Assembly: GCF_004010195.1 (NCBI RefSeq)
Contig: NC_057718.1
Span: 73,270,533 to 73,334,532, forward strand
Length of the DNA stretch: 64,000 bases
Reading direction: 5' to 3'
Source of the DNA: Chiloscyllium plagiosum
Taxonomy: Eukaryota
In this document: positions 1 through 64,000 of the stretch, piece after piece
Position numbering within the stretch: the stretch's first letter is position 1
How the letters are laid out: each line of letters opens with the position of its first letter
The notes under the pieces: generated by a model
What the model saw: the letters and a program-made list of their open reading frames with translations, nothing else
Database searches by the model: none
Told to the model about the DNA's origin: nothing
Made by a program: the position numbers and the translations under genes

Positions 1-785
1 GCCCACACCTCCCCCCTCACCTCCCTCCAAGGCCCCAATGGATCCTTCCATATCTGTTGCAAATTCACCTTTCCTATTCCTAACCTCAGTCCAAACTACC
101 TCAGATGGCGAGTCTTCATCCATCGTCCTTTCCACCTCTGTAATACTATCTTTGACAAGCAATGCCATACCTCCCCCTCTTTTACCCCCACCTCTGCCCC
201 TACCAAAACATTTAAACCCTGGGACCTGCAACAGCCAATCCTGTCCCTGTTCTAGCCATGTCTCCGTAATAGCCACAACATCGAAGTCTCAGGTACCAAC
301 CCACGCTGCAAGTTCACCTCCCTTATTTCGTATACTTCTTGCATTGAAGTATACACACTTCAAGCCACTTTCGTGTTTACAGGCACCCTCCTTTGAAATT
401 GATGCCATGTTCCTAACCTCCCTACATTCCAGGTCCTGCACCCTAAAGCTACAGTCTGGGTTCCCATGCCCCTGCAGAGTTAGTTTAACTCCCCCAAGAG
501 CAGTAGTAAACCTCCCACCAAGGATACTGGTGCCCCTCAGGTTCAGGTGCAGACCATCCTGTTTATAGAGGTCCCACCTTCCCCAGAAAGAACCCCAGTT
601 ATCCAAATACCGGAATCCCTCCCTCCTGCACCATCCCTGTAGCCACGCATTTAACTGTTCTCTCTCCCTATTCCTCAACTCTCTATCATGTGGTCCTGGG
701 GATTTATTCACCGTAATGCATTTCAAGACACCCAGCACTTCTTCCTCTGTAATATGGACATTTTGCAAGGTGTCACCATCTATTT
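1..785 (-). mobile_element. CR1 LINE fragment(s): ORF1 esterase end, EN start, plus an RT-side piece
   Basis: LNAWLQGWCRREGFRYLDNW...DGLHLN (SGNH esterase), CVYFNARSIRNK (EN start), and ITEEEVL...KSPGP. Confidence 0.85.
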
Positions 786-789
786 CGCT

Positions 790-3669
790 ACTTTCTATAT
801 CTTCCAAATCTCATGAGGTTAAGAAAATTAGCATTAAGGCACTTTATCTAAATGTTTGTAGTATTCGTAACAAAGCAGATGAATTAACAGCACAAATCAT
901 CGTGAATGATTATGGTGTGGTAGTCATCACAGAGACTTGATGCTCTGGGTTCAGGGCTGGCTGTTAAACATTTAAGAATTTACAACTTATCGAAAAGCCA
1001 TGGAGACGGGTGGGTGGCGAAGAGCCGGGGGGGGGGGTGGGGGGGGGGGGGGAGGTTGCCTTGTTAGTTAAGAATGGCACTGAATGATGATATGGAGTCT
1101 GTGTGGGTGGAGGTGAGGAACCACAAAGGCAAAAAAAAAATCATAATGGGAGTTATGTACAGACCTCCCAGCAGTAGTCAGGACCAGGGACGCAAGATGT
1201 TCCAGGAAATAGATAGGGCATGTCAGAAAGGTAAGGTCACGGTGATCATGGAGGACTTAAATATGCAAGTGGATTGGGTGAATAATGTTGCTGCTGGATC
1301 CAAAGAATTCATGGAATGCTTACAGGATGGCTTTTTGGAACAGCTTGTGATGGAGCCCACAAGGGAGCAGGCTATTCTGGACTTAGTTCTTTGTAATGAA
1401 CAGACTTTATAAAAGGTCTTAAAGTAAGGGAACTCTTAGGAGGCAGCGATCATAATATGGTAGAGTTCAGTCTGCACTTTGAAAGAGAGAAGGCAAGATC
1501 AGATGTAATGGTGTTACAGTTAAATAAAGGTAATTACAGGGGCATGTGAGAGGAACTGATGAAAATCGACTGGAAGCAGAGCCGAGTGGGGAAGACAGTA
1601 GAGCAACAATGGCAGGAGTTTCTGGGTGTAATTGAGGACACAGTACAGAGGTTCATCCCAAAGAAAAGAAAGATTATCCGGGGAGGGGTTAGACAGCCAT
1701 GGCTGAGAAAGGACGCCAGGAAATGTCTCAAAGAAAAAGAGGGAGCTTATAAAGAGCACTGGGAAATCAAAGATTAGGAAGACTGCAAAAACAGAGGATA
1801 ACAAAGAAAGAAATGAGGAAGGAGAGGATCAAATATGAAGGTAACCTCACTTATAATATTAGAAATTATAGTAAAAGTTACTTTCAATTCATAAGAAACA
1901 AACGAGAGGCAAAAGTAGAAATTGGGGAGCTCCTCTTGATGCTGGAAGGCTAGTGCTATGAGATAAGGAAATAGCTGAAGAACTTAAAAAGTACTTTGTG
2001 TCAGTCTTCACAGTGGAAGACATTAATAATATCCCAACAATTAAGGAGAGTCGGGGCAGAGATGAGTATGGTAGCCATTACAAAAAGAAAGTGCTAGAAA
2101 AGCTAAAAGATCTAAAAATTAATAAATCTCCTGGCCCTGATGGGCTACATCCTAGAGTTATGAGACAGGTGGCTGAGGAAATGGCAGAGGCACTGACTGT
2201 GTTCGTTCAAAAATCACTGGAGTCAGGGAAAGTCTCAGCTGAAATTTGCTTTTATAATGCCCTTGTTCAAGAAAGGATCAAGACAAAAGATGGAAAATTA
2301 TAGGCCAATTAGCCTAACCTCGGTTGTAGGTAAAATTCTAGAATCCATCGTCAAGGATGAAAATTCAAAATTCTTGGAAGTGCAGGGTTGGATTAGAACA
2401 AGTCAACATGGATTTAGTAAGGGGAGATCGTGCCTGACAAACCTGTTAGAATTCTTTGAAGAGATAACAAGTAGGTTCGACTCAGTGGATGTCATTTATT
2501 TAGACTTCCAAAAGGCCTTTGATTAGGTGTCTCATGGGAGGCTGCTGAGTAACGTGAGGGCCCATGGTGTTCGAGGTGAGCTACGGGCATGGATTGGGGA
2601 TTGGTTGTCTGACAGAAGATAGAGACTTGGGATAAAAGGTTCTTTTTCAGAATGGTAGCTGGTGACAAATGGGGTCCTGCAGGGTTCAGTGTTGGGGCTG
2701 CAGCTGTTAACTTTATATATTAATGATCTGGATGAAGAGACAGGGGGCATACTGGTGAAGTTCGCTGATGATACGAAGTTAGACGGACAGGCAGGTAGTA
2801 CTGAGGAGGTGGGTAGGCTGCAGAAAGATTTAGACAGTTTAGAAGAGTGGTCCAGGAAATGGCTAATGGAATTCAACGTGAGCAAATATGAGGTCTTGCA
2901 GTTTGGAAAAACGAATGCAGGCCTGGACTATTTTTTAAACGATGAGAAACTTAATAAAGCCAAAGTACAAAGGGATCTGGGAGTACTAGTCCAGGATTTT
3001 CGAAAGGTTGATTTGCAGGTTGAGTCCAAGATTAAGAAAGCAACTTTAATGTCACTTATCTCAGGAGGGTTGAAATATAAAAGCAGCGATGTGCTTCTGA
3101 GACTTTATAAAGCTCTTTAGGCCCCGTTTAGAATACCGTGTCCAATTTTGGGCCCCACACCTCAGGAAGTACATACTGGCACTGGAGCATGTCCAGCGGA
3201 GATTCACACATTCAGATCATCCCTGGAATGGTAGGCTAAGGATCCTGGGATTGTATTCATTAGAGTTTAGAAGGTCGAGGTGAAATCTAATAGAAACTTA
3301 CAGGATAATGCAAGGCTTAGAAAAGGATTGCTGGAAAGTTATTTCCATTAGGCTGGGAGACAAAGACCCGTGGGCATAACCTTAAAATTAGAGGTAGTCA
3401 ATTTAGAATGGAAATGAGGAGACATTTCTTCAGCTAGAGAGTGGTGGGCCTGTAGGATTCACTGTTATGGAGCGCAGTGGAGGCTGGGATGTTGGGTATC
3501 TTCAGAGATTGATAAATTCTTGATCTCGCAAGGAATTAAGGGCTACGGGGAGAGCTGTGGGTAAGTGGAATTTAAACACCCATCAGCTATGATTAAATGG
3601 TGGAGTGGACTTGATGGGCCACATGGCCTTGCTTCCACTCCTATGTCTTATGGTTTTATGGTCTTATGG
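790..3669 (+). mobile_element. CR1 LINE, degenerate ORF2 with 3' tail
   Basis: YLNVCSIRNK, YRPP, KSPGPDGLHP, NYRPISLTS, YLDFQKAFD, KFADDTK; (TCTTATGG)n-like tail at 3645-3669. Confidence 0.92.
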
Positions 3670-3699
3670 AATGCCAGAAGATATAAATGAAGAACAGAA

Positions 3700-4500
3700 T
3701 CAATCAGGTTCAAAATTGTTCACCCTCCTTCCTAGGTGATTGGTTCATACAGAAAGTGCAAATTGGCAAAGCGATAAGAAAATTAAGGAAGTAAAGGAAT
3801 GGTGCTGAAAACAGGTGCTCTGTTTTGTGGGGTACTGGCATTAGTACCAAACTGGAATGAATTGTGCCATTGTGACTTGGTCTACCTGAACCAATCTGGG
3901 ACCAGTATTCTAGTAGAAAGACTAAATAAGGTCGTCACAAGGACTTTGAACTGGTAATTGTGGGGAAGAGCTTGGATGACGTCAATACAGTTTCAAAAGT
4001 ATGTAACAGGATAGAGAGTAAGAAAACTGTTAGGATTCCTACTTCAGATATGGCAAACAATGACAAAACTCAAAAATGTCTATTGATTAAACTACAATAG
4101 AAAAATAATAAACAGGTGAATAAAGCATAAGAGCCAAGGAACAGTTTAGAATATATGGCCTGAATAAGAGTTCTATATACAAATGCACAGAGAAATAAGT
4201 TAAGTGAGCTGCAGACGCAAATTCAAATTGGAGATTATGATACAGTAGCTGTTATTGAGACATGGCTGCAGGATAGTCAGGATTGGAGGCTAAATATACC
4301 AGGTTATAAGATTTATTGGACAGATAGGGAAAATTGAGGAGTTGGAATAGCCTTAATGTTTAAAAACAATATGTCTTCAATGGTAGGAGTTAATACAATG
4401 TGGAGAAAGCATTCATTGCAGACTGTATAGTTAGAATTGAAGAGCAGTAAAGTTGTATACAGACCCCCTGGCAGCATGTCTGGAGTGCTGTAATGTATAA
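3700..4500 (+). mobile_element. Old CR1 fragment (ORF1 end / EN start)
   Basis: Degenerate NAQ-RNKLSEL, VAVIETWLQ and YRPP motifs. Confidence 0.6.
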
Positions 4501-4664
4501 ATGCAGAACATAAAACAGTACAACACAGGAATAGGCCCTTTGACCCCACTGTCTGTGCCAATCTAAACTAATCCCATCTGCCTGCACTTGGTCTGTATCC
4601 CTGTATTCCTTGACTGTTCATGTGTTTGTCTAAATGCCTCTTTAACTTTGCTAATATATCTGCT

Positions 4665-4979
4665 TTAGATTAGATTCCCTACAATATGGAAACAGGCCCA
4701 ACAAGTCCACACCAACCCTCTGAAGAGTAACCCACTCAGACCTACCCTATATTTACCCCTGACTAATGCACCTAACACTATGGGCAATTTAGTATTACCA
4801 ACTCACCTAACCTGCACACCTTTGGATTGTGGGAGGAAACCAGAACACCTAGAGGACACCCACACAGACATGGGGTGAATGTGCAAACTCCACACAGACA
4901 CTCACTTGAGGCTGGAATCAAGGCCGGGCCCCTGGTGCTGTGAGGCAGCAGTGCTAACCACTGAGCCACCATGCCACCC
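4665..4979 (-). mobile_element. HE1-like tRNA-derived V-SINE
   Basis: tRNA-like head with A/B boxes, central GTGTGGAGTTTGCACATT domain, (AATCT)n tail. Confidence 0.9.
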
Positions 4980-5137
4980 CAAATGGACAAGGTTTCTGTT
5001 CTTAACAAAAGTGACTATTTATAATAAATAAATATTCTCACTACAGGTAAACAATTATGAATCATCAGCATATAACTCTTCCAGTTAAAACTCTAACCCT
5101 GCTATAAAATCCCCCTCTACACATGCACAGAGTCAGT

Positions 5138-5257
5138 AGAAAGTGAGGATTGTAGATGCTGGACATCAGAGTTAAGAGTGTGGTGCTGGAAAAGCACAGC
5201 AGGTCAGGCAGCATCCGAGGAGCAGGAGAATTGATGTTTCGGGCATAAGCCCTTCAT
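5138..5257 (-). mobile_element. Penelope-like element terminal fragment
   Basis: Same terminus as 21279-21370; hammerhead core truncated; flanked by the direct repeat AGAGTCAG. Confidence 0.7.
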
Positions 5258-6565
5258 AGAGTCAGGCATAAGCAGACACATAAAAGGGATGTAAGGAAAG
5301 ACCATGAAAGCAGTTTAGTGGCCTCTGTCTGCTAGTATTTCTGAGGCAATCCTTTTGCTGATCAGAATACTGCTTCTTTGTCTCCTTTCTCCAGATACTT
5401 TCACTTGTTTGCAGGAGGCACAGGTGACTGGTTCGGCTCATAAAGTTCTTTGATGTATCAATTAAAAGTCAGAGCTCACAGCAGCTGGAAAAGAGAAAGA
5501 AAAACAGGCTGTCTTCACGCTTTGGATGCTTTGACTGCAGAGCAAAAATAGCTCATTCCCCAAAGCGATTCAATGGTTTTGACAAAGCATTCACACCCTC
5601 AAGCTTTTCAGCTACTTGAGAGCCAATCACAGTTGTTAGGAGGGAGAAGGCCTTTGTCATTGATAACTGGCCACTAGTTCAGGAACTAATCAGCTGCTTG
5701 TTGCCAGCCAAAACTTCATTTGTGTAAACCCTTGGCTTTAGCTTACTTTCCACGACTGCTTGATCAAATATCTGTGTACACAGTATTTACAATAATTGTC
5801 AGGTTACTTGCTTTTAAAAAGTGCAGCAAACCTTCAGCAATCTTTGTTTTTTCAAAAAGTTCTTTCCCAAGTTTTTACATTAAAAATAAGGGATCACCCA
5901 TTCTAGATAGATAAAGCAATACATTTTCTCAAAGATGAACTTTTGAAACTATTTTCCTGAAAAGATATTGGAGGCAGAAAGTTTGAAATTATAAGGAAAG
6001 CATAGATAAATTTTTGATTACTGAGGGAGTGAAAGATTATTTGTGTTAGGTAGAAATGTTGAGTAATCAGGTCAGGCATTCTCTTATTGAATAGCAGAGC
6101 AGGCTTGAGAGCTGTGTGGCCTATCTCTATTCATATATGTTTGTCTGTGAATTCAGGAACTTACAAGTTAACAGTACAATGGCTGTACTTTAAAAATCAC
6201 CAATGATAAGGAAACCCAGAAAATCATGTAAAAGGCAAGTTTGAAGTATTTATATCCACTTTCAGCCTCCTTCTGAGGACCTCAGCATCACAAATGCCAG
6301 TCTCCAACTAATTTGATTCATTCCATGTGAAATCAAGAAATGGCTGAAGACCTGTAGTAAAGGTTCTGACAGCATTCCAGCAATAGTAATGAAAACCTGT
6401 GGTCTAGAACAAGCTGTGCCCCTAACTAAGCTGTTCCAGTACAGCAACGACATTGACCTTTCCTGAAAATATTGAGAATTGCCCAGATACATCCTATGCA
6501 CAAAAAGCTGGATACACTCAACTGGCTAATTACCACCCTATCAGTCTACACTCGATTATTGGCAA

Positions 6566-6974
6566 AGGAAAGGCTGAAGGACTTGAGGCTGTTTTCGTTA
6601 GAGAGAAGATGATTGAGAGGTGACTTAATAGAGACATATAAGATAATCAGACGGTTGGGTAGGGTGGACCGGAAGAGCCTTTTTCCAAGTACAGGAACGG
6701 CAAGCACGAGGAGACGTAGCTTTAAATTGAGGGGTGATAGATATAGGACAGATGTCAGAGGTAGTTTCTTTATTCAGAGAGTAGTAAGGGTATGGAACGC
6801 TTTGCCTGCAACGGTAGTAGATTCGCCAACTTTAAGTACATTTAAGTCGTCATTGGACAAGCATATGGACGTACATGGAATAGTGTAGGTTAAATGGGCT
6901 TCAGATTGGTATGACAGTTCGGCGCAACATCGAGGGCCAAAGGGCCTGTACTGTGCTGTAATGTTCTATGTTCT
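6566..6974 (+). mobile_element. CR1 (HER1-like) 3' end
   Basis: RGDLIETYKI...FFIQRVVRVWNALP; (GTTCTAT)n tail. Confidence 0.9.
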
Positions 6975-7646
6975 AAATGGAAATGTTTGACAACAGTGCT
7001 ATTGAGAGGCATTTCCAAAGGCATTTCCTTCTCACTGACAAGCAGGTTGGATTCTGCCAAGTTCACTCAGTTCCTGATCTTCTTGCAGATTTAATTTAAG
7101 CATGAACTCCTAAGATATGGTGAGAGTGACTGCTCATAATATCAAGGATTTCACCAAGTATGATATCAAGGAGCCCTGTATAACTGCAATCGATGGGAAT
7201 CATGAGAAAATTCTGTGCTGTTTGGAGTCAGACTTGTCACATAGGACGATGATTGTTACTGTTGGACGGCAGTCATCTCATCCTATCACTGCAGGAGTTT
7301 CTCAGGGTAGAGACCTAGGTTCAACTGCCTTTAGCTCTTTTATCAATGACTTTTCTCCATGATGAGGTCGGATGTTGGGATGTTCCCTGATGATTGCATA
7401 ATATTCAGCACCGTTCATAACTCTTCAGATACTGACACAGTCCATGTCCAAATGCTGCAAAACTTGGACAATATCCAGACTTAGGCTGGTAAGTAACAAG
7501 TAGCATTCACACCTCTCAAGTGGCAGGCAATGACCAACTCCAACAAGACAGCATTTAACCATTACCTCTTGACCTTCTATGGCAATAACCATCACTAAAA
7601 TTTAAACTGTCAACATCCTGGGTGTTATCATTACCCAGGCTAAATT

Positions 7647-7787
7647 TGAGGAGAAAGTGAGGTCTGCAGATGCTGGAGATCAGAGCTGGAAATGTGTTGC
7701 TGGAAGGGCTTATGCCCGAAACGTCGATTCTCCTGTTCCCTGGATGCTGCCTGACCTGCTGCGCCTTTCCAGCAACACATTTCCAGC
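7647..7787. mobile_element. Short Penelope-derived insertion with inverted halves
   Basis: 13-bp TSD CCCAGGCTAAATT (7634-7646 and 7788-7800); contains the 3' half of a hammerhead core GGGCTTATGCCCGAAACGTC. Confidence 0.8.
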
Positions 7788-8824
7788 CCCAGGCTAAATT
7801 AGTCCAGCCAAATAAATAATGTGGCTGCAAGATCAGGTCAGATGCTAGGAATTCTGCAATAATAAGTGCTAGGAATTCTGCATTATACCTCCCCAGTGCC
7901 AACCCACCATCTACCAGGTACAGGTCAGAATTATTATGGAATACTCTCCACTCTCCACTTGCTTGGACATTTGCAGCTCCAATGGCACTGAAGAGTTTTG
8001 ACACCATCCAGAACAAAGCAGCCCAATTGATTGGCATCCTACCCACAACCTTACACATTCATTCCCTTCAGCACTGATGTACAATGACAGCTGGGTGTAC
8101 CTTGTACCGGATGTATTGCCGCAATTCAAACAGATCCTTAGACATCATATTTAAACCTGCAACCTTCACCAACTTGAAGGTCTAGGTACATAGGAGCACG
8201 ACCATCTGTACATCCCCCTCCAAGTCATACACCATTCTGCCTTGAAACTATGGCATTACCATTTTTTTACCATGTTTTCCAATAATTTGCACTGTAGTGG
8301 TTCAGGAAGATATCACCTTCAGTTTCTCAAAGGCAACTAGTATGGGCAATAAATGCTGGCCTAGCTAATTATGGCCACAACTGTGATTTAAAAAAAAAAT
8401 GTATTCACAGCATTGGATCAACATCCCAATGAACAGGGGTGTGTAGGTCTTCTAACTTATCAGCCTCAGCAACCATACTGCCGCGCTATCCACCAAACCC
8501 TCATTAACTCTCCTTCTCCTCAACATTCACCACCTTCACGTATTCTTTTTCAATTTGCTATTCCTTTATATCATACCCATCATTTTCACTTTTTGTCAGC
8601 CCTCACCACTTCACCTTCTCATCAACATGCATCATCCTCCACTTTTCCTTTAATACTGATCTTGTTTGTGTCTCGTTTACTTCGCTCCCTTTCACACTTT
8701 AATTTATACCTATTTTAAAGTTTGTGTTCTCTTTCACCATTATTAACAACCTCTTTGCTTTTTCATCGCATCTCTATATCATCTGTTCCCTTCCCCTTTC
8801 CTCCGCCTCTGCCAAAAATATAAA

Positions 8825-10860
8825 TAGAACATAGAACAATGCAGCACAGAACAGGCCCTTTGGCCCTCGATGTTGCGCCAACCTGTGAACTAACCTAAGC
8901 CCATCCCCCTAAACTATCCCATCATCATTCATGTGCTTATCTAAGGACTGTTTAAATATGTGGTTGAGCTAACTAGATTGGCAGGCAGAGCATTCCACAC
9001 CCTTACCACTCTCTGCGTAAAGAACCTGCTTCTGACATATGTCTTAACTCTATCACCCCTCAGTTTGTAGCTATGACCCCTCGTACAAACTGATGTCATC
9101 ATCCTAGGAAAAAGACTTTCACTGTCTACCCTATCTAATCCTCTGATCACCTTGTATGTCTCTATCAATTCCCCTCTTAGCCTTCTTCTTTCCTATGAGA
9201 ACAGACCCAAGGTTTCAGCCTTTCCTCATAAGACCTTCCCTCCAGACCAGGCAACATCCTGGTAAATCTCCTCTGCACCTTTTCCAATGCTTCCACATTC
9301 TTCCTGTAATGGGATGACCAGAACCGTACACAATATTCCAAATGCAGCTGCACTAGTGTTTTGTACAGTTGCAGCATGACATCACGGCTCTGGAACTCAA
9401 TCCCTCTACCAATAAAACTTAACACACCATATGCCTTCTTAGCAGCATTATCAACATGTGTGGCAACTTTCAGGGATCTATATACATGGACTCCAAGATC
9501 TCTCTGCGCACCCAGACTACCATGAATCTTTCCATTGACCTAGTATTCTGCTTTCCTGTTATTTGTCCCAAAGTGAATGACCTCACATTTATCTGCATTG
9601 AACTCCATTTGCCACCTCTCAGCCCAATTCTGCAGTTTATCCAAGTCCCCCTGCAATCTGAAACATTTTTCCACACTGTCCATTCCTCTATTGACTTTCA
9701 TGTCATCTGCAAACTTACTAACCCATCCATCTATACCTGCGTCTAAGTCATTTGTAAAAAATGACAAACAGCAGTGGTCCCAAAACAGATTGTTGTGGTG
9801 CACCACTAGTAACCGGACTCCAGGCTGAATATTTTCCATCAACCACCACTCGTTGCCTTCTTGCAGAAAGCCTGTTTCTAATCCAAACTGCTAAATTACC
9901 TTCAATCTCATGCCTCTGCATCTTCTTCAACAACCTTATCAAAGGCTTTGCTGAAGTCCATGTACACCATGTCAACTGCCCTACCCTCATCCACATGCTT
10001 GGTCACCTTCTCAAAAAACTCAATGATGTTTGTGAGATGTGACCTGCCCTTAACGAAACCATGTTGACTATCTGCATTCAAATTGTTGCTTACAAGATGA
10101 TTATAAATCCTATCTCTTATAATGCTGTGGTGCTGTTCGCCGAGCTGGAAGTTTTTGTTGCAAATGTTTCGTCCCCTGTCTAGGTGACACCCTCAGTGCT
10201 TGGGAGCCTCCTGTGAAGCGCTTCTGTGGTGTTTCCTCCGGCATTTATAGTGGCCTGTCCCTGCCGCTTCTGGTTGTCAGTTTCAGCTGTCCGCTGTAGT
10301 GGCCGGTATATTGTTGATGGAGTTTGTGGATGAATTCCCTGGCTGTTCTTTGTTTCGCTTGCCTATAATGGTAGTGTTGTCCCAGTCAAATTCATGTTGC
10401 CTGTCGTCTGCGTGTGTGGCTACTAGGGATAGCTGGTCGTGTCGTTTCGTGGCTAGTTGATGTTCGTGGATGCGGATCGTTAGCTGTCTTCCTGTTTGTC
10501 CTATATAGTGTTTTGTGCAGTCCTTGCATCCCAACCGGAAGCGGCAGGGACAGGCCACTATAAATGCCGGAGGAAACACCACAGAAGTGCTTCACAGGAG
10601 GCTCCCAATCACTGAGGATGTCACCTAGACAGGGGACGAAACGTTTGCAACAAAAACTTCCAGCTCAGCGAACAGAACCACAGCAACGAGCACCCGAGCT
10701 ACAAATCTTCTCACAAACTTATCTCTTATAATCTTTTCTAAAACGTTTCCTACAACAGACTGAAGGTGACCCAGTTAATCTATAATTAACTGGGTCACCT
10801 CTACTGCCCTTCTTGAACAAGGGCACAACATTTGCAATCATCCAGTCCTCTGGTATTAAA
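8825..10860 (-). mobile_element. CR1 LINE (RT half + tail), interrupted by a Penelope element
   Basis: SKFADD, HLEYCVRFWS, FFTQRVVRVWNALP; AGAACAT tail repeats at 8825. Confidence 0.9.
10124..10719 (-). mobile_element. Penelope-like element fragment with GIY-YIG endonuclease and inverted pseudo-LTR
   Basis: CKDCTKHYIGQTGRQLTIRIHEH...HEFDWDNTTII; ~150-bp inverted arms; 13-bp TSD TATCTCTTATAAT (10111-10123 and 10720-10732). Confidence 0.9.
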
Positions 10861-11989
10861 CCTCTGGTATTAAATAACAAATTCCAATTTCTTTCAGTTC
10901 TGAAATGGAGTCATACTGGACTCAAAACCTTAACTCTGTTCCTGTTTCCACAGATGCTGCCAGATCCATATCCTTCTTATAGTTTGGTAACCAGAACTAC
11001 ACACAATATTCCTAACTGACATCATATATACCTCCTTCATTTTCAAATAATCATCTGTAATAATCATCTATGTTGTTTATAAATAATAATTGTCCATCAC
11101 AGGGCCATGTTTGTGAAGCTTTCCTGATAGTTCTAATAGTTTATGCAGGGAGTAATTGAGCTTCACAGACCAGAAATATCCATGGTCTGAAATCAGTAAT
11201 GGTTATGATCAAGAAGATATAAATGGTTTCAGCATTCAACAACAGGAATGGGGTGTTGTAGTTTTCAAGGTTTCCTGTTCCTGATTGATGATGATCTGTG
11301 TGTCCTGCTGAAAATTTATATTGATGCTGCTTGAGAATAGAAAAGGGTTTGGACTGGATATTATCCATTATTGAGTAACTTGCTAGAACTCATTCTCACA
11401 ATCAAATAACTTGCTCGAACCTGTTGCCAAGGCTCACATGGTGAATGATTACTGTACAACTTAAGTATGATACAAGAAAGATTTCACTGCAGTGGAACTA
11501 AACTTCTGTGAAAGTGATAACCATTTATTGTTGAGCATGGATGAAGATCAGTAAGGAAATGTGTTTATATATTTGATGCTATTGTAATGCTCTTTTATTT
11601 CTTGATATTTTTAGGTGACATTAATGGGAAATCTGAAGATTGAAAATCACACAGAGTGTCACTGTAGCACTTGTTACTATCACAAGTCCTAAAATGGTAA
11701 ACAAAGCTGAGAACTTGAAGCGTATAAAAGTGTGCGTGCTCTTCATTGCTTCACATAAGTGGTTGCACAATGTAACAGTGGTAACTCCATGAATTTAAAC
11801 TTGCATTACTATGTAACTGATCTGCTATGATAAATAAATAAATTTACCTTCTCAGATTTGTGTAAATTCACAATATCTATTGCCAAGCAACTATGTTTCT
11901 GTGTTTCATTTAAACTCATCATGCTTGATAAACTGCAGCTTCATTTCAAGTTTATATATGAAGTATATATTTTGCTCTTAAAGGCAAAA

Positions 11990-13155
11990 TCTGTGCAAAT
12001 GGTAAAAGATTAGTGAACGACAGAGTGAGGCCCATAAGGAATAAGCTGGTCACTGAAGCAAAGTGTGTGGAAGGGGTACTAAATTAGTATTTTGCTTCTG
12101 TCTTTACTAAATTAGAAAATTGTTACAATGGCCCAAATGAAAATGTGAGTGTTGAGAAACTGAAAAATATTGTGATTGATGAAGAAAAGATCCTAAAAAT
12201 CTGGCAGCACTCCATGTAGAGAAATTGCCAGGCCAAGATGGAATGCATTCTAGATTGTTGGGAGAGGTGAGAGAACAAATTGCAGAGTGATTAACAAAAG
12301 CTTTCCTGACCTCTCTGAACACAGGATTAGTACCAGGGAACTGGAGGGTTATAAATGTGACACTGTTGTTCAAGAAATGGGTAAAAAATAATCCAGAAAC
12401 CTACAGACCTGTCAGTTTAACATCAATAGTGGAAAAACATACGGAGGCCATAATGCAGGATAAGATAAATGTGCATTGAGGGGAAAATAAACTAACGCTA
12501 GACAGTCAACATGGCTTTGCCAAGGACAAGTCATGCCTGACAGATTTAACTGAGGTTTTGATAATGTAACATAGACAATGGATGAGAGTAATGCTATGTA
12601 TGTTGTATATTTGGACTTTCAGAGAGTACTTGATACGGTGCCACATGGCAGGTTGGTTAGCAAATTAGAAATGTTTTACATCAATGGGTCCTTAACAGTA
12701 TGGATCAAATGTTGGCTAAAAGTTAGGAAATAGAGAGTAGATACTGATGGGCATTTCTCAGACTGGGGATAAATTAAAAGTGGTATTCCCCCGGGATCAG
12801 TATTGGAATCCTTGCTTTTTCTGGCTTATAGAAATGGGAGGTGGGTGTTAAGGGCAAGATCTCAATTTCCAGATGATACTAAACTAGGTGAATAGCAAAT
12901 TGTTAAGATGATGCTGAATAACATCAAAGGGACATTGACAGATTTGCCAAATGGGCAGACACCTGGCAGATGAATTTCAATACAGAGGAATGTGAGATAA
13001 TGTATTTTGGTAAAAGAAACATGGCGAGGTAATGTAAGCTGAATAGTACAACTTTGAGGGGAGTACAGGAGCAGAGAGATCTCAGGATTCAAGTATATAA
13101 TTCTGTGAAAGTGGCCAGGCAATTTGAAACAATTAAGTAGACTAATAGGATCTTA
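11990..13155 (+). mobile_element. Old CR1 RT fragment; resumes at about 17620-17800 and 18500-18585
   Basis: Degenerate PGQDGMH, YRPVSLTS and YLDFQ motifs; split by younger insertions. Confidence 0.7.
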
Positions 13156-14884
13156 GAAGATAGAACATTACAGTGCAGTACAGGCCCTTCACCCCTCAAT
13201 GTTGCACCGATTTGTGGAACCGATCTGAAGCCTAATATAACCTACATTATTCAATTATTATCCATATATTTATCCAATGACTATTTAAATACCTTAAAGC
13301 TGACAAGTCTACTACTGTTGCAGGCAGGGCATTCCATGCCCTTACTACTCTCTGAGTAAAGAACCTACCTCTAACATCTGTCCTATATCTATCACTCCTC
13401 AGTTTAAAGCTATGTCCCCTCGTGCTAGCCATCACCATCTGAGAAAAAAAGACTCTCACTGTCCAGCCTATCTAACCCTCTGATCATCTTGTATGTCTCT
13501 ATTAAGTCACCTCTTAACTTTCTTCTCTCCAACAAATTAGCCTCAAGTCCCTCAGCCTTTCCTCATAAGACCTTCCCTCCATACCAGGCAACATTCTGGT
13601 AAATCTCCTTGAACCCTTTCAAATGCTTCCACTTCTTCCTTATAGTACAGTGACTAGGACTGTATGCAATACTCCAAGCGCAGCTGCACCAGAGTTTTGT
13701 ACAGCTGTAACACCTTCTTACTAACCCTATCAACTTGGGTGGCAACTTTCAGGGATCTATGTACATGGACACTGAGATTTCTCTGCTCATCCACGCTACC
13801 AAGAATTAGCCCAGTATTCTGTATTCCTGTTACTCCTTCCAAAGTGAATCACCTTACACTTTTCTGCATTAAACTCCATTTCCACCTCTCAGCCCAGCTC
13901 TACAGCTTATCTATGTCCCTCTGTAACCTATAATTTCCTTCAGCACTGTCCACAACTCCACTGACCTTAGCGTCACCTGCAAAGTTACTAACTCATACTT
14001 TTTCCCCTCATCCAGGTCATTTAAAAAATGACAAACAGCAGTGGTCCCAAAACAGATCCTTGCTATACACAACTAATAACTGAATTCCAGGGTGAAAATT
14101 TCCCATCAACCACCATTCTTTGTCTTCTTACAACTAGTCAAAATGTCATCCAAACTGCTAAATCATTCTCAATCCCATGCCTCCATCTTTTCTGCAATAG
14201 CCCACTATGGGAACCTTATCAAAAGCCTTACTGAAATGCATATACACCACATCAACTGCTTTACCCTCATCCACCTGTTTGGTTACCTTCTCAAAGAACT
14301 CAGTAAGGTTTGTGAGGCACAACCTACTCTTAACGAAACTGTGTTCATTATCCCTAATCAAATTATTCCTTTCTAGATGATCATAAATCCCATCTTATAT
14401 AATCCTTTCCAAAACTTTACTCACTCACTGGTCTATAATTACCAGGGTTGTCTCTACTCCCCTTCTTGAACAAGGGGACAACTTGTGCTATCCTCCAGTC
14501 TCCTGGCACTATTCCTGTAGACACTGATGACATAAAGATCAAAGCCAAAGGTTTTGCAATCTCCTCCCTATCTTCCCAGAGAATCCTTGGATGAATTCCA
14601 TCCAGCTCAGGAGACATATCTATTTTCATACTTTCCAGAATTGCTAAAACCTCCCCATGGTAAACCTCAATCCCATCTAGTCTAATAGCCTGTATCTCAG
14701 TATTCTCCTTGACAACATTGTCTTTTTCCTGTGTGAATACGGATGAAAAATATTCATTTGACACCACTGCTACCTTTTTGGGTTCTGTTCACACCTTTCC
14801 ACTGCTGTCCTTGACAGGCCCTATTCTTAGTCTAGTCATTCTTTTATTCTTGACATAGCTATAGAAAGATTCAGGGTTTTTCTT

Positions 14885-15470
14885 TGTTATGGACTAGGCC
14901 AAACCACTCAAAGCATTCTCAAGCAAGCAGCCCAGACCTTAACTTGTAATTTGTTTTGGTAAGTGTATAGTGAGAACTATCTGGAGTAAGGTAGCTAGGT
15001 TGACTATCAGGATTTTAAACAGACAAAAATTTATTCACAAAATTACAGAATGAAACACAAAGAACAGTAAAAAAAAACCTACCAAACTCAGCATATCCAA
15101 ACTAGACTTAATTATGCTGTTCTGAATATGCACAACAGTCCCAATAAACAAACCCCTTAAACACAGAGCAAAAAATGAAACAAAGGCTAACAGGTCCTTG
15201 TGCACAAGGAGAGAGAGTCCAGCAACCTGTTTCCACACAGCTCCACTGCTGAACTGACTCTAACTTAACTTCTAAACACATAAAAGCTTTGGCCTAAAGC
15301 CTCATCTGCTTATGTATAAACAAAAAGGCCTCCAATACTCATTTATCTTTGTACCAAACCCAACCATTTCGGAGCCTGGAGTGTTTGACGAACCCTCTGA
15401 AAAAAATCAAGGACACAGTATCCTTGAGAAAAGGAACGGCTTTTAGAAGAAAAGGACCAGCTTTGTGACA
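14885..15470 (-). mobile_element. Solo LTR (586 bp)
   Basis: TGTTAT...GTGACA ends; 4-bp TSD TCTT/CCTT with one mismatch; splits a continuous CR1 sequence; AATAAA on the minus strand near 15030. Confidence 0.75.
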
Positions 15471-16380
15471 CCTTGATCCTACCTGCCAAAGATTTATCAT
15501 GTCCCCTCATGGCTCTTCTCAGCTTTCTCTTTACGTCGTTCCTGGCTAACTTGTAACACTCAAATATCCTAACTGAGCCTTCACATCTCATCTTTACATA
15601 AGCCTCCTTCTTGACAAGAGATTCAACTTCTTTATTAAACCATGGTTCCCTTGCTCGACCACTTCCTCCCTGCCTGACAGGTACATACGTATCAAGGACC
15701 CGCAGTAGCTGTTCTTTGAACAAGCTCCATATTTCAATTGTGCCCATTCCCGACAGTTTGTTTCCCCATCCTATGCATACAAAATCTTGCCTAATCACAT
15801 CATGTGTGCCTTTTCCCCAGCCATGACTCTTGCCCCGCGGCATAGACCTATCTCTTTCCATCACTAAAGTAAACGTAACCGAATTGTGGTCACTATCACC
15901 AAATTCCCCCCCCCCCCATCTCCAAATCTAAGACTTGGCCAGGTTCATCACCCAGTACCAAATTCAATGTGGCCTCACCCCTTGTTGGCCTATCTACATA
16001 CTGTGTCAGAAAACCCTCCTGCACACATTGGATAAAAACAGACCCATCTAAGGTATTCAAACTATAGCATTCCCAGTCAATATTTGGAAAGTTAAAGACT
16101 CCATAACAACTACTGTGTTACTTTCACTCCTATCTAGAATCATCTTTGCAATCCTTTACTCTACATCTGTGGAACTTTTCGGAAGCCGATAAAAACCTCC
16201 CAACAATGTGAGCTCTCCTTTCCTGTTTCTAACCTCAGCCGATTATACCTCAGTAGACAAGTCCTCAAACATCCTTTCTGCCACCATAATACTGTCCTTA
16301 ACTAACACCTCCCCCTCTTTTATCACCTCCCCTGTTCTTACTGAAGAATCTAAACCCCAGAACCTGCAATATCCATTCCT

Positions 16381-16565
16381 ATGTCTAGATTAGAGTGCTG
16401 CTGGAAAAGCACACCAGGTCAGGCAGCATCCAAGGAGCAGGAAAATCGACGTTTCGGGCAAAAGCCCTTTATCAGCTCCTCGGATGCTGCCTGACCTACT
16501 GTACTTTTCCAACACCACTCTAATCTAGACTCTGGTTTCCAGCATCTGCAGTCCTTGTTTTTACC
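16381..16565. mobile_element. Short Penelope-derived fold-back insertion
   Basis: 12-bp TSD ATATCCATTCCT; ~55-bp inverted arms around a mutated hammerhead core (CTGATAA...GAAACGTC on minus). Confidence 0.8.
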
Positions 16566-17800
16566 ATATCCATTCCTGTCCCTGCTCCATCTATGTGTCT
16601 GAAATGTCCACAACATCGAAGTCCCATATACCAACCCATGCTGCATGCTCACCCATTTTATTACGGATGCTCCTGGCATTGAAGTAGACACACTTCAAAC
16701 CACCTTCCTGTCTGCTGGTACACTCCTGCGACCTTGAAACCTTATTCAAGATCTCACTACTCTCAACTTCCTGTACACTGGAGCTACAATTCAGGTTCCT
16801 ATCCCCCTGCTGAATTAGGTTAATTCTTCCGAAAGAGCATTAGCAAACCTCTCCCCCAAGATATTAATACCCTCTGTTTCAGGTGTAGACCATCCTATTT
16901 GTAGAAGTCCAACCTACCCCAGAATGAGCCCCAATTATCCAGGTATCTGAATCCCTCCCTCCTGCACCATCCCAGCAGTATCCGAAACAAAATACTTGTT
17001 ATTGAGGGGAACGGCCACAAGGAATCCATGCACTGTCTGCCGGTTCCCTTAATGTAATCCAACTACCTTCTTCCTGTACCTGAGATGTGGCTACCTCCCT
17101 GTAATTCCCCTCAGCCTCCCAAATGATCTGAAGTTCATTCAGCTCCAGCTCCAGTTCCCTAATGTGGTTTCCAAGGAGCTGGAGTTAGGTGCACTTATTG
17201 CAGATGAAGTCAGCAGGGACAGTGGTGACCCTTACCTCTCACATTCTGCATTAGGAACTTCAACTGCCCTAACATCCATTCCCACTGTTCCGAATTCCCA
17301 AAGAGACTATCGAGGGAAAAGCTAGTCACCTTACCAAATCAGCAACTAGAACTTTATTTTTGGTTCGAGGAAGATGATGGGTGAGCGACACTACCTCAGT
17401 AGTGTTTTGGGTAAAGCAACCGCCAAAATATATAACCTCAGTTACTCAGCTGTCCCATGCCTGCTCCTGCTCAGTGTGTGCTTTGCTTATTCACGAGGTA
17501 GGCTTCTTGTAGAATTTATTTATCCACCCAGAGCCCCTGATCCTTGCTCTCACCGCTCCTGCTGCAAAATTAGAGGCTGCTGATTCACAAGGTAAGCTTT
17601 TTACAGGATTAACTTACCTTAGAGTTATGAACTTCGAGTTGATAAACAGAGACATAAACTATAAAAGCAAGGAAATGATGCTAGACCTCTACAAGTCAGT
17701 GATCAGATCATACTTGGAGTATTGTGTTTAGTTCTAAATATTTAAAGAAGAATGTTAAAGCCCTGGAATCAGTGCAAAGGAGAATTACAGGACTGATACA

Positions 17801-18499
17801 TTTTATAAACTCCTACTTTGGAAATGGAGCCAGTTTGACTCAAAATTGGAATACATACAGACTCTAACCTCACACCTTTAATGCATTGTCTGAGCTGAGA
17901 TGTCACTTTTTTTTATAAAACCTTTAGTTATCCTGACAGAAATAATGGGATTTACATATCAATGAATCGAAACCTGAAGTCCATTCTAAAAGATGAAAGA
18001 CTTAACAGCAATCTAGGTTTGTTCAATACATTGCATCAGTGTATGAAACTATGATCCTTTACTGTAAATTCTGGGTCCTATGATCCTACTTGGGCGGCAC
18101 GGTAGCACAGTGGTTAGCACTGCTGCTTCACAGCGCCAGAGATCCGGGTTCAATTCCCGTCTCAGGCGACTCTCTATGTGGAGTTTGCACATTCTCCCCG
18201 TGTCTGCGTGGGTTTCCTCCGGGTGCTCCGGTTTCCTCCCACAATCCAAAAATGTGCAGGGGTTAGGTGAATTGGCCATGCTAAATTGCCCGTAGTGTTA
18301 GGTGAAGGGGTAAATGTAGGAGAATGGGTCTGGGTGGGTTACGCTTCGGCGGGTCGGTGTGGACTTGTTGGGCCGAAGGGCCTGTTTCCACACTGTAAGC
18401 AATCTAATCTAATCTAATCTACTCCACTAACGGTCTGAAAGCTCGTACTTCCAAATATACCTGTTGGACTATAACCTGGTGTCGTGTGATTTTTAACTT
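17801..18499 (+). mobile_element. Penelope-like 3' terminal region with nested SINE
   Basis: TSD GGACTGATACA (17790-17800 and 18500-18510); the end matches the reverse complement of 32225-32285. Confidence 0.7.
18092..18421 (+). mobile_element. HE1-like V-SINE (young)
   Basis: Complete head, V-domain and (AATCT)n tail. Confidence 0.95.
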
Positions 18500-19204
18500 G
18501 GACTGATACAAGGTAAGAGGGATTTTTGGTTTAAGGAAAGATTAGAGAAATTGGTTTTATTCTCCTTGGAGCAGAGAGGATTGAAAACACAGAACAATAC
18601 AGCACAGAAACAGGCCTTTCAGTCCACCATGTCTGTGTTGACCATGATGCCATTCTAAACTTATCCCATCTGCCTGAGCATTAACCATATCCCTCTATTC
18701 TCTACTGTTTTTATGTCTGTCGAAATGCGTCTTAACTTTGCTAATGTATCTGCTTCTTCTATGTCCCTTTGCAGGCACCTACTATATAAAACACTTTTCT
18801 CAAACATCTCCCTTAGTTTTTTTCCCCTGTCACCATAAACCTGTGCCCCCTCGTATCTGATGTTTCCACCCTGGGAAAAAAACTCTGACTACCCATCCTA
18901 TCCATCCCTTTCCTAATTTTATTTATGTCTGTCAGAAATAGGAAATTTTAAATTCTATGGGAAATTTGAAGACTGGAAATCACAGATTGTCACTGTCACA
19001 ATTATTACAATCACAAATCCTCAAATCGTAAACAAATCTGAGAACCTTTGACACTCTGACAAAAGCACTCCATGTTTGTACAACATCTTCTTTCAGTAAC
19101 ACAATACAATCCAGACAACATCCTGGTAAACCTCTTTTGCACCCTGTCTGAAGTCTTCCCACTATCCGCCCCACCAAGAGTATGGCAACCAGAACTACAT
19201 ATAG

Positions 19205-19508
19205 TAGATTAGATTAGATTAGATTAGATTACAGTGTGGAAACAGGCCCTTCGGCCCAACAAGTCCACACCGACCAGCCGAAGCGCAACCCACCCATTTA
19301 CCCCATACCTAACACTACGGGCAATTTAGCATGGCCAATTCACCTGACCTGCACATGTTTGGATTGTGGGAGGAAACCGGAGCACCCGGAGGAAACCCAC
19401 GCAGACACGGGGAGAATGTGCAAACTCCACACAGTCAGTCGCCTGAGGCGGGAATTGAACCCGGGTCTCCAGCGCTGTGAGGCAGCAGTGCTAACCACCG
19501 TGCCACCC
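19205..19508 (-). mobile_element. HE1-like V-SINE
   Basis: Complete element with (AATCT)n tail; sits within a minus-strand CR1 3' remnant (about 18586-19580). Confidence 0.95.
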
Positions 19509-20128
19509 ACAAATGAAAAGGGAAACTGGTACTCCAAATGTGGCCTGGCTAAATTCTTAAACACTTGCGACATGACTTGAGCCCATGTGCAGCCGCATTC
19601 ACAGCCACAGGGACCATCAGGTGATGTAATTGACTTAATGGAGGACTCTCTAACAGATTGAAACAACTTGTTAGTGACTGATAGCGCTGACGTATTACAT
19701 AGTCCCAACAGTCTAGACATGACAGAACTCTCCAATAACTCCCTGATAGACAAGGAAATTGAAAGACTCCAATTTATTATAACTCATACTCCAGACGCAT
19801 ATCCACAACATGGATATGTGACAATACTAAAAGGATATGATGGACCAGGGAAAAGCAGGACATCACCACTAGAGGGAATGACAGGACACGAACATGGGAA
19901 CAGGGAAGATACAATCTTGCCAAGTCACCAGAGACCAAGGATTCACAAAAGATTGATAGGTCTCTGTTGGGTGCCTCTTTAACAAATGCACTAATTCATT
20001 AATCCAGATGATTAAACAGTTCCTGACAGCCACCCAAGGCGAGGCGTTTTTGATGGTCCAAATTCGCATACACTCTCAAATATCAACTCTTATTCTTGTA
20101 TGCACTGATGGGATTAACCAGGTTACAA

Positions 20129-20445
20129 TTAGATTAGATTAGATTCCCTACAGTGTGGAAACAGGCCCTTCGGCCCAACCAATCCACACTGACCCTCCGA
20201 AGAGTAACCCACCCAGACCCATTTCACTCTAACCAATGCACCTGACACGATGGGCAATTTTGCATGGCCAATTCACCTGACCTGCACATCTTTGGACTGT
20301 AGGAGGAAACCGGAGTACCTGGAGGAAACCCACGCAGATACAGGGAGAATGTGCAAACTCCACACAATCACCCGAGCCTGGAATCGAACCTGGGACCCTG
20401 GTGCTGTGAGGCAACAGTGCTAATCACTGAGCCACCATGCCGCCC
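20129..20445 (-). mobile_element. HE1-like V-SINE
   Basis: Complete head, V-domain and tail. Confidence 0.93.
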
Positions 20446-20698
20446 ACAGTTGTTCAGTTTTCCTGGCGTCGTTCATTGGATATAATCCCCATATCAGAAT
20501 CTGCCCCATGGTCGCAACAACCATCTCACCTTTGTCTTCACATTTCATTGTAGGTCACAATGGCCACTCCGTCTTCACATTTAATTCATTGGTCATGATG
20601 ACCACCTCATTTCAGTCTTTTCTGACCACTCCACGGTCAGGCCATTCAAACCTACAAACCCCTACCACTAGAAACCAAAGTTGGCTCTTACCAACCAT

Positions 20699-20792
20699 TT
20701 CTCCTGTTCCCTGGATGCTGCCTGACCTGCTGCGCTTTTCCAGCAACACATTTTCGGCTCTGATCTCCAGCATCTGCAGACCTCACTTTCTC
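20699..20792 (+). mobile_element. Penelope terminal fragment
   Basis: 14-bp TSD CTCTTACCAACCAT (20685-20698 and 20793-20806). Confidence 0.8.
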
Positions 20793-20879
20793 CTCTTACC
20801 AACCATCTAAACCCAAATTAACATTCCATATGTATTCCCATTCCTTTCAGCAAAAAAAGTGGGAGAGGGTTAGGGTATG

Positions 20880-21233
20880 GGGGGGTACGGTGGCTCAGTG
20901 GTTAGCACTGTAGCCTCACAGTGCCAGGGACCTGGGTTTGATTCCACCCTTGGGCGACCGTGTAGAGTTTACACATTCTTCCCGTGTCTGCATGGGTTTC
21001 CTCCGGGTGCTCTGGTTTCCTCCCACAGTCCAAAGATGTGCAGGTTAGGTGAATTGACCATGCTAAATTGCCCATCATGTTCAGTGATGTATAGGTTAGG
21101 TGCATTAGTCAGGGTTAAATGTAGAGTAATAGGAAATGGGAATGGATCTGTGTAGGTTACTCTTTGGAGTGTCGGTGTAGACTTGTTGGGCCAAATGGCC
21201 TGTTTCCACACTGTAGGGATTCTATGATCCTAT
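20880..21233 (+). mobile_element. HE1-like V-SINE
   Basis: Head, V-domain and a GATTCTAT-type tail. Confidence 0.9.
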
Positions 21234-21278
21234 GAAAAGGTATGCACTACACCTGTTCTAAGCTATTTAGATATTAGA

Positions 21279-22549
21279 GCTGAAAATGTGTTGCTGGAAA
21301 AGCGCAGCAGGTCAGGCAGCATCCAAGGAACAGGAGAATTGACGTTTCGGGCATAAGCCCTTCTTCAGGAATGAGGAAAGTGTGCCCAGCAGGCTAAGAT
21401 AAAAGGTAGGGAGGAGGGACTTAGGAGAGGGGCGTTGGAAATGTGATAGGTGGAAGGAGGTCAAGATGAGGGTGATAGGCCGGAGTGGGGTGGGGGCGGA
21501 GAGGTCATGAAGAAGATTGCAGGTTAGGNNNNNNNNNNNNNNNNNNNNNNNNNNNNNNNNNNNNNNNNNNNNNNNNNNNNNNNNNNNNNNNNNNNNNNNN
21601 NNNNNNNNNNNNNNNNNNNNNNNNNNNNNNNNNNNNNNNNNNNNNNNNNNNNNNNNNNNNNNNNNNNNNNNNNNNNNNNNNNNNNNNNNNNNNNNNNNNN
21701 NNNNNNNNNNNNNNNNNNNNNNNNNNNNNNNNNNNNNNNNNNNNNNNNNNNNNNNNNNNNNNNNNNNNNNNNNNNNNNNNNNNNNNNNNNNNNNNNNNNN
21801 NNNNNNNNNNNNNNNNNNNNNNNNNNNNNNNNNNNNNNNNNNNNNNNNNNNNNNNNNNNNNNNNNNNNNNNNNNNNNNNNNNNNNNNNNNNNNNNNNNNN
21901 NNNNNNNNNNNNNNNNNNNNNNNNNNNNNNNNNNNNNNNNNNNNNNNNNNNNNNNNNNNNNNNNNNNNNNNNNNNNNNNNNNNNNNNNNNNNNNNNNNNN
22001 NNNNNNNNNNNNNNNNNNNNNNNNNNNNNNNNNNNNNNNNNNNNNNNNNNNNNNNNNNNNNNNNNNNNNNNNNNNNNNNNNNNNNNNNNNNNNNNNNNNN
22101 NNNNNNNNNNNNNNNNNNNNNNNNNNNNNNNNNNNNNNNNNNNNNNNNNNNNNNNNNNNNNNNNNNNNNNNNNNNNNNNNNNNNNNNNNNNNNNNNNNNN
22201 NNNNNNNNNNNNNNNNNNNNNNNNNNNNNNNNNNNNNNNNNNNNNNNNNNNNNNNNNNNNNNNNNNNNNNNNNNNNNNNNNNNNNNNNNNNNNNNNNNNN
22301 NNNNNNNNNNNNNNNNNNNNNNNNNNNNNNNNNNNNNNNNNNNNNNNNNNNNNNNNNNNNNNNNNNNNNNNNNNNNNNNNNNNNNNNNNNNNNNNNNNNN
22401 NNNNNNCCAGTGTAGCTGCGGAAGATGGACTGTTCCACATATCCTACAAAGAGGCAGGCATAGCTGGGGCCCATGCGGGTGCCCATGGCTACTCCTTTGG
22501 TTTGGAGGAAGTGGAAGGATTGGAAAGAGAAGTTGTTCAGGGTGAGGAC
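21279..22549 (-). mobile_element. Penelope-like element, 5'-truncated, spanning an N gap
   Basis: RT motif GVAMGTRMGPSYACLFVGYVEQ; 16-bp TSD CTATTTAGATATTAGA (21263-21278 and 22550-22565); hammerhead core at 21341-21368. Confidence 0.88.
21341..21368 (-). ncRNA. Minimal hammerhead ribozyme motif in Penelope terminus
   Basis: CTGAAGA-A-GGGC-TTAT-GCCC-GAAA-C-GTC. Confidence 0.7.
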
Positions 22550-22569
22550 CTATTTAGATATTAGACAAG

Positions 22570-23471
22570 GATAACAACAGAAGAAAGCTTGATCTCTCCC
22601 CAGGATAACTATGAACATAATCAAGACCTACTTCATCAGGATCATCATCATCACCGGAAATAACACACAAGTAACACCTGACAGACCAAGATCTATGTAC
22701 CCAGGGTAATTATGGTTTGGCCCACTGGATGCAGGCAAATGTGAGGAAGGTGTGTTATGGATACACTCCAATCAAAGTATAATGTTCGGATGCCATAACC
22801 GGGGACACTATATAAGAAAACAAATGGGTGCTCAGATGATTGAGCATAAAAATCACGGGTGATTGGTGGGGATTTTCAAACAATGGGTACTCCAAGATAG
22901 GATGCTTAGGAAGTGGCCCAGAAAAGGGATTGGAACTCGTACAGCGCTGCCCCGGGAAACTCATAGAGGGGAAGTTTGTTCTGTACGAAATTACGGCACA
23001 ATGCAATGTCTCCAACACCACCATCTGTGTTAGGCCACACATATCTGCCAGGTTAGGCCTAACTCAGCTGATAAACATACACAAAAGGGAAAAGATGGAA
23101 TTTAATGTGAGTGAGGAACTTCAGCAAACTCTGGGGGATACCTGGAGAAGTATGACACAGGTCTCAAACTCCTGCCAGAGGAGTTACACCAAATTCGAAC
23201 CCAATTGGCCACAGGCCAAAGAATCTTCACTAATGATGCCAAAGAACAAATAAAAGAAATTAAAGCTACAACTTGGTTGGAGAATTTCTGGGACTAGGGC
23301 TCCAACAAATAAATCCATTCCTTGCTCCGTCTGGTGTCAGATCAGTCTGTATTGTTAATTCTGGTTACCCTGGTATACCTCACCAACCTCACTGTCAAAT
23401 TTGCCCAGCAGAGAAGACAATTATCACGGAGACTAGACATAGAGACCTCACTCAATTCACGGTCTTCATGA
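22570..23471 (+). pseudogene. Putative retroviral env (fusion glycoprotein) C-terminal remnant
   Basis: Cys-containing region with NVS/NTT sequons, then a helical stretch ELHQIRTQLATGQRIFTNDAKEQIKEIK, Trp-rich WLENFWD*G, hydrophobic SVLLILVTLVYLTNLTV and a basic tail; several stops and frameshifts. Confidence 0.5.
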
Positions 23472-23742
23472 AGCTTATTAAAAGCTACAGCAACATAGTA
23501 AATAATTGTTTAGCCTCGTAAGTATTTATTTATCATATTGTTTGTACAAAATGTATCCTATTGTTCATATAAAATGTTCTCTGAATTATGGGTTCATTTG
23601 TACACCCTTGCTTGATTACCGTTTGCTCCAGTTTATAATGCTTGTTTGATTTTTTGTTATGAATTTCCTTTCTCCTCCAATGTCTTATTTAGTTCTAATC
23701 TACCACACCTGCTTGATTAGCCATTAAGTCCAAAGTTTGATA

Positions 23743-26425
23743 CAGGTTGTTCTGCTATAATCTGCATTTCATTAATGTGCATTTGCTATAATGCAATTAG
23801 TGAATTGGCGACACTGTTTCTAAAGCATGAACTTTTAAAACGTGTATTGGTTATAACACGATTCTGGCCCCATTAGATAAATGGTGCTGCTATTAAACAA
23901 TTTTCTTATAGTAAGGGATTGCACGAGAACATAGAACATAGAACATAGAAGAATACAGCGCAGTACAGGCCCTTCGGCCCTCGATGTTGCGCCGATCCAA
24001 GCCCACCTAACCTACACTAGCCCACTATCCTCCATACGCCTATCCAATGCCCGCTTAAATGCCCATAATGAGGGAGAGTCCACCACTGCTACTGGCAGGG
24101 CATTCCATGAACTCACGACTCGCTGAGTAAAGAACCTACCCNNNNNNNNNNNNNNNNNNNNNNNNNNNNNNNNNNNNNNNNNNNNNNNNNNNNNNNNNNN
24201 NNNNNNNNNNNNNNNNNNNNNNNNNNNNNNNNNNNNNNNNNNNNNNNNNNNNNNNNNNNNNNNNNNNNNNNNNNNNNNNNNNNNNNNNNNNNNNNNNNNN
24301 NNNNNNNNNNNNNNNNNNNNNNNNNNNNNNNNNNNNNNNNNNNNNNNNNNNNNNNNNNNNNNNNNNNNNNNNNNNNNNNNNNNNNNNNNNNNNNNNNNNN
24401 NNNNNNNNNNNNNNNNNNNNNNNNNNNNNNNNNNNNNNNNNNNNNNNNNNNNNNNNNNNNNNNNNNNNNNNNNNNNNNNNNNNNNNNNNNNNNNNNNNNN
24501 NNNNNNNNNNNNNNNNNNNNNNNNNNNNNNNNNNNNNNNNNNNNNNNNNNNNNNNNNNNNNNNNNNNNNNNNNNNNNNNNNNNNNNNNNNNNNNNNNNNN
24601 NNNNNNNNNNNNNNNNNNNNNNNNNNNNNNNNNNNNNNNNNNNNNNNNNNNNNNNNNNNNNNNNNNNNNNNNNNNNNNNNNNNNNNNNNNNNNNNNNNNN
24701 NNNNNNNNNNNNNNNACTAACGTCTCGCTGAGTGAAGAACCTACCCCTAACATCTGTCCTATATCTACCCCCCCTTAATTTAGAGCTATGCCCCCTTGTA
24801 ATACCCGGCTCCATACGCGGGAAAAGGTTCATACTGTCGGCCCTATCTAACCCCCTAATCATCTTGTACACCTCAATCAAGTCACCCCTAAACCTTCTTT
24901 TCTCTAATGAAAACAGCCCCAAGTGTCTCCGTCTTTCCTCATACGATCTTCCTTCCATAGCAGGCAACATCCTGGTAAACCTCCTCTGCATCCGTTCCAG
25001 TGCCTCCACATCCTTCCTATAGTATGGCGACCAAAACTGCACACAATATTCCAGATGCGGTCGTACCAGAGTCTTATACAACTGCATCATGACCTCAGGA
25101 CTCCGGAACTCAATTCCTCTACCAATAAAAGCCAGTACGCCATATGCCTTCCTCACCGCAGTATTTACCTGGGTGGCAACTTTCAGAGATCTGTGTACAT
25201 GGACACCAAGATCCCTCTGCTCATCCACACTACCAAGTATCCGACCATTAGCCCCGTACCCCATCTTTTTGTTATTCTTCCCAAAGTGAGTCACCTCACA
25301 CTTAGCTACATTGTATTCCATTTGCCACCTTTCTGCCCAGCTCTGCAGCTTCTCTATATCCTGCTGTAACCTGCCACATCCTTCCTCACTGTCTACCACT
25401 CCTCTGACTTTCGTATCATCCGCAAACTTGCTTACCCAACCTTCTAACCCCTCTTCCAGGTCATTTATAAAAATGACAAACAGCAATGGTCCCAAAACAG
25501 ATCCTTGCGGAACACCGCTAGTGACGGCACTCCATGAAGAAACTTTGCCATCAACTACTACCCTCTGTCTTCTTCCAGGCAGCCAACTCCTAATCCAAAC
25601 CTCCAACTCATCCTCAATGCCATACCTCCGTATTTTTTGCAGTGGTCTACCATGGGGAACCTTATCAAACGCCTTACTAAAATCCATATATACCACATCT
25701 ACCGCTTTCCCCTCATCAACCTCTTTCGTCACCTTTTCAAAGAATTCAATAAGGTTTGTGAGGCATGACCTGCCCTTCACAAAACCATGCTGACTATCCT
25801 TGATCACATTATTCCTATCCAGATGTTCATAAATCCTATCCCTTACAATTCTCTCTAAGATTTTGCCCACAACAGAAGTGAGACTCACCGGCCTATAGTT
25901 ACTAGAGTTATCCCTACTCCCCTTCTTGAAGAAGGGAACCACATTTGCTAGCCTCCAGTCTTCTGGCACTACTCCTGTAGACAACGAGGAAATAAAAATC
26001 AAGGCCAATGGCTCTGCAATCTCCTCCCTTACTTCCCAGAGAATCCTAGGATAAATGCCATCAGGCCCAGGGGACTTATCTATTTTCACCCTTTCCAGAA
26101 TTTCCAACACCTCTTTTCTACATACCTCAAAGCCATCCATTCTACTTAATTGTGACTCAGTATTCACATCGATGACAATGTCCTGTTCCTGATTGAATAC
26201 TGACGAAAAGTATTCATTCAGTGTCTCCCCAATCTCTTCAGCCTCCACACGCATCTTTCCACTACTATCCTTGACTGGACCTATTCCTACCCTAGTCATT
26301 CTTTTATTCCTGACATACCTATAGAATGCCTTAGGGTTTTCCCTAATCCTACCAACTAAGGACCTTTCATGTCCCCTCCTTGCTGGAGAATGGAACTATC
26401 ATGTTATAGCAGAACTTGCCAACTG
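23743..26425. mobile_element. pogo/Tigger-like MITE split by a CR1 insertion
   Basis: TA|CAGGTTGTTCTGCTATAA ... TTATAGCAGAAC..AACTG|TA imperfect TIRs with TA flanks; about 225 bp without the CR1. Confidence 0.6.
23929..26384 (-). mobile_element. Young CR1 (HER1-like) LINE, 5'-truncated, uninterrupted RT frame
   Basis: More than 500 codons without a stop: KSPGPDGIYP, YMDFSKAFDKVPH, GVPQGSVLGP, KFADDTK, RPHLEYCVQFW; (AGAACAT)n tail. Confidence 0.95.
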
Positions 26426-26625
26426 TATTCCATTTAGATATAGTTTGATGATGTTTGTTGATTTTAGTTAGGTGTTATTTTCAAATATACAACTTGTAAG
26501 AGTTTAGCTGTTTAAGTGTATGTTGTGCTTTCCTTGGCCTTAGATGATCATATAGTTACCACACGGAAATTAGGCTGCGATCATGTGATCCATCAAGCTT
26601 TGGGTTCGGGATCAAGAAGAGGGAC

Positions 26626-27956
26626 TGTGGCTGGATTGCCCACTCAAAATGATGGTCTTATGGAAAAGGGACAATAAAATGAGGCATGCTGAGAAATTGA
26701 GGCAAGCCTTGGCCAAAGCGACTGCGCTCAAAGACACTGAAAAAAACAAGCTGCAGAACCTGGACAGGCTACAGCTACAGGCAGACAGTACACAATTGAC
26801 TCAGCAGTTGCAAACAAGACAATATCCTCTTGAATTCGAATTGAATGGAATTAACCTGAAAGCTATCCTCAAGACAATCAGCAACATCGAGTTGTTTGCC
26901 AGACAAAAGGATGATTCACACTCTTATTTGGAAAGGGCTACCTGACCAACATGGCCCCAACACCTCCAGGAATGAATGCCCATGGGCCACCTTATCATTG
27001 ACATATAATCGATATAATCGTCCAGTTGGGTCCGATCAATCAGGGTGATCAGGTCCAACCACACAGGATCAATGTGGATTTCACCAGGTTCCCCATTTCC
27101 CCTTCCCCCACTTTATCCCAGTCCCAACCTTCCAAACCAGCACCACTCTCTTGAATGGTCCTACCTGTCCATCTTCCTTCCCACCTATCTGCTGCACCCT
27201 CCTTTCCAACCTGTCACATTCACCCCCACCTTCACCTACCTATCGCATCTCATCTACCTCCCACCCATCCCCCCGTTCCCATTTGCCTGGGCGGCACAGT
27301 AGCTCAGTGGTCAGCATTGCTACCTCACAGCGCCAGGGATCTGGGTGCGATTCCGGCCTCGGGCGACTGTCTGTGTGGAGTTTGCACATTCTCCCCGTGT
27401 CTGCATGGGTTTCAGTTTCCTTTCAAAATCCAAAGATGTGAAGGTCAGGTGAATTGGCCATGCTAAATTGCCCAAAGTGTTAGGTGCATTAGTCAGGGAT
27501 AAATGTAAGGTCAGGGAATGGGTCTGGGTGGGTTACTCTTCGGAGGGTCGGTTTGGACTTGTTGGGCTGAAGGGCCTATTTCCCTACTGTAGGGAATCTA
27601 ATTTCATCTCTCAGACCCCTGGCCCAAAAAACTTATTTCTGATGAAGGACTTATGCCTGAAACATTGAACCTCCTGCTCCTTGGCTGCTACATGACCAGC
27701 TGTGCTTTTCCAGCACCACATTCTTTGACTCTGATCTCTAGCATCTGCAGTCCTCACTTTCTCCTGGTATATGGTCATCCAGAGTTAAACACAAGGTAGT
27801 TGATTAGGTTTATACTGTAAATTGTTAGTTTGTAGTTATTTTGTTGTTATTATACTAATTTTATTAAATAAATAAATATTACTGTTTATTATATTATGAG
27901 TCGACTCGTTTATTATATTAAGAGTCATTTCTTTGCTAGATATAAGAGTTAAAACA
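26626..27956 (+). mobile_element. Putative 3' LTR of the env-bearing element (contains Penelope and SINE insertions)
   Basis: Purine tract AAGAAGAGGGAC immediately before TGTGG; AATAAA near 27870; candidate end ...TTAAAACA where an unrelated LINE begins. Confidence 0.45.
27090..27765 (+). mobile_element. Penelope 3' region with decayed hammerhead (27639-27667) and nested SINE (27289-27602)
   Basis: Pyrimidine-rich PLE 3' region; CTGATGA-AGGAC-TTAT-GCCT-GAAAC; same terminus as 20699-20792. Confidence 0.75.
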
Positions 27957-30900
27957 TACTGTACGGCAGGCACAACACCAGTATGTTCAGCCACTTCTTG
28001 ATATCAAGTGGGGTGAATTGAATTAGCTGAAGACTGGCATCCGTGATGCTGTAGACCTCTGGGTAAGGCTTGGGGTGGATCATTCGCTTGGTACTTCTGA
28101 CTGCAGATGGATGTAAATGCTTCAGCCTTATCTTTGCACTGATTTGCTTGGCTCTCATATCATTGAGGATGGAAATATTTGCGCAGCCTCTTCTTCCTGT
28201 TATTTGCTTAATGGATGTGATAGAACTGCAGAACTTTGACTTGATCTGTTGATTGTGAAATCACTTAGCTCTACTGTTACTTGCGGCTGCCACAGTTTGA
28301 AATGAAAATATTCCTGTATTGTAGCTTTAACGTATTCTATTCATGTCCTGACATCCCCTCCTGTCCTGCTCATTGGACCTGAATTGATTCTCTTTCTTGG
28401 TAGCTCGAGCTCAATGTCAGGTTATGGATAATAGTTAAAAATAATTTTACCATAGATTGCAACCCACAATGCATGTTACATACTCAGTTTTGAGCTGCAT
28501 GATCAGTTCTTAATCCATCGTAATCATGCCACATAACATGATGAACAGAATCCTCAGAGTGATGACAAGGACCTGCAGCAAATCACTCCTACCAATTCTG
28601 GCATGGACAGATAACCGGCAAGGTAGATTGGTGATGGCAAGTTTAATGAGGTTTTTCCTCTCTTGTTGGTTCCCTAAACACTTGGTATAGACCCAGTGTG
28701 GCAGATATATTCTTTAGGAATAGGCCAGCTTAGTTAGCAGTAGAGATGCAAAGTCAGAGCATTTGCAGCAGATTGTCAAGGAGAGTGTGAACAGCCAGAG
28801 TTGCACATAATGGTACCAACAGAATAAATAGAAAAATGGATGAGGTCCTGCAGAGTGGATAAAGGAGTTGGGCAGTGTTAAAAAGTGGGATCTCAAGGTT
28901 AGTAATCTCTGGATTATTCCCAATGCCACACGCTAGTGAGAGTGGGGATAGGAGGATAGGACAGATGAATACATAGCTGAGGAGCTAGTGCAGGGAGCAG
29001 AGATTCAGATTTTTGGATTATTGGGATCTTTCTGGGGCAGAAGTGACCTGTACAAGAAGGACAGGTTGCTCCTGAACTGCAGGGAGACCAATATCCTGGT
29101 GGGGAGATTTGTTAGAGCCGTTTGAGAAGGTTTAAATTTGTCTGGCAGAGGAGTGAGACCATAAACAGTTCTGAGAAGGTTGAGAATAGTCCAGAAATTT
29201 AAGAGATCAAGTTAAATATTCAGGCAGGCAAGAGCATGGTAGGAAATGAAGGAAAATTGATGAATTAAACTGCATTTATTTCAATGGAAGTGGCCTGACA
29301 GGTAACACAGATGAACTCAGGACATGGATGGATACATGGGACTGGGACATCATAGCTATTACAGAAACATGGCTGAGGGAGGGACAGGATTGGCACCTCA
29401 ATGTTCCGGGGTACAAACGCTATAGAGGAGGCAAAAGAGGAGGGGGAGTGGTGTTTTGATTAGGGGCAACATTATGGCAGTACTTAGAGAGGGTATTCCT
29501 GGAAAATTATCCAGTAAGGCTATCAGGGTGGAACTGAGAAATAAGAAGTGGACTATCACTTTGATGGGATTGTACTACAGGCTCCCCAATAATCAGCAGG
29601 AAATTGAGGAGCAAATATGTAAGGAGGTTGCAGATAGCTGTAAGAATAATAGGATTGTAATAGTGGGGATTTTAACTTTCAAAAAATAGGCTTGGACTGC
29701 CATAGTAGAACAAGCTTGGATGGGAAGGAATTTGTTAAGTGTGTTCAGGAAAAAATTCTCAATCAATATGTAGAGGACCATCCTAGAGAAGAGGCAAGAC
29801 TCATCCTTCTCTTGGGAAATGGGGCAGGACACGTGACTGAGGTATTAGTGGGGGAGCACTTTGGGGCCAGAAACAATAATTTTATTAGTTTTAAAATAGT
29901 TATGAAAAACAATAGGTCTGATCCACAAGGTAAAGTTCCAAATTGGGGCATGACCAATTTTGATAGTATTAGTCAGGAGCTTTCAAAAGTTTATTGGGGG
30001 AGGCAGTTCATAGATAAAGAACATCTGGCAAGTGGGAGGCTATCAAAAGGGGACAACATGAGTTCAGGGCCAACATGTTTCTAGTGTGAAGGACAAGGCT
30101 GGCAGGAGTAGCAACACTGGGCGACTTAAGATATGGAGCCCATGATCAAGAAAATGGAGGCATATATCAGGCAAATGGCAGCTAGGATCAATCTCTTGAA
30201 GACTCTGGGGGTATAGGAGTACATTTAAGATGGAAATCAGAAGGGCAAAAAGGTGACACGAGAGAGCTTTGGCTGATAAAATAAAGGAAAATCCAGTGCG
30301 ATCCTATGAGTATGTTAGTTTAAGGTGAGAGGGGAAAGATTTAAAAGGGACTTAAGGGCAGCTTTTTCCTACAGAGGGTGATTTGTGTATGGAATGAACA
30401 GCCAGGGAAAATGGTGAAGGCTGGTACAATTCCAATATTTAAAAGGAATCTGGATGGGTAAATGAATAAGAAGGGTTTAGAGGGATATGGACCAAATATT
30501 GGCAAATGGGGCTAGATTAATTTAGGATTACTGATCAGCATAGATGAGTTGGACCAAAGAAATTGCTTCCATGCTGTACATTTCTATGACTTTATGACTC
30601 CACAGTCAAAAGAGTAATTAGGGAGAGAATACGTCCTTTAAAGATTAACATGATTGTGTATGTGTGGATTTACAGTAGATGGTGATATTCTAAATGAATA
30701 TTTTGCATTTGTATTTCCTGTGGACCTCAGAGGTAAATGTTGATGTCTCGCAAAGAATCCAAATTACTGATGAGGGGTTGCTGAAGTCTGAAAAGAGATA
30801 AAGGTAGATAAATTTTCGGGATCTGATAAACCTGTCCCAGTACAACGGGCAAGGAAAGAAATTGCAGAGCACCTAGCAGAGATAATTGTATCATTAACAG

Positions 30901-31377
30901 CCCACGTGTGAGGTGGCAGAACTCTGGAGGGTGGTTAATCATAGAATTGTCATTTGGCCCATCAAGTCTGTACTGACCCTCCAAAGAGAATCCAAACCAG
31001 ACCCTATAACTCTGCTTTAATCATGGCTAATCCACTTGACTTGCATGTCTACGGACTTCATTTTTGTGTTCTCACAACTAATGTTCTCCCATTATTTAAG
31101 AAAAGCTGGAAGGAAAAGCCAGGGAACTATAGATCGGAGAGTCTAATGTCAGTGGAGGGTAAATTGTTGGAGGAGATTGCGACAGACAGGAACTACATGC
31201 ATTTGGAGAGGCAAGGACTGATTAGGGATTGGGTTTGTGCATGGGAAATAGTGTTTCACAAATTTTATTGGGTTTTTTGAAGAGATGACCAACAAGGCAG
31301 GTAAGGGCAGTGTGGTAGATGTTGTCTACATGGATTATAGCAACGCCTTCAATAAAATACTGTGTGGTAGACTGGTT

Positions 31378-31745
31378 AGAGCAGAAAATTGTTGCTGGAA
31401 AAGCGCAGCAGGTCAGGCAGCATCCAGGGAACAGGAGAATCGACGTTTCGGGCATAAGCCCTTCTTCAGGAATGGAGGGTGTCAGTGGAAGGGTACTGGT
31501 TGGTACGGCGGGAAAGAAAGAAGCGGAGGGCTTTGAGTCCTTCGTGATGAGGGATGGAGGTGTACAGGGACTGGATGTCCATGGTGAAAATAAGGCGTTG
31601 GGGACCGGGGAAGCGAAAATCATGGAGCAGGTGGAGGCCATGGGTGGTGTCCCGAACGTAGGTGGGGAGTTCTTGGACTAAGGGGGACAGGACGGTGTCA
31701 AGGTATGCGGAGATGAATTCGGTGGGGCAGGAGCAGGCAGGAGCA
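31378..31745 (-). mobile_element. Penelope fragment with intact hammerhead core (31442-31469)
   Basis: CTGAAGA-A-GGGC-TTAT-GCCC-GAAA-C-GTC-GA; adjacent PLE coding piece. Confidence 0.8.
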
Positions 31746-32182
31746 GGTTAGTAAGGTTAGATCACATGGGATCCAGGGATAGCTAGCCAATTGGATACAA
31801 AATTGACTTGTTGATAGGAGACAAGGTTGGTGATGGAGGGTTGTTCTTTCAGACTATAGGTCTGAGTCTACAGTTGTTCATCATTTTAAATAAATGATTT
31901 AAATGAGAATACAAGAGATGTGGTTCGTAAGTTTGTGGATAACACCAAAATTGGTTGTCGCGTGGACAGTGAAGGTTATCTAAGAGTACAATAGGTTGTT
32001 GATCAACTGGGCCAGTGGACCAAGGAATTAAAGATGGGGTTTAATTAAATAAATGCGATGTCTACATTTTGGTAAGACAAACCATGGCAGGACTCACAAA
32101 GTTAATGGTAGGGCACTGGGGTTTGTTGTTAATGGTAGGGCCCGGGGTGCAGGTGCATATTTTCTTGGAAATGGTGTTATGG

Positions 32183-32326
32183 ATATGATTCGGAGATGCC
32201 GGTGTTGGACTGGGGTGTACAGAGTTAAAAATCACATACCACCAGGTTATGGTCCAACAGGTTTAATTGGAAGCACACTAGCTTTCGGAGCGACGCTCCT
32301 TCATCAGGTGATTGACAATCACCTGA
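32183..32326 (-). mobile_element. Penelope terminus (second family) with hammerhead at 32276-32310
   Basis: CAC-CTGATGA-A-GGAGC-GTC-GCTCC-GAAA-G-CTA-GTG; ends in the short inverted repeat TCAGGTGATTG-A-CAATCACCTGA. Confidence 0.8.
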
Positions 32327-33859
32327 CAGTGTGGTGAACGTTGGCACGTTTGCCTTCATCAGTTAGAGCATTAAGTACATGAGTTGAGACATCATGTTAC
32401 AGCTGTACAAGACATTGGTAAGTCCTCATTTGGTGTACTGTGTGCTTTTCTGGTAATCCTCCTGGAGGAAAGATGTTGTTAAATTGGAAAGAGTGCAAAA
32501 AAGATTTACAATGATGTTACCGAGACTGGAAGGTTTGAATAATAAAGAGAGGCTGGATAGGCTGGCACGTGTTTCCCTGGGGTGTAGGAGGCTGCAGAGT
32601 GACCTATTAGTAATTTATAGAATCACAACGGGCATAGATAACGTGAATAGCCAAGGTCTTCTCCGCAGGGTAGGAGAGTCCAAAACTAAAGGGCGTAGGT
32701 TTAATGTGAGAGCAGATTGATTTAAAAATGGACCTGAGGTCAACTTTTGCACAAAGAGGGCAGTGTGTACTTGTATTGAGTTGCCAGAGGAAATAGTGGA
32801 GACAGGTACAATTACAACACTTAAAAGACATTTGGACAGGTACACAGATAGAAAAGGTTTAGAGGAATATGGGCCAAATGCAGGCAAATGGGATTAGTTC
32901 AGTTGAAGAAACCTGGCCAGCATGGATTAGTTGGGCTGAAGGTCCTGTTTCCCTGCTGTATCTCTCTATGACTTTCTGACTCTGCCCTGAGTTTAGATAA
33001 TCAGATATGCTGCTGTATCTTTTATCATACTAAAGATAGTTTTAAATAAATAAGCAGCTATTTAGAAACCAAGGATGAAATCTTACCAGGTGCTGAACAA
33101 AGTCTAAGGCAAGAAATTTGAGAGAATCAAATGAGAAGGCAGGAAAGACCTTTCTTGATGTCAAGACCAACAACTTACATTTTCCAAATAAGTTCTGGAT
33201 GGGGAGGTGAAATCTTCACTAGTAAGAGGAGAGAGACCTACTAATGTGCATTATCACTCATTCACATTCTTATTATTACCTAATCTCATCTTCTTGAGAT
33301 GTACTCTATTCTACAACTCCCCCCAGATAGTAACTGGAGGCTAAGAATTCCCAGTATAAAAGTCAAAGTGGGATATGGTGTCTCTAGGTCAGTGCTTTCT
33401 CCACAGGACCTCCATCTTGGACATCTGCACCAGCATTTCAGGTAAAGCTCCACAGACAGCAACTGCATACACAGCATATCCATGGTGCTGGTCTCTGAGA
33501 TATACCAGCCTCTCTGCATCCTCATCATAATTCTCTGATCCATTAGCAATATGCTTTTGTGCTTTAATGCTGCACTTTGAGGTACACTGGCACATATCAT
33601 TGTATGCAGGGACCCATCTAGCTTATTGAATGGAACTGGCTGCATTTTACGGGTTGCTGTTCTTTTGCCATCTTAAAGTTCATTCACTTTGGGTCTATCC
33701 AGATGCTGACAGCATTCTTGTCTTGCTTTGCCTTGCCTTTTAGTGCACACAGAAAGCCAGACAGCATGTCATGATTGTCAGTGATCATTCAAGGGGGTGG
33801 ACATTTTGCCGTCCAGCATCATGCTATGGCGATCTCACAGCCACACCATACAGTCACAG

Positions 33860-35660
33860 ACAGCTATAGCATTGAAAAAAGCCTTTCATGCTTTGGCGTC
33901 ACAAATGTATATCTGAATATCTCTTAAATGTTATATTGGTTTCTGTTTTACTACTCTTCGAGGCAGTGAATTCCAGATTCCCATACCATGACTGAAAATG
34001 TTTTTCCTCCTCTCTCCTCAAATCCTTTTGCCCCTTTCTTAATTCTATGCCCCTGATTGATCCCTCCATCAAAGGGAAATATTTCTTCTTGTTTGCCCTG
34101 TCTATATCACACATAATTTTATACGTCTCAATTAAAGTCATAAAGTCATAGAGTCATAGAGATGTACAGCATGGAAACAGATGGTCCAACTTGTCCATGC
34201 CGATCAGATATCCCAACACAATCTAATCCTACCTGTCAGCACCCAGCCCATATCCCTCCAAACCCTTCCTATTCAAAGACCCATCCAGTTGCAATCATAC
34301 TAGCCTCCACCACTTGCTCTGGCATCTCATTCCATACATTTACCACCTCTGTGTGAAACAGTTGCCCCATAGGTCTCTTTTATATCTTTCCCCTCTTACC
34401 CTAAACCTATGTCCTCTAGTTCTGGACTTCCCCACCCCAGGGAAAAGACTTTGTCTATTTATCCTATACATAAGTCTCATGATTTTATAAACATCTAAAA
34501 GGTTACCCCTCAGCCTCCGATGCTCCAGGGAAAACAGCCCCAGCCAATTCAACCTCTCCCTATAGCTCAAATCCTCCAACATCCTTGCAAATCTTTTCTG
34601 AACTCTTTCATGTTTTACAACATCCTTCTGATAGGAAGGAGACCAGAATTGCACGCAATATTCCAACAGTGACCTAACCAATGTCCTGTACAGCCACAAC
34701 ATGACCTCCCAACTCCTGTACTCAATACTCTGACCAATAAAAAAAGCATACCAAACACCTTTGTCACTATTCTATCTACCTGCGACTCCACTTTCAAGGA
34801 GCTATGAACCTGCACTACAAGGTCTCTTTGTTCAGCAACACTCCCTAGGACCTTACCATTAAGTCTATAAGTCCTGCTAAGATTAAGGGCCCATTTGCCC
34901 ACCTGATCAAGATCTCGTTGTAATCTGAGGGAACCTTCTTCGCTCTCAATTACACCTCCAAATTTGGTGTCATAGTTTGGTACAAACCTACTAACAATAC
35001 CCCTTATGCTCATATCCAAATTGTTTATATAAATGATGAAAAGTAGTGGACCCAGCACCGGTCCTTGTGGTACTCCACTGGTCACAGGCTTCCAGTCTGA
35101 AAAACAACCCTTCACCACCACCCTCTGTCTTCTACCTTTGAGCCAGTTCTGTATCCAAAAGGCTAGTTCTCCCTGTATTCCGTGAGATCTAACCTTGCTA
35201 ATCAGTCTCCCATGGGGAACCTTGTCAAATACCTTACTGAAGTCAATATTGATCACGTCCACCCTCAAACTTTTCTGCTCTAAGGAAAAGAATCCCAGTC
35301 TGTTCAATCTCTTTTCATAATTAAACTCTCTAGCCAAGCCTATGTCCTGCTAAATCTCCTCTGCACCATGGTCTTAAAGTATTTTCTATTACAGGCAAAT
35401 ATAATAATATTCCCCTCTGAACCATTTTATCAACCTGTCCTGATACCTTAAGGGACTGGTGGACATGCACACCAGTGTCCCTCTGATTATTAATGCTTCT
35501 CAGGGTCCTAGTACTCATCATGCATTCCCTGCCTTGTTTGTCCTGCCCAGGTGCACTTATCCAGACTGAATTTCATTTGCCACCGATGAACCCATCTGTC
35601 CAGCTTGTCCATACCCTCCTGTAATCTAAGGCTATCCTCTTCATTATTTACAACCCCAGC
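33860..35660 (-). mobile_element. Nested CR1 3' fragments downstream of HTR1E
   Basis: DFSKVFDKVPH, GVPQGPVLGP and LEYCVQFWSP motifs; (GAGTCATA)n tail at about 34136. Confidence 0.85.
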
Positions 35661-36552
35661 ATGTTGGAGAAGCTTACGCAGCTAACACATTACAACCAAA
35701 TAGCCATGTTCCCAAGTCTAAGGGGAACAGTCCTTTAGTATGGAAGTGCTAGCATAGTAACTCAAAAAAAAGCCTCGAACATCAGTCCAGGTGATTGGGC
35801 CCAGTCAGTCAGCATGCTTAAGGTGATCAGGGTCTGAACCTTCTCCTCATAGAGTGTGAAGGGCAGACAATCAGGCACTCCACTCCATCTTGGTTTGTTC
35901 TGCCCCGGTATGGTTGTTTTCTTCTGTGATGAGTGGGTGGCACAGAAGGCATAGTTCAGTAAAAGCACCTGACAATACCCAACTCAACTTCATTATCACA
36001 TTTATCTAGTCCTCTGTTGTTGCTAAGTTAACAAATCTTTTGTCAACCAACTGGAGATCAGATTGTTCCTCCAATTAAATATTGGAAAGAAGTTATTTTC
36101 TATCCCTCCTCCAAGTGCTATTCCATGGATCCTAATTCCATCCCTTTCCATGGGAACAGTCTGAGATGAATTTAATCTTTTAACGACCTTGAATAAGTTT
36201 CCCCCTCGTCCTTGCTATGAAGGCAATGTTTAAAACCTATCTCTTGGTCACCTGACCTAATATGTGGCCTTATGTGGCTTGGTGTCATATTTTGTTCTAT
36301 CATGCTGTTCTGCAGCGCCTTGGGAAATTTTTAAAGGTGCTTTGTAAATTGTAATTTCATTGCAAGAGAGAAACAGTCGCTTTAGTAATTTAAAACATTT
36401 TCCAGACTTCAGAAGATACTAATATAACAAAAAAGCACCGATACAAATAAAAAAAGCTAATTTAATGTTCTTTCAACAACTGCAAAAACAAATACTCAAA
36501 TAATAAAAGCACATTCTGTATAAGACATGTAACCCCCTTGTTCAGGGAATCT

Positions 36553-37641
36553 TTAACCATGTTTTTTGCATCTTATAAGCTTCCGGAAGGCTAACTTGAA
36601 ATCTTCATTGAAACTTGTGTACAAGAGAGGGTTAATTAAAGAATTGATATAGCCTAACCAAGTTAAAAAATCAGCAACTACTGGAGAAACGACACAAAGG
36701 TGCAGTCCCACACAGAGCTCTTTGATGAAAAAGGGCAGCCAGCAGATAATGAAAGCCCCAAGAATGAGTCCCAAAATGCGAGCTGCTTTCCGTTCCCTTG
36801 AGTTAGAGATTTGCTGGCGCTCTTCCATACTCCCCTGCCCATTTTCGAGTGTTGGGACCCTGACCATCAGGTGATCATTGTGAAACTTCAGTGCAGGTTC
36901 AGAGTTGTGTAGATCAGATACACAAAAGGTATGTGTCAGATTATAGCTCATGTAGATTTGGCTTTCACTGTTGCGACCAGTAAAGTGGCGGCTGGAACCA
37001 CGTTTCTGGTAAAGGTTCTTGGCAGCATGGTAGATACGGTAGTAAAGGATGAGAATTAAAGCTGATGGAATGTAAAAAGCTCCAAATGTTGAATAAATGG
37101 TGTAGATCACAAGGTCATGCTGAATTATGCACTTTTTCCCTGTAGAGTTAACATTGTGGCTCCTCCAAAACAGGGGTGGCATGGATATGAAAACAGAAAT
37201 AGTCCATACAGCCAGTATCATGACTCCCGCACGCTTGGCAGTCCTTTTTGGAGCATATTCTATGGCATCCGTGATGGCCCAGTATCTATCCAGAGCAATC
37301 ACACACAGATGAAGGATTGAGCATGTACAGAATGTCATGTCCAAACTCAACCATGCCTCACAAACAATGTAACCCAAAACCCAAGCATCAGTGGTAATGT
37401 ATATAATACTGATAGGCATTACTAGAATAGCAACAAGGAGGTCTGTCAGAGCTAGGGAACATATGAGATAGTTTGCAGGTTGGTGCAATTTCTTTGTAAT
37501 ACAAATAGCAACCATTACAGCAGAATTCAACAAAGTTGCTAGAATTGCAATTAAAGACAGAATTGAAGCAATAGCAGTCCTTTCAGTAAACGTTTTGGAT
37601 CGTCCTTGACATGATTCATTTGTGGAGTTTGAGAAGCTCAT
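36553..37641 (-). CDS. HTR1E: 5-hydroxytryptamine (serotonin) receptor 1E, intronless CDS, 362 aa
   Basis: Intact 7-TM class A GPCR with TM3 Asp (WLSLDMT), DRY, CWLPFF and NPLLY. Segments KKLHQPANYLICSLA, AAKNLYQKRGSSRH, TFCVSD, ERQQISNSRERKAARILGLILGAF and FNEDFKLAFRKLIRC match 5-HT1E rather than 5-HT1F. The ATG has A at -3. Confidence 0.95.
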   Translation of the reverse strand: MSFSNSTNESCQGRSKTFTERTAIASILSLIAILATLLNSAVMVAICITKKLHQPANYLICSLALTDLLVAILVMPISIIYITTDAWVLGYIVCEAWLSLDMTFCTCSILHLCVIALDRYWAITDAIEYAPKRTAKRAGVMILAVWTISVFISMPPLFWRSHNVNSTGKKCIIQHDLVIYTIYSTFGAFYIPSALILILYYRIYHAAKNLYQKRGSSRHFTGRNSESQIYMSYNLTHTFCVSDLHNSEPALKFHNDHLMVRVPTLENGQGSMEERQQISNSRERKAARILGLILGAFIICWLPFFIKELCVGLHLCVVSPVVADFLTWLGYINSLINPLLYTSFNEDFKLAFRKLIRCKKHG

Positions 37642-37809
37642 TGTTTAATGTCCAGAACACAAATGCTTACAATTTCCAAAACATGGCAGAAGATTTCCAC
37701 TGTTTCTTTTGTCAACTGAAGAGTGAGTTTAATTATTATTACTTCAACGTCAAAGTCCTGAGTGTTCTTCACAATCTTGTTTTTGTGTAACATCGACAAA
37801 ATAATTTTC

Positions 37810-37841
37810 CTAAAAGAGAGAAAAGAAAAACCCAATTAGTA
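37810..37841 (-). promoter_or_regulatory. 3' splice acceptor and branch point of the HTR1E 5'-UTR intron
   Basis: Minus strand reads TACTAAT (branch point, 37841-37835), then a polypyrimidine tract TTTTTCTTTTCTCTCTTTT and AG|G. The exon would start at 37809, 168 nt before the ATG. Confidence 0.8.
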
Positions 37842-38369
37842 TAAATTTATTTTGAGACAAAATGGACACAGTTTTCTTGGTGTTTTGATGCTGAGTTACC
37901 AGTTAGACCTGATAACTCTTTTTTTCCCAAAACTCTGCCTGACATACTCAGCATGATTTCTGACAGCAAAGCATGACTTTGAATGTGCCCTTTGGCACGT
38001 TTTATGAATTTGTGCACATACAAATCCATTATTATCATCAGAGATGCAAAGTCCTACAGATTGATTTTGTGTTTACACAGATCATACAGTTTTCTTGTGT
38101 AAATCTGCAAGTTTGCAATGATACCATTGTGCAAGTATATACCTCCCTTGTGATAACATCACTAGATATGCATATATGAAGTTAAACTTAGTGACAGTCT
38201 CAAACTCTTTTGAGACTGTCCAAAATGACTGTATGAGAAATGTTGAAAATCATTTAAAGTGAGAGTGCCGGTGCATGACTGTCACCTTATTCCACTTATT
38301 TACCTATCTGCATTGTACATACTTTCAGATCTTTATATGCTACATGAATGAGTTTGCATGACTTTAAAC

Positions 38370-38684
38370 GGGTGGCACGGTGGCACAGTGGTTAGCACTG
38401 CTGCCTCACAGCGCCTGAGACCCGGGTTCAATTCCCCCCTCAGGCGACTGACTGTGTGGAGTTTGCACATTCTCCCCGTGTCTGCGTGGGTTTCCTCCGG
38501 GTGCTCTGGTTTCCTCCCACAGTCCAAAGATGTGCAGGTCAGGTGAATTGGCCATGCTAAATTGCCCGTAGTGTTAGGTAAGGGGTAAATGTAGGGGTAT
38601 GGGTGGGTTGCGCTTCGGCGGGTTGGTGTGGACTTGTTGGGCCGAAGGGCCTGTTTCCACACTGTAATGTAATCTAAAAATCTA
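38370..38684 (+). mobile_element. HE1-like V-SINE in the HTR1E intron
   Basis: Complete element; TAAAC flanking repeat. Confidence 0.95.
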
Positions 38685-39085
38685 AACCTGGTGTTCATTT
38701 TTGCTGTAAAAGTGAATTAGATGATCCTTTGTCATCCTTTGCCTTCTGTCCGCCAATCTCTACCACTGGTTACATTTCTCTGCCTCTAATAATGGACATA
38801 TTTTAGACAAATTAGTTATTCGTGCTTTTCCTAAATCCTAAGTATGGCTTCCACTGCTGTCCTTATTTTTTGGACCATTCTTAAAACTATTCATAATCAA
38901 AATATTGAAGATGCTAGAAATTTGAACTAAAGTAATCAATAGGTCAAGATGATATCTGTGGATTTTTTGACATTAAATTTGAAATCTTAAAACTGTACTT
39001 TTCATGTTTTTTTAACACAACTATTTCTATTTCTCTGCCGTTACCCGAATTTTAGTAATCTCCAAAAATTAGTGCAGTGATTATC

Positions 39086-39490
39086 GAACATAGAACAATA
39101 AAGCACAGAACAGGCCACGATGTTGTGCCGAACATTTGTCCTAGCTTAAGCACCCATCCATGTACCTATCCAATTGCCGCTTAAAGGTCGCCAATGATTC
39201 TGACTCTGCCACTCCCACAGGCAGCGCATTCCATGCCCCCACCACTCTCTGGGTAAAGAACCTACCCCTGATATCCCCCCTATACCTTCCACCCTTCACC
39301 TTAAATTTATGTCCCCTTGTAACACACTGTTGTACCCGGGGAAAAAGTTTCTGACTGTCTACTCTATCTATTCCTCTGATCATCTTATAAACCTCTAACA
39401 AGTCACCCCTCATCTTTCGCCGTTCCAATGAGAAAAGGCCTAGCACTCTCAACCTATCCTCGTATGACCTATTCTCCATTCCAGGCAACA
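39086..39490 (-). mobile_element. CR1 3' end
   Basis: RGDLLEVYKMIRG...FFTQRVVGAWNALP. Confidence 0.9.
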
Positions 39491-39682
39491 GAATAGTAAT
39501 ACATGTTACTAGAATAGTAATTCAGGAGCAAAATGAGGCTCTATTCACCTGCAGGAACCTGGACAACATTCAGGTTTGGACTGTTGAGTAGCAAGCAACA
39601 TTTATGCCACAAAAGTGCTAAGTAATGACGATTATCAGCATTAGAGAATCTATAACCTTTTCTTGATATTCAATGTCATGAC

Positions 39683-39782
39683 TGTAGTAATCAGAATGAG
39701 ATCAACCAGATGGACATCAGCGAATGTGTTCCCTGATTGGGGCTGTTAACCTGGTCCAATCAGAGACACCTTTTGAGAGAAA
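39683..39782 (+). mobile_element. Probable 5' part of an LTR (Gypsy-type), cut off by the Tx1 array
   Basis: Starts abruptly with TGTAGT inside an old LINE RT remnant. Carries opposed CCAAT boxes CTGATTGG...CCAATCAG. Confidence 0.5.
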
Positions 39783-41076
39783 TGCTTGGAATTTGAATAA
39801 AGATTCGTGCACTTTGCATCTTTCACTGTGTCTCACACCTGCACACACACACCATGGGTGCTGGGGAGAAAATATGCACTACCGCACTTAGGTGGTAGTG
39901 TGGGGTTAAAGGGGAAAAAAAAGGGGAGTGTCACTAAAAAAGAAAAAAGAAAAAAAAATAAAAAAAATAAAAAAAATAAACAGGAGATTAAAGAAAAAAA
40001 AAACAGGAGTGTTCACTGGCCACCCGGGTGTTTTCCTATCTTCCTGGTGGTGGAATTTGAATAAAGATTCGTGCACTTTGTGTCTTTCACTGTGTCTCAC
40101 ACCTGCAAAAAAAAAGAAAAGAAAAGAAAAAAAAAATGAACAGGAGTGCTTGGAATTTGAATAAAGATTCGTGCACTTTGCATCTTTCACTGTGTCTCAC
40201 ACCTGCACACACACACCATGGGCGCTGGGGAAAAATAAGCACTACCGCACTTAGGTGGTAGTGTGGGGGTTAAAGAAAAAAAAAATGAACAGGAGTGCTT
40301 GGAATTTGAATAAAGATTCGTGCACTTTGTGTCTTTCACTGTGTCTCACACCTGCAAAAAAAAAGAAAAGAAAAGAAAAAAAAAATGAACAGGAGTGCTT
40401 GGAATTTGAATAAAGATTCGTGCACTTTGTGTCTTTCACTGTGTCTCACACCTGCACACACACACCATGGGTGCTGGGGAAGAAAAATAAGCACTACCGC
40501 ACTTAGGTGGAAAAAAAAAGAGAAATGTTTGGCCACCCGGGTGTTTTCCTATCTTTCTGGTGGTGAAATTGAATAAAGATTCGTGCACTTTGTGTCTTTC
40601 ACAGTGTCTCACACCTGCAAAAAAAAAGAAAAGAAAAGAAAACAAAATGAACAGGAGTGCTTGGAATTTGAATAAAGATTCGTGCACTTTGTGTCTTTCA
40701 CTGTGTCTCACACCTGCACACACACACACCATGGGTGCTGGGGAAAAAAAAAATAAAAGAGGACATCAAATAAGCGCTACCGCAGTTAGGCGGTAGTATG
40801 GGGGTTAAAAAAAAAACTGGAGCGTCAATTCTATTTTGATAAAAAAAACCCAGAAAATTTACATTAGAGCCCGGGTGTCCTTGGAGAAGGAGCACACGGT
40901 GTCCACCAACACCCTGGAGTTGTTCAGGGAGAGGTGGGCGCCGCAGGGAGTGGAGTGCATTATTTCTCCCTCCAACTCTAAATAAAAAAAAATGAACAGG
41001 AGTGCTATCACACAGCATTGCCCTTTGATGTGAAGGGCACTGCTTGTCACTGGCCACTCGGGTGTTGGCCTATCTT
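39783..41076 (+). repeat. Head-to-tail array of short Tx1 3'-end copies with A tails and TGAACAGGAGTGCT linkers
   Basis: About 10 units share segments of the Tx1 3'UTR/ORF2 end. Exact linkers at 40137, 40286, 40386, 40648 and 40993. Confidence 0.9.
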
Positions 41077-42128
41077 AAGAGTTGGAGCAGTGTGAGTGAG
41101 TGTGCACACGGGCAAGGACTCTCCTCCTTGAAGGGGACTGTCCCTGGATTAGCTGCCCTGCATCGAGAGAGAGAGAGAGAGGAAGGAAAGAAGAAGAAGA
41201 GGAGGAGGCAGAAGCAGAAGGAGGTGAGAGATTTTGAGTCTGGGGCCTATGTTTGGACCTGCAGCCTGGGCCTCACCCAGGTCAAGGGAGTGTTGCTGCT
41301 GACCTGGGGCCCACTCCCACTGCTGGTTTTTGGGACCCCGCCTGGACCTGCCTCAGCTGTTGCTGCTTGGGGCCTGCCTCACTGCTGCTGCCTGAGACTT
41401 GCCTTGGGGACCCTCCCAGGACCTCCACCACTGCTGCTGTTATTAGAGGCCCACCTCCACTGCTGCTGCCTGGGACTCAATTTTGGGGCTGACTGGGACT
41501 TGCCTTGGGGACCCTCCCCAACAGGTCTGCCCCACCAACTGCTGCAACCAAGGGCCTGCCGAGGACTTGCCAGAGGCCTGCCTCCACTGCTGCTGTTGTC
41601 TGAGGCCTGCCTCCAACAATGCTGCCTGGGACTCGCCTTGGGGCCCCTCCCAACAACCTCAACCACTACTGCTGCCTGGGACTTGCCTTGGGGACCCTCC
41701 CCAACAGGTCTGCCCCCACCGCTGCGACCGAGGGTCTGCTTAGGACTTGCCTGAGGCCTGCGTCCACCGCCACTGCCTGGGACTCGCCTTGTCCCCTCCC
41801 CAGGACCTCCAACACTGCCACTGCTGGAGGCCCACCTCCACTGCTACTGCTGCCTGGGACTCAATTTTGAGGCTGCCTGGGACTTGCCTTGGGGACCCTC
41901 CCCAACAGGTCTGCCCCCACCGCTGCGACCAAGGGCCTACCTGGGACTCGCCCGAGGCCTGCCTCCACCGCTGCTGTTGCCTGAGGCCTGCCTCCACCAC
42001 TACTGCTGCCTGAGACTCGCCTTGGGTGACTGGCCTTGGGCCCCTCCCCACAACCTCCACCACTGCTGCTGCCAGAGGCCCACCTCCACCGCTGCTGCCT
42101 GAGGTCTACAAATATCCAGCAGCAGAGT

Positions 42129-44353
42129 ATGGCGAGCCCGAAGGTCACGGGGCCTAGCCGCACCTACGCCGGGGTAGCCGCTGCTTTAGGCTCGGCTATC
42201 CCAACCCTGGCCGCAACCGCAACCCCCTTCAGGCACCTGACTAAATGCCTGGGGGTAAAGGCCTATCCCCACCCCAACATGTCCATCGAGGCCTGCAGCA
42301 AGGCCATGGCTAGTGTGGTCGGCCCACTGGCCATCGTCGCTGCGGCCCGGATGTACGGGAAGGCCGTCTTCTTCCTTAAGACCGAGCAGGCGGTCCACCT
42401 GGCCGTGGAGAGGGGGCTCACTGTGGGCGGGACACATTTGCCCGTCGACCCTCTGGAGGTTACGGCCCAGAGGGTCGTGATCTCCAACGTCCCACCCTTC
42501 ATTGCCAGCGAGCTCCTTCTACCCCACCTCACCACCTTTGGGGAGATCCGGTCAGGGGTCCAACCGCTCCTGCTCGGTCTTAAGGACCCCGCCCTCCGAC
42601 ACATCTACTCCTTCCGATGCCAGGTGTTCATTTGCCTGGCCCGGGAGGAGGTCACCGAGGGCTCATTCACACTCCTCCATGAGGGCGTGGCCTACCACGC
42701 CTTGCAGACAGCATGCGGTGCCACCTGTGCCCCGAGGTGGGGCACATTAGAAAAAACTGCCCCACCCAGAAGGCTGCCCAGCCCACGCCAACAGCTGATG
42801 GTGGTGCCGCCGCACCCACTCCCCCTCCCCCGAAGTCAACACCACAAGCCCCGGCACCGGAGAGTAAGCCGGATGCATCCGATGCTCCAGCCTCAGGCAG
42901 GGAGGGGGTGATCGTCCGGCCGGCCAGAAGGCGCTCAAGAAGACGTGACATGTCAGGCCTGCCCATGGGGAGACCACCCTATCCCCTTCCCCGACACCCA
43001 GCCCACGCCCTGCCCCACCTTGGCACGATAATGCCCCTGCGGCCGTGCCAGCATTGCCCCGGCGCGGGAACCCTGACCCCCAAACCCCCACCTGATCCTG
43101 GTCTCACTGACCCCACATCCACTCCCCACTCCGATAGAGAAACCCCTGGGGCTTCAACACCTGCCCCTGGCGCTGTAACACCTGGTCTGGGGGCCCCCGA
43201 GCCCGAGCCCTGGCACTAACCTGGGGGGAAACCACCACTACCCCACCTCCTGCAGCGACCGTGCCTCTGGGCCCTGGAGAGGGAATTGGGCCTCTTTCCC
43301 GCCCGCCGTCACCTGATAAACCAGGGGCGGGGCAAGAAGTGACACAGCTGACCCTCCCCACGCCTTCTGTCTTCCCCCAGCCAATCGTATTCCGGGAAAA
43401 GCTGGGGGGGGACCTCGGGCCCCATGACCACCAAGGCGGGCGGGGAGGGGAAGGCCCATAAATTCCCCCCTGTCTCTCTGGGGAAGAGGCACCGGCCCGT
43501 GGAGGGGAGAGACACTCCAGCAGCGCTGCCCCTCTCCAGGGGATGAGCCAACGGTGCCTCTTGACTGTCCTGCACTGCGGCCCGACCTACCCAAACCCAC
43601 AGTGGCTACAGCAGGGCCTCCTGCTGCCTCAACTCCTCCGGCCCCTTTGGAGGACTTTAACAACCACGAGGGTCGTGGTGCGGGTGACGATGGAGGACCC
43701 TCTGCTGGGTCGTCGAGCGGCGGAGGGGAGGAAGGTGTTATCCTCGCTCCTCCCTCCCAGACTGTTTTTCCGGGGGCCTTGGCCCTGGGGGAGAACCTTT
43801 TCCCCGAGGAGCCGGGCGTCTCGTTGTTGGGAGAGGAGCGGGGCCCCGGGCCTCTGCCGCCCGATGACCCGAACTCGGGGCGTTCCGGGAAGGGGTGCGC
43901 TGTGGAAGGTACTGCCGGTGACCCTGGCGGTGGGGTCGCCGGGGGTTTGAGGCCAGTTGGCTGTGCCGGACCAGCCCCCATCCTCTCGGTGGGGGAGGGG
44001 TCGGTGACAGAGGGCGACCTCCCAGAGGAGGGTTCGGGATCGGTGGCGGACACCGGGGACGACGCGGACTCTGTCTGCAGTGACGTTTGAGTCCCAGGTG
44101 CCCCCCCCACCGATCTCCCCCTCATCCCCTCGAGGAACTCTGGGAATTTGTCGAGGAAACACGGAGTTGCCAGGATAGAGCCCAACTGGCACTCGACTGC
44201 TGGAGCTCATTCGAGAGAGTTTATAGGTTGGCCCACGCTGCTTGCCAGGCGCCTGGGCTCGACGTGAATGAGCGAAAGCGAGTCAGGAACTTCCTGGGTG
44301 CGCTCCTGGTGAGGGCAAGGGACTTCTGTGCCCCTCCCTCATCCTCCCAGTAA
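42129..44353 (+). pseudogene. Tx1 ORF1 (RRM-like region, CCHC zinc knuckle, long Pro-rich linker), frameshifted
   Basis: MASPKVTG...AAARMYGKAVFFLKTEQAV...VVISNVPPFI...CHLCPEVGHIRKNC, spread over several frames. C-terminal helical block LEELWEFVEETR...RVRNFLGALL ends at 44353. Confidence 0.8.
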
Positions 44354-44408
44354 ATGTGTATATATAGGTTTTTAACTGTACTGGTGGTGGTTGCACAACG
44401 CTTCCGAC

Positions 44409-47400
44409 ATGGAGCCAACTATAGCCAGCCTCAACATCAACGGCAGCAGGGAGTCACAGCGCAGATTCCAGACCCACTCGGTCCTTCGGGACGGGAGGTA
44501 TGCGGTGTGCTTCCTGCAAGAAACCCACACTACCCCGGAGACGAAGCCACCTGGCTCCTGGTGTGGCGAGTGGGGGTGGGGTCTACATGAGTCACCTCAC
44601 CCGCAGATCTGGCGGGGTGGCTATTTTGTTGGCCCCGCATTTTCAGCCGGAGATCTTGGGGGTCAGGGAGCCCATGCCAGGCCATTTGCTTCACCCGATG
44701 GTTCGGCTGGGGGGCGCGGTGCTTCACTTGGTGAACGTCTACGCTCCCCTGGCCGGGCCAAGGCAAGCAAGCTTCTTTGAAGCAGTGTCCACTCATTACG
44801 CCTCCATCGACGAGAACCAGTGCGTCGTCCTCGGGGGAGATTTTAACTGCGTCCTCGAGGGCAGGGACCACAGCGGTGCCTGCACTGGTTGGGCATCGGG
44901 GAGGAGATTGGGGGACTTGGTCAAGTCCTTCGACCTGGTGGACGTCTGGCGAAATCTCCATCCCGACTCCATCGCCTTCACCTTCGTGAAGCCTGGGGTC
45001 GGAGCATCTAGAATCGACCGCCTGTACGTTTCACGGGCGCACGCCTCCTGTTTTCTGAAGGCCTCCACGCGGCATGTGTCGTGCACGGACCATCACCTGG
45101 TGTGGGCGGAACCTCTTCCGTTCGGCGCCAGGCTCGGCTCCGCATACTGGCACTTTAACAACCTGCTGCTGGAGGACGAGCGGTTCCGGGACTCGTTTCG
45201 TCGCTTCTGGGCCGGCTGGAGAAGGAAGCGGGGAAGCTTCCCCTCCCTGAGGCTATGGTGGGACGTGGGCAAGGCTCACGTCCGCGTCTTCTGTCAGGAG
45301 TACGCGAGGGGGTCGACGAAGAGGCAGACATCCAGGAGCGGGGAGTTGGAGAGGGAGATGCTCGACCTGGAGTCACGCCTTGGTCAGCCCGACGTGGACC
45401 CGGCCCTGCGCGGGGCNNNNNNNNTATATAGGTTTTTAACTGTACTGGTGGTGGTTGCACAACGCTTCCGACATGGAGCCAACTATAGCCAGCCTCAACA
45501 TCAACGGCAGCAGGGAGTCACAGCGCAGATTCCAGACCCACTCGGTCCTTCGGGACGGGAGGTATGCGGTGTGCTTCCTGCAAGAAACCCACACTACCCC
45601 GGAGACGAAGCCACCTGGCTCCTGGTGTGGCGAGTGGGGGTGGGGTCTACATGAGTCACCTCACCCGCAGATCTGGCGGGGTGGCTATTTTGTTGGCCCC
45701 GCATTTTCAGCCGGAGATCTTGGGGGTCAGGGAGCCCATGCCAGGCCATTTGCTTCACCCGATGGTTCGGCTGGGGGGCGCGGTGCTTCACTTGGTGAAC
45801 GTCTACGCTCCCCTGGCCGGGCCAAGGCAAGCAAGCTTCTTTGAAGCAGTGTCCACTCATTACGCCTCCATCGACGAGAACCAGTGCGTCGTCCTCGGGG
45901 GAGATTTTAACTGCGTCCTCGAGGGCAGGGACCACAGCGGTGCCTGCACTGGTTGGGCATCGGGGAGGAGATTGGGGGACTTGGTCAAGTCCTTCGACCT
46001 GGTGGACGTCTGGCGAAATCTCCATCCCGACTCCATCGCCTTCACCTTCGTGAAGCCTGGGGTCGGAGCATCTAGAATCGACCGCCTGTACGTTTCACGG
46101 GCGCACGCCTCCTGTTTTCTGAAGGCCTCCACGCGGCATGTGTCGTGCACGGACCATCACCTGGTGTGGGCGGAACCTCTTCCGTTCGGCGCCAGGCTCG
46201 GCTCCGCATACTGGCACTTTAACAACCTGCTGCTGGAGGACGAGTGGTTCCGGGACTCGTTTCGTCGTTTCTGGGCCGGCTGGAGAAGGAAGCGGGGAAG
46301 CTTCCCCTCCCTGAGGCTATGGTGGGACGTGGGCAAGGCTCACGTCCGTGTCTACTGTCAGGAGTACGCGAGGGGGTCGACGAAGAGGCAGACATCCAGG
46401 AGCGGGGAGTTGGAGAGGGAGATGCTCGACCTGGAGTCACGCCTTGGTCAGCCCGACGTGGACCCGGCCCTGCGCGGGGCATGCGAAGAGAAGAAACCCG
46501 CGCTCCAGGACCTGCAGCTCGTCGGGACTCGGGGCGCGTACATGAGGTCGCGGATCCAGCTCCTCCAGGACCTGGACCGCGGCTCCCCCTTCTTCTACTC
46601 GCTGGAAAAAAGGCGTGGCACCCGTCAGCAGCTGGCCAACAAAGGGTCCCTCGTTTCGGATCCGGAGGGCATCAGGGCCCACGTCCGAAACTATTACACG
46701 TCTCTGTTCTCTCCGGATCCGTCCAGCGAGGATGCTCGCAGTGTTCTGTGGGAGGACCTGCCACAGCTCGGCCCGGAGGACGCCGGAAGGCTCGACGCTC
46801 CCGTCACCTTAGAGGAGCTGACCGGCGCCCTCGACCGGCTCTCGAGGGGCAAAACCCCAGGGCTGGATGGGCTGACTGTGGAGTTCATCAGGGCATTCTG
46901 GGATGTCCTGGGGAGCGATTACGCACAGGTCCTGGGGGAGTGTCTAAATGCCGGAGAGCTGCCCCTTTCTTGGTGCAGGGCGGTCATTGTCCTTCTGCCA
47001 AAGAAGGGGGACCTTCGTTCCCTAAAGAACTGGGGTCCGGTCTCCCTCCTCAGCATGGACTACAAAATCTTCGCCAGGGTGTTGTCTTCTTGCCTGGCCT
47101 CCGTGCTGGCCCACATGATTCACCCGGACCAGTCCTACACGGTCCCGGGCCGGAGGATACACGATAACGTCCACCTGGTCCGGGACCTGATCCATTTCTG
47201 TCGACGGGCTGGTCTGCCGAGCGCCTTCCTGTCTCTCGACCAGGAGAAGGCGTTCGACAGGGTCGATCACGAGTACCTGCTCGGGACTTTGCGGGCATTT
47301 GGGTTCATGAGCAGTTCGTCGCCTGGATCCGACTTTTGTACGCTGCCGCAGAGTGTCTGGTTAAAGTTAACAGGTCCCTGACGGCGCCCCTTCGCTTCGG

Positions 47401-49334
47401 GAGAGGAGTGCGTCAAGGCTGCCCCCTGTCCGGCCAGCTGTAATCCCTGTGCGTGGAGCCTTTACTGCGCCTCTTGCGGAGACGGTTGTCGGGGCTGGTT
47501 CTGTGCAGCATGGGCACGGGGGTGGTCCTCTCGGCCTGCGCCGACGACGTGCTCCTCACCTTTCGCTGACCTGGGGAGGATGCACGAGTGCCAGGCCGTG
47601 TACTCGGCAGCGTCTTCTGCCAGGATTAGCTGGGCCAAATGTTCTGGACTACTGGTCAGTCCATGGCAGGTGGACTCTCTGCCAGAGGAGTTACAGGGGT
47701 TCAGCTGGAGTACCACCCATCTCCTCTACCTGGGGGTCTACCTCAGCCCGGCTGAGGAATCCTGGCCGGCCAACTGGCAGGAGCTGGAGGCCAAAGTCTC
47801 GGCTCGCCTAGCACTGCTCCGAGTGCTATCTTACAGGAGTCGAGTGCTGGTCATAAACCAGCTGGTGGCCGCCATGCTGTGGTACCAGCTGGTCACTTTG
47901 GTCCCTCCTCCTGGCTTTGTCGCTGACATCAAGAGAACGTTGGTCGACTTCTTCTGGGACAAAAGGATGCGTTGGGTTGCTGTGCAGGTTCTGAGTCTCC
48001 CTATTGCGGAGGGCGGTCAGTCGCTGGTGTGCGTCCGCACCCAGGTCACGACGTTCCACCTTCAGACCTTTATGTCGAGCCTCCTCCTAGGTGGTGCGCC
48101 CTGGCGACATATTTTTTCCGCCAGGTGCGTAACCTCGACTACGACACGCAGCTCCTGTTCATCGACCGTGACGGTTTGGAGGTCGCCCTCAAGACGCTGC
48201 CTGTCTTTTACCAGGATCTGATCACTGTCTGGAACATGGTCGAATCGCGTCGCGCCTACCCTCCGCCTGGAGTAGTGGCTGTCGTCAGGGAGTCGTTGCT
48301 CAGGAATCCACACCTCCGTACTCGCGGGTTCGAGTGGCTGTCGAAGGGGAGGGCCGTGGCGGCGAGGGTGACCAGGGTCGGGGACGTGCTGGGTGCCGGG
48401 GGCCTGGGCTGGACGCTGCCGCAGGACATAGCGAGCAGGGCAGCGGTAGAGGTCCGGTACATGGCCACCGCCATCCGACGCCTTAAAACGGCGGTGCTCG
48501 GACCCTACGTAGTGCACCAGTTGGAGGACGCTCAGGTGTGCGGTGGGAAGACGTCCACTCTCATCCCAACCCGTATGGAATTTCACATAGGCTCCCGCGG
48601 GAAGTACGGGACCTTGGGGCCAATGTCCCACAACCTGAGCCGTCTCCGGAATTTTAATTTTGTCCCTTTTTTTTAAGGATGTAAAAAGGCGGGCCGTGTA
48701 TCGACTGCTGCTGCACACCGTCCACCTCTTTTCTCCCTCATCCACCGTCCGGACACGCCTTGGCGTGCCCATTTGCTACTGGGTGGTGGGGATCCCCAGT
48801 GGAGTGCTCTCTACGCGGGAGTCCTCCCCCTTTCTCTCGGGGATCTGGGGTGGAGGGTGCTGCACGCAGCAGTCCCCTGCAACCGCAGATTGCGGTGGTT
48901 CACGGACTCCCAGCCCAACTGCTTGTTCTGTGGCGCTGTGGAGTCCGTGGACCACGTATATATTGGGTGTGGGGCGTTTGCACTCCCTTTTTGATTTTCT
49001 GAAAAACCTTCTCCTCTGTTTTTGGCTGCACTTCAGTCCCACGCTCCTGATCTTTGGGCACCCGGTACGGAGGAAGGAGGGCAGGTCTGAAGACCTCCTC
49101 GTGGGTCTGCTCCTGGGCCTGGCCAAACTGGCCATCAACAGGTCCAGGCAGCGGGCCGTGGAGGGGGTCGTTAAGGCCGACTGCCTGCCCCTCTTCCGCG
49201 GTTACGTTAGAGCCCGGGTGTCCTTGGAGAAGGAGCACGCGGCGTCGACCAACACCCTGGAGTTGTTCAGGGAGAGGTGGGCGCCGCAGGGAGTGGAGTG
49301 CATCATTTCTCCCTCCAACTCTATTTTGATTTAG
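44409..49334 (+). pseudogene. Tx1 ORF2 (APE endonuclease + reverse transcriptase), frameshifted
   Basis: APE motifs IASLNING, FLQETH, LVNVYAP, GGDFN, SRIDRLY, TDH. RT motifs GKTPGLDGL, PVSLLSMDYKIF, LDQEKAFDRVDH, GVRQGCPLS, (C)ADD. C-terminal CLFCGAVESVDH. Confidence 0.9.
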
Positions 49335-49957
49335 TCCCTACCCTCCCCTTCACTGTTTTGATCACACAGCACTGCCCCTTGATGTGAAGGGCAGTGTTTG
49401 TCACTGGCCACCCGGGTGTTTGCCTATTGTGAGTGTATGTNNNNNNNNNNNNNNNNNNNNNNNNNNNNNNNNNNNNNNNNNNNNNNNNNNNNNNNNNNNN
49501 NNNNNNNNNNNNNNNNNNNNNNNNNNNNNNNNNNNNNNNNNNNNNNNNNNNNNNNNNNNNNNNNNNNNNNNNNNNNNNNNNNNNNNNNNNNNNNNNNNNN
49601 NNNNNNNNNNNNNNNNNNNNNNNNNNNNNNNNNNNNNNNNNNNNNNNNNNNNNNNNNNNNNNNNNNNNNNNNNNNNNNNNNNNNNNNNNNNNNNNNNNNN
49701 NNNNNNNNNNNNNNNNNNNNNNNNNNNNNNNNNNNNNNNNNNNNNNNNNNNNNNNNNNNNNNNNNNNNNNNNNNNNNNNNNNNNNNNNNNNNNNNNNNNN
49801 NNNNNNNNNNNNNNNNNNNNNNNNNNNNNNNNNNNNNNNNNNNNNNNNNNNNNNNNNNNNNNNNNNNNNNNNNNNNNNNNNNNNNNNNNNNNNNNNNNNN
49901 NNNNNNNNNNNNNNNNNNNNNNNNNNNNNNNNNNNNNNNNNNNNNNNNNNNNNNNNN

Positions 49958-50515
49958 CATGCTCCTGATCTTTGGGCACCCGGTACGGAGGAAGGAGGGC
50001 AGGTCTGAAGATCTCCTCGTGGTTCTGCTCCTGGGCCTGGCCAAACTGGCCATCAACAGGTCCAGGCAGCGGGCCGTGGAGGGGGTCGTTAGGGCCGACT
50101 GCCTGCCCCTCTTCCGCGGTTACGTTAGAGCCCGGGTGGCCTTGGGGAGGGAGCACGCGGTGTCCACCAACACCCTGGAGTTGTTCAGGGAGAGGTGGGC
50201 GCCGCAGGGAGTGGAGTGCATTGTTTCCCCCTCCAACTCTATTTTGATTTAGTCCCTACCCTCCCCTTCACTGTTTGATCGGACAGCACTGCCCTTTGAT
50301 GTGAAGGGCAGTGTTTGTCACTGGCCACCCGGGTGCTTTCCTATCTTCCTGGTGGTGGAAATTGAATAAAGATTTGTGCACTTTGTGTCTTTCACTGTGT
50401 CTCACACCTGCCCACACACACACAACATGGGTGCTGGGGGAAAAAATAAGCACTACCGCACTTAAGTGGTAGTGTGGGGGTTATATATTTTTAAAAAAAG
50501 AAGAAAAAGAAAAAA
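49958..50515 (+). mobile_element. Tx1 3' fragment (end of ORF2, full 3'UTR and A tail)
   Basis: Near-identical to 49040-49427 with several substitutions, and continues to an A-rich tail. The left edge is a gap. Confidence 0.8.
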
Positions 50516-51130
50516 TGAACAGGAGTGCTTTTTCCCCCTCCAACGCTATTTTGATTTAGTCCCTCCCCTCCCCTTCACTGTTTGATCACACAGCATTGCC
50601 TTTTGATGTGAAGGGCACTGCTTGTCACTGGCCACTCGGGTGTTTTCCTATCTTCCTGGTGGTGGAAATTGAATAAAGATTTGTGCACTTTGTGTCTTTC
50701 ACTGTGTCTCACACCTGCCCACACACACACAACATGGGTGCTGGGGGAAAAAATAAGCACTACCGCACTTAAGTGGTAGTGTGGGGGTTATATATTTTTA
50801 AAAAAAGAAGAAAAAGAAAAAATGAACAGGAGTGCTTTTTCCCCCTCCAACGCTATTTTGATTTAGTCCCTCCCCTCCCCTTCACTGTTTGATCACACAG
50901 CATTGCCTTTTGATGTGAAGGGCACTGCTTGTCACTGGCCACTCGGGTGTTTTCCTATCTTCCTGGTGGTGGAAATTGATTAAAGATTTGTACACTTTGT
51001 GTCTCACACCTGCACACACGCACCATGGGTGCTGGGGAAAAATGAGCACTACCGCAGTTAGGGGGTTAATTAAAAAAAAACAGATGATAAGGGCACTGGT
51101 TGTCACTGGCCACTCAGGTGTTTTCCTTTT
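50225..51130 (+). repeat. Tandem 307-bp repeat of the Tx1 3'UTR + A tail + linker (about 2.8 units)
   Basis: Linkers at 50516 and 50823 (period 307). The third unit is diverged and runs into the 5' end of the second Tx1 copy. Confidence 0.9.
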
Positions 51131-52405
51131 GAGAGCTGGATCAGTGTAAGTGTGAGTGTGAGTGCGCACGTGCAAGGACTCTCCTCCTTGAAGGGGACTG
51201 TCCCTGGACCAGCTGCCCCACATCCAGAGAGCTGAAGGAAGGAAGAGGAGGAAGATGAAGAAGGAGGTGAGAGCTTTGAGTCTGGGGCCTACTTTTGGAG
51301 CTGCAGCCTGGGCCTCACCCAGGTCAAGGGAGTGTTGCTGCTGACCTGGGGCCCACTCCCACTGCTGCTGCCTGGGACTTGCCTTGGGGCCCCTCCCAGA
51401 ACCTCCATCACTGCCGCTGCTGTTAGAGGCCCACCTCCACCGCTGCTGCCTGGGACTTGCCATGGGGACCCTCCCCAACAGGTCTGCCCCCACTGCTGCG
51501 ACCAAGGGCCTGCCTCCAACGCTGAGGCCTGCCTTCACCATCGCTGCCTGGGACTCAATTTTGGGGCTGTCTGGACCCTCCCCAACAAGTCTGCCCCCAC
51601 CGCTGCGACCAAGGGCCTACCTGGGACTTGCCCAAGGCCTGCCTCCAGCGCTGCTGTTGCCTGAGGCCTGCCTCCACCACTACTGCTGCCTGAGACTCGC
51701 CTTGGGTGACTGGCCTTGGGCCCCTCCCCACAACCTCCACCACTGCTGCTGCCAGAGGCCCACCTCCACCGCTGCTGCCTGAGGCCTATCAACATCCAGC
51801 AGCAGAGTATGGCGAGCCCGAAGGTCGCGGGGCCCAGCCGCACCTACGCCGAGGTAGCCGCTGCCTTAGGCTCGGCTGCTCCGGCCGGCCAGAAAGGCGC
51901 TCAGGAAGACGCAACATGTCCTGCAGTAAGGCCATGGCTAGTGTGTGGTCGGCCCACTGTCCATCGTCGCTGTGGCCCGGATGTATGGGAAGGCCGCCTT
52001 TTTCCTTAAGACCGAGCAGGCGGTCTACCTGGCCGTGGAGAGGGGGCTCACTGTGGGCGGGACACATTTACCCGTCGACCCTCTGGAGGTTACGGCCCAG
52101 AGGGTCGTGATCTCCAACGTCCCGCCCTTCATTGCCAGTGAGCTCCTTCTCCCCCATCTCACCACCTTGGGGCAGATCCGGTCGGGTATCCAACCACTCC
52201 TGCTCAGTCTTAAGGACCCCGCCCTCCGACACGTGTACTCCTTCCGACGTCAGGTGTTCATTTGCCTGGCCCGGGAGGAGGTCACCGAGGGCTCTTTCAC
52301 ACTCCTCCACGAGGGCGCGGCCTACCGTGTCTCCTTGTTTACGGACGGCGTGCGGTGCCACCTGTGCCGAGAGGTGGGGCACATTAGAAAAAACTGTCCC
52401 ACCCC
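51131..52405 (+). mobile_element. Second Tx1 copy: 5'UTR and ORF1 N-terminal part, 3'-truncated
   Basis: Aligns by eye with 41077-42765; MASPKVAGPSRTYA...CHLCREVGHIRKNCPT, then an abrupt end. Confidence 0.85.
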
Positions 52406-52425
52406 CGGTGGAAAGCACAATCCTA

Positions 52426-52484
52426 CAGCCTACAGCTTCACTCATACCAAACTGTCACAATTCCTGTTTGATTACAGGATCACC
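52426..52484 (+). pseudogene. Ty3/Gypsy integrase core remnant
   Basis: Translates, with one frameshift, to QPTASL-TKLSQFLFDYRIT, resembling the L..FL..YR.TPH motif of Gypsy integrases. Very short. Confidence 0.5.
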
Positions 52485-52880
52485 TATAGGGTAAATTATG
52501 GCAAATGGAATTTGATCTGGATGAATGTGAGGTGATGCACTTGGGCAGGACAAATAAGGCAAAGGAATACATGAATGGTAGGACACTGGGAAGCACTGAG
52601 GATCCAAGGGACCTTGGTGTCCATGTCCAACATTCCCTTAAGGTAGTGTGGGATAAATAGATAAACTAGTTAAGAAGGCAAATGGGATACTTGCCTTAAT
52701 TAGCTAAGGCATAGAATTTAAGAGCAGGGGAGGGTATGTTGGAACTATGTGAAATATTGGTTAGGTCATAGGTAGAGTATTGTGTGCAGTTCTGGAATCC
52801 ACAATGTAGAAGGATGTGATTACACTGGAGAACATGCAGAAAAGATTTATGAGGATTTGCCTGAGCTGGAAAGTTTTATT
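52485..52880 (+). mobile_element. Old CR1 RT fragment
   Basis: WQMEF-CEVMHLG, DLGVHV and EYCVQFW motifs. Confidence 0.75.
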
Positions 52881-53845
52881 ATGGGTTAGGTTTCATTAAA
52901 ATATTTATGGAAGGTTGGAGACTACCAAGGAGAACATTAAATAGAGTCTGGAGGCAAGAAAATGCACTACAAATTTTATCATCATCATCTCATGAGCTGC
53001 GTTCCTACTAATTTTTCTTGTGCATAGGTCTCCGAGGTCCACCTGTGGCAAAAACTTCTGGATCCAGAAGTCAATGCATCTGCACACAAATCAGCATGCA
53101 TGGACTTTCTGAGTGGTTGCACGGTCATATGGCTGACAGTTTAGAGGGAATGTTACTCAGGAATGCTAAATTAAAGAATATGATATGGAGGTGCCAGTGT
53201 TAGACTGGGTTGGACAAATTAAAGAACAGTATTGAAATACAAGAGAAAGAAATTGGAAATAATATCATTTCATTCGTGAAACTAGACCAGACAGTGAATT
53301 AATGATAAGTTTAAATTGTTTCATGCATTTTACCAGCTGGAACCACAAATATGTTACACCAAATACTCTAATGTTACTACAGGCAGGGAAACAAGACAAC
53401 TGATAAAGTGAAAAACAATGAATTTACCTGTAGCACATCAGCTAGTATTGGATTCACATTTCATGGCGGACCCATTAATGTAAATCTTTTCCTTGCACTT
53501 CTTTTTCTTTATTATTTGTTCACAGGATGGGTGCATCACTGGCTAGATGTATATGTGTTGCCCATTCCTAATTCCTTTTGATCAGGTGGTGGTAAGCCAC
53601 ATGCATGAACCACTGCAGCCCTTGGGCATAGATATATCTGTCAGGAAGGGAGTTCAGGGATTTGACCAGTGACAGTGAAGGATTGGATCCAGCACCGGCA
53701 CCTTCACATCAGTGAAGGATTGATGATATGTATTTCCAAGTCAGGATGGTGTGTAGCTTGGGGAGGAGCTTGTGCTGGCGGCAATCCTATGCATTTGCTG
53801 CCCTTGTCCGTTTAGATGGTAATGGTCATGGGTTTGGCAGATAAG

Positions 53846-54168
53846 ATTGGATTAGATTTCCTACAGTGTGGAAACAGGCACTTTGGCTCAACAAATCCAC
53901 ACCGACCCTCTGAAGAGCAACCCACCCAGACCCATTCCCTTACATTTACCCCTGACTAATCTACCTAACACTAAGGGCAATTTAGCATGGCCAATTCACC
54001 CAACCTGCACATCTTTGACCTGTGGGAGGAAACCGGAGCACCCGGAGGAAACCCACGCAGACACAGGGAGAATGTGCAAACTCCACACAGACAGTTACCC
54101 AAGATGGGAATTGAACCCGGGTCCCTAGTGCTGTGAGGCAACAGTGCTAACCACTGAGCCACCGTGCC
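53846..54168 (-). mobile_element. HE1-like V-SINE
   Basis: Complete element. Confidence 0.92.
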
Positions 54169-55662
54169 ATGATATCAAAGGAATTTGCTCTAAGGCTGAA
54201 AATAGTGCATTTGTTGAAGGAGATTTAGTGAATTACATTCATCTGGGAAAGTTGAAAGTACTCCAACATTCTCCTGCCATATGCCTTGTAGATGATGGAC
54301 AGGCTTTAGGAATTTAGAAATGTACCTATTCACAGCCTCTGACAAATTCTTGTAGCCACAGTTTCATGAAACAATTCTAAAGGTCCAGTTAAAAATTCCA
54401 TTTGGAGCTATATATATTACGTATTGAAAATACATGAAAGCTACAGTCAACAAAAAGTTGTAAGTTTGCCAAAATTATTCCAGGAATGGGAAAATTATAG
54501 ACATGATGAAAGACTGGCTCTAAGGAATAAAATAATAAATTTGAAATGAGGTGTTAAAACATGATGCTAAGATTTCCATATACAGACAATAAAACAAATG
54601 AAGAGGAACTTGAAATTGCAAGAAGAAAAAGAATTCCAGAAAGTGACATCTAGAAAAGACAATATCAGCATTTGCTCGGAAATGAAAAGCTACGGAGTTC
54701 TCTTCTGGAGAGTGTGATATTATAAACTTCAGAACTTTAACAACTTTTCATGGATTGAACGAAGCAGCAATAATTCTTTCTGGTTTAAACGTTTAAGCGA
54801 CAAGGGCAAACAACTGAAAGTGATTAGCCAAGTCTGACAAAATGAACAAAACTGTGTGACACCTGCTTGATATCTGGCTGCCTTAGGCCACAAGGACATC
54901 TGATTGCCCTACAGAAGAACTTAAGGAGTTAGCTGCAGGAAAGCTGTGTCTTTCTTCCTACAGATATTTCACAAGGAGCAAAGAAGTTACTTCTGATAAA
55001 AAGGCAGGCTTGCAATATCTTGGATGAAAAAAATCTAAAAGATCATCGATAATATCACCCCATAGACCTGAAGGATGAAAATCTGTATAACAATCCAATA
55101 CCAGAACTCTTCTTCAGTAGAACTTCAAAGGATAACACTGCATAAGGATCAAATCCTGGACGTTAGAGAACAATGTTGGTTGGAATCGTAGGTAAATTCC
55201 ACCATTAATTGGGTAATGGTCAAGCTGAGTCATGAGGCTAAACTTGCTTACTTGAAGGGTCTTATTTTGGTAGCTACATGCAATAAAGATTAAATCATTG
55301 TTTCAGTACTTGATTGTGAGAGTTCATAATGTGTAGCTGGCTTAAAGATAACTTGTGATTTACCCACAACAAGGGCAAATTGCAAGGTAGCAGAAAAGGC
55401 ATAGTTGCAGAAAAACTCTAGTGGCTGTGTGAGGATGAAACAAGACAGACCAGTATGGCATACCAATACAGCAGATCTCCTGGCAGGAGTAGCTACTGCA
55501 ATAGACAAGCAGGAGGCTGGAAATCAATATTTCAGGTGTAACTCTTCTTCAAGTCTTGCCAAGGCAAAATTTCCTTTCTGCAGTGTGTTAGACTAAGATT
55601 GGAGGAATGCAATGTTCTTGTAATGCTAATAGTCCACGGATCACAACACCAAGTTAAAATAA

Positions 55663-57984
55663 TGAGTTTTGAGAAGATTTGCAGCTCAGGTTTGCTCGCT
55701 GAGCTGGAAGGTTCATTTCCAGACGTTTCATCACCCTACTAGGTAACATCTTCAGTGGGCCTCAGGTGAAGCACTGTACATGGTTCCTGCTTTCTATTTA
55801 TATGTTTGGGTTTCTTTGGGTTGGTGATGTCATTTCCTGTGGTGATGCAATTTCCTGTTCTTTTTCTCAGGGGGTGTAGATGGGGTCTAACTCGGTGTGT
55901 TTTTTGATAGAGTTCCGGTTGGAATGCCATGCTTCTAGGAATTCTCGATGTGTGTGTCTCTGTTTGGCTTGTCCTAAGATGGATGTGTTGTCCCAGTCAA
56001 AGTGGTGTCCTTCCTCATCTGTAGGTAAGGATATGAGTGAGAGAGGGTCATGTCGTTTTGTGGCTAGTTGGTTTTCACGTATCCTGGTGCTAGTTTTCTG
56101 CCTGTTTGTCCAATGTAGTGTTTGTTACAGTTCTTGCATGGTATTCTGTAATGACATTAGTTTGGCTTGTTGTCTGTATAGGGTCTTTCAAGTTCATTAG
56201 CTGCTGTTTTAGTGTGTTGGTGCATTTGTGGGCTACCATGATGCCACATTGAGTAGTCTGGCAGTCATTTCCGAGATGTCTTTGATGTAGGGGAGAGTGG
56301 TTGGGGTTTCTGGACGCGTTTTATCTGCTTGTTTGGGCTTGTTGCTGAAAAATCGGCGGACAGTGTTCATTGGGTACCCATTTGTTTTGAATACACGGTA
56401 TGGGTTATTTTCCTCTGCTCTGCGTAGTTCCTCTGTGCTGCAGTGTGTGTTGACTTGTTGAAATAATGTTCTGATGCAGCTTCATTTATGGATGTTTGGA
56501 TGATTGCTTCTGTAGTTCAATATTTGGTCTGTATGTGTTGTTAATCTGTAGATGCTGGTTTGAAGTTGCCCATTGGCTGTTCGCTCTAATGTGACATCTT
56601 GGAATGACAGTTTGCTGTTGTTTTCTTCCTCTTTAGTGAATTTTATGCCAGTAAGGACAATATTGATGGTCTTGAAGGTTTCCTCTAATTTGTTTCGTTT
56701 AGTGATGACAAAGGTGTCATTCGCATGGCAGACCCAAAGTTTGGGTTGGATAGTTGGCAGAGCTGTTTGTTCGAGTCTATGCATTACTGCCTCTGCTAAG
56801 AACTGCCTCTGATATCAGAGATCCCATGGGTGTTCTTTGGTTTGTCTATAGGCTTAGTTGTTGAAGGTGAAGTGTGTGGTAAGGCATAGGTCCAGTAGGT
56901 TGACGATACTGTCCTTGCTGATTAAGTTAGTGGTGTTTCGTGTATGTGTCTTTGGGTCTTCTAATAATGTAGTCAGTGTTTACCAGGCCAGGTTAATGTT
57001 GATTGATGTAAACAGGGTTGTTACATCAAAGGAGACCATTATTTAATCCTCTTCTGTTTTAGTGTCTTTGATGGTCTTCAGGAATTCTTGGGTGGAGTGG
57101 ATGGAGTGGCGTGAGTCTTCTACTAAGCATTTTAGTCTTTGGTGTAGCTCCTTGGCTAATCTGTAAGTTGGTGTTCCAGGTAGTAAGACTATGGGTCTGA
57201 GGGGGGCTCCAGGTTTGTGAATTTTGGGTAATTCTTAGAAGGATATTGTGTTGGATCTGTTTGGTTTCATTTTTTGGAAGTCAGTCTTATTTATTTCTCC
57301 AGATTTCTGAAGGTTTTTGAGTAAGGCTGTGATTCAGTTCTCTAGTTGTGGGGTTGGGTCTATCACCACTTGTAGGTAAGTGTTGGTATTTCAATGTAGT
57401 CTCTTCAATTTAGAATGACTGTCAAGCATCCTTTGTCTGCAGGTAGGATAACAATATTTTTATCTTTTTTTAGTCTTTCCAGTGCTTTCCTTTCTTGTGT
57501 GTTGAGTGTGTTTCCTTCCTTTTTTCTGCTTAATGTTGGTGCAACTACCTGTCTGATGGCTTGCTGGGTTTCTTCTGTGAGTTGATTGTCTTTTAGTGTT
57601 GTTTCTAATGCTGCTAAGAAATTTTTCTTGTCCGCATCCTGGCAGTTGTAATTTAATCCTCTTACTAAGATGGCTTTTTCAGCGTCTGTTAAGGGTCAGT
57701 CAGATAAGTTTTTTATCCATGCTTCTGTGTTGTCAGTGTTGTTACTTTGTGTAAGTTTGTCTAGTTTCTAGTTATTTACAAAATACTGTGCAAGAACTAT
57801 AACATCACAGGAAATGACATCACCACAAGAAATGACATCACCAACCCAAATAACCCCAAACATATAAATAGAAAGCAGGAATTTTCAGCATTGCTTTGCC
57901 TGAGGCCCACAGATGATGTTACCTAGTAGAGTGATGAAACATCGGGAAATGAAACTTTCAGCTCAGCGAGCAAACCTACATCCA
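55663..57984 (-). mobile_element. Penelope-like element, near full ORF (RT + GIY-YIG remnants), with inverted terminal copy
   Basis: SFDVTTLFTSI, IKFTKEEENNSKLSFQDV and YRSNHP motifs; terminal ~190 bp repeated in inverted orientation at about 57800-57980; possible TAAAATAA TSD; hammerhead at 55719-55758. Confidence 0.88.
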
Positions 57985-60079
57985 TAAAATAAAAATATTT
58001 TTTCTAGTTACTTAAATGACCAAGTGCATATCTATCTATGACAGGTTTTAAATAAAAAAATCTATCAGCCAGGTTTCTTAATAAACACATTTTTTTTAAT
58101 CGAAACGAAAGTAATTTATTGAAGTCACAGTAATTAGTTAACATACTCAGCAGTAAAGATGTGTAAATGTGTGTTACTCTGAATATTGGAAATCTAATAA
58201 AAAAACAGATTTTGCTGCAGAGATTGGCTTTCTGGAAAAAAAAAGCACTTTGATCAATGGATTATTCTTAAAGGCAAAACAAAAAAGTGCAGAATATTCT
58301 GGAGTCTATTGCTCTGATGTTCTGTTTTGTATGGTCGAATTATTATTATTCGCAGTTGTCTCTGAAGTCCTGCAGTCACAGCTTGATTAAGAAATCTAAT
58401 CTTGAGATTTTTTTCTATAATCGCTCACTCAAAAGAATGATTAGGTTTCACCCTGAAGGAGGGTTTTCCTTTCAGAAATGAAAGTGATCATCTGAGCAAC
58501 CGTCCTTTGCAAGCTTTCCTCCAACTCAACTTCCTTAGTAATGTTCCTCTAAACTAACATGCTTTGCGCAGCTTCTTTTTGATTCCATTTGTTCTTAACA
58601 TTAAATTTAAATAACTAAATATTTGTTTCCAGCAAGGTCAAGTGGAACTGCAGAAGGGGCTCACATTTCAAACATTATCAACTGAACCTATTGGCTCAAA
58701 TAGAATTATTTGTGTCTTATAGAGGAGCAATGTTTTTGCAGTTAGACTTATCAGGGCATTCCGGAAATCAGTGCACCACTGAGAGTAGAAGAGCATACAG
58801 CTGTACATGAAGATAGGAAGAATGATTCCAGTGATAATGAGGTGACAGCTGTCTTCCCATGCAGCTGGCTTTTGACATTTCGAGGCCGCTTCTGATTTAC
58901 TTTTATCAGTCTTTCTTCTAATATTGTTTTATCGTTAATTTTTGTCAATTATTTCATTATTTTCTTTTTTCTCTCTACCGTATAACTATAAGAGTCATTG
59001 GATTTCCCTACGTGAACTTCCAAAAATGTGATGATCAGAAGAAATCTAGGATGACTAGGAGTTATCAGGTGGATCATATACATGAGAAATGTTGAGTGCC
59101 TAACTGATAAGAGATGTAAAATCAGACATTGCTTGGTCTGGCAGCATATGTGAAAAGAAAGCAGAGTCAACTGTTTATGATTCAGTGATCCTCCTGCATC
59201 ACTGTACCCAAAATGTTAACTCTGTTTTCTCTCCGCTGTTGCTGCCAGGCCTATTGAGTTTTTCCAGCAATTTCTGAATTTATTTCTGATTTCTCGCATA
59301 TGCAATTTTTTTTTGGATAAGGAATGCATACCAAATCCTCAGGTAGAAATGATTGGTCTTGCTTTGAAAGGATGTCAGCACTTGACAACCAGCGCAATGG
59401 TACATAAAAGTGAGAAAACTTGAGCCAGTGCGATGCTGGATGGCTATTCTGAAGCATCCCAGTCATACCATAGCTTGATTTCATAGATGTTGCATAAAAT
59501 AAGTTATGGCACTGTAATGAACAAAATAGCTTCATAGCCAAATAAATACTTCTGAAGTGTAGTCATGTTGTAATGCAGTAGGATTCATAGGTTCATGCAG
59601 TGTAGCAAAGGTCCTTCCACCCAACTGACATAACAACCAATAAAATCTGCCTTCTTTCAATCCAAAGCTGTCTTTTGCAGGCCAGCCTTTTCGGTGTCTA
59701 GAACAAATTTTAACCATACTGTATTGTGATCATTATCACCTAAATGTTTCCTCACTACTTCATCGAACAGTTATCCAGCTTCTTTCCTCAGAACCAGATC
59801 CAGCACTGGTCTATCCCTTATTGAGTCTTCTTCGTATTGATACAAAAACTTCCCTGGATATTTTTCAAGAAATCTGCCCCTTCTAAATCCTTAACACTAT
59901 GACTATCCCAATTTATATTGGGAAAGTTGAAATCCCCTTGTATAATTATCCCCTAGTATAATTATCATCTGACACACCTCTGTGAACTATTTACATATTT
60001 GCTCCTGTATTTCCCGCTGACTTTCTGGGAGCCTATAATACACTCCCAGTAGGGTAGATGCACCCTTAGCATTCCTAAG

Positions 60080-60300
60080 TTTAGATTAGATTGCATACAG
60101 TATGGAAACAGGCCCTTCAGCCCAAGAAGTCCGCACTGACCCTCTGAAGAGTAACCCACCCAGACCCATTACCCTACCTTACATTTAGCCCTGACTAATG
60201 CACCTAACACTATGGGCAATTTAGCATGGCCAATTCACCTAACCTGCACATCTTTGTATTGTGGAAGGAAACTAGAGCACCTGGAAGAAACCCATGCAGA
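60080..60300 (-). mobile_element. 5'-truncated HE1-like SINE
   Basis: Tail and V-domain only. Confidence 0.85.
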
Positions 60301-60469
60301 GGAAATTGATGGGATTGAAGGTTGAATATTCTTTAGGTCTTGACAGTCTACATCTCAGAATATCTAAGGAAGGGGCCCTAGAAATAATGGTTACATAGGT
60401 CATCATCTTCCAAGATAGTACAGACTCTTGAATAGTTTCAACAGGTTGGAAGGTAGCTAATATAATCTA

Positions 60470-63400
60470 TCAGACCATAAGAAATAGGAACATGAGTAGG
60501 CCATGCAGTCATTCAAGCCTGTTCCACCATTCAATGAGATTGTAACTGATCCAATATTCCTCATCTCCACTCCCCTGCATTATCCCCATTACTTTTAATT
60601 CTCAACTGATCAAGGATTAATCTATCTCAGCCTTTAATGTGCACAGGGCCTTGTCCATCACAGTTTTCTGTGGAAAAGAGTTCTGATGACTGACAACCCT
60701 CTGAGAGAAGAAATTCTTCCTCATCTTAGACTTTTTGCATCCTTTTATTCTGAGACTATGCACCCTCACCTCTCCCCCAGCCCCACCACTGTCCTAGACT
60801 CATCCATGAGGGGAAACATCCTCTCAGCATTTACCCTGTCAAGTCCCTTAAGAATCCTATTTGTTTCAATGAGATGACTTCTTATTCTTTTAAACTCCTT
60901 TGCTCATAAGACTATCTCTCCACACTAAGGATCATCCTCATGAACCTTCCCTGATCAGCATCCAGTGAAATGATATTTTTCCTTGAATACAGGGACCAAA
61001 ACCGATCATAGTACCCAAGAATTAGTCTCATCAGCACCTTGTGCAGTGCAGTAAAACTCCCCACTCTTATACTCCAAACTCTTCCTGAATATCTGCTGCA
61101 CCTGTGTGATAGCTTTCTGTGTCTTATATACCAGTCCCCCAAATCCCTTTGTGTTGTGGCTTTCTCAATTTAAGTAATGTCCTGTCCTTTTGTTCTCCCT
61201 TCCAAAATGAGCAACTTCACACTTGCCTGCGTTATACTCCACTTGTCAATTTGTTTGCCCACTTAATTGACATCTGTCTCTCACTGTAAACTGTTAGTAT
61301 ACTTCTTGCAACTTGCCTTTCAACCTTTTTTTGTGTTGTCTGCAAATTTGGCAACAGTACATTAGCTTCCTTCCTCCAAGACATTTATATTTATTGTAAG
61401 CAGTTGTGGCCCCAGCACTTTGCCCTCCTAGTTTATTTTCTCTGTCTTTATTATCTTTTTCACAGTACATTCGCTTCCTTCCTCCAAGACATTTATATTT
61501 ATTGTAAGCAGTTGTGGCCCCCAGCACTTTGCCCTCCTAGTTTATTTTCTCTGTCTTTATTATCTTTTTCCTCCCTTGCTAGATTTGGAATTTGCCTTCA
61601 TGGCTCTCATTGACGAATGCCTCCTTATCTCCTTTATCTTTCAATTTAATACTATCCTTAACTTCCTTGGTTAACCATGGTTGATTTATCCCTCTAGAAC
61701 CCCAATAGTTACAGGTTGCCTACCTGAAAAAGAATGCCTGATCTCTATTTGCTGTTTCCTGCCCATTAGCTGATTCTCTATCCATACCAATATTCGGCCT
61801 CTAATATCATGTCTCATATCTTATAGCTTAACCTTTTGTGAAGTACCTTGTTGAACATCTTCTGGAAGTCCCTGTATAACACATCTACAAGTGCTCCACT
61901 ATCCACTCTGATTACAAATTCCTCAAATATCGAATAAGTTAGTCAGATACAATTTCCCTTTCATGAAGCATGCTGATTCTGTTTGATTAGATTATGATTT
62001 TCCAAACGTTCTGCTATTACTTCCTTAATAATTGATTCCAATACTTTTCCAAAAATAGATGTTAGGCTAATCAGCCAAAACCATTTTTTTGTCTCCCTCC
62101 CTTTCCAGTGCTCTGGTACTTCCCCAGAATTCAAGGATTTTTGGAATATTACAATCAATGCATTTACCATCCCCGAGGCTACCTTTTTTAGGAACCAAAG
62201 ATGCAAGTAATCAAGGGCAAGGGACTTTTCTGGCTTTAGCACCAATAATTTGTCTCATATTACTTATGTCATGGTTGTGATGGCATTGATTCATCCTCTA
62301 CATTCTTTAGTATTAATGGGATGTTCGAAGTAGGTATTCCATCATGGGGATTAATGCAAAATATCTGTTTAACTCCTCTGCCATTTCCTTGTTGCGCATA
62401 ACTGTCTCATCCAACTCAATTTCTGGGGACTGATTTTCACTTTGACCTTTCCTTCCTTACATATTTGAAGAAGCTCTTTTATGTCAGTTTTTATATTCCT
62501 CACTGGTTATCCCTCCTACTTTGTTTTCTCTGCCACTATTAACTGTTTCCTGCTTTGCTGGATGCTCAACTTGTCCTCGTCTTCATGGCTCTCATTGACT
62601 TTTGCCTCCTTATATCCTGTATCTTTCAATTTAATGCTATCCTTAACTTCCTTGGTTAGCCATGGTTGATTTACCCTTCTCTCAGGAACCTTTCTCCTTA
62701 TTGGGATTTCTTTTTGCTGAGAATCATGGATTATCTCCTTAAATATCTGCCACTGCTGGCTTAGTATCATTCCTGCGAATCTATCTGCCTGTTCACTTTA
62801 GCCAGCTGTATTCTAATTTCACTGTAATTCCCTTTATTCACATTAAACACAATTGTTTCTGACCCGTGTTTCTCACTCTCAAAATGAATGTTAAATTCTA
62901 TCATGTTATGATAGTTACTTCCGAAGAGATGTTTTACTGAGGTAATTTATTAAAGTACATCATCACATTACCAAATCCAAGGTAGCATACCTTGGCTCCA
63001 TGACATATTGGACTCAGAAACGATCACTAATGTACTCTATGAATTTGTGACCGCAGCTATTCTTTCTAACTTGTTAACCCAAATCAACTTAAAGATTAAA
63101 GTCACCCATATTATTACTCTATTCTTTTACATTCAACTGTTATTTGTTGACTTGTAGCCTTTCATACAGAGTGGCTACTGCCTGGGGGCCTATACACTAC
63201 CCCCACCATTTTCTTTCCCTACATTATCTGAACGTACAATATCTATTGCAACTGTTCTCATTTCATCTATTGTTAAGAGTGCTATCCCACCAACGTTTCT
63301 ATCCCTCCTGTCTTTCTGAAAGATCACATTTCCCTGAATGTTACATTTCTAGTTTTTATCTCCTTCTTAGCATCTTTCTGTGGTAGCTATGAGATCACAT

Positions 63401-63750
63401 TCATTTATCGTGCTTTGTGGCATTAGTTCATCTATCTTAGTCCCAATGTTTCGAGCATTTAGATTACATGTCTTTAAATTTGTTCTATCATTGTGTTTCT
63501 CTGCGCTTTTATGGTTCCTTGGTGCAGTATGACATTCACACGTTCTGATCTTGCCTTTAAGTTTCTGGTAGCAATCAGCCTCATCACTAACTGACAATTC
63601 TATCTCCTCCTTTATCTTTGATTTTCTAACTCAGTATGCAACTGAGATCTGCAATGCCCTAGTATTTATTTTAAAGCCCTATCTGCTACCCTGGTCATGC
63701 AATCCACCAGGACCCTTGTTCCAATTTGATTCAGGTGGATTTCATCCCAT
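60470..63750 (-). mobile_element. Old CR1 LINE fragments (tail, RT, EN)
   Basis: Degenerate KFAD, ISLTSIFGKVLESII and LNARNIGTKIDEL motifs. Confidence 0.75.
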
Positions 63751-64000
63751 CAAAACAAATCAGTCAGCTCGATATGTGAAAAATGTTAACGTCCGTTATA
63801 AAAGAATGAATAGCTAAGCATTGGAAAACAGTGACAGGATTAGGCAGAGTCAGATAGATTTACAAAAGGGAAATCATGCTTTAAAAATCTACTGGAATTC
63901 TTTGGAAATAGAACTAGCAGAGTTGATGAGGGGGAGTCAATGCATGATTTCAACAAAGTCCCACGTAAGAGGTTAGTGTGTAAAATTAAAACGTGATTGA

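What the first reader, a model, noticed from the sequence alone, without database searches (positions are those of the whole stretch)
39683..52484. Tx1 cluster sits inside a Gypsy-type LTR element: possible LTR-targeting LINE
Seen: left of the array is a TG-starting segment with paired CCAAT boxes, which stops about 20 nt after the second box, where a TATA region would be expected. A linker variant reads ATAAACAGGAG. Right of the cluster is a short Gypsy integrase remnant (TKLSQFLFDYRIT). Established: Xenopus Tx1L/Tx2L insert specifically into another transposon (Tx1D/Tx2D). Inference: this family targets the promoter region of an LTR retrotransposon, using it as a multicopy safe harbour and possibly borrowing its promoter.
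Basis: partly seen in the sequence, partly recalled or inferred. Interest (0 to 1): 0.7.

Follow-up and report, generated by a model that had tools for sequence, protein, structure and literature searches.

The report
Tx1 LINE stacked on LTR TATA
A jumping gene closely related to the frog element Tx1 has landed repeatedly at the TATA box of another repeat that is likely a retrotransposon's terminal repeat; related crocodilian elements already show this habit, but here insertion likely went on after the TATA box had mutated, which makes it testable what picks the spot.

Summary
The left half of the finding holds. The segment starting TG at 39683 is a repeat with thousands of copies. In most reads it continues through a TATA box into the word AACAGGAG(TG), the same word that separates Tx1 3' ends in the array (8 exact copies, 0.18 expected). 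The linker is therefore best read as a target-site duplication. Contigs of two other species join the repeat to Tx1 tails at this site, at five entry points. Many array units are duplicates: four distinct 5' joins lie behind the eight linkers. The right half is weak. Tx1 copy B is cut at 52404 and abuts about 80 bp of a separate repeat; its integrase label is recalled, not confirmed by any search, and no right LTR arm or flanking duplication survives, so 'inside a Gypsy element' is plausible, not shown. Promoter borrowing and the share of Tx1 copies in this LTR were not tested. LTR-preferring Tx1 families are published for crocodilians (PMC4494074), and this scan noted the same system at many other loci of this and other genomes.

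The parts
39683..39784 (+). Left arm of a high-copy, LTR-like repeat: TG start, two CCAAT boxes, cut inside a decayed TATA box
39736..39740 (-). First CCAAT box (ATTGG on +)
39756..39760 (+). Second CCAAT box
39776..39784 (+). 9-bp word AGAGAAATG at the end of the arm, repeated at 40519-40527 directly behind an A tail; likely target-site duplication of one front insertion that lacks the AACAGGAG word
   Evidence: interpretation inferred
39785..41006 (+). Left array of about ten Tx1 3'-end fragments (15-125 nt) with A tails and linkers; partly duplicated as a 249-bp unit
40136..40149 (+). Example of the linker ATGAACAGGAGTGC (7 of the 8 exact AACAGGAGTG copies have this form: 40139, 40288, 40388, 40650, 40995, 50518, 50825)
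41007..41076 (+). 3'UTR-like piece that precedes the 5' head of Tx1 copy A
41077..49427 (+). Tx1 copy A: repetitive 5'UTR, ORF1 (from about 42129), ORF2 with APE, RT and zinc-binding region (about 44409-49333), broken by frameshifts and a stop; ends in the 3'UTR without tail
44361..46480 (+). Assembly overlap: 44361-45416 repeated at 45425-46480 (1,052 of 1,056 identical) across an 8-N gap
49958..51082 (+). Right array: end of copy C with full tail, then units D and E behind linkers; D looks like a C/E hybrid (307-bp tandem); 7-nt microhomology GGAGTGC at the D and E 5' joins
51083..52404 (+). Tx1 copy B: 3'UTR-like piece, 5' head, 5'UTR and ORF1 to the zinc knuckle, cut at 52404
52405..52487 (+). 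Remnant of a separate multicopy repeat encoding TKLSQFLFDYRIT, frameshifted near 52443; integrase-like by recall only
   Evidence: no database hit in 39, 44, 45, 46
52488..52870 (+). Remnant of a dispersed LINE-type repeat, 66-79% like other copies in the window; not the continuation of the left flank

Best explanation
A Tx1-clade LINE sits stacked at the TATA box of a high-copy repeat that is likely an LTR, and it likely got there by repeated target-primed reverse transcription in which its endonuclease is predicted to nick the T-rich bottom strand of the TATA box and favour the adjoining AACAGGAGTG word. Shown: the intact repeat contains the linker word right after its TATA box; the word follows A tails and precedes Tx1 5' breaks; the same join exists in two other species. 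Inferred: the A tail primes at the nick, a second cut some 5-16 nt away duplicates the word, and this renews the target so that new, mostly severely 5'-truncated copies pile up; some 5' ends are joined by microhomology. Unequal crossing-over or re-copying of the array then multiplied units, and a later deletion removed most of copy B, the right LTR arm and probably most of an internal region, leaving an 80-bp remnant.
For: Intact repeat continues through TATA into the linker word: 1,391 (X19) and 1,240 (X20) loose ends, 489 and 427 contigs in organisms B and C. 8 exact linkers vs 0.18 expected, each behind an A run, with 4 distinct 5' joins. 6 of 12 displayed joints (40 in all) run repeat arm > TATA-like stretch > Tx1 tail in B and C, at 5 entry points and with different arm sequences; rough chance expectation 0.05-0.13 such joins per genome (organism A depths, genome size of 3-6 Gb assumed). 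7 of 8 linkers begin with ATG in place of the TATA letters, matching the AAATG end of this locus's own arm, so the duplications were likely made here. ORF2 is 50% identical to Xenopus Tx1 ORF2 and groups with it at SH-aLRT 100; Tx1L endonuclease nicks its target almost exclusively in vitro (PMC1950540, passages).
Against: Units are not all independent: u1 and u3 share an allele seen in about 5% of reads, three units share one complex A tail, and D is a hybrid. Several linkers differ from the word (GAGAAATG, TAAAAGAGGACATC, CTGGAGCGTC, CCCAGAAAAT, CAGATGATAAG), and 2 of the 8 displayed arm-to-tail joints do not pass through it. One front insertion has a 9-bp duplication without the word, which a strict sequence code does not explain. 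The joints in B and C rest on single contigs with short sides (22-34 nt where listed). The share of Tx1 copies at this site was not measured. LTR and Gypsy identity are not shown. The endonuclease loop is 8 residues here against 11 in Tx1L, so Tx1L's specificity need not carry over.
Confidence: 0.6

Rival explanations
1. The site is chosen by promoter layout, not by the word: the element is tethered by a host factor on the CCAAT boxes or by the basal transcription machinery and inserts about 15-22 nt past the second box, as Dictyostelium TRE5-A inserts at a fixed distance from Pol III genes.
For: Seven linkers carry a mutated TATA box, so insertion likely continued after TATAAA was lost. One likely front insertion duplicated AGAGAAATG, 15 nt past the CCAAT box, with no AACAGGAG word at the front. 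Some arm-to-tail joints in B and C have decayed words. TRE5-A precedent: PMC5391098, abstract. The idea was taken from earlier scan notes, not devised here.
Against: Only one event here lacks the word; its position is 4 nt nearer the box than the others. AACAGGAGTG itself is intact in all 8 main linkers. The nearest characterised relative, Tx1L, is sequence-specific in vitro. No binding data.
Confidence: 0.2
2. The array was built mainly from read-through RNAs: transcripts that run past the A tail into the linker word (or whole arrays transcribed from the LTR promoter) are re-copied or template-jumped, so linkers are carried cargo and RNA-DNA pairing helps homing.
For: Five units start at the same base; linkers are mixed, as if from several loci; a five-unit block is flanked by the 9-bp duplication; both full-length heads are preceded by a 3'UTR piece. 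Co-transcription with the target is discussed for R2 and SINEU in PMC4494074 section 20.
Against: Most linkers match this locus's own arm. DNA-level duplication explains the shared starts equally well. No RNA data were examined.
Confidence: 0.13
3. One chance insertion into the repeat, followed by local tandem duplication and self-insertion; no preference for the LTR.
For: Much of the array is duplicated; the repeat has thousands of copies.
Against: Four distinct 5' joins behind the same word here, and the same site used at different repeat copies in two other species, against a chance expectation near 0.1.
Confidence: 0.07

Closest known systems
Tx1-8_Crp and Tx1-4_AMi, crocodilian Tx1 families of the Keno/Tx1-Mar group (Kojima 2015, PMC4494074; passages and sections 15, 16, 20 read; supplements not available)
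   Same: [quoted passage not shown]
   Different: The text I read gives no position within the LTR element, no TATA-box site and no stacking (the unseen supplementary figures may). [quoted passage not shown] Kinship to these families was not tested.
Tx1L of Xenopus laevis (YTX2, P0006; PMC1950540 passages)
   Same: 50% identical ORF2, same well-supported RT clade, inserts into another transposon.
   Different: Tx1L targets the DNA transposon Tx1D; its endonuclease hairpin loop has 11 residues, this copy 8.
TRE5-A of Dictyostelium (PMC5391098, abstract only)
   Same: Non-LTR element inserting at a set distance from a promoter; model for the tethering rival.
   Different: Pol III genes, another lineage; tethering is not shown here.
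HeT-A/TART telomeric arrays (PMC5537684, passages)
   Same: Head-to-tail arrays in which 3'UTR sequence precedes the next 5' end.
   Different: Telomere-specific, no target-site duplication; resemblance only.

Membership tests
Tx1 clade LINE | ORF2 with APE endonuclease followed by RT | tested here: met
   Pfam Exo_endo_phos, RVT_1, zf-RVT; colinear with Xenopus Tx1 ORF2 residues 1-1292 in pieces
Tx1 clade LINE | RT groups with Tx1L | tested here: met
   10-row clade with P0006, turtle proteins and a stingray protein, SH-aLRT 100; quick tree of 47 rows, window row has a long branch because part of it is out of frame
Tx1 clade LINE | ORF1 with zinc knuckle; A-rich tail | tested here: met
   zf-CCHC E 8e-4, just under the curated cut-off; tail goes into poly(A) in 1,670 reads
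Target-specific Tx1 (Kojima's criterion) | More than 20% of flanks are one kind of repeat | not testable with these tools
   No assembly held; reads are cut at the A tail
Tx1-Mar group / Tx1-8_Crp / Tx1-4_AMi | Clusters with Keno in the RT tree | not tested
   Those sequences were not among the 48 hits
Tx1-Mar group / Tx1-8_Crp / Tx1-4_AMi | U1- or U2-derived head (some families) | tested here: not met
   No snRNA match in 39500-52600; 4 sub-threshold unrelated hits
Tx1L family | Inserts into the DNA transposon Tx1D; 11-residue endonuclease loop | tested here: not met
   Target is a CCAAT/TATA repeat; loop of 8 residues
Gypsy-type LTR retrotransposon (host) | LTR begins with TG and carries a Pol II promoter | tested here: met
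   TG at the repeat edge, two CCAAT boxes, TATA box in the common form
Gypsy-type LTR retrotransposon (host) | Paired LTRs ending in CA with a 4-6 bp flanking duplication | tested here: not met
   No second copy or right arm in the window; no 5- or 6-bp duplication downstream, one distant 4-bp match at 62999 that is chance-level. A deletion could explain the absence.
Gypsy-type LTR retrotransposon (host) | Integrase of Gypsy type | tested here: inconclusive
   Separate multicopy repeat; no hit; resemblance recalled
Gypsy-type LTR retrotransposon (host) | Primer-binding site and polypurine tract | not testable with these tools
   The regions are missing from this locus

The most novel reading that the evidence does not exclude
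A vertebrate LINE that homes to a Pol II core promoter by position: it is tethered at CCAAT/TATA promoters of an LTR family, keeps inserting there after the TATA box and the target word are lost, and is transcribed from that promoter through its own stacked 3' ends, so the array feeds itself.
Probability: 0.18. Interest if true: 0.75.

Novelty: new variant of a known kind. Interest (0 to 1): 0.42.

Why it matters
It gives a precise, many-copy target for a vertebrate APE-type LINE, with natural target mutants. This locus alone holds a mutated TATA box that likely went on being used and one likely insertion without the target word. That makes an old question testable: whether the endonuclease, the RNA end or a host promoter factor chooses the site. 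The answer bears on how site-specific LINEs change targets and on their use as insertion tools. The basic habit (Tx1 in LTR elements) is already published.

Tried and rejected
No own genome is held. Motif scans for intact repeat copies or Tx1 tails found nothing in viral, metagenome or prokaryote genome contigs; a 17-letter motif gave 5 viral loci that match only the motif itself and were dropped as chance. Four searches for the integrase-like peptide gave nothing; it is probably too short. Sequence look-ups in earlier scan notes found no look-alikes. One search did not display loose ends at the Tx1 5' end and showed no piece bridging 52404/52405, so neither the head-LTR sharing nor that join was checked against reads. 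The Tx1 heads do not match the left arm (best 8 nt). Rejected: reading every unit as an independent insertion; reading 44361-46480 as a real duplication; an snRNA head. Literature: Tx1 + shark + non-LTR retrotransposon + 'inserted into' gave 0 papers; searches listed no paper on a TATA-box target, seen as listings only; subscription journals and Repbase reports are not in the library, and the supplements of PMC4494074 could not be read. A joint 39763>39787 in 7 reads of X19 and 0 of X20 is unexplained and not counted.

Full report
Setting. No assembly is held for this window. The host is probably a cartilaginous fish: the nearest protein in my tree is from a stingray, and the repeat content fits from recall. 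Sequencing runs of three coded organisms hold parts of 38700-41250 (A, 0.54-0.71 of words; B and C, 0.23-0.30).

Anatomy. From left to right: a decayed LINE-type flank; a segment starting TG at 39683 with CCAAT boxes at 39736 and 39756; an array of about ten short Tx1 3'-end fragments with A tails (39785-41006); near full-length copy A (to 49427), broken by frameshifts and a stop and containing an assembly overlap (1,052 of 1,056 identical across 8 N); a 517-N gap; tails C, D, E (49958-51082); copy B, which stops after the ORF1 zinc knuckle at 52404; about 80 bp encoding TKLSQFLFDYRIT; then another LINE-type remnant. ORF2 has APE, RT and zinc-binding matches, is 50% identical to Xenopus Tx1 ORF2 and 51-52% to turtle proteins, and falls in a 10-row clade with them at SH-aLRT 100 in a quick tree of 47 rows.

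Is the linker part of the repeat? Yes. With 39600-40012 as bait, depth rises from 0-3.6 left of the TG to about 2,400 over the boxes, roughly 3,400-7,400 copies if the genome is 3-6 Gb (size assumed). Behind the second box, 1,391 and 1,240 reads of two raw runs of organism A, and 489 and 427 contigs of B and C, go on through a TATA box about 21 nt past CCAAT and into AACAGGAG, in B and C as far as AACAGGAGTGT. In the window AACAGGAGTG occurs 8 times, all on + in the cluster, against 0.18 expected, each directly behind an A run. This is the pattern of a target-site duplication. The window's own arm is colinear with the common form up to 39784 and ends AAATG, a decayed TATA box. Seven of the eight linkers read ATG-AACAGGAGTGC, the same local change, so they were likely duplicated from this locus's own target after the box had mutated (inference).

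Is the site used elsewhere? Table 5c shows 12 of 40 joints. Eight link the arm to the Tx1 tail in organisms B and C. Six of these pass through about 30 letters that resemble the repeat's TATA region and enter the tail at five points (39827, 39834 twice, 39840, 39845, 39878), with differing arm sequences; two do not. The other four rows are tail-to-tail joins. Chance would give about 0.05-0.13 such joins per genome (from organism A depths; not computed for B and C). These are single contigs with short sides, so each is weak, but together they argue against a one-off. The fraction of Tx1 copies at this site could not be measured because reads are cut at the A tail.

How independent are the units? 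Less than it looks. Behind the eight exact linkers lie four distinct 5' joins. Units u1 and u3 share an allele present in about 5% of reads. Three units share one complex A tail, TRF finds 249- and 307-bp tandems, and D looks like a hybrid of C and E. D and E join through a 7-nt microhomology, GGAGTGC. Other linkers are degenerate or different. One is informative: AGAGAAATG at 40519-40527, behind an A tail, repeats 39776-39784. It reads as the duplication of an insertion at the front of the stack when the AACAGGAG word was no longer there, 15 nt past the CCAAT box. It is a single event.

The right edge. Tx1 reads leave the window sequence at 52404 (112 reads continue as ORF1), and 52419-52497 is covered by a different repeat at depth about 35 against about 230 for ORF1; other copies of it extend further upstream, and this copy is frameshifted near 52443. 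There is no right LTR arm, no second LTR and no flanking duplication, and the right flank does not continue the left flank's repeat. A deletion from ORF1 of B into an internal region of the same element is the simplest reading, but the remnant could be an unrelated neighbour. No displayed contig bridged the join.

Promoter borrowing. Not tested. The motifs GAGCTGGATCAGTGT and CAAGGACTCTCC are in the Tx1 heads, but I could not see the repeat beyond 30 letters past the arm. In this window both heads, and a third head-like start at 49428, follow a 3'UTR piece cut near GGGTGTT..CCT rather than a linker. Depth on 51103-51149 is about 12 against 66 just downstream, so that arrangement may be a minority form. 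This is unexplained.

Mechanism. Best supported (0.6): target-primed reverse transcription with an endonuclease preference for the TATA-AACAGGAGTG site, renewal of the target by duplication, stacking, later duplication and deletion. Tx1L endonuclease is sequence-specific in vitro (PMC1950540, passages), although the loop implicated there has 11 residues in Tx1L and the turtle proteins and 8 in this copy (family trait or lesion unknown). Rivals: tethering to promoter factors (0.2; precedent TRE5-A, PMC5391098 abstract), read-through RNA building the array (0.13), chance plus duplication (0.07).

What is known. Kojima 2015 (PMC4494074; passages, sections 15, 16, 20) reports that Tx1-8_Crp and Tx1-4_AMi insert preferentially into specific LTR retrotransposon groups and suggests transcription from flanking host transposons for SINEU-2. 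The text I read gives no site within the LTR; its supplements were not available. Searches listed no paper on a shark Tx1 or a TATA-box target, but the library lacks subscription journals and Repbase reports. Earlier notes of this scan describe the same system at many other loci of this genome and in other genomes; they are unchecked leads, and the tethering idea comes from them.

Verdict. Real and more than chance on the left side; enclosure by a Gypsy element unproven; a new variant of a known kind. Interest 0.42.

Noticed in passing
window 41007-41090, 49361-49440, 51083-51150: All three Tx1 5'-head starts follow a 3'UTR piece cut at nearly the same place, without tail or linker; could be a non-terminal repeat, a 5' transduction from a master copy in an array, or recombination between copies.
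   Followed up: partly
window 39876-39901, 40776-40797, 50450-50475: Hairpin just before the A tail (z -3.8, -2.5, -3.0) with a G-U to G-C change between variants; possibly the RT recognition signal.
   Followed up: partly
window 40754-40767: A second linker type, TAAAAGAGGACATC; a similar word lies in a joint of organism C, hinting at a second target repeat.
   Followed up: no
window 39600-39703: Contigs of organisms B and C run from the unique left flank 20 and 12 nt into the repeat arm (table 8; too short to count as bridging), so this LTR-like insertion may predate their split.
   Followed up: no
window 39785-41006: Fragments end in A tails at five different points of the Tx1 3' end, including two inside the end of ORF2 and one inside the hairpin; two inserts appear to be A tail only.
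   Followed up: partly
window 44361-46480: Assembly overlap across an 8-N gap that makes the endonuclease region look duplicated.
   Followed up: yes
window 41330-42110 and 51330-51790: Tx1 5'UTR is built of variable 25-100 bp pyrimidine/GC-rich repeats that differ in number between copies.
   Followed up: no
window 55690-57980: About 2.3-kb decayed RT-like element on the minus strand bounded by 171-nt inverted arms (I7); Penelope-like by recall.
   Followed up: no

Follow-up and report, generated by a model that had tools for sequence, protein, structure and literature searches.

In the shark DNA analysed here (a stretch of 64 kb, referred to as the window), the array at 39,787-41,076 consists of 3' pieces of a Tx1-clade LINE separated by target-site duplications (TSDs). 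This array was probably built by repeated target-primed reverse transcription in which each new cDNA would anneal to a copy already resident at the site, so that the 5' junction of the resident would be inherited by the newcomer. The features of the locus are collected in Table 1; positions on the element are given as x, counted along its 3' end at 49960-50488 (window position = 49959 + x), and the 3'-region sequence fused to the front of a 5'UTR is called the leader.

Table 1. Features of the array locus in the window (T1, a 30-nt A-rich tail).
Feature	Position	Strand	Remark
Left half of the Gypsy-type target LTR	39687..39766	+	77% match to a natural empty copy (L043)
Left target end, GAGAAATGCT	39777..39786	+	Usual LTR site is about 10 nt longer
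Piece 1: 3'UTR, beginning at the shared start and reaching the terminal hairpin, then tails and two near-empty linker pieces	39787..40003	+	
Piece 2: canonical-type linker, end at ACCTGC, tail T1	40004..40136	+	
Pieces 3-5: each with linker TGAACAGGAGTGCT and start TGGAATTTG	40137..40519	+	Three different 3' ends
Pieces 6-7: linker of the second type and a further tail T1, followed by linker and shared start	40520..40758	+	
Pieces 8-10: short tags with other linkers	40759..40992	+	Include a 15-nt micro-tag and an ORF2-end fragment
Linker and untailed 70-nt leader fused to the 5'UTR	40993..41076	+	Leader is a copy of 3'UTR 50281-50347
Long Tx1-clade copy: 5'UTR, ORF1 region, ORF2 (APE endonuclease and RT)	41077..49427	+	ORF2 frameshifted
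Complete 3' end and two tags behind the same linker	49960..51080	+	307-nt tandem, 97%
Second copy: leader of about 45 nt, 5'UTR, ORF1 with putative zinc knuckle	51081..52404	+	3'-truncated

Judged by pairwise ORF2 similarity, the element is a Tx1-clade LINE rather than an L1. Its ORF2 contains the domains PF03372 (APE endonuclease) and PF00078 (RT) and is 50% identical to Xenopus Tx1 ORF2 over 568 aa (E 5.8e-170), while human L1 ORF2 was matched with an E-value of 1e-46, obtained from a different database. In ORF1, a zf-CCHC match was seen in the second copy only, at an E-value of 8e-4 that lies below the curated cut-off. The long copy lies inside the Gypsy LTR, downstream of the array pieces, and its 3'UTR breaks off where the leader ends, carrying a leader-type allele; 13 nt of 5'UTR-like sequence and a gap follow, as though this end acted as the leader of another copy that has been lost in the gap. 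A 1,056-nt duplication (44361-46480, 99.6%) around an 8-N gap in the long copy is probably an assembly artefact. The array locus, at 73.3 Mb of its contig, is not telomeric, other family matches having been found beyond it at 77.7 and 81.8 Mb, and the minus strand of the window carries remnants of other RT-bearing LINEs (24113-26395 and 34615-35349).

The 3'UTR contains two strong hairpins (z -3.7 and -3.6), and in about 2 in 100 sampled from one RNA run the family 3'UTR was present mainly in one direction (sense), with poly(A) after the terminal hairpin. The composition of 150 tails was 835 A, 104 G, 67 T and 7 C; the interruptions, mostly G, may stem from mixed tailing by a TENT4-type enzyme or from slippage, both of which we take as candidates. 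A linkage of alleles at 502 and 508 was considered as a compensatory pair and dropped, since it reflects haplotype. No tRNA genes or Rfam families were found in the 64-kb window, and an E-value scan of the array gave sub-threshold chance matches only and no ribozyme; an snRNA or tRNA target and a known self-cleaving leader were therefore rejected.

Splitting 39690-41150 at A-runs gave 11 pieces of the element's own ORF2 end and 3'UTR, matched by BLAST to that element's 3' end, together with two near-empty linker pieces. The original prediction had described just such an array, and the 5' starts and 3' ends that it listed are present; the array start, which it had put at 39783, is corrected to 39787. 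The variability it ascribed to the 5' starts is smaller than claimed: several differ (x=359, 363, 484, about 274, 161 and 322), and five of the 11 pieces begin at the same base, x=397. Most pieces are indeed A-tailed, the exception being the last one (41007-41076), which forms the long copy's leader, the 5'UTR following at 41077. Exact matches to TGAACAGGAGTGCT occur in the window at the seven predicted positions (40137, 40286, 40386, 40648, 40993, 50516 and 50823), far above chance as judged from shuffled sequence, which gave 0.55 matches at up to two mismatches. The left target end GAGAAATGCT reappears as GAGAAATGTT at 40520-40529; a loose pattern for this second linker type returned 1,116 matches and was uninformative. 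The unique left flank of the array was recovered in all three DNA contig sets compared over 39450-41300; no contig or read spanning the array was found in these sets and about 2 in 100 of one RNA run, none of the RNA matches listed belonged to the array stretch itself, and the assembly is gapped. About 2 kb from the LTR and the array, and divergent to both, the minus strand at 36553-37644 contains an intact 363-aa ORF for a rhodopsin-family GPCR (7tm_1, E 1e-66).

Many copies of the element lie within a repeat roughly 270 nt long, in which CCAAT, TATA-like and AATAAA motifs are present. This repeat is a Gypsy-type LTR, since one copy, at locus L134 only, lies downstream of a pol remnant with an integrase domain (Integrase_H2C2, E 1.5e-12); a fragment resembling rve adjoins the LTR there and was negative in Pfam. 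The preferred insertion site is the TATA-like box of the LTR. A genome search with the 3'UTR gave 740 candidates, from which 40 were scored and 30 sequences taken; by a strict test 11 of 28 loci from this search adjoin the LTR and the others lie in unique DNA, so that LTR targeting, as far as these sequences tell, is a preference and not exclusivity.

The original prediction had interpreted the linker as a regenerated TSD and proposed to look genome-wide for empty linker sites and for linkers adjoining an A tail. Both exist: the canonical site occurs in 915 exact empty copies and 612 exact copies preceded by an A tail, against 0 for the reversed controls. Where single insertions occupy unique sites, duplications of 13-15 nt flank them, and arrays at other loci, off-target ones included, carry locus-specific linkers of their own. 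From the empty sites, the A-tail-plus-linker sites and the duplications at unique sites it follows that the linker is a TSD. In the window array itself only one side of the local TSD is readable, because the right half of the LTR was not found in the 64-kb window, the match to the empty copy L043 being confined to its left 82 nt. Contrary to the original prediction, the linker is not fixed across the family: in 3.56 Gb the window linker (as a 17-mer) has 10 exact copies, 7 of them in the window, and by this distribution the 14-mer is a local variant of the TSD nearly private to the locus. The three outside copies lie in tails on other contigs, together with two of the three junction types of the window, a pattern expected from 3' transduction. 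Linkers foreign to the locus are also found on several pieces inside the array and likely arrived by 3' transduction; those of pieces 8-10 were likely imported.

The junctions were compared in a dataset of 99 sites plus the window, which excluded loci overlapping the window and empty LTR loci; 95 of these had units, 415 in total, and usable junctions were available for 352 units in 90 loci. As the loci were picked by similarity and linker patterns and not at random, the rates are not genome-wide rates. Exactly the same 5' start was shared by 165/1003 same-locus pairs vs 288/60,773 cross-locus pairs, and 49/69 multi-unit loci contained a same-start pair, whereas 2000 permutations gave a mean of 13.8 such loci and a maximum of 24. 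In 40/69 of these loci units with the same start had differing 3' ends. The off-target loci give the clearest layouts: in L023 four units behind the locus's own unique linker all start from x=254, and three of them are followed by different LTR-type tags, while L008 and L017 each have two units behind their own unique linker and junction, again with members carrying different imported tags.

A shared start could have arisen from one insertion per junction, multiplied afterwards as DNA through unequal exchange or slippage, with gene conversion by other members of the family and tail mutation blurring the copies and misassembly perhaps adding some. We regard this as an unlikely general account. 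Unequal exchange would copy the upstream tail along with the junction, yet the upstream neighbour differs for every member in 49/64 junction families, a count in which members without an upstream A-run are scored as distinct by construction; the common part in these families is only the linker and the 5' part of the unit. Downstream, 3' end or tail is not the same in 151/156 pairs that agree in start and linker, members in L023 and L017 carry different imported tags, and amplification would not produce the leader either, so that it fits the genome-wide picture poorly. On the other hand, it requires no re-targeting of off-target sites, some upstream context is common in 15/64 junction families, which also counts against the annealing reading, and within the window it accounts for the 307-nt tandem formed by the tags at 50516 and 50823 and for the threefold T1 block. 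The TGCT/TGGAATTTG junction at x=397 has five copies, every one of them in the window by genome-wide search; tail T1 precedes three of the five units, that is three of the four internal linker/TGGAATTTG junctions, and a rare variant is common to pieces 1 and 3, both points speaking against annealing for this block. Three linker junctions of the window array thus descend from one, and the seven linkers come down to about four independent tail-linker-junction types when tails and junctions are compared. Descent from one ancestral junction, by local duplication or perhaps misassembly, which the original prediction had named as its refuting case, applies to the pieces with tail T1; its regenerated TSD is supported, but not every piece in the array is a separate insertion.

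More information comes from the sequence behind the junction. Discordance was scored at 21 non-CpG subfamily sites with one pair per junction family: within 20 nt of the junction it was 3/61, a bin that BLAST end-trimming may have lowered, and with growing distance it was 18/101, 20/118, 29/153 and 17/94, against a background of 284/8422 (3.4%) and about 40% between unrelated copies. Near-identity at the junction followed by discordance is consistent with annealing to a resident copy. Against it, discordance beyond the junction in this one-pair-per-family set is about 18%, not 40%; 15/50 informative pairs have no discordant site at all; and pairs of units from one locus that start at different bases, too, show less discordance (30%) than random pairs.

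Units of one locus being more alike than random would also be explained by a burst, in which a single integration event cycles at the same nick, copying several RNAs and re-copying linker and junction. Such a burst would account for repeated hits on unique off-target sites, which fit homing by homology just as well, and for the empty linker-plus-tail repeats of L020, where at 1650-2290 the linker and from a few to 60 bases of the LTR right flank are repeated, each time A-tailed and without LINE sequence. It has little probability in our view, as age proxies differ in 14/49 arrays (p<0.01), from young to old in C4_117891229, although old donors could mimic this, and as two internal linkers of L023 have a change absent from the outer ones.

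Taking up the annealing reading again, its steps would be as follows. An insertion duplicates 13-15 nt of target, mostly at the TATA-like box of the LTR, and so regenerates the site. The endonuclease would then nick again at the linker left of the resident piece, and the new cDNA, being homologous to this piece, would pair with the top strand of the resident, so that the duplication would span the linker plus tens of bases of the resident and the remainder would come from the new RNA. Pieces carry the linkers and junctions of other loci, and these may have arrived on read-through, re-tailed transcripts (3' transduction). The leader, described below, may have been made by the same pairing, with either a resident tag or the 3'UTR of the RNA itself as partner, and some blocks, including the three window junctions, were later copied as wholes. 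Insertion of poly(A) only, combined with a long duplication, was rejected as the source of all truncated 3' ends. There were 14 cases of a truncated unit lying upstream of its partner and 26 of one lying downstream, the discordant sites being 12/93 and 34/201, respectively; together with the tailed 5'UTR fragments that have no local partner, this means that tailed RNA fragments are needed too.

The 5'UTR opens with about 40 nt that are homologous to the 3'UTR and have alleles of their own, and a variable piece of the 3' region stands upstream of them. All 29 anchored matches of a 5'UTR search, whose query held 7 leader bases, were preceded by 3'-region sequence ending near x=388. In a strict test, with the pattern wholly inside the 5'UTR, a leader of 34-637 nt was present in 27/30 loci, five of which 30 overlap earlier loci; the remaining 3/30 had short or deleted leader pieces by eye. 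Leader alleles follow the 3'UTR frequencies up to x=342 and diverge from x=352 on, in the last 40 nt, with G at one site, for instance, in 15/26 leaders vs 1/221 in the 3'UTR. From these alleles we infer that the 5' end of the RNA would itself include a stretch of about 40 nt with homology to the 3'UTR, the sequence upstream being added from a 3' source. The start of the 5'UTR (41077-41125 and 51129-51185) also resembles the LTR just downstream of the target (GAGCTGGATCAGTGT...CAAGGACTCTCC), which suggests that the LINE 5'UTR was captured from the target LTR.

In L120 and L113 a unit downstream of the long copy has the junction of the leader, which an origin of the leader by extended duplication of a resident tag would predict. 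Complete 3' ends and no matching downstream unit were seen in L122, L128 and L130, and gaps or truncation affect most of the remaining 15 stretches. The start of the leader was the same as that of the upstream unit in 4/22 only, and leaders were no closer than about 8% to units sharing their junction, with a background of 9.8%; both figures, like the long copies with no matching unit, count against the annealing reading. Long copies that have no matching downstream tag, as well as a cluster of leader starts at one position (5/28), would fit a copying at the RNA level, in which a transcript running through linker and unit of the locus is re-tailed variably and re-inserted locally, the leader coming from a promoter in an upstream tag, as in HeT-A or Penelope, or arising when the template is switched to the 3'UTR of the same RNA, as proposed for TART. 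Read-through and re-tailing are evident from the window junctions on other contigs, and an A-run within 200 nt ends 19/30 of the 5'UTR matches (one probably false), with another 5'UTR start downstream in only one of the 19, so that tailed fragments of the RNA 5' end must have been inserted too. As an origin of the arrays as a whole such copying is very unlikely: alleles and tags of the resident should persist, while 22/50 informative pairs have at least two discordant subfamily sites, and the off-target sites have no evident promoter. Its probability is higher for the leader than for the tags, and it is compatible with the annealing reading.

A wider reading, tentative and in our judgement rather doubtful, is that the LINE homes by homology to its own earlier insertions: any resident fragment, even off-target, would template the next 5' end, full-length copies would take their variable 5' ends in this way, and the loci would amount to an ordered, barcoded record of donors. 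For the repeat/spacer-like log of the original prediction no function as a log was found. Micro-tags taken from within ORF2, about 22 nt long and equipped with a linker and an A tail of their own, were seen at L015 (1697-1720) and in L027 after the first tail, and L004, L024, L025, L088 and L103 hold tailed non-Tx1 pieces between linkers, which could stem from trans-mobilisation of other retroposons or of cellular RNAs.

Joining of the cDNA to the second strand of the target is the least understood step of LINE integration, and hundreds of natural junctions in these arrays, with a resident copy as the apparent partner, allow the length and direction of annealing to be measured. Locus-private linkers serve as barcodes for tracing donor loci, and homology-directed 5' joining is relevant to tools for RNA-templated gene insertion derived from non-LTR elements. 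In the open-access literature, the scope of our search, no description of shared truncation points or of the shark family was found.

The published systems are compared here by the available parts of the cited texts. Members of the Tx1 clade include Xenopus Tx1L in Tx1D and the crocodilian Tx1-Mar, SINEU-3, Tx1-8_Crp and Tx1-4_AMi; Tx1 families are reported to prefer LTR retrotransposons, and tandem SINEU-3 copies to sandwich a TSD (PMC4494074). The shark element likewise targets another transposon and has an ORF2 like that of Xenopus Tx1, whereas shared 5' truncations, a leader derived from the 3'UTR and off-target arrays are not reported in the available part of PMC4494074. Tandem copies of Drosophila R1 are separated by a 14-bp TSD (PMC2718515), just as the shark units are separated by their local TSD, and pairing of the cDNA with the target's top strand sets the 5' junction in the R1/R2 model (PMC2718515, PMC13580325). 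In the portions of these accounts used, copies are added at the 5' TSD of the resident (PMC2718515, 10.1101/158386, PMC13580325); in the shark such polarity is weak, which counts against the annealing reading: the first unit was the younger in 34 vs 18 arrays, but in 21 vs 17 within junction families, where no polarity is seen. The R1/R2 cDNA is described as pairing with host rDNA or by microhomology, while in the shark it is apparently the resident element that serves as partner, and the published tandem LINE insertions, R1-type copies included, have distinct truncations in the text available (10.1101/158386), in contrast to the common truncation points of the shark units.

A full-length copy preceded by its own truncated 3' part is also the layout of the pseudo-LTRs of Penelope-like elements, as far as the accessible text of PMC8557442 describes them; these elements use a GIY-YIG endonuclease, whereas the shark element is of APE type with poly(A) tails and TSDs, and, unlike in Penelope, no Rfam ribozyme match was found in the scan of window and array. 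HeT-A and TART similarly have 3'-end sequence at the 5' end of long copies, and for TART a jump between templates, from the 5' repeat to the 3' one, has been proposed (10.1101/782904, PMC1636488, PMC5537684, each by its available part). They are described there as telomeric and without TSDs, while the shark tags are mostly internal insertions separated by TSDs, and the analogy with HeT-A tags drawn in the original prediction fits the untailed leader better than the tailed tags. By the same analogy, a promoter in an upstream 3'UTR driving the downstream copy is a candidate route for the shark leader; no start sites emerged from the RNA run sampled. A pseudo-LTR-like leader on an APE-type vertebrate LINE connects the layouts of LINEs, HeT-A/TART and Penelope. 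LTR targeting and TSD-separated stacking are thus of known kinds, and the proposed junction inheritance and the pseudo-LTR-like leader go further.

What the first reader, a model, noticed from the sequence alone, without database searches (positions are those of the whole stretch)
41007..41140. Intact 5' ends are fused to the same point of the element's own 3'UTR (terminal redundancy or self-targeting)
Seen: both 5'-intact copies start right after ...CACTGGCCACTC(G/A)GGTGTT(GG/TT)CCT (junctions about 41076 and 51130). The main copy's own 3'UTR breaks at the same place (49427) into TGTGAGTGT, which resembles the 5' start, before the gap. The 11-mer CCTTTTGAGAG at the second junction (51125) also occurs at the extreme left edge of the array (39769). 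The site follows the 10-bp palindrome CACCCGGGTG in some copies. Inference: either the element has a 3'UTR-derived pseudo-terminal repeat (as in TART or TRE5-A), or it inserts into its own 3'UTR (as Chlorella Zepp inserts into itself).
Basis: partly seen in the sequence, partly recalled or inferred. Interest (0 to 1): 0.7.

Follow-up and report, generated by a model that had tools for sequence, protein, structure and literature searches.

The report
LINE begins with its own near-tail
A jumping gene related to the frog element Tx1 carries a short copy of its own near-tail at its front end, likely inherited from one old fusion rather than made by inserting into itself, and that copy would let a new insertion pair with neighbours already stacked at the same landing site.

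Summary
Both 5'-intact copies of this Tx1L-like LINE (ORF2 50% identical to Xenopus Tx1L) start with a 3'UTR piece (70 and 39 nt) that stops at nearly the same point, about 95 nt past the ORF2 stop. The copies are about 83% identical with different upstream DNA, so this is no recent local duplication. Public contigs show the fusion under two species labels, but not before every head. Self-targeting is unlikely: 0 of 10 truncated pieces start at that point, and 8 of 12 piece starts follow an A tail plus a spacer that behaves as the target duplication. The front piece differs from its own element's 3'UTR (6/66) more than from other copies (3/70), so it looks inherited, not refreshed each cycle. 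The main copy's break at 49427 sits 13 nt from a gap and is weak. The 11-mer match is real but unexplained; the palindrome is irrelevant. Earlier unreviewed notes of this scan reported the same front duplication and an LTR target elsewhere in this genome. A new variant of known Tx1/R1 behaviour.

The parts
39674..39764 (+). Left flank that looks like the start of an LTR (TG start, CCAAT box on each strand); LTR identity inferred, not tested
   Evidence: Sequence; CTGATTGG at 39733 and CCAATCAG at 39756; no second copy in the window; first array piece starts 29-31 nt after the CCAAT
39769..39779 (+). 11-mer shared with junction 2; meaning unresolved
39776..39784 (+). AGAGAAATG at the array edge, repeated at 40519-40527 after an A tail: candidate local target duplication
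39787..40979 (+). Stack of 5'-truncated 3'-end pieces with A tails, mostly separated by the spacer; five share one 5' start but have different 3' ends
40993..41006 (+). Spacer TGAACAGGAGTGCT after an A tail (inferred target-site duplication); its core occurs 8 times, all in the array
   Evidence: similar spacers in 7 of the 12 joint rows shown table 5c
41007..41076 (+). Front repeat of copy 1: 70-nt piece of the 3'UTR
41077..42128 (+). Head and repeat-rich 5'UTR of copy 1
42129..43219 (+). ORF1 region (ATG at 42129, frameshifted, CCHC knuckle at about 42719-42760); its end was not fixed
44409..49334 (+). ORF2 (endonuclease and reverse transcriptase), frameshifted; 44361-45416 and 45425-46480 are a 99.6% duplicate around an 8-N gap, probably an assembly artefact
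49335..49427 (+). 3'UTR of the main copy, broken 93 nt after the stop
49428..49440 (+). Head-like 13 nt at a contig end, before the gap 49441-49957
49958..51079 (+). ORF2 end with a complete 3'UTR and A tail, then two spacer-led truncated pieces (307-nt period)
51089..51127 (+). Front repeat of copy 2: 39-nt piece of the 3'UTR
51128..52404 (+). Head, 5'UTR and ORF1 start (ATG 51809) of copy 2, cut off at its 3' side without a tail

Best explanation
[quoted passage not shown] Shown: the layout spacer - front repeat - head in copy 1; a shorter front repeat in copy 2; stacks of truncated copies separated by the spacer; the same fusion in public contigs. Inferred steps: (1) in an ancestral stack a resident 3' piece ending about 95 nt past the ORF2 stop came to abut the head; (2) transcription starts upstream of the head, inside that piece, probably driven by the CCAAT-bearing target repeat; (3) reverse transcription primed at the spacer copies the front repeat to a variable length; (4) because the end of the new cDNA matches the 3'UTR of any resident copy, it can sometimes anneal there and give a tail-less join, which would explain 49427. 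Step 4 is the weakest.
For: The front piece precedes 2 of 2 intact heads, and 0 of 10 truncated pieces start at the break; 8 of 12 piece starts follow the spacer, 2 follow GAGAAATG, 2 follow other A-rich words. Five copies of the break site in the array are uninterrupted (40035, 40548, 50340, 50647, 50954). The two front pieces start at different points and have unrelated upstream DNA; the copies are about 83% identical. Front piece 1 differs from its own element's 3'UTR at 6/66 and from the copies at 50585 and 50892 at 3/70, as expected for inheritance. Run X5 (organism A): 3 of the 4 upstream loose-end rows shown read as 3'UTR up to this junction, the fourth as 3'UTR joined further into the head, and summed depth is flat (391-425) across 51120-51139. 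Run X8 (organism B): one contig (depth 51.9) joins the 3'UTR at 50961 to a head. In one search, 7 of the 12 rows shown in table 5c have an A run plus a spacer-like word, then 3'UTR restarting at seven different points (50837-50912), none at the break. Precedents: melanogaster-type R1 RNAs carry upstream sequence ending at a fixed point and give either a duplication plus that sequence or a precise annealed junction (PMC2718515, passages); Tx1-mobilised SINEU-2 gains 5' extensions, and two crocodilian Tx1 families prefer LTR retrotransposons (PMC4494074).
Against: In X8 the 3 upstream loose-end rows shown (13 contigs, agreement 0.56-0.72) are not 3'UTR-like and depth falls from 291 to 46 across 51128 to 51116, so the front repeat is not universal there. 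In X5 the two largest rows have median loose lengths of 13 and 15 letters, so only some of their 14 contigs reach into the 3'UTR; no contig meets the tool's 31-letter rule for bridging; the X8 joint has a 25-letter side and rests on one contig. 45 loose-end rows and 53 joints and 86 table-5c rows were not shown. Junction 3 has the other 3'UTR variant directly upstream, which simple inheritance does not give. No transcription start was mapped. Heads in contigs may belong to short non-autonomous copies.
Confidence: 0.6

Rival explanations
1. The front repeat is rebuilt in each cycle, by a template jump from the RNA's 5' end to its own or a neighbour's 3'UTR, as proposed for TART.
For: Junction 3 joins the main copy's own 3'UTR variant, with ORF2 upstream, to a head-like 13 nt; its last letters (TTTGCC) resemble junction 1 and the X5 row at 51155 rather than the 5 uninterrupted 3'UTRs. 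The template-jump idea is stated as a possibility for TART (PMC1636488, passages).
Against: Front piece 1 and the main 3'UTR differ at 6/66. Both window front pieces, and the two X5 rows that reach a diagnostic site, show the variant that the main copy lacks, although that other variant makes up about half of X5's 3'UTR depth at two of three such sites (table 3); four non-independent observations, a hint only. Junction 3 is at a contig end.
Confidence: 0.15
2. The fusion is a recurrent accident: RNAs that end early near this point are joined to the head by template switching or RNA ligation, many times independently.
For: A runs attach at 50952, 50955, 50965 and 50975, so copies do end near the break. 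Repeated 5' additions with end points within 22 nt are described for SINEU-2 (PMC4494074).
Against: The join is tail-less, fixed within 5 nt and confined to intact heads; truncated copies should receive such additions too and 0 of 10 do.
Confidence: 0.12
3. The element targets its own 3'UTR at this site (self-insertion, as recalled for Chlorella Zepp).
For: Both intact heads and perhaps a third follow the same site. Five pieces start 8 nt downstream of the break.
Against: 0 of 10 truncated pieces follow the site; the five pieces follow a spacer or the flank, and the leftmost has no upstream 3'UTR half; restarts after A tails in contigs are variable and upstream of the break; five sites in the array are unused.
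Confidence: 0.07
4. The junctions come from a local segmental duplication or from misassembly.
For: The assembly has a 99.6% duplicate around the gap at 45417 and a 95% duplicate around the gap at 49441; junction 3 may be a misjoin.
Against: Copies 1 and 2 are about 83% identical with unrelated upstream DNA; the fusion is in contigs under two species labels.
Confidence: 0.05

Closest known systems
Tx1L of Xenopus laevis (YTX2, P0006) and crocodilian Tx1-8_Crp / Tx1-4_AMi (Kojima 2015, PMC4494074; passages and parts 3-4 of 5 read, supplements not held)
   Same: Two-ORF LINE, ORF2 50% identical over 88% of the query; target preference for other mobile elements, including LTR retrotransposons; tandem insertions around a duplication; extra 5' heads.
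   Different: The heads described there come from U1/U2 snRNA, an intron or the target transposon; a front piece from the element's own 3'UTR is not in the parts read.
R1 of Drosophila 28S rDNA, melanogaster type and tandem arrays (Stage and Eickbush 2009, PMC2718515; passages)
   Same: Arrays separated by a 14-bp duplication; full-length RNAs inferred to carry upstream sequence that ends at a fixed point, found only on full-length copies.
   Different: Another clade; the upstream tag is 6-28 nt of 28S target and the deletion is 9 bp. Here the tag is own 3'UTR and an annealed join would delete about 140 nt plus the tail.
TART and HeT-A of Drosophila telomeres (PMC1636488 and PMC5537684; passages)
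   Same: TART has a direct repeat at the 5' end and at a subterminal place in the 3'UTR; HeT-A uses the upstream neighbour's 3'UTR as promoter and buffer.
   Different: TART's repeats are long, include the ORF1 start, are called perfect and hold mapped start sites. Here they are 39-70 nt, non-coding, 9% apart within one element, and not telomeric.
Zepp of Chlorella and TRE5-A of Dictyostelium (PMC10088271, PMC1635262, PMC5633606; passages)
   Same: The passages show Zepp as telomeric with 'nested clusters' in a reference title, and TRE5-A with modules A, B, C.
   Different: Zepp's self-insertion and TRE5-A's repeated B module are recalled, not seen in the passages. Self-insertion fails the tests here.

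Membership tests
Tx1 clade LINE | ORF2 with APE-type endonuclease and reverse transcriptase closest to Tx1 elements | tested here: met
   Pfam RVT_1 and Exo_endo_phos; best hits are turtle proteins and Xenopus YTX2 at 49-52%; no tree was built
Tx1 clade LINE | Upstream ORF1 with CCHC knuckle, 3' A tail | tested here: met
   Knuckle in both copies; A tails; no Pfam hit for two ORF1 frames
Sequence-specific Tx1 forming tandem arrays | Copies separated by a recurring short duplication | tested here: met
   8 of 12 piece starts follow the spacer; 7 of 12 rows shown table 5c
LTR-targeting Tx1 (as Tx1-8_Crp, Tx1-4_AMi) | The empty target lies in an LTR | tested here: inconclusive
   Flank has a TG start and CCAAT boxes; no empty copy could be fetched; the rest is recall and unreviewed notes
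TART-type terminally redundant LINE | Direct repeat at the 5' end and subterminal in the 3'UTR | tested here: met
TART-type terminally redundant LINE | The two repeats of one element are identical | tested here: not met
   6/66 differences within the main copy, 3/70 to other copies; the main copy's 3'UTR ends at a gap
TART-type terminally redundant LINE | Transcription starts inside the repeat | not testable with these tools
   Only 5 RNA reads lay on the head in run X21
Self-inserting LINE (Zepp type, definition recalled) | Truncated and full copies alike start at one internal site, with the host copy resuming after the tail | tested here: not met
   0 of 10 truncated pieces; variable restarts

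The most novel reading that the evidence does not exclude
The front repeat is a working part. It serves as expendable leader for an RNA started from the target's promoter, and as a homology arm that joins new full-length copies onto the 3'UTR of resident copies. A vertebrate LINE would thus have evolved an LTR-like terminal redundancy out of its own tandem stacks, independently of TART and HeT-A.
Probability: 0.25. Interest if true: 0.7.

Novelty: new variant of a known kind. Interest (0 to 1): 0.42.

Why it matters
LINEs that lack their own promoter or lose 5' sequence in each cycle need a way to keep their front end. A vertebrate Tx1 family with a short own-3'UTR leader offers a testable case of how 5' homology steers second-strand priming, which also matters for LINE-based gene insertion. 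It would be a non-telomeric parallel to the TART/HeT-A step towards terminal repeats. If the piece is only an inherited scar, it is a useful subfamily marker and little more.

Tried and rejected
No genome is held for this window, so the genome-wide junction count could not be run. Pattern scans for the left flank (viral, metagenome) and for the 3'UTR (metagenome 23, genomes 25, viral 26) found 0 loci each. Searching with translations of the junction gave no candidate and one chance hit, an unrelated repeat protein P0049, rejected. Rfam: 0 matches at gathering score in the window; 3 weak matches far below threshold in 39600-41400, so no known ribozyme or snRNA head. Folds of the 3'UTR and junctions had no shuffled control and are not used. 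RNA: no RNA holder listed; X15 gave 1 contig and X21 5 reads, 1 across the junction: no evidence either way. Summed contig depth is far higher on the 3'UTR than on the head but is no copy number. The bacterial promoter scan does not apply. The palindrome was rejected as a signal. Sequence look-ups in earlier findings were blank. A paper search with short DNA words gave one unrelated hit. Paper searches (listings only) showed no paper on a Tx1 with an own-3'UTR front repeat; most subscription journals and Repbase Reports are not held, and the supplements of PMC4494074 could not be seen and may bear on the LTR targets and 5' ends.

Full report
What the element is. The region 39787-52404 is a stack of copies of one LINE. 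ORF2 has endonuclease and reverse transcriptase domains. Its best hits are unnamed turtle proteins and Xenopus Tx1L ORF2 at about 50% identity, and ORF1 has a CCHC knuckle in both intact copies. I file it in the Tx1 clade by similarity; no tree was built. The host is probably a cartilaginous fish. That is inferred from a stingray hit at 61% over half the query, from recall and from earlier notes. No genome is held for the window.

The observation. Copy 1 reads A tail, spacer (40993-41006), 70 nt of 3'UTR (41007-41076), head. Copy 2 reads A tail, a different short word, 39 nt of 3'UTR (51089-51127), head. On the 3'UTR at 50830-51075 the pieces end at 50961 and 50956, and the main copy's 3'UTR breaks at the equivalent of 50958. 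This is 93-95 nt past the ORF2 stop and about 140 nt short of the longest tail. The copies are about 83% identical in 5'UTR and ORF1 and their upstream DNA does not align, so a recent local duplication is excluded. The 11-mer at 39769 and 51125 is real and unlikely by chance. It may be target-flank sequence related to the head, or the remnant of a deleted head; I could not tell. The palindrome is in neither front piece.

Self-targeting fails. If the site were the target, truncated copies would start there too. Of 12 piece starts, 10 belong to truncated copies and none follows the site; 8 of the 12 follow the spacer, 2 follow GAGAAATG (the left flank and 40519) and 2 follow other A-rich words. 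Five copies of the site in the array are uninterrupted. In public contigs, 7 of the 12 rows shown of table 5c (86 not shown) have an A run and a spacer-like word followed by 3'UTR restarting at seven different places, none at the break. One point for self-targeting: five pieces start 8 nt downstream of the break. But they follow the spacer or the flank, and the leftmost has no upstream half.

Terminal redundancy holds, with limits. I laid 4 of the 24 listed runs on 50830-51500 and 4 on 51116-51225, 6 different runs in all. In X5 (organism A), 3 of 4 upstream loose-end rows shown read as 3'UTR up to this junction and the fourth as 3'UTR joined further into the head. Depth is flat across the junction, and two contigs (depth 177.8 and 50.1) cross it. 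The two largest rows have median lengths of 13 and 15 letters, so only part of their contigs reach the 3'UTR, and no contig meets the 31-letter bridging rule. In X8 (organism B) one contig joins the 3'UTR at 50961 to a head (side 25). The 3 upstream rows shown for X8 are mixed and not 3'UTR-like, and depth drops upstream of the junction. So the fusion occurs under both species labels, looks common in A and is not universal in B. 45 rows were not shown. RNA data were too thin to use.

Inherited or rebuilt. The 3'UTR comes in two variants. Front piece 1 differs from its own element's 3'UTR at 6 of 66 sites and from the copies at 50585 and 50892 at 3 of 70; front piece 2 is also closer to those (2/39 against 5/39). 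That fits one old fusion passed on through the RNA, and does not fit repeats refreshed in each cycle. The exception is 49427, where the other variant, with ORF2 upstream, runs into 13 head-like letters. Its last letters resemble junction 1 rather than the five uninterrupted 3'UTRs. It could be a homology-guided join, an unequal crossover between the two repeats, or a misjoin at a contig end; the assembly has duplicates around both nearby gaps.

Mechanism. I propose that the RNA starts inside the front piece, is reverse transcribed at the spacer, and leaves spacer - front piece - head. Where a resident 3'UTR lies upstream, the cDNA end may anneal to it and give a tail-less join. The layout is shown; the start site, the promoter and the annealing step are inferred. 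The left flank has a TG start and CCAAT boxes, and the first piece starts 29-31 nt after the CCAAT. That it is a Gypsy-type LTR, and that the head derives from that LTR, rests on recall and on unreviewed notes; I could not fetch an empty copy.

Known systems. Kojima 2015 (PMC4494074; passages, parts 3-4 of 5) reports Tx1 families that prefer LTR retrotransposons, tandem insertions around a duplication, and 5' extensions by template switch or upstream transcription. Stage and Eickbush 2009 (PMC2718515; passages) describe R1 arrays and an upstream tag with a fixed end on full-length copies only, the closest working analogy. TART has the same layout with long repeats (PMC1636488, PMC5537684; passages). 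The passages on Zepp and TRE5-A did not show self-insertion or a repeated module; those are recalled. Searches listed no paper on this feature in a Tx1, within a library that lacks most subscription journals and Repbase Reports.

Earlier notes. This scan had already noted, on other pieces of this genome, the LTR target, copying of neighbours' 5' junctions, and full-length copies that begin with a duplicate of their near-tail. They are unreviewed AI notes, used as leads and not as support. I tested the front repeat, the spacer and the shared 5' starts here; I did not test the LTR origin of the head.

Verdict. Real, probably family-level, a new variant of known Tx1 and R1 behaviour. Interest 0.42; 0.7 if the repeat proves to be a working homology arm (probability about 0.25).

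Noticed in passing
window 39787, 40151, 40300, 40400, 40662: Five truncated pieces share one 5' start but have at least four different 3' ends, one from a diverged subfamily; the leftmost follows the flank, the others the spacer. Plain tandem duplication explains only part of this.
   Followed up: partly
window 39843-40979; joints at 50952-51042: A tails attach at many points of the 3'UTR and even at the end of ORF2 (40979), so the 3' end of the RNA is variable.
   Followed up: partly
places 51184 and 51222: Contigs show the head ending in an A run plus spacer, which suggests very short head-only copies.
   Followed up: no
window 44361-46480: 1056-nt duplicate at 99.6% around an 8-N gap inside ORF2; probably an assembly artefact.
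   Followed up: partly
window 40776-40800 against 50451-50475: The hairpin near the 3' end keeps its stem in a diverged copy, with changes inside it (alignment); a candidate recognition signal.
   Followed up: no
window 36553-37644, minus strand: Intact single-exon rhodopsin-family receptor (Pfam 7tm_1) about 2 kb from the array; it looks like a serotonin 5-HT1 type receptor (recalled).
   Followed up: no
window 51880-51920: Copy 2 has a 41-nt stretch matching 42915-42954 out of order, an internal rearrangement of ORF1.
   Followed up: no
run X15, place 51170-51223: One 156-nt contig lies on the head in both orientations; depth 4.2, may be an error.
   Followed up: no
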